Below the pieces are notes generated by a model. It worked only from the letters and a program-made list of their open reading frames with translations, did not search any database and was not told the DNA's origin. The position numbers and the translations under genes were made by a program. A stretch of 63,769 nucleotides of DNA, the filler included, from Ionaspis alba (lineage: Eukaryota): assembly GCA_964255285.1 (NCBI GenBank). It is 6 parts of 6 records of this genome, joined end to end, with 100 filler letters (N's around TTAATTAATTAA, not from the genome) between each part and the next. Parts side by side here need not be neighbours in the genome. Positions count along the whole stretch, not along the records: positions 53,254 to 63,769 come from CAXUUL010000602.1; 5 more parts are not named here. One strand, given 5' to 3'. Positions 1 to 63,769 of this stretch are shown one piece after another. The stretch's first letter is position 1; each line of letters starts with the position of its first letter.

Positions 1-91
1 TTGTAAACATTCTGTTGACGAGTTTCGAGTCATTTATGTTGATCGTCACCTTCTCCAAATCAGTAGAATTTACCTCAGAAAATCTGGCAAC

Positions 92-1724
92 ATGTCCATG
101 GATATCGACGCTCCCATATCGATCCCACAAAGACCCGCAATACCACAAAGTAATGCAACGTGCGTGGACTTCTTTATATTTTCGATTTGCGTAGACACTG
201 ATACACCCTAGTATTCTCTGCTGCAACTGTGGTGTACCGATCGATGGCACGACTTCTGCCGGCGCACTCTGCTATGAATGTGTGAAACTCACTGTAGACG
301 TATCTGAAGGCATACAAAGAGAGGCAACACTACACATCTGCCGAGACTGCGAAAGGTGGCTTCAGCCACCAGCACACTGGATCACAGCCGCCCCGGAGTC
401 AAGAGAATTGCTAGCTCTATGTTTACGGAAGCTCCGAGGACTGTCCAAGGTCAGAATTATAGATGCGAGCTTTATATGGACAGAGCCACATTCAAGGCGG
501 ATTAAGGTGAAGATTACAATACAGCAGGAGGCTTTCCATGGGACAATACTGCAGCAGACATTTGAGGTAGAATACGTGGTAGCATATCATCAATGTCCGG
601 ACTGTGCGAAATCTTTCACAGCAAATACATGGCGAGCAGTTGTCCAGGTCCGACAAAAGGTGCCACATAAACGAACGTTCTTGTATCTCGAGCAGCTCAT
701 TCTCAAGCACTCAGCGCACAAAGATACTATAAACATAAAGGAAGTGAAAGACGGACTGGACTTCTTCTACGCTCAGCGGAATCATGCCGAGAAGTTCGTG
801 GACTTTTTGACATCTGTTGCACCGGTCAAGTCTAAGAAATCCCAAGAATTGATATCGATGGACATCCACACGTCCACCAAGTCCTACAAATTTTCGTTCT
901 CCTGCGAGCTTGTTCCCATATGTAAGGACGATCTTGTCGCTCTTCCCATCAAACTAGCGAAGCAGGTTGGCAACATATTACCCTTGACCATCTGCCACCG
1001 TGTTGGAACGGCAATCAACCTCCTCGACCCTACTACCCTTCAGACTGCAGAAGTTCCAACGTCAATATACTGGCGCTCTCCTTTTGTTTCTCTTGCGGAT
1101 GTTCAAGAACTTGTTGAGTTCGTGGTCCTGGATATCGAACCGCTAGGACCGGAAAAAGGGCGTTTTATCCTCGCCGAGGCGACTGTGGCGCGAGCATCCG
1201 ATCTTGGTGTGAATGATACGAGCTACTATACTCGGACGCATCTTGGTGGTGTCCTGCATCCAGGAGACTCGGTAATGGGCTATCATCTCACAGGCACAAA
1301 TTTCAATAACAAGCATTTCGAAGCCATAGAAGAGAGTAACGCATATGCTTCCCAAATCCCTGATGTAATGCTCGTCAAGAAATTCTACGCTAGACGGAAG
1401 AAAAACAAAACACGCAATTGGCGTTTGAAGCGTATGAACAAGGATGAAGGAGAAATGCTACCTAAGAAGCAGGATCAAGAAAAGATGGAGAGAGACTTCG
1501 AAATGTTCTTAAGGGATGTGGAGGAGGATGAGGAGCTGCGGAGTACGGTGGCATTGTACAAGCAGCGGATGGAGAAGGACAGGATGGAAGGAGTAGAAAC
1601 GGCGAGTGTGGCTGAGACAGAGGAAACAGACGCAGAAGGCGTGCCGAAGATCGACATTAGCGAGTTACTCGACGAATTCGAAGAACTCAACGTGGAAGAT
1701 GGGGAAAACGGAGGTGGAGGATAG
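92..1724 (+). CDS. NMD3: 60S ribosomal export adaptor NMD3
   Basis: ATG at 92; intron 160-211 (GTGCGT..TAG) restores ILCCNCG. CxxC pairs plus WTEPHSRRIKVK and VQVRQKVPHKRTF motifs; acidic Leu-rich C-terminus. Confidence 0.96.
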
Positions 1725-1783
1725 ATCTTCGAATTCGTGTTTTAGCTTGCAATGGAATGCTAGTCGACCTCGATCCTAAGTCG

Positions 1784-2791
1784 TTAGAATATCTTGCTCA
1801 GGACTCTCGTCACATGCTCGGGCTGCTCTGCACCGCTTTTTCCATCCGTATCTCTCACCCTGACCTCACTTTGTCTAAACCTCCTCTCATGCTTCCTCCT
1901 CTTGCCGGTATCCTTTACCGGCTCTGCATTGTCTACACCAGCTCGAGGTCCATTACCTCCATCAATCACCTTCCTCTCCTCCTTCGTCTTCCTCTTTGCC
2001 TCCATCCCCGCCTCCTTCTTCGCCATTTCCACATTCCCTAAGAACACCTTTCTCTCCCTCATCTCCTTTTGCAGCTCTGCTCTCATCCTTCCCTCTCTCA
2101 TCCTCTCCTCCCCCTGTACCTGCTCCATCAAGTCCGACCACTTGAAACCTCTCAAGTACTTGATGTTCCAAATATCATCATGATACCAGCCTCCTTTCTT
2201 TCCTCCGATGATCTCCCCGTTGAGGGTCTCAGCGCAGATCTTAGCATGCTTTTTCGAGGCAAATTCGACCCAGCCATCGACGAAGGAGCGTTTCTTGTTC
2301 CCACCACCTTTGAGACGCCGTGCGTAGCTAGCGGCGGGCTCGGGTGTGAGGAAGAGCCGATTGATAGTGCCGTATGGTGTCAGTAGATGCTTGAGAGTGG
2401 AGGGACGCATGAATGGTGGTATACGAGATAGATAAATGACGCCTGTTTTGCGAGCCCTAAGCTGCGAGGCTGCAAGCTGGGACTTCGTGAGGGGTTTGAG
2501 CTTTGAATTGGTTTTGGAGAGGCTCTTCCTCGTCGCGACGAAGGCATCATTTGATGCAGCTTCTGGCTCGAGAGCACCGTCTCTGATGATGTCTTCTTTG
2601 TCGCCTCCTTCTTCTTCATCTGAGAAATCTGCTTCATCCTCGCCTGCAGAGTGGTCGACTTTGCGCCGTTTCGAGCTCCGAGATTGTAGGTTTGTGGTTC
2701 TACTGTCTTCGAAATCGTCTGCGGAATGGTTGGACTGCTCCTCGTCCGTCAAGCCCACGTCTAGGTAGTCACTATGTTTGCGGGTCGCCAT
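1784..2791 (-). CDS. ESF2: Pre-rRNA processing protein Esf2/ABT1 (RRM-like)
   Basis: GVIYLSRIPPFMRP, GWVEF and GGKKGGWYHDDIWNIKYLRGFKW motifs in a single 335-aa ORF. Confidence 0.94.
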   Translation of the reverse strand: MATRKHSDYLDVGLTDEEQSNHSADDFEDSRTTNLQSRSSKRRKVDHSAGEDEADFSDEEEGGDKEDIIRDGALEPEAASNDAFVATRKSLSKTNSKLKPLTKSQLAASQLRARKTGVIYLSRIPPFMRPSTLKHLLTPYGTINRLFLTPEPAASYARRLKGGGNKKRSFVDGWVEFASKKHAKICAETLNGEIIGGKKGGWYHDDIWNIKYLRGFKWSDLMEQVQGEERMREGRMRAELQKEMRERKVFLGNVEMAKKEAGMEAKRKTKEERKVIDGGNGPRAGVDNAEPVKDTGKRRKHERRFRQSEVRVRDTDGKSGAEQPEHVTRVLSKIF

Positions 2792-2969
2792 TGCGTTCTG
2801 AGTGGACGGCGCAAGAGGACGTGTGTATATTTGGTATGGAAATTGTCTAGATCGGAGAGTTGGATAATGCCGGCAATTTCTCAGCCCTAAGGAATTTCTC
2901 TTGTTTCTTCGAAGAGAAGCTTAGCTGCAACTTTCAGATTGCTGTCCGTCCAGTCCAAAATTTTCTTTG

Positions 2970-5222
2970 ATGGTCATGAGGAAAGCTTTTCTGGCATTGA
3001 GTAGATGCAATGCCTGCCACTTCACTCTGTTGAACAACTTTGCGTCTGTAGCTGGAATTCCACTGCGTCCTGCAGTGACAATACAGTCACGACAGTCGTG
3101 GCGGAAGACATTGAACCGCGGGTTTGCATCTTCGAGACTACAATCCTCAGACTCTCTACAGCACAATGAAAGCAGCAGGGAAACTCCTATCGGGGACACT
3201 GCTACCCAAGAAGGAACCACGACCGATAACGCTTCTTCGACAACACAGGATCCGGTACCATGGTACCTTCAAATACCGACTTTGCAACCGGTGACCAGTC
3301 CTCTGTCCGAAAGACAAAAACTTCCAGAACTTCCAGAGAACCCGCCCGTACTACTTCAGCCTCTATTAGAGCACATCTCGATCGACATCGGCCTTGACGA
3401 CCTGACCCTACTTGACCTCCGCAACCTTGACCCACCACCTGCTCTTGGCGCAAACCTCCTTATGGTTATTGGAACCGCCCGAAGTGAAAAACATCTACAC
3501 GTATCTGCCGATAGGTTTTGCAGATGGTTACGGACGAATTACAAGCTCAAGCCATATGCTGATGGTCTTCTGGGACGAAACGAGCTGAAGCTCAAGCTGA
3601 GGAGGAAGGCCAGGAGAGCGAAGTTGCTCGGGAGTGTTGGTTCTAGTGAGACTGGGAATCCAGATGATGGCATACGAACGGGCTGGGTATGCGTCAATGT
3701 TGGAGTCATTGCGGAAGTTGAAGGGGCCAGCGAAGAAGACATGGTTGCAGACGGGTTTGTTGGTTTCGGAGGACTGCCAGAAGGTGTGAAACTTGTTGTT
3801 CAGATGCTCACTGAGGAGAAGAGGGAAGAGCTCGATCTGGAGAGTCTATGGGGAGGATTCCTGAGACGACAACGACGGAAAGCGGAAAGGGAGGCTGAGA
3901 AGTCTCTCCTGGAGAAGGAGGAAGAGGTGGGTTCTACGTGTAGATCTGGGAAAATTCCTATTGCTGATCTCTCCCCCTTGACGGCAAATAGTCCGACAAT
4001 ACCAACAAGGCACCTGCTCAGTCAACGACGGTGCTTCCATACCAGCACTCGTCATGATGGGGGAAATGTTTTGGAACGGGGGGCACGAACAGCAGAAAAC
4101 CAAGAAACGGTTCTCGAACCCTCGGTGAAAAACATGGAGTCATCAGAGCATGACAGCGACGAACGTCACAGAAATCTCTTTGACAAAACCATCCATTCTC
4201 TAGGCTTAAGGGGTCTGGTTGAATACCTCGAAACTCTCAATGATGGCGATATTATTACCGCCCTTGGCAAAGGTGCTCAAGACTTCAGTTCTACGTCCGA
4301 CTTTGGTTCCACTTCTTTCTTGACCGCCTTCAATCACCAGATACCACTTTTTCCAGAGACACACCATTGGCAATGTCGGTTCGATCTGATAAATCTCGCT
4401 TTGCGTGTAAATCATCCAGGTTACAGTGCCATTGATGTCTTAAACTTGCTCAGACAGATGCAAATGTCTGCCACTACGATCCCTGCCTCGATTCTGGAAT
4501 CGGTTTTCTCGACCCTAGCAAACCATGCCAGTGAACTAGCAGCAAAGTCTGACAATTCTCAGCTATCCCCTGAGGCTGTTCTAGATCTTCTGATCGAATT
4601 GATGGAAGAAATGAGTCTTCGCTCGCACGAAATACTCAATGAGGCAATCTGCGTGAACCTCTTGAAGGTCCTGACCAAAATCTTCCTTGATACAGGTTTC
4701 CAAGATGACAGCCGCATCAGAAAGCATGCAATTGTTCGCTTCGTGAGGGTTCTAGATAAGAAGAGGGTTCACTTTACGAGAGTAGAGTCGCATTTACAGA
4801 TATTGACGTGTTTATCTTCCTCCGAACACTGGGTCGAGTATTGGAGACACTGGCGTGGCATGGCGCGACGAATGCAACGAAGGTCAGCGGAACTATACGC
4901 AATGATGTTCAGACAAATCGCTAGGACAAGACACCGATCACATTGTATCAACGCTCTGAGAGACTGGGTCCCAGAAATGGACATTGAACAGCCCAAGGTG
5001 TTGTTGTCTCCAAACTTAGCCAGAGCGATTATTGAATGCGTGAGGGTTGCCGAACCGTCGATTGACAGGCTTGTGCGGAACACAAACAGCGACAAGGGAG
5101 AGTGGACCAAATTATATCGACGATGCTGGGAACGAGCAGGCATGGTAGTTGCGACCCCTAAGATTACTCAGCAGGAACTTGAGGACAACTCCAAGGTCTT
5201 AAACGACATTGACGATCTCTGA
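2970..5222 (+). CDS. ATP25: Mitochondrial ATPase synthesis protein Atp25
   Basis: Arg/Ser-rich presequence, VPWYL, LDLRNLDPPPALGANLLMVIGTARSEKHL, DGLLGRNELKLKLRRK, GWVCVNVG and REELDLESLW. First ATG at 2970; the ORF track starts at TTG 2967. Confidence 0.9.
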   Translation: MVMRKAFLALSRCNACHFTLLNNFASVAGIPLRPAVTIQSRQSWRKTLNRGFASSRLQSSDSLQHNESSRETPIGDTATQEGTTTDNASSTTQDPVPWYLQIPTLQPVTSPLSERQKLPELPENPPVLLQPLLEHISIDIGLDDLTLLDLRNLDPPPALGANLLMVIGTARSEKHLHVSADRFCRWLRTNYKLKPYADGLLGRNELKLKLRRKARRAKLLGSVGSSETGNPDDGIRTGWVCVNVGVIAEVEGASEEDMVADGFVGFGGLPEGVKLVVQMLTEEKREELDLESLWGGFLRRQRRKAEREAEKSLLEKEEEVGSTCRSGKIPIADLSPLTANSPTIPTRHLLSQRRCFHTSTRHDGGNVLERGARTAENQETVLEPSVKNMESSEHDSDERHRNLFDKTIHSLGLRGLVEYLETLNDGDIITALGKGAQDFSSTSDFGSTSFLTAFNHQIPLFPETHHWQCRFDLINLALRVNHPGYSAIDVLNLLRQMQMSATTIPASILESVFSTLANHASELAAKSDNSQLSPEAVLDLLIELMEEMSLRSHEILNEAICVNLLKVLTKIFLDTGFQDDSRIRKHAIVRFVRVLDKKRVHFTRVESHLQILTCLSSSEHWVEYWRHWRGMARRMQRRSAELYAMMFRQIARTRHRSHCINALRDWVPEMDIEQPKVLLSPNLARAIIECVRVAEPSIDRLVRNTNSDKGEWTKLYRRCWERAGMVVATPKITQQELEDNSKVLNDIDDL

Positions 5223-5298
5223 TGCCATCAACCTCCAGGGACATTCTCACTTCCCACTTTGATCTAGGCACGAGGGGAAAAATGTCCTGCCCGATTTC

Positions 5299-6615
5299 TC
5301 AAACTTCAGTGGTCCAGTGGCCCTCCCAATTGAACCTCAGCACTTCATCACCCCAGGACCACCACCCCGCCGTCAGATTCCTCGCGAAGATCTCAAGAGC
5401 TCGATAATTGGTAGGATCTGGGATCATTTGTTCCACCAGTGCTTTCAGGCAGGGTTTTCGTGAATGGACGTCCGGCACGCCAAAGATCATCCTCTCAATA
5501 ACCTCGGGGTTCTTTCGGATTTTGTTCCCAGTCGCTGACGATAACTCGATATCACGCTTTCTCCCGAGCATAAGTCGCTCATATGGTTTCCTCCACACAC
5601 CATCGATATCATAGACTGGCTCGCCTTTGGTCGTCATTTTCAGCCATGTCCATTCTTCAATGAGGTCAAGATCCCATCGCTCAAAAATCTCCTCGACCCT
5701 CTTACGGATAGTCGCTTTGTTTGTAATCCAGCATGCAACCAATCCGTTCGGCGCAATGTGTTTCCGGAGCATGCCCTCCAAGACAGACATCGGATCAGCC
5801 TCTCCAAAAGACTTCCCGATGGTTTTGTACTCCTTGGAACGGTGGACCGACTTGTTCTGCCATGGAGGATCGAGAAGGATGATGTCAAATTGGCCTGGCC
5901 CTGCCGTGGCTGTTGGTGTGGAGAAGATCCCGTCCGCAGTGAGGCTGAAGAAGCTTGCACTTTGGTAGTCAATATTGGTCAGGAAGAAGGCTGAGAGTGG
6001 CGGGATGTGGTATGCTGCATCCGTGGACTTTATCTTCAGCATGGTCGGGCTTGCCGAGTTGTGGATGACCAGGCGATGGCTTGCTGAGTCATATTCAGGT
6101 GCTGTATATATGGATGCATCGGACAATCTCATGGGGCCGGCGATTGCTCGACCAGTGGCTCGTTCGAATGAGATTGTTGGTTCCTGTCTAATGTATTTTA
6201 CTTCTTCGGGCAATTCTTCACTACCAGCTTCCTGGTTTTTTGTTTGTCTCACTGATGAAATAGGCAAAATATGGCGTGGCAGGCACCAATCTCCTTCGTG
6301 CTTGTTCCTGATTTTCTCAAGACCATATTTGATGCCCGTGCCGTACATTAAGCCATAGTCGAAGAGCTTTTCATAAGGATTCATCCTTGCCAGCACTTTT
6401 GCCTTTGCAGCATCTGATTTCGGCTCTGTCGATGGCCACGGTTCATCGATTGCTTTACAGGAATACAATCGCGCTGTTGGAGGGCCTTGCGAAAGTAGCT
6501 GACCAATGGCTATCGATGTCGGTATGTCGAGGACTGTGCGTGTCCTTCCAGTGTTTTGATAAAGAATAGAAGAGTTGGAGTACGCTATGCCCTTTTCTTT
6601 CGTAAGGAGTACCAT
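5299..6615 (-). CDS. MT-A70 family N6-adenine methyltransferase, METTL4-like
   Basis: FDIILLDPPWQNKS catalytic motif, WITNK, EEWTWLKMT..GEPV, RKPYE, HSRKP and LEIFARNL..GWWSWGDEVL. Confidence 0.9.
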   Translation of the reverse strand: MVLLTKEKGIAYSNSSILYQNTGRTRTVLDIPTSIAIGQLLSQGPPTARLYSCKAIDEPWPSTEPKSDAAKAKVLARMNPYEKLFDYGLMYGTGIKYGLEKIRNKHEGDWCLPRHILPISSVRQTKNQEAGSEELPEEVKYIRQEPTISFERATGRAIAGPMRLSDASIYTAPEYDSASHRLVIHNSASPTMLKIKSTDAAYHIPPLSAFFLTNIDYQSASFFSLTADGIFSTPTATAGPGQFDIILLDPPWQNKSVHRSKEYKTIGKSFGEADPMSVLEGMLRKHIAPNGLVACWITNKATIRKRVEEIFERWDLDLIEEWTWLKMTTKGEPVYDIDGVWRKPYERLMLGRKRDIELSSATGNKIRKNPEVIERMIFGVPDVHSRKPCLKALVEQMIPDPTNYRALEIFARNLTAGWWSWGDEVLRFNWEGHWTTEV

Positions 6616-6869
6616 TATGAACGTAGTAGTAGATATTGATATATCTTGTCCAAACTACTTATACCCGTCAACGGCGAGAGCCTCAAAACACCCCTTGCTC
6701 GGCAAGATCTGAAGCGGAATGCGGGATCCGGCTGCCAAGAGACCCCTCCGGACATTTTCCTTACCACCAAAGTACGTCACTCAGCATGTTTTTTAGAATC
6801 ACAATATCTTTACAGCCATAGACCCCTCAATATAGCCACGTTGATATCCAATATTCAGATTTGGTGGGA

Positions 6870-8165
6870 ATGCCCCCAACTCTCAATGGCGCACCGTCCT
6901 ACGCACACATGCAATCACCGGAAATGGATGTCACGCGAGGGGCCAGCAGCAGAGGTAGTAATTCAGCGTCAGCTGTGGGGAAGACGATAGCACCACAAAT
7001 GGCGGGGAGCCAGAAGAAACTCGATAAACAAAGTCTTGACTATATTCTCCGCTCTGGACTGGCAGGAGGTTTGGCAGGGTGTGCTGTAAGTTCCATCTCT
7101 CCACGCAAGAGATCAATTCTGATCATACGGTGCTTTTAGGCCAAAACACTCGTCGGCCCCCTCGATCGCGTTAAGATTCTGTTCCAAGCCTCTAGCCCTC
7201 AATTCACGAAGTATACTGGGTCATGGTTCGGCGTCGTTCGCGCCATGCGCGACATCAACAAGCAGGACGGTCTGCGCGGGCTCTTCCGTGGTCATAGCGC
7301 AACACTCCTGCGCATCTTTCCCTATGCTGCTATCAAGTTTCTCGCCTATGAGCAGATCCGCTCCGTCATCATAAAAAACAAGTCCCAAGAGACGCCCCTC
7401 CGTCGACTCGTCTCCGGCTCCCTGGCCGGCATAACCTCTGTTTTTTTCACATATCCGTTGGAGGTGATCCGGGTACGGTTGGCATTCGAGACAAAGCACG
7501 ATTCAAGAAGTGGACTCGTCAAGATTTGCAAGCAGATATATCAAGAAAGACCAGGGACTCCTTATTCCATATACCAGCCTAGGACCGCTGCCGCATCAAC
7601 CTCCTCCTCAACAGCCTTCCTGCCCACCAAAGTCGCAGCCTCCACACTCGCCGCTACTACATCGACCCTCGAAGCCGTAACACCTCGCTCCGGCCTTGCC
7701 AACTTCTACCGCGGCTTTTCTCCCACACTACTAGGCATGCTGCCTTACGCAGGAATGTCCTTCCTAACGCACGACACAGTCGGCGACTGGCTACGGCATC
7801 CTAGCGTCGCGCGCTACACCACTATTTCTTCCCGCACTCCTCCAAAATCCTCGTATTCTAACGACCATAACGCCACCAGAGCTCGGCTCAAAAATTGGGC
7901 AGAGCTCGTGTCCGGTGCCCTGGCTGGTCTGGTGTCCCAGACATCATCTTATCCACTCGAAGTTATCAGAAGGCGGATGCAAGTTGGGGGAGCAGTGGGC
8001 GATGGACATCGTTTGGGGATAGGAGAAACGGCGCGGAGGATATGGGGAGAAAGGGGAGCGCAAGGATTCTTTGTGGGATTGTCGATTGGGTACTTGAAGG
8101 TTGTGCCGATGGTGGCTGTTAGCTTTTGGGTTTATGAGAGGATGAAGCTTACGCTTGGCATCTAG
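6870..8165 (+). CDS. LEU5: Mitochondrial carrier, CoA transporter Leu5/SLC25A16-like
   Basis: Three PLD/PLE-xx-R/K carrier signatures; GHSATLLRIFPYAAIKF; intron 7086-7139 (GTAAGT..TAG). Start codon is approximate. Confidence 0.88.
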
Positions 8166-8478
8166 ATTAGCATGGACGGCGTTTGGAGTCCCGGCTGCAT
8201 AGGGAGGATAGCATTGTAGAGGGTCACGTTGTGATTGGGGCCGGTATTTGAATGAGTTAAATTAACCTTGTTCATAAGTCAGTGTCTCCTGTCGACTATT
8301 ATTGTGTCGAAGAGGATACTTAAACTCGCTAGAGATTCGAAAGAATATATGACAACGTTTGAACAGTATGTCTATGCATATGTTTTCTCAAATTAGGGTG
8401 TTTCTTATGCCAATGCCTGCAAGCGATAGTCAAGAAAGCCTCCTTATGCTGATGAAAAGTCCTCAAGTATCTCCTCTA

Positions 8479-9382
8479 TCAATCGAAACTCTCGCTTAGA
8501 GCAACAAGACTGAATCTTAAATCTCCACCACCTGCCTCCTCCTCCCTCTTCAAGAAGCTCTTCACCCCCAACGCCAATGCCTTCTCGCTCAGCACGTCAT
8601 CGTCATCGTCCAGCTTGCCACGGTTGAGTGGCCCTATTCTTCGCCCATCCAGTTCCCACAGATTTTTCTTGGACGATTTGACAAAGCAGACGTAATGAAG
8701 ATCAACATTCGTATCCGCTTCAGGAGCCGCAGTATCACCTTTCGAGGCAGCGGATGCGTGGGCAGACTCTAACGCTCGGGATTCGTAGAGGAGGTCTGCT
8801 CGCTGAATGGGCTTCAGAGGTGTGGCTTGCTCGAGCAGGTTTTCAAGGTCCGATTGCGGCTCTGAAACCTCCATGTCAGATTCACCGCACCACTTCTCTG
8901 GCTTTGGTTTGGAAAGGACAACCCACCAATATACTTCTTCACAGCCCCATTGCTTACACCATGCAGCAGCCCTATCAATCCACAAGCATTGCCAATCGTC
9001 TGCTTAAACCACATAACCTCCTCATCAGGTCCGAAGCCCTCATAATCTGCTTTCCCACCATCTTCCTGTGCTCTAAACTTCTCATACGTGTCGCTGACCG
9101 GAAAGACCAGGAGAAGCGCATATGCTGGTCTCGGGACGAAGGCAAGTAGATCTGGATCATCGATGCTGTACACGTCGTGAAAGCTTACTTTTGCTGAGAG
9201 GCCTAGTTGGTGGACAAGAGTCGACATAACTTCGGGATTGTTTTCTGGCGCGTCCTTCAGCCATGACTGAAGGTGGAGGTGCCTACTAAAGGCATACCTA
9301 GAGGCACGAAACGCTTCTTGGAGGCGGGAACATCGGGGTCGCCGGCCGCTTGGGTCTGTGAGGGTTTGCTCGATTCGGCCAT
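8479..9382 (-). CDS. YUH1: Ubiquitin C-terminal hydrolase (peptidase C12, UCH-L3/Yuh1)
   Basis: FVPLENNPEVM across intron 9245-9297; KQTIGNACG, LHYVCFVK and WELDGRR catalytic residues; second intron 8862-8926. Confidence 0.92.
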
Positions 9383-9631
9383 GTTGCTATGATAAACTCG
9401 GATTTTGAACAGTACCTCTAGGAAACAAGGATTAGATGTAGAAATCTTGAACCGAAGCTAAACTGAAGAAATGACGCCAAACGATCAAATCAAATAAGCA
9501 GCGGGTAGGGCTAAGCCCGATGTACATCCTAGTTGCAGATCATGGCGCAACCTCGGTTCATGTCGAAGCTCTTGAAGTAAAGCTCTTGACTTACATGACT
9601 GTTTACTTCATCACTGCCAATCTGACCCGTG

Positions 9632-10588
9632 ATGGAGTTTATCTCAAGCTTACAAGATGGGCTTGATGATCATAAACCATCTCTCTTCGGTATTCCGTGT
9701 GTTCCCTTGACGAAGCTCTATTACTAACCTTGAGCAGAACTTCTGTCGGAGCAACAGCTTTCCTCCCTCCTTTCCCCCTCCCTTCGCTACCTCCTTGTTC
9801 TTGCCACCCAACGACATCCTCGCTACCTTCTCCGGGTCCTCAATTCTTTTGATGAAATCTATGCGATCGTTTCGCTGGTGGTGGAGCGACATTTCCTCCT
9901 TACCTATGGCGGCGGATTTACCGAGAACTTCTATGGGCTCAAGCGTGAGCGCGTCCTACGAATCAAAGGCGGAGAGGCGCCTCGAGCTCAGATTGCGGTT
10001 CCGAACCTTATGAGAGCGACATTGAAGCTTCAAACTAGTGACATATGGAAAAACCTGGCTGTGATTGTTGGCATTCCCTACCTCAAACGCAAACTTGACG
10101 AGAGTTTCGACATCCACGCTCCGCAGGCTGTCATATTAGGCCCGAGCTATAATCGAGACTCTTTACCTCCGCACGCAACATTTCGACAAAAAATACTCTA
10201 CTACTATAAGTGGTTTTTACGGAATATATACCCTAGCATAAATGGCGCTTATTATTTCTCCCTTTTGGCTTTCAATCTCGCTTATCTGTTTGATAATACC
10301 AAATACTCCTCGCCCTTCCTATACCTGATTGGCACACGTATGCGCCGTATGGGTGAAGCCGACTACAGAGCCATCGCTCTTGCTTCGCAGCCAAAACCTA
10401 CATCTCCAGCACCAGCAGCTCGGCCCGGCCAGGCTACGAGCATATTTAATCCACGAACGCTTGGAGCTGCAATCATCCCACGCCTTCTCTCCAGCCTCAA
10501 GATCCTCCTCCCAACGTCCATATTTGCCCTCAAATTTCTTGAGTGGTGGCACGCCTCCGACTTTGGACGACAGCTCTCCAGGAAAGCA
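9632..10588 (+). CDS. PEX12: Peroxin Pex12, 3' end (RING) lost in the assembly gap
   Basis: [13 protein letters not shown] across intron 9690-9737; [15 protein letters not shown] and [13 protein letters not shown]; runs into Ns at 10589. Confidence 0.92.
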
Positions 10589-10632
10589 NNNNNNNNNNNN
10601 NNNNNNNNNNNNNNNNNNNNNNNNNNNNNNNN

Positions 10633-10644
10633 TTAATTAATTAA
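10633..10644. other. Artificial contig-join linker TTAATTAATTAA inside N-runs (also 21292-21303, 31931-31942, 42568-42579, 53198-53209)
   Basis: Identical palindromic 12-mer with stops in all six frames, always flanked by Ns. Confidence 0.93.
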
Positions 10645-10913
10645 NNNNNNNNNNNNNNNNNNNNNNNNNNNNNNNNNNNNNNNNNNNNAGTATATCATCC
10701 CTCTCGCGCCGTCGCCAGCGCCATGTCCACCCCTCCTGCGAAGGAGTTCTTTTCCATATCTATATCTCCAGTATTTCGTCAAACGTATTTTCCAATTCCA
10801 GCACACACCACCAACCACACTGGGAGTCGAAGCAAGATAATCGCAGGCCCAAAGAGCCGCCTCCTTTACGTCCTCGCCGCGCTCCAATCCTGACGATGTC
10901 CGGTTCCTTATCT

Positions 10914-11535
10914 TCATCTCCTACGATCTAGCGCTCTCCCCACTCCTTCGACCCTCGCACGGAACCCCTTCACGATATCACGAATATGCCGCACCTTATC
11001 GAATTCCATTTCCAACTCATCAATCTGCCTCAGTATCTCCTTGAAGCGGGCGATCTCGGCATCAGCACCAGCGACAGTGTTGCGCGCACCGCGGGACTGG
11101 GCGGTGGTCGAGAGGGTGGTCTGGGTTGATAGCTGCGCACTCGTCAGCTCAGCTACTCCGAGCGCATCTGGCGCAGGCGCCATAGTGCCTGCAGCCACCG
11201 AGAGAGGAGAGGGAATCGCAGCATACATAATCCACTCTTGCCTGAATGCTACCCATCAACCTCTCAAAATGCGCTCCCAGCACCGCCAGACTGCCCGCAT
11301 CCAGCATCAGCCGTCCCTGGCCATGGCTAGTACCAGCACTGCCAGCGCGTGACGTGCTGCTGCTTCCACTACTTCTGCTCTGGCCGCGCCCGCGGGAGGA
11401 GGTGGATGAGCCGTGATGGGAAGAGCCTGCGTAGGGCGCGAGAGCTTGTTGTTGGTGCTGGCGCAGAATGCGGATTTCGTCGGAGGAGAGGCCGAGCTGG
11501 GTGTCGGGGATTGAGGCGGGGAGAGGAGCGGGCAT
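10914..11535 (-). CDS. Small coiled-coil protein resembling BLOC-1 subunit Cnl1
   Basis: IPDTQLGLSSDEIRILRQHQQ exon joined by intron 11133-11226 (GTATGC..CTGAC..CAG) to EIARFKEILRQIDELEMEFDKVRHIRDIVK. Family assignment is from recall only. Confidence 0.65.
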
Positions 11536-12251
11536 TGCTGGCTAGCTCTGGGAGGGGAGGGAGAGAGTGGGTTTGGTGAGAGGGATTGGCATTGTGAGGA
11601 GATGGATTGTGGGCAGTGAGGTTGGTGCGAGGAGGAGAGTAGAGAGAGTAGAGTCGCGATGGTAGAATGGTTAGGTCGGACGAACCATTTTATCTTGGGG
11701 TGATGGATGGTATGGGCGAATTGTCGCGTGGTGGTGTGGTCTTGTATGGGACGCACAGCTGATGGTGAGTGTCGGGCATGGATGCGGGTATTGGGCGGCG
11801 AGGCGCTAGGCTGGATTGAGGGTAGGGCTTGAACTCGTTTGCGGGTGATCGTTCGATTGTAGGGTTCCTATGGTTCAATGGATGAAGGATTCGACGTTCA
11901 ATTCATGCCTGACAGCTCTTGGTTTAGAGTCAAATGCTTGAGGTGAGGCTGAAGGTCGAGTAACGACACCCTTGCATCCTCGTCGATGGGTATGATTGAT
12001 CTATTAACTCGAACCATGCTGCACAATCGTGCGTATAGCTTTATCTCCGAAAGACTCCGCGACCAGTCATTGAGAAGATGCAAGCTTGAAATGTACATGT
12101 TGCATAAAGGGTCCCTTGCTCCGTCCCATAAGCTGCGCGACATCATAGTACAGGTGATAGTACATTTGATGGTCCAGCCACCATTTTCCAGCATCAGCCA
12201 AATCACAATCGATCAATGTACATATTCTACCCCACAAAGTATCGTGACACA

Positions 12252-15200
12252 TTATGATCCCATCAGCGAGTTTGTTCTTCGCTCCTTGCCTCTCCAAATC
12301 CGGCTCGACTTGGGCTTCAAGTTCTTGGATGCCGCGACCAAGTTCTTCGCAAGGCTCTCGTACGCCACATCTTCCCTTGTGTGACCCTCATCGTACCACA
12401 CCTTTTCATCCAGCTCGTCCTTTTCTCTTATAGTGGAAGGAGCCGGCGAATTTGGCGGGGGTCGTTCTTCTGGCCAGTCCACCATCACGATCAGCTTTTC
12501 GCTACATTTGCAACCACACCCGGAAATGCACATGTAGCTATCTTCTGTCATCCCCGGTTGAGGTGACAGAAGCGATCGGCATTGTGTATGGAGAACGTGA
12601 CCACATCCAAGACATGGTGACGAGCGTCCTCTAATAGCTTCGTCGCAAAGGAGGCAGGATAGAGGTGTGGCTGCTGATTGACAGGACCTGCACTTGGCCA
12701 AAAATGCTGTGAAGGACAATGTTCCTTTCATAGTACAAGTCGCACAGTTTCGCTTCAGCTCAACGGGTCTGGCGTGGAATTCACTGTCGTTGATCTCTTT
12801 GGCTTTCTTCCCAAGCGTGATGAGTGGGCTTTTCTCCACTACGTCGGTCTCAGTTGAAGTCGTCTTCACGTTTGTATTGTATTTCAGTATTTCGGCTCGC
12901 GCGATTGGCATTCCCCAGGTAAAAAGCATATATGCGTAGGCATTCCTATTCGCTTGGTACTGCCATTTCAATTTAGGATTGAGTAGAGGCGAAGTCGAGT
13001 ATCCATCACTATCGAACTTGTCTTGGTTTTTGAGGTTGATCTTGAAGCCTACCTGGTTGATCGTAGTCTTTGCAAAATCCTTTGGGAAATCTAACGTTGT
13101 TCCTGCAGATCTAGGTTCTTCCACGGACTTTGGCATCTTGCGCACAACGCTTGTTGCTCCCCACGTTACACTAGGCGTAAGAAGACCAGCATAACTGCCG
13201 GTAGGACTATTTGATCTTTTGATTAGAGGACCTGGGGGTGACGAAGCGGCAGAGGCAGTCAGCGAGAATGGTAGTGTGAACGACACAGCAAAAGCCGATG
13301 CTAGGTTGGAATTCGATCGATGGGAAGACCTGATCTGTTCTGGCGATGTCGACATCACCTGACTCGAAGAATCTGAGCGGTCAACACTCCTACGGCCGGG
13401 TCGGAAACTCGACGGTGGAGTAATACCTGTCGAATGAGGTGTTGGGGAATCGCTATTCGAAGCTCCAAAGGACCCCGCTAGTGATGCAGGACCCGTTCTG
13501 AGCTTTCCAGACGTTGAAAGTATCGAGCTTGGCTTTGTCGCTGCATAGGGTTGTAGCAGACTTTGAGCGACCTCTAGATAGGGGAAATACCGTTGATAAT
13601 GTCGATTTGACAAGGAGAGGGTTCCAGGTGAACGTAAGCCGCCAGTATCGATCCTACCTGAATCTTTCACTCCTTGATGTACATTGTTGTCCAGATTTCT
13701 GGTGATCTTTATAGTTGGTGGTTGGTCGAGAATGCACGACATCGTTGCCAACATCTGAACATCGGCGATCCGTTCAAAATGAGAGAATCTGATTGGGTGA
13801 GTTTGATATCGCAGCGAGAGTCTTGAGGAATACCTACAGCTCCTTCACGAAATGAGACCCTCCAAGGGGATGCTGACCCCATACTATCGAGCTTTGTCCA
13901 TGTTGAGTGGACTTCTTCTTCCTCTCATCGAACGACAAATCAATTGCACTATTTGTTTTCTTCCAAGAGTTCGTTTCCCTAAGAGATGATAGGGTACGAC
14001 GAGCCAATAGCACGATTGGAAGACCTCTATCTTCAAGAGATACTGCATCGACTGGAACGCAGTCACTCACAATCAGACCTAGGAGAGTCCAGACATCGGC
14101 AAGTTCATCACTGCCTGCCTTTTTAGCAATATTGGCATTGTGGTCGCAAGCGTCAAATCCAGAGTAGAGATATTGTTGCGCTAGTTCGCGCTTTGCAGGT
14201 AGTAGATGTTCAAAATTATAGATTGATATTACATTTTTTGAATTGGTTGTCCCTGATGTGGGTTGGCTTTTACTGCCATTAGACCGGAGAGTATCATCCA
14301 AAGGATTCACCACGCGGGAGTGACCTTGAGAATCACTTTGTATGGCATAAGAAGGGCTCAAGAATTGACTTGGCTGGCTTGGTACCTTTGAAGAAGCGGA
14401 TGAGCTGGACGAGGAAAAATAAGAATCATCAGATCCAGAGTCGCTCTCGGAGTCATCACTGTCAACCGTCCCAATTGTTGTTAACCTAGGCTTTGTGAAA
14501 GATGTCTGATGAAGTTTGCCAAAACCCTCAAAAATCCTTTTTCTTCCTTTAGACCCAGGCGACAAGCTGTCCAAGCCTAGTGAGCCGAAAAGAGATTGAG
14601 ATTTGTCTTCCTTGGGTGGAAAGAAGCATACCAGCCTCCCATTATCAGCCCACAACGCACCACAAGCTTTTGGGAGCGGAACGTTAGCATTAGAATTGGA
14701 AAGACTGAGTACACCGGAGCCAGCCAATGCGGAGTCGTCTGGCTGCAAGCCGGCAAAGGTCCCTAACTCGTCTTCATCGTCGCTAGAGCTTGTGTCATCT
14801 TCTGTTCGTGACTCGAGCATACTAGCGTTTGGCTCGTCTTTCGTCCAAGCAAGAAGCTCGTCTACAGTGTACTCGCCCTGAAGATAACGGGTCACAGCCT
14901 CTAAAGATTCTCTTTGGTAGTTCAGATAAGTACTAGATATCTCTTGTACTCCATTGGTAATTTTCTCCATGGTAGCAGTATCAACAGCTGCTGTCTTCTC
15001 GATCTTCAGTGATGGCATTACTTCCATAGGATACTTGGTCGGAAAATCAATACGGCAGTCAAGGTATGTCGAAACAGCATTTGGTCCCCATGGTCCGTGC
15101 ATAGAGAGCTTCACAAAGCGGTTCTGAACGTCAATCTGCAACGGGGTAAATAGAAGATCCTGTAGATTTTGGAGTACTCCAAAGACCGGACTGATCGGCG

Positions 15201-16767
15201 TACCTCATGAAAGTCCACTTTGGTGAACTTAGCTCCTACGTGTGCAATCTCTTCACCCAAAGAATCGAAGCTCTCCCAGGCTCTGTAGGCCTTGACGCTA
15301 GGAGACAGGATAGAGGCTGAGCTCCCATCTAAAGGGACCTCGCGTTTGCCGATCTTAACACCCTGCATCCATGCAATCGGATCAAGGTCAACACGAGCGG
15401 CATGCCTTGCACGCATTCCTGGTTTCGAAGTCAAGAATCCACCATTGTCCCACGTCGAAGCCAGAGTAGCAGACGCATTTGTTGCACTATCGTTCAGTGC
15501 GCTATGCATGTTGATACCACTTTTGCTCTTCGGATGGGTCGCAGTAAGATCGACCCCAGACCTCAACTTGGCAAGGGCTAGTTTCCCTGTCTCTTCTCGA
15601 AAGGTCTTGTATGTAGCATCTTTGCGGGTCAAATTGAACTTTTTGTGCACTTCCTTGCCTTTCTCATAGCCTACCTCTTTCAGCATCTTCTCATCTACCT
15701 TGTGCAGACGAAGAATTCGGTCAGCGCCCCACGTGACGAGTTGAAACTCGCGATTGTCAATGCCTGCCTCGATACTGCCTCGAGGTCGCCACAGAAACTC
15801 CTTGACTTGATCTGTGTGGCCTTTGAATTGATGGACTGGTAATGCTTCCTCGCTCTTCCCAAATTCGTCCTTCAATCGACGGTCGTAGAGGTATAGATCG
15901 TTGTCTCCACGCTGAGGCATAGCCAGAACACCCCAGCCAAAAGGCGTATGGCGCGCTCGCCAAACAGGAAACGAAGTCTTTATGATACGTTCTGGCTCGT
16001 CCTCCGGGTTCGAATAATCCCAAAATTTGATTGTCTTGTCGAGCGAACAAGTGGTAACACCATGGGTCCTCGTCCTGTTCCAATCGACGCCATAGATCTT
16101 GGTATCATGAGCCTCAATGGAACGTAAGGGGTAAGCGCCTTTTCGGTCATCCCAGATACGAAGAAACTTGTCATGTGAGGAGGCAATAATATGAGGGTCC
16201 TGCCTATTCCATTTAACCTGTGTGGAACCAGCAAAGAAGTCGGCAAATGTGATGACTGGCTTTGCAGGATGTCTAAGATCCCAGCAGTGAACAAAGCTGT
16301 CGACGGCACATGTAGCCAGGACATCTGGATGATGTGCGGAGAAATTGATGTCCGTGATGGCTCTCGTATGAGCGTGCAGGACATGTTCAATAGAGGCTTG
16401 AGATGTTGACATGGCCAAATTCCATACCAATGCCTTTTGGTTCGACGTACTGATCACCCAGTAATCCCGGGAAGGGAAAGGCGACCATTGAACATCTGCC
16501 ACCTCCCATGGCGTATGGTGAGGTAAATGTCGCGGTAGAGCCCAGGGATCATCGAGGTCGATGATATGTAGACCTTGTCGTCTGTATTGAATGAGTCAAA
16601 ATTTTGCTAGTATTACCGTAGATTACTCACGAAGCTAGGACCACATCGCGACCACAGGGAGATATGGACATGGACCCAACGGGCTTGTCCACTCGGAACG
16701 ACCCATCATGTTCGAAAGTCGGACTTGTGAAGGCTGAATCGAGTGGGTGGTTCGTGTTGGTGTCCAT
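12252..16767 (-). CDS. MTC5: SEA/GATOR2 subunit Mtc5/Sea3/WDR59 (WD40 + RWD + C-terminal zinc finger)
   Basis: ISPCGRDVVLAS, PRHLPHHTPWEVADVQWSP, WD repeats, VWRARHTPFG, RWD-like GPWG..FPTKYP, DVQMLATMSC and terminal C..C..CGH..H..C..C..GCGCKC. Introns near 16583-16631, 15140-15200 and 13790-13833. Confidence 0.93.
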
Positions 16768-17434
16768 AGCATCCTAATGCCGACCTTGCAATTGTTCAAC
16801 AGGCATGGAGAACAGTTTCGCAGCAGAGATAGTATTGATCCGCTCGGCAACATAGAGATAATCAAAGACCTTGAAAGGATGAGAAACAGAAGAGTTCTGA
16901 TTACTATGACACGGTTCCAGCGAATGGCCAGCCGATAGAACATCTACGGTGGTCTATGCTTGAACCACATTTTCGGTATCACCGAAAGATATCTTCCATT
17001 CGAGCAATGCAACCGATAGGAATTGAGGGACCGAAGTGTATTGTTCTGCTTCGTCCAAGACTGAATGAGCAGATGCGGGAGAGCGAGTCGAGGAGGCTGA
17101 GGTTGAATTACCCTTCGGGCATGTGCATTTTAGCCGCCTCTGACTGTGAATCTCGACCATGCACATCGATTTGTGGATACTACCTGCTTCCACTACTGCA
17201 TTCCTCCCACAGCACACCCATCTGCTTGGTCCGCAAACTCGCTATGAATGGTTACTAAGATTTCTACAAGTGTTGCTGAAGACCCTTCCTTTAAACTTTC
17301 CCCATATTTTGTTAAAAGTTCCCTGCTGATCCAACACACCCCACGGACGATCTGAGCCCTGGGTTGCCAAATCATCAAGTTTGGGTGTTACCACTCAGGA
17401 CGCTCAACTCTCTCCAGAGCTCGAGTACACCAGG

Positions 17435-18044
17435 ATGACTGCCTTACCGAAGAGGATAGTGAAGGAGACGGAGCGACTGATGGCAGAGCCGTAAGAGCTG
17501 GATTCAGTTCGAGGGAGTTACACTGACTCGGGCTTGTTAGAGTACCCGGCATCAGTGCGGTTCCTCATGAGGACAACCTGAGATACTTCGACGTTTTGAT
17601 ACACGGACCCTCTCAATCACCTTACGAAGGTTTGCGGCCTTCCTGGTGGCGATGGAAAGCACAATATTCTGACATCATACTCCCAGGGGGCGTCTTCAAG
17701 CTCGAGCTGTTTCTTCCCGACGACTATCCTATGACGCCGCCAAAGATCCGATTTCTAACAAAGATATATCATCCCAATATAGATAAGCTCGGTCGGATAT
17801 GCTTAGATGTTCTCAAGAGTATAGACCTCCCTCATCTCCTCATGTTGCCGCTAGCTCACATTAGTCAGGTAATTGGTCTCCTGCTCTTCAAATTCGCACG
17901 ATACTTCTCTCGATTCAAGCACTTCTTGGAGCACCCAACCCAGACGACCCTTTGGCTAATGATGTGGCTCAGCGCTGGAAGGAAGACGAGCAAGCAGCCA
18001 TTCAGACGGCGAGAGAGTGGACGAAGACGTACGCGAAATCATGA
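17435..18044 (+). CDS. UBC13: E2 ubiquitin-conjugating enzyme Ubc13
   Basis: [50 protein letters not shown]; three introns (17491-17540, 17630-17686, 17819-17868). Confidence 0.96.
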
Positions 18045-18691
18045 ACAAAGGGGTCGAGACTATTTTTTTGGTAGATGGGTCACTAAGCACAATGACATTA
18101 TGAGGATATGGGTAGACGGGTATTTGATTCCAAGCCGTTTGCATGCTTTTCCGAGGCGAGTGCGATTTCTCGGCGAAGGGCGTTGTACGAAGCTTCAAAT
18201 CCTTTCAAGAACACCTCTGGAGTTCCTGGAGTGACGCTTGTGGAATAAATTCAAGTGTCATCGAAGTGCTCGCACGGTTCATATTGTCTGCGGAGTGCGA
18301 ACAGCAGGGTGTGGCATATTCTGGTCACCATGCACATGAATATCGTTGCGAACACTTGCTTTGTCCCTTTCAGGATATGCCAATTCGGAAATCCTTGACA
18401 TCACTCCACTTCCAAGTACTTTCAACCCTGTCTCCTAAACATTTGTCTCCCACAGATTGGTATCAAGAGATCGCCGCGGTTTCTACCACGAGCCCTGAGC
18501 TATGCAAATGGCGTTAGTCTTCCTAGTTAGGCGAGAGGCAAGAGCACCGTTTCGGGAAGTCGCAATCTTACTCGTGCATTGGACTCACTGAATTCACCAG
18601 ATCTTCATGATTCAGAACTGGATGAATCAAGTCTGGTGTCGCCCAGCTATATATTTCTTACCACGAGATTCTGAAGTCATAGGCATCCATC

Positions 18692-19694
18692 ATGAACAAG
18701 AAGAGGCAGCATAGCGGTAAAGGTCGCAAGGTGGGTTTATCTGTTATTTAATCTTCAATGCTATGTGTGCTAACGCCTGGGGTATAGAGTCGTCTCACTG
18801 TCCGGAAACAAAACGTGACTTATAGTAGTGCTCCAATCTCTGCAAAGGCAGGCGAATTCGCAAACAGATACAGGTGGAGAGCTTACAAGATGTAGGCAAT
18901 CAAACGAAAGCCTGTAGCTACCACTCCAGCTACAATCTCAGGAGNNNNNNNNNNNNNNNNNNNNNNNNNNNNNNNNNNNNNNNNNNNNNNNNNNNNNNNN
19001 NNNNNNNNNNNNNNNNNNNNNNNNNNNNNNNNNNNNNNNNNNNNCGTTTTGTGAAGACACCCACAACCGAGATTCTTAGCTTTGGTAAGAGTTCAGGACA
19101 CAAAGCAGCTGCTCAAAGCATCTCAAGCCAAACAACATGCGAGTCTTTCGAGCTAGACGTGACGTGGAGGCAGATGGTGAACAGCCTTCGAAGCATGTAT
19201 GGGACTTATCCAATGGTGGGCTCTCTCCATCAAGCCTTACACGGTGTATAACTAATCGCATGTCATTTTTCTAGGAAGGCATTCTCCGCGAAGCAACTGG
19301 CAGTGTCTATCGATGGTACAATGCGAAGGACGGAAAACCTCCACATCCCGCACACGGTCGAGAATTCTTCGCCCGGAATCTATGGTGTGCAACGCACAGT
19401 AAACCCTGCCCAATCTGTGGCTCATCCTGTTGCGCTCAGAGGATGGTTCGCCGCGCCGCGACAGAAAGCGAAAATAGTAGAGAGAAAAAGGAAGACTCGC
19501 ATTGGATGCTTCGACAGATCAATAAGTGGATCCCGATTGGCGTTGACGCCACAACTTTTGCTCTTTGTACGGAGTGCCACAGAAGAGTGTGCCCGAATTG
19601 TTTTGGAATTTGTCCGAATAAGATATGCGGAGATCGGATGTGTATTGAGTGCCATGTGCAGCCTTTTACGGAGTGTGACTGGCACGAATACTAG
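18692..19694 (+). CDS. Uncharacterised spliced Cys/His-rich, probably zinc-binding, protein spanning a 100-N gap
   Basis: Intron 19216-19274 (GTGGGC..ACTAAT..CTAG) joins two frames in phase. The last exon encodes WCATHSKPCPICGSSCC and CTECHRRVCPNCFGICPNKICGDRMCIECHVQPFTECDWH. A 5' intron at 18731-18787 has GCTAAC. The 5' structure is uncertain. Confidence 0.65.
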
Positions 19695-20151
19695 GGGGTA
19701 AGAGGTTCGTGCAAGCAAATATGCAATATGTGAGTGTTGCTTGGTGCCATCGGGCCTGGTTTCATCTATTCGTGGCAGCATTTGCTTGGGAGCTTTGATG
19801 CAATTTGTGGCTGCAAGGACTGCTGGAAGCTCTCAAGATTTTGTCATTAAAAACATTTGCTCGTTGACAGGCATCACATTTTTAGGAGAGCAATCGTCGA
19901 TTAGATAAAACTAAAACATAGATAATCGATCATCTCTTTAGTAGCACATAGTATGGGGGAAAATCTTCTTGAAGCGCTTTTGTTGCTAATACCCTGTAGC
20001 TATTGGGTGTTGTACATGGATTTTGGCCCCATGGCCTTGTAGGGCTTTCGTTAATCACCTGACCCACACTAATTCGATATATCGCGAACCACCGTCAACA
20101 GAACTTCGATATCGACAAAAATTGTAGGCTACGTATCAGAACATTGCCAAT

Positions 20152-20953
20152 ATGCGTACCTACGAGGACACTTTCAGCGGTGACAGAATCTACCCTGGCA
20201 AGGTATGCAAAGAGCCTCACCCTACGTCGTGGTAAAATTCAAAGATCTGAGGACCTCACACCACCCCCCACCTTGTGGACTTTCCAACGTACTTGTTCTG
20301 TTCCTCGCGCTGGGAACTGAAGGAGAAAAGTAGGGCTAATAATGTCTCAACTCTTACAGGGCAAGCTTTACGTACGTGGTGACAGTAAGATCTTTCGCTT
20401 CCAGAACGGCAAAACCGAATCCCTCTTCCTACAACGCAAGAACCCTCGAAGAATCGCATGGACGACTTTGTTCCGGAGGCAACACAAAAAGGGTATCTCT
20501 GAGGTTCGTGCAAAGTCCACGTCTCCACATCCGTAATGGGAGGGCAGGAGAGCAGCAAGAGCCAGCCCTGTTACTCCAATGCGGACAGAGCTGTGGCTAT
20601 GGATAGCCGCCCTGCTCCACATCTTCTATCCACGATTCTCCCTAAGCTGTCACTAACACCCATCCCAGGAAGTTGCCAAAAAGCGCTCCCGCCGCACCGT
20701 CAAGCAGCAGCGTGGCATTGTCGGCGCTTCCCTCGACGTAATCAAAGAACGACGCTCACAGCGACCCGAAGCCCGTCAAGCAGCTCGTCAAGCCGCGATC
20801 AAGGAGGGCAAAGAGAAGAAGACGGCGCTCGAGAGCAAGAAGAAGATGGAGAAGGCGAAGGGTGCCGCAGGCGCAGCAAGGGGACAGGCGGCGAAGATCT
20901 CGAAACTGGGCGCGAAAGGTGCGCCGTCGAAGGCGAGTGCTAAGAGTCGTTAG
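20152..20953 (+). CDS. RPL24: 60S ribosomal protein eL24
   Basis: MRTYEDTFSGDRIYPGK|GKLYVRGDSKIFRFQNGK..RKNPRRIAWT; introns 20203-20359 and 20504-20668; Lys/Ala-rich tail. Confidence 0.97.
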
Positions 20954-21758
20954 GGAGGTCGAGAGGGGTGGCTTTAGGGAGTGGCATGGATAGGAGATCC
21001 TGGATGGTTAATCTGGCGGATAGCTAGATGGTAGCATGCCCAATGGCTCGCAGACTTTCATCTGACTGAGGCCAATCCGTTTGATATGGCTCGGCTTGCT
21101 CGATATGTGACTTCTGAGACGTCTTTCACGGAGACTGATAGATTGTTGCGGAGTTGTTTTCAGGGTTCTACAATACCTATCAGCCTGTCCCTTGCCTCTG
21201 ATAGATCCACCGTGGGAACAAGCCGATCTCGTGAAAACCTGCTTAGGNNNNNNNNNNNNNNNNNNNNNNNNNNNNNNNNNNNNNNNNNNNNTTAATTAAT
21301 TAANNNNNNNNNNNNNNNNNNNNNNNNNNNNNNNNNNNNNNNNNNNNAGTGGTACGCTGTTCAAAACAAAAGAACACCGTAGATTCTGCATCTCTTCATC
21401 CGAGCTATCCTGTTACCATAGCACTGAGAGCTTCAGTGACATGGCAAGAAGTCCCTATCTATACACACGAATGTGAGGTGCCGTGCACGCGGTATCATCC
21501 CATATTTTGGAGTCCCAACCAACACCACGCAAATGCAGGCCGCAATTATTAGCACATAAACAGGAAGTGTGCCGCCAAGTCTATCATCAAACATTCAACG
21601 CAGCGATATGCAACGCTAAAGATCAAGGCTGTCCAAAAGACTGCCCTTTCATCCTGCAAAACCGGTGAGATCGTGCTGCGAAATCTTCATGCATAGAGCA
21701 TAGATCGATAAGCATGGTTGTGAGATGACCATGGTCAACGGTAGACAGCGAGGTCATA

Positions 21759-23057
21759 TCATAGCACTGATAGACCGTCTGCTGGTCGGGCGTGGCGATT
21801 GAAGTAGGCTTTCGCCATTTCATATGAACTCCTGAAAAGTTGTTAATGTTGGATGTTGATGCATGACACACTAAACCTACCAGCAGATGGCTGTGCTGGG
21901 CATAGCGGTAATGATTCTCGGTCGCAGTCCACGAAAGAAGCCTCCGTAGCCATGCTTCTGTTTGATAATAGACGCCGCTACCATCAAGCCTTTAGCAGAC
22001 CTTATTGACGCATCGTTGGCGGTACCTCGTGTCTGAAGTAGCGTCTTGATAACATCCAAAGGAGTAGTAAGGCCAGCAGCAAAACCACCTGCAAGGCCGC
22101 CAGCGACGCAATGGGTCAGAGGATCGTAAAGCCGTGGAGGGTTCATGATTTTCGACAGCGATTCATAGGCCATGAATTGAAGAGCGGTAAACGGGACGGT
22201 CATGCATAGCGTGGTGGGGTAGGACACGTAGAATGCTTTCAGCCCCTCGTTCTTGTACACTTGACGAGCGCACTGAACGATCGTCTTGTGAACCGACCCA
22301 TGAACCTGCATTCGCTGTTTTATGACTGTCCAGTGTTAGCTTGAGCATCCACAAAGCAGAGTTCGCCTTACCGTCAAAGGGGTTCATGAGCGCGTCGCTC
22401 GCAATCGTGGCAGCTGCTCCACTTGAGGCTAATTGAACTTCAGCCCCTGACCTCTTTCTCCGAGAGTGAGACTCTTACCGGCAGCAACTGGATGATGTGA
22501 ATTCCGGTCATTACCGCCCATGGCTTGCTTGACAGCCTCGTAAGTAGCGAAGTATACCGCATGCGCAGGACCTGTGAATCGAATGAGCCCAACCCTAGCT
22601 TCTGTAGAGCTCATTCTTCCTACCTGCTCCGACAATAACACTTGTCATTCCCCGCCATAATGATCCCAACCCCTCCAGTCTCGTAATTGTGGTGACCGCG
22701 TTGGTAAGGCCTGAGTAGATCGCGCCGGGTGAAGGGTTGATAACTTGCATACGGGTCTGCTATTGCTGAGCATAACGTTCATGACGATCAAGCTGAGAAC
22801 GTACCTTCAGGAGATCGACGGGATACATGACGGTGTGTTCCTTGCTCTCAGTCAGTTCTGTTTCGTAAGCGGCCGTGAAGTTCGCATACAGCGATGCCTG
22901 CGAATGCGCCAGCCATCATATTGTTACCCAAGGAGAAGTTGGGGGGAAGAGCTTCATAGCTATAGAAGAGGTCAGTGGGGGTTCGACGCGAAGTGAAAGG
23001 GGACCAAGGGAGGCCATACTCGTACTCCTCGCCAGCTGCTGGCTCGTTCGCTGCCAT
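21759..23057 (-). CDS. MRS4: Mitochondrial iron carrier Mrs3/4 (mitoferrin)
   Basis: YEALPPNF..AGAFAGIA, GPAHAVYFATYE, AFYVSYPTTLCMTVPF and TTPLDVIKTLLQTRG; multiple introns; last exon SSYEMAKAYF. Confidence 0.9.
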
Positions 23058-24031
23058 GGGCGCTCTTGTCGATGCAGCTCAGATGGGGAGTTTTCAGAGA
23101 GCTGCGTCGCGAGGCTGGAGTTGTCAGATTGAAGGAGGTGAGGTTGAGGATGTCATTAGGATAGTGGTCGAGACTTAGTGGGTCCTCAGCGTGGACGAAG
23201 AGTATATATCAGCGCTCTGCAGTTGTGAGCGCAGCCCCGATGATGACCTCAATCTTCAAACATTTTTTAGATCCGAAGATCTAGATTTGTGCACGAATTA
23301 TGTACGTAATGCCCGTCATCAGCTTCTATTCAGACTTTCTTGATCACGTTGACCTATCTCTACAACATGATGATCACATTGATGTCCTCTGGGTGTCATT
23401 TTTCTGCTTTACACCGGGTCTGCGCGAGTTGAATGCACCAGCATGCCGACTTGCACCCCTGTGCCCCTTTGGCGTGACTTCGCAAGCTGTCGTTATCAAT
23501 CCGATCCTGGCAAAGAGACGGAGCCACGCAGTTTGAAAGGTCGATGAGGACCAAATGGAAGCATTACGAGGATATCCTAATTCTTGGATGTCTTTTCCGT
23601 CGAATGCACCTGTTCCTGGATTTTCTCACGCCACCCAGCCAAACTTGCAAAGCGAGACTTCAAGAATTGTCGAAGATAAGCATGACCTGTTAGAGAAGAC
23701 TGGATTGGAAACGCAATAGTTCAAAATCACCGAAAAGCGTATTGTACCAAAACATCTGCTTGACTGAAGGAGGACCTACAATCTCCGGAGAGATTGCTTA
23801 TACCTCGTACTACACAAAGAACTGGAAGAGAAACTGGGCTGGAAAGACGGCTCCGCATATAGATTCAATAGACCGTGGAAATGTTATAGATGCTAAATAT
23901 AATAGTGATGAAGATATCTCCATTTTCTACTCGGCGGAGAAAGACACTCATTGGAACAACGCCGAGGCCTTGTTGCCGTTGCTAGAAATGCGTAAGGTAT
24001 CAAAAACTGAACTCCTCGTAAGCTTGCCCAG

Positions 24032-26845
24032 CTATATGTTGACGCCGGTTCCCCGGCCGTCCGTTTGAGCCTTTGAAAACTGATACACCAACCCAAGAAC
24101 ACCAGGACCTTTATCACTGGTCCCTGTATGAACACCGCCTTCGCCATCATCATCTTCATCTACTGCTCCGGCTCTGGTGGTCTTCCAAGACTCGCCCAGA
24201 TTGCTATCATATGCTTCGCCCATACTTCCGCCTTCCTCTGTTTGATCTTGGTGCTCAGTGCCACCAGTCACATTGGTTTCGATGAGGTCAGAGGAGGGTC
24301 TCCTTGATGCTTTTAATCGAGATTGGACTCCAGGCTTATGCAGCCCTTTGGTATTGACGGCCGACGGTTGATGATGGGGATCAAGTAGTATTGAGGCCAT
24401 GGGCGAATGCTGAAAGCCCGTCGGCACAAAGTGCGGCGTGCGTTGTGATGTCGAGCCACCGCCAGCAGCAACTTGACGACCCAGCCTCCGTTGTTGTTGA
24501 GCCCAATGTGTGTTTCTGGTCGTGCTACCTGTGATACCCTCGCCCATAAGAGTAGGGGATGTGAGGCCTGGGAAGGCAGGAGGGAGATGAAATTGTGGGT
24601 TCCTGGGCTGATGCAGGTAGGGAGACTTCGGCTTCAAGTTGGTCGCGTAATTATCGATGAAGTTGTAATATGATGCTAGCATTTTGTTGTCTTTAGTGGA
24701 ATAATATTCTTCCCGGAGGTCTTGACCGTTTGTATCACGCGATGATTTCTGCCGAGTGAGATTGCTCCCCCCTTTCCTGAAGTCGAATACAGCAAACGAG
24801 CAGACGTAGCCTAGACCATCAACGTGCACAGTAAATTCTCGGAAAAAGTCCACAAGCCTGTCGCTGCATTTCGGCAGACTCACCCATAGGATGAACGGGG
24901 TGGAAATGATGCTCAAGAGCTCCTCGAGGAATATCACCAGCTTCATCTGGTAGAGCTGGGCAAATTCCCTGCGGACCTCGTCACTGTGTAGCCTGTCATG
25001 CCAGTGGTTCGGGAGGTAATGCGTGTAATCCGTAACACTCTTGAGCGCGAACCCAGGATCAAAAACCAAGTTTTCTTCCGGCACAACTCCTCTTGATATT
25101 GCCCAAACAGAACCAAAGACTCCTAGGTAAAACAACACCGTTCGTTCCTTGGTAATTTCAAAGCCCAGGAACAAATCGGGGTCGATCACCGATGCGACAG
25201 CGAGAACCGAAGCTAATGCACCCGCAATGAACGCGATGAACCGACCCACCTGAATGGTCTTGTCCTTGGGGAACTGATCAAGGTAGCGAGCGGCGAAAGG
25301 ATACGACATATTGATGCGCCTTTCGAAAAGATGCCATAATTCATTGAACTCGCGAAATTTCCATTCGGCGAAGGGCGTGTACTGACGGGAAGTGATCTGA
25401 GAAGGGTTCCTTTGATACTCCGTAAAATAACGAAAGAAATAAAGCATCATAAAATACACAATGATGAAAGGAGCGCAAACAACATTCATAACACCTGCAA
25501 TGAGAAATCTCCTCCGCAAACCGTCACTTAGAGCCCTTCGGTGAGAATCTTTCAAGAAGAGAGGTCTGACTTGACCCTGCTCGTTGAAGACATAGTCCAA
25601 GATGCAAAGACTCAAGTTCCATTCAAGTGTCTTCGAGAAAAGTGGTCTGTCCTTGAAATAAGGTATTGGCAAAGTAAGGTCAAGAATATCTTTGTTGAAT
25701 AAGGCAATCAAGAAATTATCACGGCGCATCAGCCTATTGGCAATGTCGTGAGCGTCCATACGTTGCTTGGACTGGCTACCAATGAAACGGCGATGTCGAT
25801 CCGGCACGCCAGCGGCCGTGGATGGATTCGAGTCCCTCAACAACATCAAGCGCTGAACAACGTCTTGCCAGGAGATCGTCTGAATATCGGTGTCTGGGAT
25901 CTCGAGAAGGTAGTGGTAGAAGTCATGCATGTGCTTTAATCGACGTATATCCAGGAGATATTGGAAGACCTTTGCGATCCAAAGAAAAGCAAAGATCCAG
26001 ATGAGAAAGTTCGAGAATCCTGACATATTTTTGGTGCATTTTGGAACCAAGATCTGTTCCATCTTGGTGCTTCCAGGTATCTTTTTGTAATTGATACATT
26101 GTGTCAGGAACGTGCCAAATCCAACGACGAATGCCAGTGTGAGAAGGTTGAGCACCCTACTCAATAGTATACACCAGACACCGTTTCCCAGGAAGTAGTC
26201 GTACACGTCTTTAAGGAAGTTGTCGAGATTCTCCACATTCGCCCATCTCCACATGGCCTTCTCTTTCGGATCAATCATCATCAGAGGATGAGCTCGACTG
26301 CGCTGGCTGCGTTGACCGATAAGTGGTGGTGGAACAGCTGGAGTTCGATGGAGTTGCTGTTGTTCTTTCGTCGCCTGCCATTTTGCCCTTGTAGCCCCAG
26401 TAGCATGGCCAGCCACCGGGATAGGCTCAAGGCTCTTGTTCTGACGGCCTGTGGTGGGAGGCAACGGTGAGACAGGAACGCCGTTTCGATCACCTTCAAT
26501 CAGCAGTGACAGAGGGACTTCGTCGTCAGCTTCGTCAGCTTCAATAATCTGAGGTGACCGCTGCTTCCACTTCTGTTTATGTGATCTGGTATTTCTGTTT
26601 CCCTCGGCCGTAGAGGTCTCCGCAGCCGTAGGGCTGAGTTCGAAATCACTCTCCATGGCATCAGCAAGAACAGAATCTAGCTGGATGTTGTGAGTGCCCA
26701 AATTCTCCTCATCGAGTAGGGTCATCCCTGCCCTCTCTTCAATGTCACTAGCATCAGAAGAGTGGTCGAGCTCACGGAGTGTTTCGTAGACAGAAGGAGG
26801 CCCAGTGCTCGAAGGTAGCAAACGCGAGAGAAGATTCGAAGCCAT
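24032..26845 (-). CDS. ATG9: Autophagy lipid scramblase Atg9
   Basis: [61 protein letters not shown] and KMLASY. First ATG (MASNLLSR) at 26845. Confidence 0.97.
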
Positions 26846-27235
26846 CGGTAATTGTTCGATTTGCTGCAAAACACCAAAAGCAAGATTCGTGAATCAAAGG
26901 TGCCTGAACAAGACTCATCGTGGTGAAGGATAGTTAGTTGCCTAGCGATGGACTCGAAAAGTGGCCTTGCACATAATGAGCAAGTATGTTTTCGAAGGTG
27001 GGTGCTGTATTGGCCGGATATTTCTTCGAGTTCTGTCAGTCGGTCATTCTGATATATGGCGGTGCGTGATACGGAGTCGGGTGATGCATGGACAGTGTTG
27101 ACCGTGATGCCAGAGGGGTTTAAAGTTCCGCGTTCAGTTTCGGCGCGTTCCGCACAGCAAACGCCGCATCCAACCGCCAAAACCCTACCTATTTCGAGGT
27201 AATTATTTGCCTTAGAATTATCAAAGCCGTTTACT

Positions 27236-29376
27236 ATGAATGGGCAAAGCTACACCACTGCTGATTTTGCAGATGGACTCGATGATAATGTGTCGCAGAC
27301 AGACTATTCACATAAATCAAATGCTTTGTCTAATAAGCTCACAAGCGTGTTGTCAACTTCATTTGCCGACGGAGAAATTAGAGAAGTCCTGAGGACGCTG
27401 GACGAAAGACATATCCAGAATACAGCAGGGACTCGTCGTCGCCTCCGACAGGATGCCCAGAGAGAAGTTATAGAATGCAATGGAGATATCATCAAGGACT
27501 TTGGGCAGGTCGCGGAGGTTGATGCTCCATGCAGATGCCCATGCGGACGCTGCTGACAGAACGTTAGCAACTCAGGCGCATTGGATCTACGATTGCAAGC
27601 CTCAATCGTTGCTGCGAAGACATGCGCCGTCATGTGGCTGCCGCACATGCAGAGACAGGTCCAATTCTTGAAGAAGCTACAAATCTCCTCTCGCAGAGGC
27701 AAGAGGTCGAGACAGAGAAGAAATTACTAGACGCCTTCAACAAGCGTTTCATCATATCAGATGAGGACTTAGAGATTCTTATTTCGGCCTCGACCCCGGT
27801 AGACGATAAGTTCTTTGGCACTCTAGTACGTCTCAAACAAATTCATGCCGATTGTCAAGTTCTCCTCGGATCCGAGGACCAACAACTTGGACTGGATCTG
27901 ATGGACAAGAGCTCGAGAAACCTGAATGGCGCATTTCAGAAACTCTACCGATGGATACAGAAGGAGTTTAAGACTCTGAACTTGGAGAATCCACAAATAA
28001 ATGCTTCGATCCGTCGTTCTCTGCGTGTGCTTGCTGAACGTCCCACCTTATTTCAAAGCTGTCTTGATATCTTCGCTGAAGCTCGTGAACGCAATCTGTC
28101 AGACTCCTTTTATGCAGCTCTAACAGGATCATCGAAAACTCAAACAGAAGATTCAACCACAAAACCAATCGAATACTATGCTCACGAACCTCTGCGCTTT
28201 GTCGGAGACATGCTAGCGTGGACCCATTCTGCTACCGTCTCAGAAAGGGAAGCCTTGGAAGTACTTTTCATTTCAGAAGGAGATGAAATGGCCAAGGGTA
28301 TTCAAGCAGGCATTGATAGTGAGCCTTGGTTAAAAGTCGACGCGGAGGTGTTTGATGGTAAGAAGACTTTGGAACAGCTCGTCAATCGAGATCTTGCGGG
28401 TGTGGCCAGAGCTCTACGGCAACGCGTAGAACAGGTAATACAAAGCGACGAAGATCCAGTTCTAGCTTACAAGATTGCCAATCTTACTGACTTCTATCGT
28501 CTGACGTTTGCTCGGCTATTGGGTTCAGATTCTAGCGTTCTAGATACTCTCTCAATGCTGCAAGAGTCTGCTCTTGCACAGTATCGCACAATCATGCGCG
28601 AGAACGCAATTTCGATATCGTCCCTGTCTATACAACTACCTCCGGATTTGAGCATACCTGATTTTCTGACCGAGGCACTCAACCAACTGAAAGAGTTGAT
28701 GAAGACCTACGATTCGTCTTTCATTCCTCCCGAGTCACGGGAAACCGGTTTCGTCGATGTGCTTAAACATTCATTAGACCCTTTCCTGGGAATTTGCGAA
28801 CAACTGGCCGCAAAGCTTGAAGAGCCTGCCAAGAGTATTTTTACCATCAACTGCCTGATCGGCGTCAAAGCGACGCTAGCCTCCTATGACTTTACAAAGG
28901 AACGGATTGCAGAGTTAGACGACACTATTGATGAGCAGGCAGTAAACCTTGTGGACCACCAGCATGCTTTCTTCCTCCACACATCTGGTTTACATCCTCT
29001 GCTGGTAGCTCTGGCGCCTTTATCAGACTCTGAGGAGGAACTCCTTGGCATTGCAGGTCTCGAGCCTTTCCAACCTCCTGCTTTGACAGATTCGAGTCAA
29101 ATGCTAGACGACTTCCTGCCCTCTGCCTTGATGGACGCTATGGAGAATCTCAAGCTGTTGAAGATTTCGAAAGTGGCAGAGGAAATAACAGAGGAAGCGG
29201 CAAGTCGGTTCTGTGAGGATTTTGAGTTCGTTGAGGGAAAGCTTTTGGCAGCGGACGAGCTCCGGCAAGCGGGAATGAGTGAGGAAGGGGATGACGAGGA
29301 ACAAAAGGACTCTCCAACCAGTCTACGAAGTCTGTTTCCAAGAACTAGTGGAGAGATTAGAGTATTACTGAGCTAG
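27236..29376 (+). CDS. COG6: Conserved oligomeric Golgi complex subunit 6
   Basis: [23 protein letters not shown] and [11 protein letters not shown]; intron 27518-27567 gives QVAE|QLRRIG. Confidence 0.95.
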
Positions 29377-29782
29377 ATGGTTTGGTCCTTCCGGCAACTG
29401 CTATATCACAAATATTTATGGGCTCGATGTAATCATCGCCTGAAATTCTGAATCGAACTCGGTTAATTATTGAAACTTTCAATTCTTCTATACCATGATG
29501 GAACCTCGAGGCTGCCTTTTTGATTTCGCAAACCAAGCCTGTCCTCTGAGCGATGCCGACGGCCTCAAACCCGTAAATTTTGCTTGCCCAGTATTCGACA
29601 ACCATCGATATATCCAATACGCCACAAAGGCTCGCGCGCAACGCGTTAATTGATACTAAGGTGATTCTTGATCCTCCCAGGATTCTAATATGATATGTTT
29701 CACCGCAGAGACCCTGCAAACGAGCTTGACTTGAAAGCTTCATCGTTCGGCAACAGATTCCAACCCAGTTCCTGACAAGAGT

Positions 29783-30174
29783 TCAAACTCCCTGTGGCAT
29801 GCCCACGCCGTCCCGCACCTTCTTCTTCTCCCACTCCTCTGGCGTAAAGCACTTGGGTGTCCAAGCATGTATGGCAGCAATTTCATTCTTCAGGGCCGAG
29901 TTGACAAGCCGATGTCGGGCAAGGCTCGTTTTCTTTTCAAACTGTGGAGAAACGATCATCGCCTGGAAAGCTTGCCCACAGCCACCTATAAAGCTTAAGT
30001 CAGACTCAGCCGCAAAATAGACATAAGGGCAAGCCGTGTCGTACCCGAAATATCTTCGATATCTACATGTTGTGCGTCGAGCTTCTCCGTCAATGTGGTC
30101 TTCAGGGAGGCGGGAGTTATGCCGGATGAGTTTGCAACCTGGGCGGCTTGTGTGTCTGTTTCGGCGGCGCTCAT
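29783..30174 (-). CDS. BOL2: BolA-family protein, Bol2/Fra2 type
   Basis: [42 protein letters not shown]; intron 29986-30044. In-frame upstream ATGs also exist. Confidence 0.85.
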
Positions 30175-30465
30175 ACTGTACGATTTGATGCTTCTAGGTA
30201 TGGCTTGTAACCGATGCGAAGTCGAAAATAGAAATCTTGAGGTTTTCATTGGCCACATGTGAATGAAGTTATGGAAAAGGTAGAAACATCGCATGAACTC
30301 GTTCTTCGGGAACCAAACGACGCTCGAGATCTAATCAGTGACGTCGCCCCACGCTACCAAGTTAAGCTTATATGGCTAGCAAAACCGGGTGCGATCCGTT
30401 GGATATGAATCTAGACTCTTTGCTCCCGACCAATGTTCCGGCAGACGCTGAGACGAGCAGCAAAG

Positions 30466-31886
30466 ATGAGTGTGAGCACGTACACCACCGACAAGGCGTC
30501 GCCTTTTACTAGGGCGGTCATCAGCGCCATGAGGAAGCTGTGGGTTTTGTAAGTCTAGATAGAAAACTACATGGGCTAAATTCAGTGTTTACTCAGGTAC
30601 CCCGAGGCGCTGGCAGATAAGAGCTTCGATAATACTGGCTGTGAGATATTCTTTGGGTCATTTGAAATATGCTCAAATGTAGCCACTGACAGCTTTTTTA
30701 GTAATGCTCGAAGCTCCTTTCGATCCCATCAGGCGGCAAATGAACTCAGTCCTTCTCACTGTCGATCTGACAAAAGCCGTCGCGGACGAAGCTATCGAGC
30801 GCAAAGATTGCGTCGTTGTTGCATACCGTAGGTGATATCTTTGCCCCATCAATCAAACCATCCTGCTCATCGATTCCCACACAGATCCCATCATCTTCAA
30901 AGGCCTCAAATCCCTTACCCTTGCCAACACACAACAGCAATCGCTCCTGCGCCTAGCCCTCGAAGGCATCAGCGTACGGCCCACCAGACCACAACTCTAT
31001 AATCCTATCATTGACTCCAATGAGCCAGGTCTACAGCCCTCACACCGCCGTCGACGCCGCACCGGGAGGTCTGGGCGATTGGCTAGCGGATATCGTCACA
31101 GGCACGCTGTCCGAGCCCGAACCAGCGACCAAGACCGCAACATCTGAAACAACGTCCTTGAGCAGCGATGGCGGGCCTGCAGACTCGGACGAAGATCCCT
31201 TTGTGGAGAAAGCGGACGAGCAGAAAACACCCAAGGGCTTACGACCTCGGATGGCGCTACAGAGGACATACTCGAGACCGACGTATCCCGATCGGACCGA
31301 AGTCTCGCAGACAGATCTGACTCCGTGAATCCACTCTCGCCTTTTCCCCAGCTCGAGCTACCCTTTTTGCTAATAGCTATCCCCAGCTCATCCGCCACCC
31401 ACAAACGCTCCGTCATCCACCCCATCCCCGACGTCGAAGGTCCGCATCCATCCTCCCTTACTTACCAACCCCCAAACCCCAAATAACAACCTCCCCTTAG
31501 GCTTTCCCAACGCCGGCATGGGCCGCCTGATAACCTTCACCACGCCCCAACCCCTCACCCACCTCATCGAACGCATCGCCCGCGGCGTCGGCAACCCGAA
31601 GGGCTTTCCCGTCGCAATCCCCCAAAACCGGCAAGTGGAAGACATCCAGATCCGCACCGTCGGCATCTGCGCCGGCAGCGGGGGATCCGTCCTCGCCAAC
31701 GTGTCCGCCGACCTACTTTTCACGGGGGAACTATCCCACCACGAGGCTTTGGCAGCGACGGAGAGGGGCGCGAGCGTGGTGACGCTTTTTCATAGCAATA
31801 CGGAAAGGGGCTTTTTGCATAGCGTTATGAAGGGGAGGTTGGAGAAGGTGTTGAGGGAGGAGTGGGAGAGGGTTAGGGGGGAGGAG
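30466..31886 (+). CDS. NIF3: NIF3 / YbgI family metal-binding protein, 3' end in gap
   Basis: YPEALADKSFDNTG, VVAYHPIIFKGLK, VYSPHTAVDAAPGG, GMGR, GICAGSGGS, TGELSHHEALAA and HSNTERGFL; several short introns. Confidence 0.93.
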
Positions 31887-31985
31887 NNNNNNNNNNNNNN
31901 NNNNNNNNNNNNNNNNNNNNNNNNNNNNNNTTAATTAATTAANNNNNNNNNNNNNNNNNNNNNNNNNNNNNNNNNNNNNNNNNNN

Positions 31986-32088
31986 NGGGCGAGGGGGGGA
32001 AGGAGGTTGAGGAGGGCGAGGAGCTTGAGGGAGGCGAGGGTGTCGAAACGAAGGGCTTTTGAGTCGTGGCTTCAGCTTCAGTAGCCAT
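31986..32088 (-). CDS. Possible 5' fragment of a gene running into the gap (MATEAEATTQKPFVSTPSPP...)
   Basis: ATG in good context (AGAATGG) with an open Ser/Pro-rich frame up to the Ns; no recognisable domain. Confidence 0.25.
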
Positions 32089-32661
32089 TCTGCGTGTCTG
32101 ACGGAACCTGACGGATGAGCTATGCGTATGTCGGAAGTGAGCGTAACGAGGAGAATACACATGCCTAGGCACGCGATATATGGAAAGGTTCGGGATATCT
32201 TCTAGCTGAGCCAGACGAAATCCCTATTCCTATAAATCTGTTTATTTTGTATTTTTAATCTAGCCTTTTGCTAGGTTCTCTCGGTCATGGATGACTAAGA
32301 GCCTTCCCAAGGTCCCTCAAGGCCTAAGGCTCAGGGGGATAATAGGCAAAACGTCTGAAGATAAAGGGGTAAAATTAATTGGTAGGTGGCGTGCGCGATG
32401 GCTGGGCGAACGTGGACTAACATTACTTTCAACACATACTGTGTCCGAGGGAAGGCGGAGGGCAAGTTGTAGAGAATTTGCTCCGCACTGTTTGAACGGT
32501 ACTCAAGTAAGGCTGGACTAGGACTCATCGCCAAGCTCGTGAAGTTCTATGACCACAATCAAACAGAACTATTGATCATCCCATCTTATCACGGCACTTC
32601 CAATTGAGAAGTACACTCTAGCATGGCAACGTACGAGGATAACAGCCACCAGATACAATCC

Positions 32662-34577
32662 TCAAAAACTCTGTGCGCCCATCGACTTCGTCGGCATCAA
32701 CAAGACAGCAATGGTAGAAATAAACACGGCACCACCAGCCAAGAACAAAGGACCATTCAAACTAACAGCAAGGATATGCGCAGCAATGATAGGCGACACA
32801 ATGCTGAAGATACGACCCCAAAAGGATGCAAGTCCACACGCCGTCCCCCTAATAGGGGCAGGGAACACTTCAGGTGTCCAGCCGTACAGGATGGCATTGA
32901 ACATACTCTGGAAGAAGTATTCCATGAGGTTGAGTCCAATGTTTGAAGCCTCGGTGTTCACAGCTGCATAGAGGAACAGCGATGTGCCCATGAGAGCAGA
33001 AGAGATGACCATTCCGTACTTTCTTCCGATGAAAGGGACTGCATACATCAAAGCTCCGAGGAGGACGCCGACAATGCCAGGCGTATATATGATGATGTAG
33101 TTGCGGTAGGTCTCGGAGACAGTCACTTTGATTTCTTTGTTTTTCGCGAGCAAGATGGTAGGCAGAAAGGAGCCGGCAACGGAGAACGCCCAGTAGTCAA
33201 AGATGTAAGTAATCCAGACCAAGATTGTCAGTCTTGCAATAGTGGCATTCGCAAAAAGGAGTTTATATCGAGTGAACTCCAGCTTGACCTTCGTGGCGAT
33301 TGAGCTTTTTGCTTGTTTTGCTCCCGCACCGAGGACAACAGTGCCGGTCTCTCTACTTCGTATAGAAGCATCTTCATTTGTGAGAGCGTCGAACACTTCG
33401 ATAGTTACGGGGCACTGTCGCCCGTTGAATTTGGCGATGTGGTGTAGCACTTTGACCGCTTTTTCGTCCTGGCCCCTGTAGAGGAGAAATTTGGGAGACT
33501 CTTGAAAGCGGAAGACCGCGAATCGAAGGAAGAATGCAAAGAGTGTGATTGCGCCAAGGGTGAAAAGGGTGTAGCGCCAACCCATGTTACTGTCTTTGGT
33601 GCAGCATGCCACTCCAGGTTGTACCGAGTTGCAAGATGGACGAGCCGTGCCATAGATATCGGTGAAGCAAGAATGGGAAGGAATGAAGCCATATGCAATA
33701 CCGGTAGTCACCACCACGCCCAGAGGCTGGAAGATTGAAAGCAACGCCAATAGGAATCGTCGGTTCTAATTGAAGTCAACAGACTGTTTTCCCGCCAAGC
33801 AGTAGATCAGCATACTTGAGGGATGAATTCTAGGCAGATCGTCGTATCAATTGGAATATTTCCACCGACACCAAATCCTACGAAGGCTGTCAAGACCAGG
33901 ATACTGTTGTAATCAGAAGGCGCTCCAAGGCAAAGCCCGAAGATGGAGGATATGAGGCAAGTCAAGTTGAAAGCATATTGGCGGCCTAATCAACAGTAAG
34001 CCGTGAGACACCGTGAGGGGGAGATATTCGGGCAAGCCAGAGTACATGCCAATGATGTCAACCAATACTCCCCATATAAAAGCCTGTTGCGGTCCCAGTC
34101 AGCCATGTGCTGCAAAGAGAAGCGCTCAGATATTCTTACACCAGCTGTCAATCCGGCACTGAAACTGGAGAAGATATTGCCCAATTGCTCCGCTGAGGGT
34201 GTCAGTAACAGTTATAGAGTGAAAGACCATAAGACTGACTTGGAAATCCCAACTCGTCCTGCAAAGATTTGGAGACAAGACCGAAAGCTTGAGCCCACAT
34301 GAGATCGAGGAAATAGCTGGCTTTGTTAGGCTACAGATTGGCAGATGTACGGTTCCAGAGTCCCATACCCGAAGCCACATAGACCAAAGATCCACCATTG
34401 ATACTTCCCCATGCCATGACTATCCAATTCTCGGTTGACAATGAATGCTTTCTTCTCGTACAACGTGAGGCCCTCCAGCTCTGGATCGCTAAGGATAGTG
34501 TGCCGTATTGGTTCGGCATTTACAAGCTCGTTCACATACTCCTTATCGGGTACTTCAAGACTCTTATCGCTTATCAT
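32662..34577 (-). CDS. MFS transporter (SV2/SVOP-like sugar-porter relative)
   Basis: GMGKYQWWIFGLCGFG, GVGGNIPID, GWRYTLF, ESPKFLL and WTPEVFPAPIRGTACG; multiple TM segments; several introns in the 5' third. Confidence 0.88.
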
Positions 34578-35544
34578 GTTTGCAATTGTTACTCAATCGA
34601 GCGAGAATCGAGAAGGAAGCAAAATACACTGAAAGTAGAGGAAGTGACGAGTGCAAGGAAAGCATGCAAGATATGTATGAACACATAGTGCGGGGGGGGG
34701 AAGTGCATATCTATCAGATCGCGCCTGGTCCTCCATAGTATCGAATCACAGCATGATGCCTCTTCCCATACATGGTGTTGGTGACGTCTTTCGCGCATTG
34801 CTAGATCGATGAAGCAGGGACCTTTAGTTGCCTTAGCGGGACTTCGTGCAGCAAAACGGCCAGAACACGGCTTCATGATCCAATCATCTTTAAGCCGTTG
34901 GGGTTCACCACAGACAGAATGTGCACGCGACGATTTCGAAGATGCCGTTCGACTCCTTCGCGCGGAGTAGGCATATCTTGGGTGACGCAAGAAGAGAACG
35001 GTCAGAGGTCCCCATGCTCGAATTTTTGCCGTAATCATACGTGTAGGGGCCTTGGCGTCTAGCTAGCGCGGAGGAGGGGAAGTCCAGCGAGATATCGACA
35101 TTACACTGTATCACTGGACATGCAAAGCAATAAAGTGCTTCGGGATATTTTGTGGAAGCCTGATCAATACACTACATAATGCAGTACATTTGAGTGAGTC
35201 GGGCTGCATACTGAAGCCTCATGCGACACAGATAGACATCTTCCAACATGACTATGTACTTGGAAATACCGTTCCTTGCTTGAGTGACCTTTTTCGTGTC
35301 GAGCTGGCTCTCTCCAACTCGAACGTCCTGCATCACTTGCCACCACGAAGCTCTCCACAGAACAATCATCCCAGAGATCAAGATGCTCGCAGATAGATAT
35401 CGTACAGTGCAAATCAGAGATGCACACTTTCCAGATCAACCCAACTAAGCCGTATCAGGTCTTCCTCAACGCCAAGCAAGATTTAACCGACGATTTGACT
35501 AACCGCAAACTCCACTCAAAGTATGCTGTATAGCAACGCCTTCT

Positions 35545-37448
35545 TCAAGTCTTCTTCTCTGGCGGGCCCATAAGTCCATTCGCTTTCGCCTTCGCCGGCA
35601 ATTGTGGAACCTTGAACCCTCCATTCGCCACCGCTCCTCCTGCACCCGGAACAGCACTCGAACCACCAACTTGCGTGAAAGTCCCACCCTTGAACCAACG
35701 ATCATCCTCCGCTTCCCTCTTCCTCTTTAACTCCCTCTGTGCCTTCGGATCCACCAGCTCCAGCCCCTGTACCGGCGTGAATGCGATACTACTGGCAGTC
35801 CCACTTGCGCCAACTCCACTACTCCGTAACCCTTGTGCACGCAGCATAGTTGCGTTGCCCGCCCCCTGCCCAAAGCCTCGTAAGCTAGAAGCCATACCAC
35901 TGCCACCCATAGGCGTCGCCGTTCCCCAACCCTTATTGTTCTTACTGAGTTTGGCACGTGTGCGCTGGTCGATTTGAAGCGAGCGAATGCGCCCTTCGTT
36001 TGCTTGACCGATCATGCCGAGACCTTTGGTGCCGGGACCGGTGCCGTAGCCTACTTCTGCCTCTTCTTTCCCGAATGCCATCCGGTTTTGAGCTTTCGCG
36101 AGATCTGTTTGAGCAACGGCTTCCTTTGCTTTGCGCGCACGGCGGCCACCGCGCTTTCGAGAGGGCTTGTCGTCAGGGGCAGGCAGAGCGCGGGTTCCTC
36201 TATTCGGAGGAGGGTGTGTTAGCTTGTCGAGTTTTTCAAGACACCATTCTTTGAGCTCCTCGCCATAGGCGCTATCGGTCGCTTTGTTGCCGCTGTCGAC
36301 TCGAGCGGCGAGCATCACTTTTCCAGAGATAATACGCATGGCTTTGTTTTTGAGCTCAGCGGGGACGCCTTTGATGAGGGGATTCTGATAAAGGAAGCCT
36401 TGTTGGCGGACGCTGGTATTGGTGGCGAAGCCAGCGCTGGTTTGCTTTTTCGAGCCGATGGCTGCGAGGTTGCAGGAGGGGTTGTTTGCAAGGCTTGTAA
36501 GACCACCGGCGACGTTGAGAAGTTGAGCGGCGGTAAGGGAGCCGATGAGCGCAGTGAGATTGGGAGCAAAGACGGTCATACGGGATTGGACATATTCGGT
36601 AAGGGTTCGTTTGGCTCGGTCAAGGGATAGGGTCATCTGGCACGCTGATAAAATTGTTTTGAGCTCCGAATCCGTCAAGTCACGGCCTCTGGTAGTTGTG
36701 CCTTCGACGGTCACCACCATAAGTGTGGGACCGTCGAGTATTGATTTGAGTGATGATCCAACCATGTTGTCCGTCTTCTGTGCAATCTCTTTGATGTTGT
36801 CCATCGGGCCATTGCCGATGATTGCCACTGCTCTCGCATAATCTAGAGGATTGGTGATGAGTGTCTCTAGCTCTGGGAAGCGTGTCGAGTAGTGATCTCG
36901 AATAAATTTGTGGACAAGGATAATCTCGCTATCGATGGAGGTTGAGAGGGTATTCGATTGTGTAAGCAGGTGATACTCGGGATTGTCTTCGACAGAGCCG
37001 ATATGTGTCGTCTGCTTCTCAGGAGGTAGGGATTGATAGTGTGCGATTTTCTGGGCGCCGTGTTACGTCAGGGCTATGTCCACAAGATGATTGTAAACCC
37101 TGAGCTTCAGATCGAATCAAATATAGCAGGAGTGGAATGAAATGGTAGACCAACCTCTAGTACTGGCTCCAGAGTCTTCATCAGACCTGCGACGCTCCTT
37201 ACATCACTCACACCACCCAGCTGCATCTTCTCCACCTTCGCCTTTGCTTCTTCCTCGTTGTCCACATCATCTAGGCCAGGGCCGTCCTCATCGTCCTCAT
37301 CTTTCATCAACTCATCTTCTATTCCGTTTACTCCGTTTGTGTCACGAAGAGATTGTTCTTGTGGACGGGAATCTGAGCCAACTTCAGAGCCATCTTCAGA
37401 GCCGTCATCCCCAAAGTCGTTCAAAAGTTCCTCCGCTAGTGTCGACAT
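35545..37448 (-). CDS. PRP31: U4/U6 snRNP protein Prp31
   Basis: MSTLAEELLNDF, HKFIRDHYSTRFPELE, Nop domain (APNLTALIG..LAARVD), RKRGGRRARK and SSIAFTPVQGLEL; intron about 37051-37154. Confidence 0.96.
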
Positions 37449-37742
37449 TTCTAATAAGCTGGAACAGAAGATGAATTGAAAGGTGAGGAAATAATCCTCT
37501 TGCGTGATATGCCTGGCCCAATATTCTGTTGTTTATGACAGCAAGGCGCAAAGGCGTTGTCGGGGGGCTCTTTACTCACAAGAGCTTCACTAGTGCTGCC
37601 GCTATGTTCGAGAACGCGAGAGGAAGCCTCTAGCGTCAACGCTAAGCCCTGTTCGGCCCTCGCCTTATGTGGGCGACCGCCCGCTGAAACCTCGTCCTTC
37701 ACTCTTCGCCCGCCTCCAACCTTTCCCTCTTTTACTCATCTC

Positions 37743-38956
37743 ATGAACAGCTCAACGACCACCACCAACAACGAGGCCATTACGACACAACATGGGAAGC
37801 CAAGGAATGCACAAGTCGCAGATAACATGGACATCGATACCACGAAATCGAGCAGCTTCGAGTCGGCAGCGCGACCCGACGTCATGGAGACTCCGGTAGA
37901 CTCCACCCAAAGCACGAACCATACCCAGACGCACGGCGACATCACGGAGGCGGGAACGAGTATTCTATCGCAAGAAGCTTCAGCTGCGCCTCAGTCGTCC
38001 TCTTTGCAAGATGGAAAGCCAGAAGTAGAGGGACCTTTACTACTAGGCCAGAAGGGTAAGGCCTCTAGCAGAGTCTCATCACAGTTGGTTGGGGTTCTTT
38101 GTTGACACAAAGTTTTGTGCATAGCTCATGCGCTGTCGAGGCCTCATCCTACACAATATCTACTTGATCTCTACGGCCTGACTCCCCTGGCAGCGAGTGT
38201 GGCGCGTATCGATCTAATTACTGGAGAGAAGACCAATAATAAGTTGAGGCGATCTTACGAAGGCCAGGTGAAGACTTTTGGTCTTGCGGGCAGGAACAAA
38301 GCTGTCAAACAGGAGGGCCAAACAGGAGGATTCGCAGAATTGTTGGCCTGGCCAGAGGAGGAATGGCAAAATCAGAAAGTCGGCGCAAATAATTTGCTGT
38401 CAGGCTTACCCGCCCAGATTGAAGCGAAGCTCGAAAGAGCGCTGAAACTCGATCCGGGTCTTGTTCCGAAGAATGATGAGTGGGAGAATGTTCTAGGTCA
38501 CGAGAAATTAAAAACTCCTTTGCCGATATCCGAGATCAAATCGAAGCAAGCCACTCAGATCCCGCCCAAGCAAGGAAAGAGCCAATTGCAAGCCAATGGA
38601 TTGACGATTGGAACGCCTGCAGCTGATGAGGTGGTGCGACCGAAGAGGACAGGCAGAAAGAGACGCTACGATGAGCACAGCTTCGAAGGCTACGGTGAAG
38701 GCTTTGTGGATGATGATGGTGACGTTGGGGATGCCGGTGGCTATTCCTCTGGAGAAGGCAGCAGAAAGAGTAGCGTCTCGAAGAAGAAGAGGAAAAAGGT
38801 AGAATCACTGTCTCGTACTATAGCCTATCTCTTCCCCTTATTAATGTTTGTTAGGACTACAATGCCATTAGCCCGTCCATGATTCCCGACCGGGGAGGCA
38901 GCTATGGGGTGGGGATGATGCATATGGGGAATGGTATCGGAGCTTATAGTAGATGA
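37743..38956 (+). CDS. ROX3: Mediator subunit Med19/Rox3
   Basis: RPHPTQYLLDLYGL..ASVARID..TGEKTNNKLRRSYEG..GLAGRNK; introns 38056-38124 and 38799-38854; start is 37743 or 37827. Confidence 0.85.
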
Positions 38957-40230
38957 ACGTCGGCTGACGATGCCCACAATCTATGTCTACGAAGCCTTCA
39001 CGAAGCCCACGAGCGGCCTAGAGGTTCGTCATGGACGCGTCGATCATTCCGGTGACGATGACCACGAAATGGATCCAAATGGATTCAGGCAGGATATCCA
39101 TCATTACGATCTTGTGTTATTGCATTACATATTTGGGTATACCCGGAGGAAGCTTGTCTTCGATACTCCAACAGATAGCTGAATAACCACAGCTGCGGGC
39201 GAGATAAGGACACATGGCGTTCTGGTATCTTCTTGGTGATGCGATGACTCCACGGAAGGTCCTGGTCGCTTGCGCAGATTCATGTATGCTGTTGATAAAT
39301 AGATGAATCCAACATATAGAAAGTCTATTGCTTGTTGCTATTAGTACATAACACCATGTGATTGAACGAATGGTGTTGGACACTGAACCGACATGTATGA
39401 CAGTGATCGGGAGAACCAGACCGGTGTGTAGGATTATAACAAGGTTCATTCCATACCAAACAGAGCATGATTTTGGTAGACTCGCTTTTCTCTCAAGGCT
39501 GCTGAGCTAATAAGCGCTTGACCCTAACTTATCGATAATGGTGGCTGAGGGGAGTATTCTCGGCCAACAAGGGGATGAAGTAAAGATGTTATGCAGTTTC
39601 TGGATGTCAGAAGCATGAGATACAATAGCGATACATGAATAGAGGGGAGATTCTTGAAGTCCTTCGACATCATTTGACATGTGCTCAAGAGGAAGTAGTG
39701 GAAGTGCAAGTTTCAAAATTAATTCGGCTGGGTTGTACCGGTCGCCGTGACGCTAAAAGTAAACACTGGATCATTGCTCATCTCCCCGTGCTTCCGTCCA
39801 CGCTTTCAAGCTGCAGAATTTTCAATACAGCCTCTGTGTACGATAAATAGGAACAGATCATCAATCAATCCTATCTGCGTCATCTTGAATCAGTCTATCG
39901 AGCTTCCTGGTTGTTGTGGTAGTTTGAGTGGTGGGGAGGCTCTGAAAAAGCGGTGGCTAGCCCGAGGAGGTTGGGAGCTCAAGCCGAGCTCGATAGACAT
40001 CTAAGCATCACCCTCTGCTCCCCTCCACGCACTCTCCCTTGTCATCCTCTCAAAGTCGCATTGTGAAAGACATTCTCTGACGACATCCTGAGCATTGCCT
40101 CTGCGTGCGCATTCTAGGAAATCGTTGCGAAAGAGCCCGCTTGGCTTTGGGCTCCACAAGCGGTGAGGTCATCCCAAAGCCTCGTTGTGCGAACATTCCA
40201 GTCGACGTACGAAATCGCAAACCAGCCAGA

Positions 40231-41505
40231 ATGCGTCTCTCACAATCGCCACCCACGCTTCTTTCCCTTCTAGCAGTCATCCTCTCGTCTACGCATACCG
40301 CTCAAGCAAAGCCATACCCGCGAGAAGAATCGATACTCGACCAACGCGATTTTACACTCGAAGCACGACAGTGTCCACAAGCAAATTTGTGTGGCTGGTC
40401 AAAACAGCTGTGTTGCACATCTGGTACAACATGTATCACTGATCAAAATGGCCAGGCTCAGTGTGCTGCTAGCAATCAGGCACCAGCAGCGATCACAACC
40501 CAGGTCGGTAATGTCAACGGACAATGGCAATACTTTACCACCACCTATGTCCAGACCGACCTTGTGACAATAGTCACCACCTACAGCTCCTTCGTCGGAT
40601 ACGCCACACCCACAGTTCAAACGCTGGCTGTACCAACTACGTATGTACCAGTTGCAACTCCAACGACTCCTGCCACTGCCATCTGCAACCCAAACCTCAA
40701 TGAAGTCTCCTGCGGTCCTATCTGCTGTGCCTCCGGACAATTCTGCCAATACGCTGGCTCGTGCGCTGCAGCTGGAGGTAGTTCGGCAGCTGCTACATAC
40801 TTTGTTCCTGCTTCCTCTGCCTCTGCTTCCGCATTCATCCGTCCCACAAGCAACACAGTTCAAACAGTCATCTCTACTGGCACAGCAACAACGACAATCC
40901 CCTTCCAGACTCCAATTGGTACGGATGGAAGCGCCGTCACAGGAATGACCGCCGTCCAACAAAACAACGGTCTCAGTGGAGGGGCTATTGCAGGAATCGT
41001 CATCGGTGTCTTGCTACTTCTCTTCATCCTCTTCATCATCTGTCTCTGCTGCTGCGCCAAGGGTCTCTTGGATAGAATACTTGGCATTTTTGGTCTTGGC
41101 CCCCGAGCCAGGAAGCGAAGAGTTGAAACCTCGACCTATGTCGAAGAGCATCATCATTCGCACGGAGGAACAGGTGCCGCTGCAGCTGGAGGACGTACGT
41201 GGTACGGAGGACGGAGGAATGACGGACCCAGTCGGCCTGCAAAGAAGACGAATGGATTCGGCGGTGCGCTGGGTGTTGCAGGCGCATTGGCTGCCCTAGC
41301 AGTGTTGCTGGGATTGAAGAGGAGGAGGGATAGGGATGAGAAGAGTAGTTATGGAACGGGAAGCAGTTATACGTACAGTGATTACACGAGTGCCAGTAAG
41401 TGACTTCGCTTCGGATCTGTTCATGGAACACTGCTAATAATATTTTCAGGTAGTGCATCTTCCGATGATCGGCGGACCAGGGATTCGAGAAGATCGAGAC
41501 GATAG
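40231..41505 (+). CDS. Cell-surface membrane protein: signal peptide, two Cys-rich modules, Ser/Thr stalk, TM helix (Mid2-like architecture)
   Basis: Hydrophobic N-terminus; CPQANLCG..CCTSGTTC and CNPNL..CGPICCASGQFC; GLSGGAIAGIVIGV TM followed by CLCCC; intron 41396-41449. Confidence 0.85.
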
Positions 41506-41996
41506 TACAGAGAAGGAGGAGGCATACCTAGTAATTAAGCATAGCGAATGGTGAATTGCATGTAGGCGTCTCAAGGAGGATCAGTGGTCTTATTTGACAA
41601 TGCAATGGGTCATGGTGCTACAAATGGTTTCTTGCGATATTGGACAAAGAAGTTGCCCAGTCTTGGATATTAGCGAGTTAAGCTAAATCGCAAGTGGAGA
41701 ACTCGTTACATATCAGATTCTAATGTATATATCATTCCTTACAAAGTATACGCTCATTCACAATCACGAATGAATTGGATTTATTATGCTCTGCTATATT
41801 AAGTCACAAAAGCCCTCTCGGCCTTACTTTGTAGGCTCGGCCTTGGCAAATCATGTCTCCCCGCAAGCTGACATAATCAACGCCAAGCTCTCCAAAAGCA
41901 ACCTCAACCTTGACGCAGTACCAGTCACTTCCGCAATCCCCACCAAGCTATACACATACCACCCCACCGCCCACACACTCGATCTCTGCCTCCAGC

Positions 41997-42523
41997 ATGC
42001 CGCCTTTGCGGCCTCTCCTTCGTCAATTGCCTCAGCGCAGTCTCCTCACCGCTCGCCCTGCCTCCCGCATCCCACTTCCAATCACAAGCACCTGCGCGTC
42101 AACCAAGTCTTTCTCGACGACACTCCTTCGCAAATCAGACGAGGCTCACGGCTCACAGTACGAACCACCAACCGGCTGGCTCTTTGGCGTTCCGCCAGGG
42201 GAGAAATACAAGAAAGAGGGCTGGGAGGGCATCTGGTATTGGGGATTCTGGGGGAGTCTAGGGCTCGCTGTGGTGGCATACGTGTATAAACCTGACAGCT
42301 CGTAAGTGGTGTCTCGGTCTGCCTTCTACTATGAGCATAGTGCCGTGGACAGATAGAGGTTGAGAGGGTCTAGGAGTATGGGGCTTCTATGGGCGGAGAT
42401 TGACCACATGGGATATAGAGCGGAGTGTGGCTCTACGAAGAAAGAAGTGCTCGTGATTTACAAGTTGTGAAACTGATCATTAAGCTACAGGATCCAGACG
42501 TGGGCGCTTGAAGAAGCACAGAG
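41997..42523 (+). CDS. Complex I accessory subunit ESSS/NDUFB11, end lost in gap
   Basis: Presequence, then YEPPTGWLFG..KYKKEGWE..YVYKPDS|IQTWALEEA; intron 42302-42490. Confidence 0.88.
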
Positions 42524-42623
42524 NNNNNNNNNNNNNNNNNNNNNNNNNNNNNNNNNNNNNNNNNNNNTTAATTAATTAANNNNNNNNNNNNNNNNNNNNN
42601 NNNNNNNNNNNNNNNNNNNNNNN

Positions 42624-43988
42624 TGGGAGGGGTGGGTCGAATGGGGAGGTGAGGAGATCTTCTGGAGGTTTAGGTGCGGGTTTTTGTGATTGCGTGTGCG
42701 GCGGAATGGCTTGTCTTTGAGGTATTTGAATCGGTTGTTGACCAGAGTTTTGCGGATAGTTTCTTCGGTCATTGTAGAAGTTAGGTGGTTGTCCCGTGCT
42801 CGAAGGAGGGGGTAGAGGAGGAGGCTGGCCGTGGTATCTGTGGTCTGTCGTAGCGGATTGTGGTGGCGGTATGGACGAATTGCTGGGAGGATTGAAGGTA
42901 GCGCGTCGTGTCTGATATTCATTGAAACTGGGTCCAGTTGGTTCCGAAGTATGGAATGTGTTTTGCGGGCCGCTATAATGTTGCGTTTGATGTGGTCTCA
43001 TCGGCTGAAAGCGCTGGTGATACCCTTCTTGGTATGAGCTTGACCTGGGCTGACTCTCAGCCAGTTTCGGATGTGGTGGTACTGGAGGAGGACTGGTGAT
43101 AGGTTGAGAAGAATGATTGTGCTCCATGAACGGCTTCGGCGGTGGTGGTGGAGGGTGATGAGCAGACAGAGACGAGGATTCTCTATGCTGCTCATTTGAC
43201 AACCGCCCTCCTAGTTCCGGTGGTAATGGGGGTACTGGCGGACCACTGCCATTCATCCTTTGATCTTGCGAGTGGGAAGCCATCCTTGCCCTTTGTTCCT
43301 GCTTGGATATGACAGGCGGTTCTCTCGAGAAGATCTCTTGTAATACTCGTAAGAACTCGGACAGACTGGACCGCTAAAATGGTCCGTCAGCTGTCAATGT
43401 CGTGTACGTGCGATGCCAAAGATGACTTGAAGCGCCAGGGTTCGAGGAATGGTGTACAGGCTGTGCACTTGTGAAGTTGAAATTGCCTACATCTGGTCTC
43501 CAGCCTGCCAAGTATGGATGGTATATCCTTCCCTCTCCACTGACATGTTGCCCAGGTCTAACAGCCATGTCTCGCGTAGGTGTCACAAGTGCTATTGGTC
43601 CCTCTCTAGGATATCCGTGTGGTACCCAGAGTGATACTGGGTACGAGTATGTGTTGCCGCGAAACGGCACAGGTAGAGTGCCTGCGAGGTGGAGTAGAAG
43701 GGATGATTGGCCATTTTCGAACGCTTGCAACAGTCAGTGTGTTACTCGCTAGAGATGCCAATTTGATTTCGGTTGATGCAGCCGTAACACGTACTGTAAA
43801 CATCTGTCTGAGGTCGAAGAGTGGGAGCCTGTGACAGAATCTGGGCAATATCGGAGAAAGTGCGGGTTGAGTCGGCGTAGTCCCGCTTTGAGATTGGATC
43901 AGCACAATTCTTTGTACGGGAATGACCAGCAACTTACGCTCAGCACACTTTGCAGCCAACTCAGCACTTTTGCAGGAACCGCTGCCAT
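42624..43988 (-). CDS. VPS23: ESCRT-I UEV protein Vps23/Stp22 (TSG101), 3' end in gap
   Basis: MAAVPAKVLSWL; UEV motifs LAGTLPVPFRGNTYSYPVSLWVPHGYP and VRPGQHVSGEGRIYHPYL; Pro-rich linker; three introns. Confidence 0.93.
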
Positions 43989-44235
43989 GAATGTAAATGT
44001 AGAAGACCGCTATCTGCACTTCCTTGCTAGGGCTGATGAAGAAGCGAAGCCTAAGAATATAATACGAAGATCACAAGGCTTTTTGGTTCATCATCCGCAT
44101 ATGTGTTGGAAGAAATTGAATGTTCGTTCCATCGTTTCCGCTTTTAGTATTCCCCGTTGTATACACAGTCAATGTTCAAGTATTCAAGAGATGTATTAGT
44201 GCAGGCATACGAATTGTGAGCCACTTCGTTAGTGG

Positions 44236-45193
44236 ATGATGGACGATGAATCAGTGCCACCGAGGTCGGACACAATCCATTCGGACAGCTCAGACAACGA
44301 AGAGATTGGAGATACTTCCCTGTTTCAGGAGCCAGAAGGATACTTTCCGCCAGAGAAACCTCCAACCTTTGCCGAGCACACCTTGTTGTCGGGCGAGAAT
44401 CTCAGATTGCGCCTAGTTGGCCACAACCCATTGTGGGTACGGAGCTTCCAAGCAAAATCCGAGCATTTCACTCACATCACCGGGTAGGGCCATCTTCTGT
44501 GGAATGCCGGACAGGTTGTCTCAGGATACCTGGAGAATCATGCAAGAGAGATGGTCGAGGGAAAGGACGTGCTGGAACTGGGTGCAGGAGCAGGATTACC
44601 AGGCCTCGTTTGTGCCATGAAAGGTGCTAGGAAGGTATGTGGTGCTATCAGAAATGTCTTACTTTGACTTACGCTTTCTAGGTGGTGATTACGGACTATC
44701 CCGATGTGGATCTCATCGATAATCTCAAGTATAACATACAGAGTTGCAAGCAAGGACAGCAACTGGGGTCCGAAGTCTCTGCTGAGGTAGCTGTTCACGT
44801 ACATGCTATAGAGTCGTAGCTAACAAGTAGTGACAGGGCTACCTCTGGGGTGCCGCTCCACCACCGGCCATGTGCTCAGGATTTGACACGCTAATTCTGG
44901 CTGATCTATTATTCAATCACTCAGAGCACGAGAAGCTTCTGTCCACCATTCGTCTGACCATGAGACGAAAGCTTTCATCAAAATCGCTAGTCTTTTTCAC
45001 CCCTTACCGGCCGTGGCTACTGAAGCAGGACATGGCATTCTTTGACTTAGCGAGAAGGGCAGGGTTCCTGGTAAAGAAGGTCACGGAGAAAGTCATGGAT
45101 CAGGTCATGTTCGCAGAAGATCGAGGCGATGAGTTGCTGAGACGGACTGTGTTTGGCTATGTACTGCAATGGTCCACTGAAACAACAATATGA
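44236..45193 (+). CDS. EFM7: Protein N-terminal/lysine methyltransferase Efm7 (Nnt1)
   Basis: LRLVGHNPLW|GHLLWNAG, VLELGAGAGLP, ITDYPD, LILADLLFNHSEH and FFTPYRPW; introns 44437-44487, 44635-44681 and 44787-44836. Confidence 0.92.
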
Positions 45194-45200
45194 TAAGGAA

Positions 45201-45371
45201 GCAATTGCCTGTTTACGAATATGCATTGGTCTATCTGAACAAGAAAATTATCACGAGGCGATTGCCAGTATACAAGCATGTACTGGTCTATAGGAACAAG
45301 AAAGTAATCATGAGGCAATTGCCAGTCTATTAAGTATACTTGTCTATGGAACAAAGGAAAATCGTCACGAG
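45201..45371. repeat. Degenerate 57-bp tandem repeat, 3 copies
   Basis: Units begin gcaattgcc / gcgattgcc / gcaattgcc at 45201, 45258 and 45315; each contains gtctat..aacaa..aaa..tca(c/t)gag. Confidence 0.8.
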
Positions 45372-45472
45372 GAGTCCGCCAATTTGTCTATGTACACGGA
45401 AAAACCCAGAAAAGCAAACCCCAATTCCCAACTCCCAACTCCCAACTCCAAAACCGGCAGTACAAAAGAAAA

Positions 45473-46129
45473 CTAGAAAGACTCATCGGGGGCCTCCCCC
45501 CCGAATGATGTCACCCTCTCTATGATGACAGGTCGTTGTGCCGAGGGCATTTGAGCCCGAAGGGCGGCCGCGTTCAGCCGCTCCAGAATGGCCCTTGATT
45601 TGGCCATTAGAGCCTCCGTTTCGATGTCGGAGGGCTTCTTGTTGCCGCATTGTGCGGCGAAGATGCGCATCGGGCTTGAGCCCGGCTCTTTGCCTTTGTA
45701 GGCCGGTGTTGGGGTGAAGGGGGGATTGTCGGAGGATGAGAGGTGTTGGGAGATTTGGTATGTTCTTCCGATGAGGAAGAACTCCCTCTTATGCGTTGTG
45801 CATTTGTCTTGCACAAGTGGCGTGGGAAAGATGGGAGGCTCTGGTGCTTTGGCTGGTGCCAATTGTTTGGAGAGAATGCGGGTGGGGGGAGGTGGCCATG
45901 ACACTAAAAGTGCCAAGAATCGTTCTGCATCCCTTTCGGGAGGAGAGATGCTGGAGGGATGGGGGAGCGGAGCGGAGATAGAGGCTGTTGCCTTTTGTGG
46001 GGAGATGAGAGCGGCGGGGGGGCTGGTCCTGCTCTGGTGTTGTTTACGGCTGCGCCGTTTCTGGACGAATTGCTTCGCCTTGGTAGTAATCTTGGCCGAG
46101 AGCCTGGATATGGCAGATTTCAGCTGCAT
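45473..46129 (-). CDS. Orphan basic, Pro-rich hypothetical protein (218 aa)
   Basis: Open ATG-to-stop frame, upstream CT-rich leader and TATATAA at about 46397-46403 on the minus strand; no recognisable domain. Confidence 0.45.
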   Translation of the reverse strand: MQLKSAISRLSAKITTKAKQFVQKRRSRKQHQSRTSPPAALISPQKATASISAPLPHPSSISPPERDAERFLALLVSWPPPPTRILSKQLAPAKAPEPPIFPTPLVQDKCTTHKREFFLIGRTYQISQHLSSSDNPPFTPTPAYKGKEPGSSPMRIFAAQCGNKKPSDIETEALMAKSRAILERLNAAALRAQMPSAQRPVIIERVTSFGGEAPDESF

Positions 46130-46189
46130 GGTTGCTTGAGTTCGAGAGAAGTAGAAAGTGCGAAGGGAAAAGGTGCTGTTGTGATGTGG

Positions 46190-46347
46190 AGAAGTAGAAA
46201 GTACGACAGGAGAGCTTGATAGTGCGATGAGCAGAGATCTTTCTCGGGGAGACTGTGCACAAGGAAGCAGAAGTAGAAAGTACGACAGGGGAGCTTGCTA
46301 GTGCGATGAGCAGAGATCTTTCTCGGTGAGACTGTGTACAAGGAAGC
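46190..46347. repeat. 79-bp near-perfect tandem duplication
   Basis: agaagtagaaagtacgacagg...aaggaagc occurs at 46190 and 46269 with about four mismatches. Confidence 0.92.
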
Positions 46348-46726
46348 AGTGATGTTCGCAATGATGAGGAGAAAAGAGTAAGGGACGATGGTGCCCTTAT
46401 ATACTGAAGGAAAGGAAAGGCCGTGATCTCGCATAGCTCTCGGAACCATCCATTTCAACAGAGTTTCTCATTTCCATGGTAGCATATGACAACAATATCG
46501 CGATGTTTACATTCACTGAGATCATCAACACACTAGAAGCTCAGCGGGGAATACCAAACATGGTACAATTGCAAAGCCTGCTTCATTCATATGGATATAC
46601 ATGAGAAAACCAGCGGTTGAGTCCCGCCTTACTATTGTACAGCCCTCCACAAGCTACCAATTCCACCCAATCCACTGCGCCTACCGTTCCTGCCATCTCC
46701 CTTTGTAGCCTTCCTCACACTTTAAC

Positions 46727-47911
46727 TTAGAAGTGACCCGGCTTGGCACCTAACGACCCCTGGGCCTCGAGATCGACCATCGCGGTACCAAATCTGTTGT
46801 GGAGAGGACTGGTCGAAGGCGAGTGATTGACTCGGGTTAGTTCGCTATCAGCAGGACTCAATGGACTATTGAAAGGCTTTCTATCCATGGATTGACCAGC
46901 CGAATCTGTCTTGTAGCTACTCCCGACGTATTTGCGAGCTGCTTGAGGTTCCGAGGAAGCCTGGGTACGGCCGTCCACATTGGAAGATGCCCACAAGGAA
47001 GACAGGGGTAGGAAGATGGCGACCAGAGTTAAGACGTTGGAGTCCATGGAAGGGAGATCCACAAAATATTGCAAGATAGAGAAAATTGCTACAAATAAAG
47101 TTTAGCTCACCAGATTGGGAAGGGGAAAGTGGCTCCTACCTGGAATGATGAGAGTCTGACAGCCCATAATGAAGATGATTTGCATTGGTCCGAAGCGACG
47201 AAGTCCGAATTTGCGTCGCTGGTGCAAAGCAAAGCCAAGCTTGGTAAGGAATACGGCGGAGAACCAGCAAACACTGATAGATGTCATGATGTTGGTTGCA
47301 CTGGTGAGCCAAGTCAAGGATACCAAGGTCGACAAAGAGTAGATTGCCCTGGCATTGTCTATGCACAACGCGAGACGGAAGGCGATGGCAAGTAGAGCAA
47401 TGACTATCGAGAGAAGTGTGACGATCTGGCGATAAGACTTGCGAAGCGTCACGCAGACGACTTGGGTTTGCAAGAGTAGGGAGAGCTCGACGCAGATCAG
47501 GAGGAGAAAGGTGAAGACTGTTGCAGCCACGGAGGTCGAGTATGCGGAAGATGGAACCCTCGAATAGTCTTGCCCGAAGTAGGCGTAGATTTCGGAGAAT
47601 GGTCCGGTGAAGTAGAGACACAGTAGCAGGTTGCGAATGAAGTTGATGCCCAGGGAAACCGAATTGAGGATGAAGACTGGGGAGGATCGCTTTTCCGCTT
47701 TCGTGAGCAGAGCCAGGACAATCAAGAGGACGAGTGAAGCCCCGAGCTGAGCTGCATAGTTGATGCAGATCTCCACGCTGTAGAGGATGAAGTCGTCGAG
47801 ATCCGGCACGGTGACATTGAAGGGTGTGCCATCTTGAAGGAGGAGGGTGAAGGCTTGGGTGAAGGGATCAAAGGGGGCAGCGGGAGACATGCTGGAGTTC
47901 GTAGCAGACAT
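46727..47911 (-). CDS. STE2: Alpha-factor-type pheromone receptor Ste2/Pre2 (class D GPCR)
   Basis: FDPFTQAFTL..DGTPFNV, INYAAQLGAS, VELSLLLQ, KLGFAL..RRKFGL..FGPMQIIFIMGCQTLIIP and LPLSSLWAS; intron 47089-47139. Confidence 0.96.
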
Positions 47912-49296
47912 CTTTCAGGTTCTCGCAGAGATGACCTGAAGATGTCGATGAAGTGTGACAAAGCTGATGTAATGGGAATTGAAGCTTTCGACTGATGGTG
48001 AACTGTGACTGAGTAGAGCAACGATTTCTTGGGCAATGGTAAGAGAATGTCGAAGAAGGAAGAAGGAAGTAGGTAGAAAGAGAAGTGTAGTAAAGAAGTC
48101 TGTAAGATATAGGTACTACTGTGCTTGTTGAAGATGAATGGATATGGAAGAATAGGTACGACTTTTGGCCACAATGGTAGCCTCAAGTTGTATTTTGGTC
48201 GTATGAATGTCTCGATATTCGAAGACAATATGAAATTTCTACGATGTGCCTTCACACCCAGAACGCAGAGAAGAGCTGAACATGAAGTTACATGCAGAAA
48301 CAATGGAAACCAGTCCTCCAACCTGAGCCATCTCATGCCCATCGAAGTCACTCGAATTCCCAGCAAGACAATGAAAACCACTCCAGATGTCTTCGCCATC
48401 ATCCAATAGTAAGTAAGAAAAAGAAACACTTTCCCCAACCCGGACAGTCGCTTCTGTGGCGAGTGAGGTCTCTGGCTTAGCCCAAAAGGCTTCATATTGT
48501 TCTCCCATCTCGGCCGCTCACCGGAAGCATTTTGTGTACTCAGATGTCCTCCTCAATGTAGCCATAACGCTAGAACTATGAGCACGATCCAATATAGTGA
48601 TAGGTAATAGATATGCCAATGATTCAAGGCCGATGCGGCTCTCAAATGAGGATGAAATTAAGAAGGATGGAAGGACCTTTGCAGATTAGTGGTGGCCCGA
48701 AGCACTAACCGTCTTAGTACTAGCGCACAATGGATGGTCGCCAAGCCATGGACTTTGCTGCCACCGGATTATGTACAAACGTCAACGCTCTTAACAACTG
48801 CCACGTAAAGATGGTGAATGGACACTGAGGCCTCATCGATCCAGAAAGTTGACTCAAAGACCCTAATCAGAGGCTCCCATTCTCCCCACAACCTGGGTGA
48901 CTCTCGAGCTGATAGGACAACATCTTGAAACTTTTCAGACATTACTCAACCCAGGTGGTGAATCTCTGTTAGACATTCGAATAATATTGTAGTGAAGCCT
49001 ACAGCTTTCCTCTTCTCATCTTACCCAGATTTTCTATGGCATGTTATTTTGTGAATGATCTTTCAATTACTGCGACCCTTACCTTTCAATTGAGGTGTCT
49101 ACCTGAATCGTCCAAACCGGTCACTAATACTTGGGTTGTGTGTAATGTGCTCAAGCGCTGGAATTGTCGCTAAACGATTACACCCAAATCAGTGAACTTC
49201 TTCCAGCAAAGATTGTACCATTTCGCCCTCACCGTCCAGGGTTCAATTGACTTTTCCGTTACAAACTCCTAGAATCCTTTTTTGTCCTGGTAAGAG

Positions 49297-51474
49297 ATGT
49301 ATACAGTTTCCATACTGCAGCATTTGGGTGCGCCTCTCCAAATTGTCATATTAGAGGCTGGGACTGTCGATCGAGCCGTCACCCGAGCTGTCCAGTATGA
49401 CGAACACGGACACCTCGTTATTCGGTCCCCAAATGGGAACACACCTTGTGCTCTTCTACGTCGGCCTTTTCACTCCTAGTGGCTTCTCGTAGCTGACTAG
49501 CTTGATACAGACTGTTACAAATACGGTGTTACCATCGAAGCTTTCCGATTGGGTCTGAGAAGCTTACCGTCGCTTCCCACCAACCATCGACGTGAGACAG
49601 AGGATATGGGAATCCCCATTCTCCAATCGAGATCAGATGCAGCATCCTACTTTCAGGTGGTTCCGGGAACAACCATCTCCGTCGGTAGCGCTTACTTGAC
49701 CTTTCACGTCGATTGTGCAAATCAAACTCATCAGGGTTCTGATAGAGAAGCTGACGATGTTGGTCCTACGGTGACTTCCATCAAGGCTCAGGAGTACGAG
49801 AATGAGACTACCCGTTACAAGGTAACGAAGCCACGGTCTTCGCCAAGAGGTGATGAAGCTAGGAGTTCGACAAGTAGAGTTCAACCATTCTACGATACAC
49901 CGGCGATCAACAAGGACATAGAAGGGAGCGCACACAGAGATACTAATGACGGAAGCGCTGACAGAGAACTCTTAACAACTGTGCAGCCAGCCCTACGAAC
50001 CCAAACGGCTGCGCCTAGCGATCTGAAGACTTCAAACCTCGTTAATCACGAAAATGGAGATGGTGATCTAGGAGAGACAATCATGCCGGCAACACGTGAA
50101 GCACATTCATTCAACAGCACAACGTCGTCCACTGAGTATTCCGAAGTGGCAGCGACTACCTTGCGAACAGTGCTAGCTCTGGATGAAGTTGAGTCTCTTC
50201 AAGGGAAAGATGACACACAAAACAGCAATCGCAGAAGAGCGGATGAGTTGCTCAGCCTCGCGCGGAGTAGCCTGTCTCCACCGTCAAGCCCGCCTATCGT
50301 ACCACTACTAGAGACTGTAGAAATTGTCAATATTGATAGACAAGGCTTGGACGACCTAAACGGTGGGTATACTGATGATAGGAAACCTTCTGAAGATCAG
50401 GAAAACATCCACAATAGCGAGACTGATAGTGAGCCACCCACGAAACGAACAAAGCGTCTGAAACGGCCCTCTCGCAGGGTCCTAGAGCAATGCGACGAGA
50501 ATATCGCCGCTTTGCAGGCGGCTAGGCCCCGTTTGTCTCCAGCCGTCCCTGGTACAACCATTGAAGACAAGCACACAAGCACAAATCAGGCACGGAGAAG
50601 AGATAGCACCGTCAGCAGTGCCAGCACTGGTAGTGTCATCTATCTGGCACCACAGGCACCTCCTGTTCGGGCCTCGAAGCCAGCGAGAACATACAGTCGA
50701 AGATCTCTTCCTCAGCCCATGCTCACTTCATCCGGCCGGCCTTCATCGCAGCTTAATTCGACCAGCACTACTACGACAAGTGACCATCGATTGAGCATAT
50801 TCTTCACAAGCTCGACCGAGGTGGACGAGTCAATCATTATGATGCGCAAGTTGACCAAAGCTGGAATGAGGAAAGTTGACAGTGTAGCGGATTGCGACTA
50901 CATCTGTGTTGGCAAGGATGCTGAACTGAAAAAGACTAGTCATCTGATTCTTGCTGTCTCGTCCGGCAAGGCAGCGATCACAGATGACTGGGCAAGGGAA
51001 AGTGCAAAAGGGAAGAAGCTCCTCGATCCTCTAAAGTTCCTAGCAGGCGATCCCATGCGCGAGGTCCAATGGGGCGTGACACTCACCGAAGCAGTCGAGC
51101 GTGGAAAAGAAGGTCGAAAACCTCTAACGGGCACTACCATTCTCTTCACGACGTTCATGAGAAACGACTTAGGCAGCAAGAACTTTGAAGAGCTTAAGAG
51201 AATTGCCATGCACGGAGGAGCGAGATGTGTCCAAGCTCGTGCACCGAGACCTGGCGACGACAAAGAGGCCACTATCATCTTATCATCTCTCAAGGATCCT
51301 GCCCTTGATAAATGGCTAAGGGCTGGATGGCGGTGCTATTCTAAAGACCTGATCACGATGACCGTGCTTCGAGGTGAAGTTGACCTATACAGTGCTGAGT
51401 TCGCGCTGGGGACTGTGGAGGAAGGCGGTGAGGTCGCAGAAGAGAGGGACTGGAAACATAAGAGAGGTGATTGA
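49297..51474 (+). CDS. Tandem-BRCT protein with degenerate FHA-like N-terminus (Mdb1/MDC1-like architecture)
   Basis: C-terminal BRCT pair (IFFTSS..YICVG..LKKTSHLILAVSSGKAAITDDW; PLTGTTILFT..GA..YSKDLITMTVLRG). A phase-consistent intron 49460-49510 (CTGAC..CAG) links the ORF to ATG 49297. Confidence 0.75.
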
Positions 51475-53721
51475 GATCTCAAAGTAAGGAACAGTTGATA
51501 GGTAGGCATAATGTGCAGCACAAGCCGTTGCAAGGGACATTGTTTACCAGGTTGATGAGTCATGCTATAATGCAGTCAACGGTCATGGGCGCTGCGGTCT
51601 GCGTGATGAGGATGGTTTGAGTGTTCTAAAGCACGAGCATGTTTGCTTTCTGGAAGTATTGACGTACGTGTGTACATGTGGCTGGCGCTCTAGTGGCTCG
51701 GAAGGCTTTTGGCAGGTAGTTGAAATAGATACTCTTGGTATCGCCTTTGTCACGCTGTGCGTCTTTAGCTACAAAATATCCTAGTCTTTCAAACGGTCCT
51801 GCGTCTATAGAGAATCGAACGGTTCTGCGTGCTACGAAACAAGGACCTCAACTGCCGCTCTTCGCACGGCTCTCGAGTATCTAGAGTTTGTATGCACCCC
51901 GCCCTTTCAGGCATATTGTCGCTTATCGTGACGCATCTACACTCTCTGCACTGTGGGTGGGAACAAGCTTCACTGAATCAAAGCTTAAAGATATGCAAGG
52001 GTCCTGGGAGACAGACGTGGCGGAGCAGGTTGCGTAGGCGGAAGGGATGGATTTTGGTAATATCAAAGCTTAAGTATGTAGGGATATGCTCGATCGTCAC
52101 TGGGAAGAAACGTACAGTTTGTGACTCTCTCAGAGATATTCTTAGGTCTGTTAAACGGATCACCTGCAAGCTCTAGTGCCTAGACTGCAGAAGCTCAAAG
52201 AATCCGCCACAGCGACGATGGCTTGCGATGGGCGTTCCTATAGAGAGTATGCGATGGGAGAGAGGAGGATTGTCTGATATCTTGTCGGCGAGGAACTGGC
52301 GGACTTTTGCTCATGGTGGGACAGGAAGAGTAGGGCACTATTCGGATTCCATTTATTTAGAGTATTACTCGTCTCTTCCCGACCGTGACCGGCCTTGCCA
52401 TCAGTATAGAGAACCGTATGCTTGATATCCCACAGAGCATTTGGATCTGAGCCGATGGCAGTGGTCCAGGCTGAGGATATGCATCCACAATCGATACTGC
52501 TAAGCTTTTCTCCCCAGGGCATCCCGAGGTCATCATCACGAGCAATGGGCGACCATCACAACAAATGCACCATCTCAAGGCACCTTCTCAGACTTTCCAA
52601 GAGCAAAGTCTACCACGAAGCTTCTTTCTTACCCAGGCACAGAACACAACCACCCTCAACCCACAGACAAAGGACCCCTCCTCCTCCCTCCCCTGGCCCT
52701 TACAGGCACACCCAGCATAAATAAACGGCAGATTAACCCCGTGCTGTGCACCCCTTATGCACCTGCACAACCCCCTTCCTTACAAAACCACAAGCAAGCC
52801 CAGAGCGCTCCTCCTTCTCAAGCCATCTAAACGCTCCACTCACGCCTCGCCCCTCCACCTATCAGGCCGTTCATCAATAATGGACTGCGCCAGATTGAGT
52901 TAGCTGGTCCAAACACTTAGATCTTCGACTCTACATGTCCTAGTCTACCAACTACTATGTGCAATGTGCAAAATATAATCGATTCATGTGATTCCGTTGA
53001 GCACGCGGACAACTACTGCGAGGATTTTTTTGAGTATTTGCTTTGTGTGCTCAGGCTGTGCGCGGATAGATGGGATGGGTATGGGTATGTTGCAGATTTC
53101 TGATATGATATGGCAGCTTTGAGAATTGACAGGCCGGCACCGGGGGTTTAGGGNNNNNNNNNNNNNNNNNNNNNNNNNNNNNNNNNNNNNNNNNNNNTTA
53201 ATTAATTAANNNNNNNNNNNNNNNNNNNNNNNNNNNNNNNNNNNNNNNNNNNNGTCCGGGAGATAGTCAGGCAGCTGTGGAGGGAGGGAGGGGCGACGGT
53301 GTGATAGGGACTGAGAGATGGTGTTGGGGCTCTTGCTTGACATGAGGGGAGATTGATAGGTATCGCGGATCAAGAAGTACGGTAGATGGGACGAGAATAC
53401 AGGGATTATGAAAGGGCAAGCGGTGCAGCGCCTCCGAAGAGCTACCGCTCAGCTTTAATATATATGTGAGTTTCCAATGCAAGCTTAGTTTTTGCTTATA
53501 TGATGTACCCCTTCAGACAACCGCAACCCCGCGTCTCCCCGCTAAATACTTCATATCATATGGCTAAACAGGCTCCAGGATAATTTCCGGCCTTTAATAA
53601 CCATTACATTCATACACCTCTCTCGATCCTATTTGTAACGAACCCAATCGACACCTGCTGTTATAACAGACTCACCCAAACCTCACTATTACACTCAAGC
53701 ACCGCCAATCACAAGCCGATC

Positions 53722-53904
53722 ATGTGTCACACGCACGTCAAGGCCTATACCAATTGTACGGCCCAGCCAAAACACGTATACACCCGAGAGTTCAAATGTG
53801 TCGACGCCCAAAACCGCGATCCTCCCGCCTGGTGTCAAGTCTTGACACCGAGCGCCTACGGCCAGACGGCCCCTTGCGTACAAGGGATGTTTATGATCCT
53901 TTAG
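53722..53904 (+). CDS. Small Cys/His protein candidate (MC-x9-C-x5-H-x7-C-x11-C)
   Basis: 60-aa ORF preceded by a C/A-rich leader typical of fungal 5' UTRs; 3' end uncertain. Confidence 0.4.
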   Translation: MCHTHVKAYTNCTAQPKHVYTREFKCVDAQNRDPPAWCQVLTPSAYGQTAPCVQGMFMIL

Positions 53905-54763
53905 AAAGCGCAGGGGGACTGAGCAGTCCTGGGTTACCTCTGGGTTCAGCACGAATCAAGGCACGTCAGTCTGTTCCTCGTCAATTCACCGCTGCGGGAT
54001 TCGAGCCACCTGAAGGAGACCTGACGGTAGGTAGTAAGTGCACTTGTACCGATATGGGTGGCTTTCCAGCCCGGCTCGGATCACTGTATTGCTGTAGCGG
54101 TCGTTGCATTGTCCGAACAGGATCTTCGACTGAGTCATAGTCAGCGTGGAATTTGTTCTTCGAGGTGGGAATTGTACAGAACAGTACATAAGTAGTGAGA
54201 CAGGCTAAAATAGCGTAAGCCACAATACAAGGATAATAACAAAAATAATAATAAAAATAAAAAGGATATTATATACATGTATATATGTTAATTACGTGTA
54301 CTAGCGTAGCTTTAGCCCCTTGGCAACCACTATATCTGAGTCCCTGATCTAATATATGGGCTCGTACATATCTCAGCTAACTATCGTAAACGGAATCTCG
54401 CAGAGCGCTACGCCGAAGGAAATAATATCTGGACAGTACTCGCGGCGGTCAGCAAGATTGGAGCGCCAGTCATCAAATTGATATACATGGAACTGTTCGA
54501 CAGTCGTACCAAAATAAAAGTACCGAAGTATCCCCACATATATTCAGATTGAAGTCCGTGAAGAGCAAACCTACAGGCTAAGCCAAACAGTAAGATTACC
54601 TAGACGGGCCTTTAACATGTCAATACGTGTTGAGAAGAGATGGTTGCATTGTTCAAAATCTCGAATGATTGGCGTTCTTTCGAAGTTCACACAAGGCAAA
54701 AATCTGTAAAGAAGCGGTCTGATATCCAAGACGGCCTTTCAACGGCTTTGACCTGAGACTACG

Positions 54764-56265
54764 CTAGTAGGAGCAATGGCCGCAGTAGCCACAATCCTCG
54801 GCTGAGCAGGCCGTGTAGTCCTTCTCGGACTCATCATCAGACAACTCGAGGGGATCTAAGTCCGAGTCGGGGCCATAGCTCTCAACATAAGATCTTGCGT
54901 CCGAATACGCTGTACCCGTGGACCCTTCGTCACTGTCCTGAGGCGGTTTGTCATCCGCAGAGCCCGTCTGGTTTGCGAAAGCGCTTGTCGTCCATCGCAG
55001 TATTAGTTCGACAGGCAATACGTGCTCTTCCATGTGCTGCTCCCGCAACTCCAGCTTGTGCAGCTCCTTGCGGTACACTTCTAGCTTCCCATCCTTCCTC
55101 GCTCTCGCCGCGGCGATGATCTCACGAAGCAGCCAACCGAACTGTTTGATGTCTTGCTGATTCTCCTGCTCCCAATTGTGCAGATCCTTCTGCACATCCT
55201 GCACGTGGACGTCTTCCGGCACGAACATGCCACGATCGTGGTAAGCAAGGATGAAGTTCGGAATCTGGGCCAACCATAGGCGAGGGAGCTGGTCTTGTAG
55301 TACATCCAGGCTTTTCGAGTAAGACCCGCGCGTCTTAAGGTCGAAAATGGCGGCCTGTGGCACTTCGTGGCCTGTCTTGGTGACCTTCAAGGGGGCCGTG
55401 CGGTCCTTGATTTCACGTGGAGAACTGGCGAGTACTTTATGCAACGGCACATCATCGTTTCCATCTGAACGCTCCTCGCAAACAATGGAAGTCTGAAGGG
55501 CGTCGTGTGCCTCGGGAGCCTTAGAGGGAATGTAACCATCACATCCAGACCTCACCAAGCAGTTGAGCCCAGCAAATCGGTATCTGAGCAGCCGCTGATG
55601 CGACACAGATCCCTCGACACCGGCATCCCACTGGGTATTCGCGTCAGGGAAGGTGTGACCAAAGCCTCTAACCCCTTCGATCAATTGAGTCGGCGAATTT
55701 TCTTGCCGGAGGAAGAAGACCGTGTTGCCGACAACTTGAACGAGGAAACGAAACCGTTGCTCGATGCGTCGAGCAAAGCGAAGGACATTGCCTAGAGTGC
55801 TGGAGCACGCGAACAGTTCTATTTCTTGGCCGTCGAAGTCCTTATGCTGCGTGAGCAACGCCCGCACCGCAGGTTCTAGAGGACGGTGAATGCGTGCAGC
55901 ATTCGGATCACGGAAAAAGTCTCCTTGATCCTCTTTCAGCTGATGTTCCCGATTGACCGGCGTCCAGGCTGGTGGCGCTCCTGTTGCAATCTTCGCGTCA
56001 GCGGGAGAGCTCCGGTGGCCATTTCTTGAGGGGACAAACCAGGAATGAGAACCGTTGGCGTATTTCGGTCTAGCCAGTTGTAGGAAGCGACGTAGACGCA
56101 GTCTGTAATAGTTTCGTTCTGGTCGTCCTGAGACTTCGCGCAAGTGTTGCTGGCTTCCTGTCGATACAGGGATCGGATGAGAGAGCCTAGGGGCGGAGTC
56201 GGTGGTCTAGGCGGCTCGGTGCGAACACCCCCGCGTGCTCGCTGCCGTCTGAAGCCACCCCTCAT
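54764..56265 (-). CDS. Rai1/DXO-like PD-(D/E)XK-fold protein with RGG N-terminus and C-terminal C4 motif
   Basis: Exon 1 (MRGGFRRQRARGG..ASYNWLD..PTVLIPG), intron about 55983-56039 (GTTTGT..CTGAC..CAG), then exon 2 with GFGHTF, CLVRSGCDGY, IFDLKTR, RLWLAQIPNFILAYHDRG and terminal CSAEDCGYCGHC. The fold assignment is inferred from motif order. Confidence 0.7.
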
Positions 56266-56630
56266 CTTTCCCTGTCAGCTTAAAACCTTTATTTCTGATG
56301 TTTTGAGGAAGATGTTGATTAAGACGCGTTCTTATTCGCATTCCATGAGTAGAAGCAGTTCAAGCGGCCAGTTTGGGTCGATTGCTCTGTCTGGGATCAT
56401 CTATGAAGTTCCAGCTACGAGAAGTTACATGGGGCAACGGCTACCTGCTTTATCTGCAAACACCCCCGCTCTTTATCGAGCTCTTCACCACGGCTGCAGT
56501 AGCTCAAGACTGTTGCTTCACGTATTGAGCTCAGTCCCATGTCGAGCCACCTGAGCTCTATTCTTTAGTGGCAGCACCTTTTTTGTATGCCTTAAATTTC
56601 CCCTACTGGTTCACTCTGCATTAAAGCTCA
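56266..56630. promoter_or_regulatory. Putative bidirectional promoter (365 bp)
   Basis: Lies between divergent ATGs at 56265 (-) and 56631 (+) with no gap. Confidence 0.55.
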
Positions 56631-59600
56631 ATGGCCTCGGCCGGCGCCGACCTAGCCCTCAAGTCAGCGCGGCTGTCGAAGCTATTCAACGCTACTATCT
56701 ACGGGAAGCGTGCCATCAAAAACGCTAACGACGCTAAGCTTTTCCTTGAGGCGACATGCCACCAAGAAGATCGGTCTAGTTGCGTTGAAAAGCTGGTGGC
56801 TGCACCTCAGGGGCTCCAAGCCATCAAGATAAGCCTGCGCATTGAAACCTCCAGCACTTTCGTCAACGAGTGTAGTACTGACTTCCTAAGATATATTACT
56901 GATGACAGTGTGAGGCTGCTGTGCGGCGGACAGCTGTTTCGCGATATTCTGCGTGTGGTTGTAGACCCTCCAACGTTTTGGAAGGCTTTGGAAAAGTACT
57001 ATGTTGAGAGGAACCTTTCGCAAAGCGGCATCTACGCCTTTGCGTCTCTCCTGCTGGATCTGCTTTGCTCCCCGCCCCCTTCTGTACAAACGGATGTTCT
57101 TGAGATCGCAGAGAAGAGCCTTCGTGGCTTACTCGAATCGCCAGATGATGAGGTACGTGGCCTGGCATACAAGATCCAGGACGTTGTGCGCAACAAGGCA
57201 TCTGGCTGCCATGGAACAGGCACCTTCAAACCTGGCGGCCGGCATGATAATGACTTCGAGGACTTCCGAGACATCGCCATTTATCCCACGGCGGATGAAC
57301 TTCTCGCGAAGGACCCACCGTTCTACCTGCAAGCCGAGGCTGTGCTCCAAGCAGAGCCAGAGAAAAGAGTTGCCGCCTACTTGGACAATCAATTCCGCTT
57401 GCTAAGAGAGGACATGCTAGCAGAACTGCGCAATGACCTTCAAATTGCGCTGGGCAACAAGCAAGGAAGACGAACCTCCCTGCGACTCAAACAGCTCGTT
57501 CTCCATAACATTGATTGTGGCGTTGTGCAGCGGCGAAAACCAGCTGCAATTGCTCTTCGTTGCTATGAAGGACTACCGAAGCTTGCCGGGAAAGATGAAG
57601 ACCAGCGCCGGAAATTCTACGCCGAAAATAAGACATTTTTAAAGCACAATTCCTTTGGTTGCCTACTACGTTCTAACAACATTGTAGCATTTGCGACTGT
57701 TGACAGGAATGAGGAGATGCTTGCTAAGGAGGCCCCCATCATTCTGCTTCAAGTCCTCGGCAGCTCGACAACTACCAAGATGCTAGTGACATTGAAAGCT
57801 GCGCATCAGGATGAGCTGGAGTTTGTCCTCGTCGACACACCGGTCTTCGCCTACGAGCCGATCTTGAAATGTCTNNNNNNNNNNNNNNNNNNNNNNNNNN
57901 NNNNNNNNNNNNNNNNNNNNNNNNNNNNNNNNNNNNNNNNNNNNNNNNNNNNNNNNNNNNNNNNNNNNNNNNNNCTCTCCCGCTGAGAAAATTGAGTAGG
58001 AACGGGAAAATCCTTCGTTGGGACACTTCTGATGAAGGTCCTGCTTGAGCACTCTAACGAGAACATCTTAGTTCTGACTTACACAAACCACGCGCTGGAT
58101 CAATTTCTCGAGGATGCTCTGGACATTGGCGTTACAAAAGAAGAGATGCTGCGCCTTGGCTCCAAGTCCACAGCGAGAACTAAGCCTTTGGGGCTGTGGG
58201 AGCAGTCCGTAAATTATCGCCGATCGAAACCGTCTTATGACTTGCTGACTAAGCACTCTGACGATGTTGACACGTTATCTGAACGCATCCAAGGAGAGGC
58301 TGCAGCTTTTAAGCAACTTAGAATCTCTAATATGGACCTTTTGGACCTTCTCGAGTTCTCAGACAGCGATTCTGATTTCTATTACGCGCTTAGCACTCCC
58401 GAAAACGCCGATGGAATGTCGACAGTGGACAGAAGAGGAAGGGCCATTGGATCATCCTATCTAATCGACCGGTGGTTGAGAGGTGAAAATGCTGGACTCT
58501 TCCAGCGTACTGTTGCCAAAGACTATCCGCAAATATGGGCCATGGATGCTCCGGCTAGAAGAGCCTGCGTGGAGAGGTGGACTCGTGAATTCTTCATGGA
58601 GCATGCTGTCATGCTGCAGAACACCCTCAAAGAGTATGCAGAGACCTACGAGCACTGGAGCAACGTGAGGGAAGAGAGATCCGCGGCTATCATTGGCGGA
58701 AAACGAATAGTTGGCTGCACGACAACTGCAGCTGCGAAGTACGCAAAGGAGCTATTGAATGCACGACCCGGAATCGTCATCGTGGAAGAGGCTGGCGAGA
58801 TCCTCGAAAGCCATATCCTGACAGCCCTATCCACCAACGTCAAGCAGCTGATCTTAATAGGCGACCACCAACAGCTACGGCCAAAGGTCAACAACTACGT
58901 CCTTACAGTCGAGAGAGGAAGGGGTTACGACCTCAACAAGTCTCTTTTCGAACGACTGGTCATAGCCGGCCATCCACACACCACACTTCAAAAGCAGCAT
59001 CGCATGAGACCAGAGATATCCGCACTTATCAGACATCTTACCTACCCCGACCTTCAAGATGATGCCAAAACTCTGAATCGTCCTCAAATACGCGGGCTGC
59101 AATCCAACGTCGTCTTCTTCAATCACGATCACCCCGAGGTCGAGAATCGGCAGCTGGCAGATCGACGAGATGAAGGCTCAAAAATCTCTAAACAGAATGT
59201 GTTTGAAGCTGAAATGGTACTGAAGATTGTGCGATATCTAGCGCAGCAAGGTTACGGGACGGACAAGCAAGTTGTGCTTACGCCATACCTGGGGCAACTT
59301 AGCCTCCTTTTAAAGTACCTGAAGGAAGATCACGATCCCGTCCTGAATGATCTGGACTCGTTCGACTTGGTCAAGGCCGGACTTCTACCTCAAGCGAGTG
59401 CTGATGCGAGCAAGCGACGGTTGAGGATTTCAAGCATCGGTAAGTTACGCAATCCGCAGCCATATATTGTGATGCAACAACTCGGACGGACAGCTACTGT
59501 TTCAGACGATATGCTTTGCACTGGGTTAGCGACTAACCTTTGCTCAGATAATTATCAGGGGGAAGAGAGCGACATCATCATAGTTAGCCTTACACGGAGT

Positions 59601-62600
59601 AATGAAAAGGGTGAGATCGGATTTATGGCCGCCCCTCAGCGGTTGAACGTCTTGCTCTCTAGAGCTCGTGATGGCCTCGTTGTCATTGGCAACTTCAAAG
59701 TTTTCACGACTAGTGGCAAGGGCGCCAAGACGTGGGGTCCTCTGGTCGAGAAGTTGAGCCAGGCTGGGCAGATTTTCGATGGTCTTCCTGTCAAGTGCGA
59801 TCGGCATCCCAAAAAGACTACGCTACTGAAGACAAAGGATGACTTTGACCGCGAGTGCCCTGATGGAGGATGCTCAGAGCCATGGTAATCACTTCGCTGC
59901 TCCCGTCTCCCTATCCACATATTGATACAAATTGTCAGTTCTGCCATGCTCAGTTGTGGCAAGCACAAGTGTCCCCAACGATGCCACCAGCTCTTCGACC
60001 ACTCTAAAGTCAAGTGCACACGAGTGCTGGAAGATACTTGCCCCCAGAACCACAAGATAACCTGGCAATGCTGGCAGCAGGCTCCCTCATGCCCCAAATG
60101 CGAGGCTGAGGCTCGAAAACGCGAGGCCCAGCGCCAGCGAGACCATCAACTCGATCTAAAAAGACAGGCAAACGAACGTGCGTATGCTCAGAAACTTGCG
60201 GAGCTGGACGAAGAGATCGCCCATGAAAGACGCCTGCAGAAGGAGCAAGCCGACCAGCTTGGCAGAGAACGCACTTTGGAGCAACGCAGGAAAGATCTCG
60301 CAAACGCTCGAGCTGCGACGCTATGGAACGTGGCCGCACATCCCGCAGAGGCTGAAGCAACGAAAGGGCCGAACACGGAAACATCGAATGGAGGTCATGT
60401 AAGCAAGACATTCTCTTCATCGCAATCAAATCCACCAGAAGGGAGCGGAGAGAGTGGAGGTACGGACCCCGCCGAGTCCCAAGCCAAGGCGGATTGGGAG
60501 TACCAGAAAAAGTTTGAGAACGCTGACAATGAGCACCTGGATGCTCTTTTCAAAATGATCGGCCTTGAGTCTGTGAAGCGACAGCTCCTCACAATCAAGA
60601 CGAAAATTGATACCTGCATCCGCCAAAAAGTTGACCTCAAAGACGAACGCTTTGGCGCGGCGTTGCTGGGAAACCCAGGGACAGGCATGTATAAGAGTGT
60701 CGGATCATTATGGTTGTCACGCTAACATTAAAAGGCAAAACTACCGTTGCTCGACTCTACGCCAAATTCCTGGCATCGGCTGGCGTGCTCCCAGGAGCTG
60801 CCATCGAAGAAACAACCGGATCAAAGCTAGCAAGTGACGGTATTCCAACCTGCAAGAAGCTCATTGAGGATGTGCTTGCAGCCGGCGGAGGAGCCATTTT
60901 CATCGATGAGGCGTATCAACTGGTCTCGGGGACGAGTTTCGGTGGTGCGCAGGTGCTCGACTTCCTCCTTGCGGAGGTTGAGAACCTGACCGGCAAGATT
61001 GTGTTCATCTTGGCCGGCTACAACAAGCATATGGAGAAGTTCTTCGCCCACAACCCAGGAATACCCAGCCGCTTTCCTCATTCATTCCAATTCGAGGATT
61101 ATGAGGATACTGAACTTCGCCAGATACTTGAGTATCAAATCAAGAAGCGCTTCCAAGGGCGGATGAAGGTGGAAGGAGGCCTCCAAGGGTTGTACTGCCG
61201 GATTGTGGCTCGACGGGTCGGTTACGGGCGCGGCCGCGAGGGCTTCGGCAACGCACGTGCCGTCGAAAACACCTTTGCCAACATCTTATCTCGCCAGGCC
61301 ATTCGCCTTTCGCGAGAGAGACGGGCAGGGAAAACTCCTGACGACTTGCTGTTGACAAAAGAGGATCTTATAGGTCCGGAGCCTTCGAGAGCCTTGGACG
61401 GCAACAAGTCTTGGCAGAAGCTTAAGAAGCTCACAGGCCTTGAAGCTGTCAAAGACTCTATCAAGGCGCTGTTTGACAGCATTCAAGAAAATTATGAGCG
61501 AGAGCTGGAAGAGAAGTCGTTACTGCAGTTCAATCTTAATCGCGTGTTTTTGGGCTCACCTGGTACAGGAAAGACGACGGTTGCAAAGCTTTACGGGCAA
61601 GTTCTGGCGGACATCGGCTTTCTGTCAAACGGGGAGGTCGTTGTGAAAAACCCATCGGACTTTGTTGGAGATGTCCTCGGAGCCTCCGAAAAGACAACGA
61701 AGGGAATCCTAGCTTCTACAGTTGGCAAAGTTCTTATCATTGACGAAGCTTACGGACTCTCCGGCACCGGTGCCGGTGGCAGCAATGCACCCGCGGACCC
61801 ATTCAAGACTGCGGTCGTTGACACAATCGTGGCTGAAGTACAAAGCGTGCCGGGTGATGACCGATGTGTGCTGCTTCTTGGATACCGGAGTCAGATGGAA
61901 GCTATGTTCCAGAACGTGAACCCTGGCCTTAGCCGCCGATTTCCCATAAGCGAGGCTTTCGAATTCGAAGACTTTACGGATGGTGAACTCAAAGAGATCC
62001 TGGCAATGAAGCTGCAGCAACAAGACTACACGGCCACGGACCAGGCGAAGAATGTCGCCATGGACGTGCTCAAGCGCGCACGCAATCGCCCAAATTTTGG
62101 CAACGCTGGAGAAGTGGATATCTTGTTGAACGGTGCAAAGGCTCGGCATCAGAAGCGCCGCTCTGCGGGCAAAGTAAAGGCAGCTGCAATGCTGGAGGCG
62201 ATTGACATCGACCCGGACTTTGATCGTGGTGAGCGGGCGGCCACCAATATGGGCATTCTATTTAAAGACGTGGTTGGCTGCGAAGATATCGTGGCGCAAT
62301 TCGAGGGCTACCAAAAGACGGTGGCAAACATGAAAGCTCGCGATATGGATCCACGAGAGCAGATTCCTTTCAACTTCCTCTTCAGAGGGCCGCCAGGTAA
62401 GTTACAAGCAAGTTAAAGCATTGACGACAAGATGATAAACAAGACCAGGTACTGGCAAGACCACGACCGCCCGGAAAATTGGCAAGATCTATTACGACAT
62501 GGGATTCCTAGCCGACGGCCAGGTTATTGAGTCCTCGGCTACTGAACTGATAGGTGAGTACGTAGGCCAGACGGGGCCAAAGACTCAGAAATTACTTGAG

Positions 62601-63769
62601 AAGGCTCTCGGCAGAGTGCTCTTCATCGACGAAGCGTACCGTCTTGCCGAGGGTCACTTTGCGAAGGAAGCAATGGATGAGATTGTGGACTGTCTCACGA
62701 AACCGTCTTTTTCCCAAAAGCTCGTCGTAATACTAGCAGGCTATGATGCAGACATCAACCGACTGATGTCCATCAACCCTGGTCTGACTAGCCGCTTTCC
62801 AGAGACGGTGACCTTTCGCAGCTTGAAGCCAACTGAATGTTGGAAATTATTCACGACAATATTGAAAAACAAGAAGCAACTCGATATTTCCTTGCTCCAA
62901 AAGCCGCCCGCCGGTCTGCAACAGGAACTTCTTCAGCATTTCGAAACACTAGCAAACCTTGCCAATTGGGCCAATGCCCGTGATGTGGGCACTCTTGCAA
63001 AGGCGGTCTTCGGCCAACATCTCCGGAATGCAGATCCAAAGTCGCGAGACCTTATTCCCCTCGAAGAAAGGCCTGTCATTGCGGCCTTCGAAGGGATGAT
63101 CAACGAGAGGAGCAACCGCGAAAACTTCTCAGCCACAAAACTGCCTGTTCATGCTCGTTTTCCAGAGCAAATTGCAGACCCGCGAATCGGAAACGCACCG
63201 CCATCCTCAGCTTCAAAGTCGACCGTCACAACCAGAACCACGGAACAGGCGCCTCCAGACTCGCAACCAGAACAGCAGGGCCCGAAAACCGAGTCTAACG
63301 ATCCACGCGACCCAGGTGTTAGCAGTGACATCTGGGCGGGTTTGCAGCGCGACAAAGAAGCAGCGGCTGCTCACGAGAAAGCATATCATGACCTCATCAC
63401 CCGACACGCCAAGCTCCAAGCCGAGCACGTTCGCGTTCAGCAAGAGGACGAGAAAGAGATCGCCAAGCAATCCAAGGAACAAGAGAATCGGATTGAAGAG
63501 CTTCGAAAACGTCACGCTGATGCTGAAGAGGAGGAAGCCGCGCGCCTTGCTTCAGAAGCAGACGAGGAGAAACGACGACTAGAGCGAGAGCGGCTACGAC
63601 GCTGGTTGGAAAGGCAAAAGCGCGCAGAGGAGCTAGCTGCCTTGGAGCGGGAAAGAAATAGACTGGCGGAAGAGAAGAGAAAAGAGCAAGCCGTCCAGAG
63701 TAAGTTGAGGACAATGGGCGTCTGTCCTGTGGGATACCGATGGATCAAACAAGTCGGTGGATATCGGTG
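56631..63769 (+). CDS. Giant ZNFX1-like SF1 (Upf1-family) helicase with NFX1-like zinc finger and three CbbX/SpoVK-type AAA+ domains; runs off the window end
   Basis: GGRHDNDFEDFRDIAIYPTADE and DNQFRLLRED; SF1 motifs GTGKS, TYTNHALDQF, VEEAGE, LIGDHQQLRP, SLFERL, QHRMRPEI, LTPYLGQ, IDNYQGEE, RLNVLLSRAR; CGKHKCPQRCH; three sets of GxPGTGKTT / hhIDEAY / NPGxxxRF; terminal CPVGYRWIKQVGGYR. Introns end at 57999 and span 59440-59547, 59885-59938, 60685-60734 and 62397-62448. Confidence 0.92.

Follow-up and report, generated by a model that had tools for sequence, protein, structure and literature searches.

A ZNFX1-clade helicase gene with three CbbX-type AAA+ modules and a head-to-head partner of predicted DXO/Rai1 fold in Ionaspis alba

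The window, meaning the whole stretch of DNA that was analysed (63,769 nt from Ionaspis alba), ends with contig CAXUUL010000602.1, which carries two divergently transcribed genes. The intron sites of the larger gene were compared across 80 related fungal loci. The features are as follows.

54764–56265, minus strand: partner gene, 480 aa, with an intron at 56039–55981, an RGG start and an acidic, Cys4 C-terminus; predicted DXO/Rai1 fold.
56266–56630, no strand: intergenic stretch of 365 nt bounded by the two start codons (56265 and 56631), probably serving both genes as a bidirectional promoter.
56631–57874, plus strand: first exon (414 aa without a stop) of the helicase-AAA gene, running into the N gap; N-terminal domain, GRHDND motif and ZNFX1-like pre-helicase region.
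57875–57974, no strand: run of 100 N inside the contig, separating exon 1 from the remaining exons.
57975–57999, plus strand: 3′ end of the intron splitting the helicase Walker A, acceptor AG at 57998–57999 (present in 60 related loci, uninterrupted in 8).
58000–59439, plus strand: exon with SF1 helicase motifs I–IV and a large 1C insertion (AAA_11, AAA_12), from domain hits and conserved columns.
59440–59547, plus strand: GT-AG intron of 108 nt just 5′ of motif V, at a conserved site (present in 50 related loci, uninterrupted in 4); if retained, in frame with no stop.
59548–59884, plus strand: exon with helicase motifs V–VI, the Phe/Arg matching ZNFX1 F1210/R1216 and the first zinc finger, by alignment to ZNFX1.
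59796–60101, plus strand: 17 conserved Cys/His of a short NFX1-type zinc-finger stalk, split by the intron 59885–59938, from homologue conservation.
59939–60684, plus strand: exon with zinc fingers, a charged coiled coil, a low-complexity linker and the start of AAA1, from the spliced translation.
60516–61363, plus strand: AAA1, with Walker A/B, Arg finger and lid Arg kept, lacking the aromatic pore loop, by profile and conservation.
60685–60734, plus strand: GC-AG intron within the AAA1 Walker A (GT donor at this site in 42 of the 80 related loci, uninterrupted in 4, no call in 34).
61397–62203, plus strand: AAA2, with Walker A/B and Arg finger kept and an invariant Gly replacing the lid Arg, lacking the aromatic pore loop, by profile and conservation.
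62246–63035, plus strand: AAA3, with every motif kept, a CbbX-type Y-V-G pore loop and the intron 62397–62448 in Walker A, by profile, PDB alignment and conservation.
63350–63769, plus strand: coiled coil of the C-terminus, followed by the Cys-Cys-His tail, of which the first half is present (Cys at 63723) and the rest cut off by the contig end, from the spliced translation and homologues.

Removal of four introns joined exons 58000–59439, 59548–59884, 59939–60684, 60735–62396 and 62449–63769 into a frame of 1834 codons with no stops. The four P-loops that the first-pass annotation had placed in one spliced frame were all found there, namely TGKS (58002), GNPGTGKT (60669), GSPGTGKT (61553) and GPPGTGKT (62387), as were the IDEAY and NPGxxxRF motifs that it had assigned to each AAA module (three [IF]IDEAY and three NPGxxxRF). 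The Walker A of two AAA modules is formed only by splicing, in one case via the GC-AG intron. The remaining intron sites were likewise conserved in the related loci, both for the EPC intron (present in 37, uninterrupted in 3) and for the AAA3 Walker A intron (27 and 0). Homologue lengths predict that the gap holds approximately 80 codons (median 80, range 57–98, n = 104 of 120) plus the 5′ part of the intron, so the 100 N understates its real size.

The helicase and AAA parts had been annotated as a single gene, and the homologues agree. Over 1750 of the 1834 aa were aligned in a single HSP in 90 of 120 homologues, exon 1 was also matched by 111 of the 120, and AAA1 lay downstream of the helicase in 49 of the 51 loci with sufficient room. 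A strict regular expression for all of the previously listed motifs together was matched by 43 of 100 homologues, with the catalytic columns kept in 98–100 of 100. It is very improbable that the two parts are separate genes, or that their join is an artefact of assembly or splicing. The join is known from genomic DNA only, with no joints found in three sequencing runs (kind unrecorded, kept as contigs); one junction requires a GC donor, the N run breaks the gene, four of the 120 best hits carry an AAA-only annotation, and the helicase is missing in 106 of 150 distant representatives, many of which are fragments. However, a DNA contig of run X1 spans 59300–63316 with zero differences from the window, the frame is free of stops with conserved introns, and the helicase and AAA domains occur within one chain in 116 of the 120 top hits.

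By sequence comparison the helicase is of the ZNFX1 clade, in line with the first-pass annotation, and not UPF1. With the homologue P0001 as the query against PDB sequences, ZNFX1 was matched at E 1.3e-84 and UPF1 at 2.9e-32; the profile comparison gave 7e-145 and 2e-57, and the window exon alone 5e-19 and 1e-9, respectively. The helicase motifs were intact in 98–100 of 100 homologues, and the counterparts of F1210 and R1216, described as RNA-binding residues of ZNFX1 in bioRxiv 2025.09.05.674436, were kept in 100 of 100. The fungal protein shares with human ZNFX1 (PDB 9q9z; bioRxiv 10.1101/2025.10.14.682297, 10.1101/2025.09.05.674436) the helicase core, the large 1C insertion, the RNA-binding Phe/Arg, the pre-helicase region and the first zinc finger, which aligns directly after the helicase. 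Residues 150–604 of the homologue aligned with human ZNFX1 at E 1.8e-17, while in the same sequence comparison residues 1–150 were unaligned to 9q9z, including its N-terminal armadillo dimerisation domain. The GRHDND motif in the N-terminal region was invariant among the homologues, and the N-terminal domain of exon 1 had no Pfam match.

The single NFX1-like finger of the first-pass annotation proved to be an undercount of an NFX1-type region, in which 17 Cys/His were kept in 91–100 of 100 homologues and probably form approximately four zinc sites. No Pfam finger was matched in the window protein. A long stalk with Miz/Z-RING was not present, with no Cys between residues 646 and 818 of part B, where the finger region is followed by a coiled coil and then AAA1. 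Unlike human ZNFX1, the fungal protein has a short finger stalk with neither Miz/Z-RING nor an RZ E3 module; in their place come three AAA+ modules and a Cys-Cys-His tail.

The AAA modules, approximately 30% identical to one another, are CbbX/SpoVK/EccA-type by profile and PDB sequence matches. The earlier assignment to CbbX/SpoVK was thus sustained, and the features shared with CbbX (red-type Rubisco activase, PDB 3syk/3zuh), SpoVK and EccA1 (9lur) include the AAA core with AAA_lid_6, IDEAY, the NPGxxSR Arg finger and, in AAA3, the Y-h-G pore loop. The AAA_lid_6 Pfam match was found in two of the three modules, and the third keeps the WANAR motif. The fungal protein differs from these systems in having three specialised modules in one chain behind a helicase, and the window pieces fall under all three equivalog cut-offs (CbbX, SpoVK and EccA), with the two-module exon scoring 245/204/202 bits against 423/459/467. 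Homologue P0001 was over the SpoVK cut-off (436.8) solely through the summing of its three modules.

The Walker A Lys, the Walker B Asp-Glu and the Arg finger were kept in all three modules in 99–100 of 100 homologues, and since the Walker B Glu is retained throughout, hydrolysis is implied. The aromatic-hydrophobic-Gly pore loop was present only in AAA3 (Y in 94 and F in 6 of 100) and aligned with that of CbbX, in which this loop is used for pulling substrate tails (PMC5385338). The sequences thus indicate that the modules are not equivalent but specialised, with only AAA3 retaining a gripping pore loop. The first-pass annotation had also suggested oligomerisation in trans, which is consistent with the retained residues: under the AAA+ mechanism the terminal ATP site needs another chain, implying a head-to-tail oligomer of helicase-AAA chains. 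The two-chain ring is unproven, and an open spiral fits as well, given that relatives with 4, 5, 6 and 7–8 AAA modules exist. Apparent four-module proteins with an alternative tail were rejected as split AAA1 hits.

The terminal Cys motif previously annotated is complete in homologues, as CxxG[FY]xWIKQxxGYRCxGGxH (C 99, C 97 and H 96 of 100), although the window holds only its first Cys since the contig ends at 63769, inside the motif. The tail was modelled as a helix, a three-strand meander and a helix (pLDDT 89.8) and has three conserved ligands only. Fold searches with the model were dominated by the long helix (Z up to 5.7; no Foldseek match at E 0.001), and an atlas search gave no usable match. 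The tail was rejected as an RZ finger, as five tails and P0001 had no Pfam match up to E 10, and the profile-profile probability was 0.6% (score 10.9; shuffled 10.6 ± 3.0); a paralogue on contig C718 scored above the RZ cut-off, serving as the positive control. In 12 relatives the tail is replaced by an unrelated Cys3 tail.

RNF213 has six dynein-like AAA modules in one chain. The proposed link to RNF213 did not hold beyond analogy, as no RNF213 chain was among the 34 PDB sequences matched and the tail is not RZ; the likeness is in concept (tandem AAA+ modules, a Cys/His C-terminal element and an immune context), and the fungal protein differs in its three modules and lack of RZ.

The start codon of the partner gene faces that of the helicase-AAA gene. 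Its product is predicted to have the DXO/Rai1 fold. The predicted model (pLDDT 77) matched Rai1/DXO with Z 19.3–20.7, rmsd 3.1–3.7 and 248–281 aligned residues (the match at Z 20.7 having rmsd 3.4, 277 aligned residues and a Foldseek E of 2.8e-9), and the best fold match outside the DXO/eIF3d group had Z 5.3. Identity to DXO/Rai1 proteins was 10–13%. Pfam RAI1 matched 4 of 26 family members, at best with 21.5 bits, under the gathering cut-off of 26.8; phmmer and profile searches of PDB sequences gave nothing below E 0.35, and the partner profile matched the Rai1 fragment of this genome with a probability of 1.1%, the canonical Rai1 being a separate gene. The identification rests on an atlas lead, the weak Pfam hits and the fold, sequence searches alone being insufficient. 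The gene carries the automatic label 'GGPP synthetase'.

The likeness to the DXO/Rai1/Dxo1 5′-end nucleases, including C. elegans EOL-1, covers the whole predicted domain fold (Z about 20) and, for the family, motifs III and IV. The DXO motifs (PMC6511851) were mapped onto the partner by motif order and not by structural superposition of residues; on that basis, motif III (EhD) is kept in the family (E 23 and D 25 of 25), as is motif IV (EhK; D/E 25 and K 24 of 25). The partner differs from these nucleases in the motif I Arg, present in just 4 of 25 members, the motif VI Arg, replaced by His in 24 of 25, a Pro inserted within motif II, the Cys4 C-terminus and the conserved head-to-head link with a helicase gene. 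In the window copy, Gly stands in for the motif III Glu and Asp for that of motif II. Given these losses, the partner may bind instead of cutting.

The head-to-head arrangement was found in 32 of 80 loci, in 26 of the 49 informative ones (at least 2.5 kb upstream) and, after clustering at 60% identity, in 15 of 26 clusters; no locus had the partner in any other orientation, and the arrangement was spread across the main branches of a quick tree (midpoint-rooted, used only for seeing spread). The absence of the partner from 23 of the 49 informative loci argues against a functional pair. A shared promoter motif was rejected: the best 7-mer reached 13 of 43 promoters, shuffling gave up to 12, and the window lacks it.

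The helicase-AAA protein, of approximately 2330 aa, is widespread in Pezizomycotina and has relatives in algae. Identity in the AAA part was 63–82% among homologues. The gene is single-copy in this genome, which holds three further ZNFX1-clade helicases. The AAA-tail cassette also sits behind NACHT_N, ankyrin and URGCP-like GTPase domains; a vWA domain between the fingers and AAA1 in distant relatives was discounted, as the MIDAS motif was present in just 1 of 13 segments. The architecture by itself is common and already in databases, and what is new here is the upstream partner gene of predicted DXO/Rai1 fold. No description of the fusion or of the gene pair was found in the literature searched, which took in few subscription papers.

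Most other neighbours were unrelated housekeeping genes. In 4 of 60 clusters an Argonaute gene lay no more than 7 kb away (three lineages, 41–52% identical), against an expectation of 0.14 (P about 4e-4 for three), which was taken from the density in one incomplete genome (4 loci in 18.3 Mb) for a gene class picked after looking. Three Argonaute loci of one lineage were a 55-aa remnant only, and old shared ancestry may account for the linkage. An RdRP gene adjoined in two loci (two lineages).

The domains, intact catalytic residues, gene pair and neighbours are read from sequence; the mechanism that follows is what we infer from them. We consider it about an even chance that the ZNFX1-type helicase and CbbX-type AAA+ gene and its DXO-fold partner together survey RNA as a two-gene module that is likely antiviral or tied to RNAi. 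The helicase would load on single-stranded RNA and run 5′–3′ like ZNFX1. With several chains on one RNA, AAA3 would join the AAA1 of the next chain in a two-chain ring or open spiral, the AAA3 pore loop would grip and strip proteins bound to the RNA, be they viral (replicase or capsid) or parts of stalled RNPs, and AAA1 and AAA2 would provide coupling. The DXO-fold protein, presumably co-expressed, would read or remove the 5′ end, and the freed RNA would be degraded or passed to RdRP and Argonaute. Relative to ZNFX1, a mechanical output would replace the ubiquitin-ligase output, and the pair would act as cytoplasmic surveillance against viral or aberrant RNA. Precedents for this reading are the virus induction of the DXO homologue EOL-1 in C. 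elegans and the part that the fungal ZNFX1-clade helicases SAD-3, Hrr1 and RnhA play in RNA silencing.

A more specific version is possible but clearly less probable. It holds that the pair is an antiviral innate module, in which a ZNFX1-type sensor has exchanged its ligase for an asymmetric three-module AAA+ unfoldase that strips replicase or capsid and delivers the 5′ end to the DXO-fold protein, and that the triple-AAA and tail block is an old eukaryotic immune cassette behind varied sensors (helicase, URGCP-like GTPase with vWA, NACHT_N, ankyrins). Against the surveillance module as a whole count the high conservation and single copy, unlike many arms-race genes, and Neurospora NCU09357, reported as conidiation- and sex-associated but not as virus-induced, which the readable PMC7648066 supplements do not list. 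This protein was called uncharacterized and placed outside SAD-3/Hrr1/RnhA (PMC5384783); it is probably a member of the helicase-AAA family, matched by labels only.

An endogenous role, clearly less probable than the surveillance module, would make the protein a cofactor like SAD-3, Hrr1 or RnhA, serving developmental or meiotic silencing by remodelling RdRP/Argonaute complexes on the cell's own transcripts in conidiation or sex. Neurospora SAD-3, S. pombe Hrr1 and Mucor RnhA are fungal helicases in RNA silencing that share the ZNFX1-clade helicase with the present protein but, at 999–1231 aa, leave no room for the AAA block. NCU09357 is up in late conidiation, is controlled by ADA-6, appears on a sex-associated list beside QDE-2, an RdRP and an NFX1 helicase, and is the top Neurospora match of RnhA; the Argonaute and RdRP neighbours fit equally. 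Yet the three other ZNFX1-clade helicases of this genome could fill such a role, the cassette also occurs behind the NACHT_N, ankyrin and URGCP-like domains, and the membership of NCU09357 comes from labels, not sequence. Housekeeping mRNA quality control outside defence and RNAi, in which a UPF1-like helicase would carry its own motor for disassembling mRNPs or ribosomes and work with a decapping partner, is improbable: conservation, single copy, the action of DXO proteins in 5′-end quality control and NMD in some database labels are offset by the separate canonical Rai1, the ZNFX1-clade rather than UPF1 helicase, the frequent loss of partner linkage and the adjoining RNAi genes. Slightly less probable still is a switch like RNF213, in which a catalytic or signalling Cys-Cys-His tail, for example in ubiquitin transfer, is controlled by ATP binding to the AAA modules, with no threading. 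The E3 of RNF213 is gated by its AAA core, and the nearly invariant tail, its confident fold with just three ligands and the missing pore loop in two of three modules are consistent with this; the lack of an RZ match, the Cys3 replacement and the retained Walker B Glu are not.

Fungal antiviral defence is mostly described as Dicer/Argonaute RNAi. The interest of the surveillance module lies in the partner, neighbourhood and module specialisation, not the architecture alone. The database labels 'stage V sporulation protein K' and 'GGPP synthetase' have concealed a conserved pair of genes that brings a homologue of ZNFX1, a human immunodeficiency gene, together with a protein-pulling motor and a predicted cap-reading fold. 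If the reading is true, one genome would combine the ZNFX1 sensor with exchangeable outputs, an E3 ligase or an AAA+ motor, and the protein would be a rare AAA+ motor with asymmetry built in, one of its three modules being the gripping one. The database labels of NCU09357 name a helicase as well as 'stage V sporulation protein K'. Neurospora crassa now has viruses (PMC7648066), and the pair is directly testable in this species.

Contig C602 occupies positions 53254-63769 of the window, in which contigs are joined by spacers of the form 44N-TTAATTAATTAA-44N (44 N, a 12-nt spacer and 44 N). As the window is a concatenation, adjacency across these spacers is artificial, and since C602 begins at 53254, nothing left of that position is a true neighbour of the helicase-AAA gene. 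The features are listed below.

10589-10688, 21248-21347, 31887-31986, 42524-42623 and 53154-53253: contig-join spacers
18945 and 57875: plain 100-N runs
ATG at 56265, minus strand: partner gene, one intron, 480 aa

Exon 1 of the helicase-AAA gene (56631-57874) encodes 414 aa and is stop-free. Downstream of the N run, five exons encode 1834 aa with zero stops and all four P-loops in frame, which bears out the single spliced frame proposed in the first-pass annotation. The introns measured 108, 54, 50 (GC-AG) and 52 nt, and one more, at the gap, interrupts the helicase Walker A. Across 80 related loci, an intron versus an uninterrupted sequence was observed in 60 vs 8 at the Walker A site, 50 vs 4 at the 108-nt site, 37 vs 3 at the 54-nt site, 42 vs 4 at the 50-nt GC-AG site and 27 vs 0 at the 52-nt site, the remainder giving no call. 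The predicted splicing rests on this conservation. From homologues (n = 104), the gap is expected to hold ~80 residues, and the full protein is estimated at about 2330-2345 aa. It is very improbable that the helicase and AAA parts are separate genes; both lay within one chain in 116 of the 120 matches listed.

In sequencing run X1, one contig spans 59300-63316 and is identical to the window sequence. Over the C-terminal coiled coil (63287-63679), minor X1 contigs carried 4-7 differences, and one lacked 9 nt (8 + 1, net in frame); these read as a second allele or strain. The 108-nt intron (59440-59547) is in frame and stop-free and, if retained, would add 36 aa ahead of helicase motif V. Its donor was GC in 11 of 50 related loci.

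Structure-database sequence and profile comparison placed the helicase in the ZNFX1 clade, in line with the comparison to ZNFX1 in the initial reading. All helicase motifs were conserved in 98-100 of 100 full-length homologues (those of at least 2200 aa among 120 listed). The RNA-binding Phe and Arg of ZNFX1 (bioRxiv 2025.09.05.674436, available text) were present. Unlike ZNFX1, the protein has a short zinc-finger stalk and thereafter diverges. A canonical fungal ZNFX1 with CCCH fingers, a long NFX1 stalk and an RZ finger was identified in the same genome on contig C718 (L006:2794-8652, cut by the contig end), and two further ZNFX1-clade helicases on contigs C259 and C459. As canonical ZNFX1 is separately encoded, the helicase-AAA gene is a paralogue with another output rather than a damaged ZNFX1.

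The SpoVK, CbbX and EccA models all matched the AAA modules, with scores under their cut-offs, consistent with the CbbX/SpoVK type first assigned. The modules are pairwise ~30% identical and, as first described, intact: the Walker A Lys, Walker B Asp-Glu and Arg finger were conserved in 100 of 100 homologues in each. In AAA2, an invariant Gly occupies the position of the lid Arg (sensor 2) of AAA1 and AAA3. An AAA+ active site requires an Arg finger from the neighbouring module. The site of one terminal module and the finger of the opposite one are thus usable between chains only, and head-to-tail oligomers are predicted. An aromatic pore loop was present in AAA3 only; CbbX pulls the Rubisco tail with such a loop and itself forms spirals (PMC5385338, available text). 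Closure is simplest as a two-chain ring, and a Walker B regex, which undercounts, found three modules in most tail-bearing representatives (32/49). An open spiral remains viable, given the four- and five-module relatives, the CbbX spirals and the polymers of ZNFX1, which moves 5'-3' on RNA (bioRxiv 2025.10.14.682297, available text). Ring and spiral were given roughly even odds.

The C-terminus of homologues comprises a coiled coil followed by CxxG[FY]xWIKQxxGYRCxGGxH, and structure prediction of a homologous tail gave a confident helix, a three-strand meander and a short helix. An RZ finger was ruled out: 197 tails, compared with the 76 of 120 fungal RZ proteins having the full motif, gave a profile-profile probability of 0.6%, on a par with column-shuffled controls. 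An unrelated Cys3 tail, CxxCGRAxxPYIxCxVxP, replaces the main tail in 12 relatives, in which AAA1 carries an insertion (e.g. proteins P0225, P0235, P0243, P0252 and P0271). With three conserved ligands in each tail, one may speculate about a zinc site that is open or shared.

Among named relatives, the closest were from ascomycetes, led by Glonium stellatum at 65% for exon 1 and 68% for the remainder, and the named proteins among the 120 matches listed were from Pezizomycotina. With the AAA1-AAA2 exon as query and a limit of E 1e-20, at least 6471 proteins (969-2765 aa) were recovered from 8000 scored candidates. Among the best 150 representatives at 50% identity (20 looked up by name, 12 Pfam-scanned), the helicase was present in 44 and the tail in 54; many others were fragments. 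The variants included a helicase with five AAA and the tail in the green alga Cymbomonas, a URGCP-like GTPase with vWA, three AAA and the tail in Mesostigma, NACHT_N with three AAA and the tail in Trichoderma, ankyrins with AAA, and one pelagophyte protein. Several of these distant representatives share the Arg-less AAA2 lid and the AAA3 pore loop, which makes the triplication either ancient or transferred between lineages. The helicase-AAA architecture is real, common and database-listed, under labels such as 'NFX1-type zinc finger-containing 1', 'CbxX/CfqX', 'Stage V sporulation protein K' and 'AAA family ATPase'. The triple-AAA cassette also stood behind URGCP-like GTPase and vWA, NACHT_N, ankyrin or MSP domains in other eukaryotes (P0213, P0249, P0303, P0211, P0225). 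CbbX-type modules number six or seven to eight in the single chains P0200 and P0169, which are probably prokaryotic.

The architecture is a variant of the ZNFX1 kind and apparently unstudied so far. No description of the fusion or gene pair was found in the available text of bioRxiv 2025.10.14.682297 (including section 11, with fungi and AAA unmentioned), bioRxiv 2025.09.05.674436, PMC5385338, PMC5384783, PMC6468284, PMC11708020, PMC3571971 (including section 10), PMC7648066 (supplements searched), PMC6511851, bioRxiv 2025.03.10.638824, PMC11237814 and PMC12511879, and that of PMC11959080 contained no relevant term. From its labels, we infer that Neurospora NCU09357 is a family member; it appears in four papers, as an uncharacterized helicase (PMC5384783) or a conidiation gene (PMC6468284, PMC11708020).

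The ATGs of partner and helicase are 366 nt apart. A partner homologue was head-to-head in 32/80 metagenome loci, in 26/49 with at least 2.5 kb of upstream sequence, and in 20/37 and 15/26 clusters at 90% and 60% identity; as the partner is single-copy in this genome, the chance expectation is ~0.01. The atlas named the partner clusters 'Geranylgeranyl pyrophosphate synthetase' and suggested RAI1 (0.90), a family assigned to 49% of members. A model built from 26 sequences (pLDDT 77) matched Rai1/DXO structures at Z 19.3-20.7, with Foldseek concordant, versus Z 16 for Dxo1, 13-14 for eIF3d cap-binding domains and at most 5.3 for all else. Relative to the six DXO motifs (PMC6511851, available text), the family retains the metal-binding residues of III and IV but not the Arg of I and VI; in the window copy the motif III Glu is missing as well. 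The canonical Rai1 of this genome is a separate gene. The partner could act as a nuclease specific for a different 5' end or, as eIF3d does, as a cap reader. Its N-terminus is an RGG-like peptide; at its C-terminus (54764-54850) an acidic stretch accompanies a Cys4 motif, which a strict regex recovered in 15/29 ORFs and inspection by eye in more. None of these matched DXO features in the literature examined. Within the 400 nt preceding the helicase gene, 13/43 promoters of related loci contained CAAACGG, against 2.1 by expectation and at most 12 after shuffling; this enrichment is borderline, and the motif is absent from the window.

Flanks were surveyed by Pfam on 89 ORFs from 60 dereplicated loci, with one ORF scanned alone. 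Besides many unrelated genes, the matches were Argonaute, RdRP, a single dynamin-family GTPase and, in one case, an RNase T exonuclease accompanied by a HeLo protein. Argonaute adjoined in 4/60 clusters from three lineages, with 0.14 expected from the density of one incomplete genome, and RdRP in loci L047 and L069; L047 (L047:2-6274) has the order Argonaute, RdRP, partner, helicase-AAA. For the Argonaute comparison, the gene class was picked post hoc, old common ancestry may contribute, and in one lineage three loci retain just a 55-aa remnant. On the gene's own contig in the window, no Argonaute- or RdRP-type neighbour was found.

The domains, residues, gene pair and neighbours are observed; the mechanism built on them is proposed, and we give defence-linked RNA surveillance by the pair an even chance. 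The helicase would load on RNA and move 5'-3', as ZNFX1 does, the chains would oligomerise, AAA3 would pull proteins and the partner would handle the RNA 5' end; the target would be viral or aberrant RNA. The interest lies in the conservation of a partner with a predicted DXO fold, in the RNAi genes nearby and in the motor's asymmetry. An endogenous silencing role is a lesser possibility, housekeeping quality control is unlikely, and an RNF213-like switch slightly more so.

A dynamin-family GTPase adjoins the helicase-AAA gene in one locus (L084:1175-3019), and a HeLo protein and RNase T exonuclease in another (L092:259-5825). Downstream of the partner, a 60-aa ORF (53722-53904, plus strand) holds five Cys and three His, and on another contig a 657-aa frame (49501-51474, plus strand) gave weak BRCT matches.
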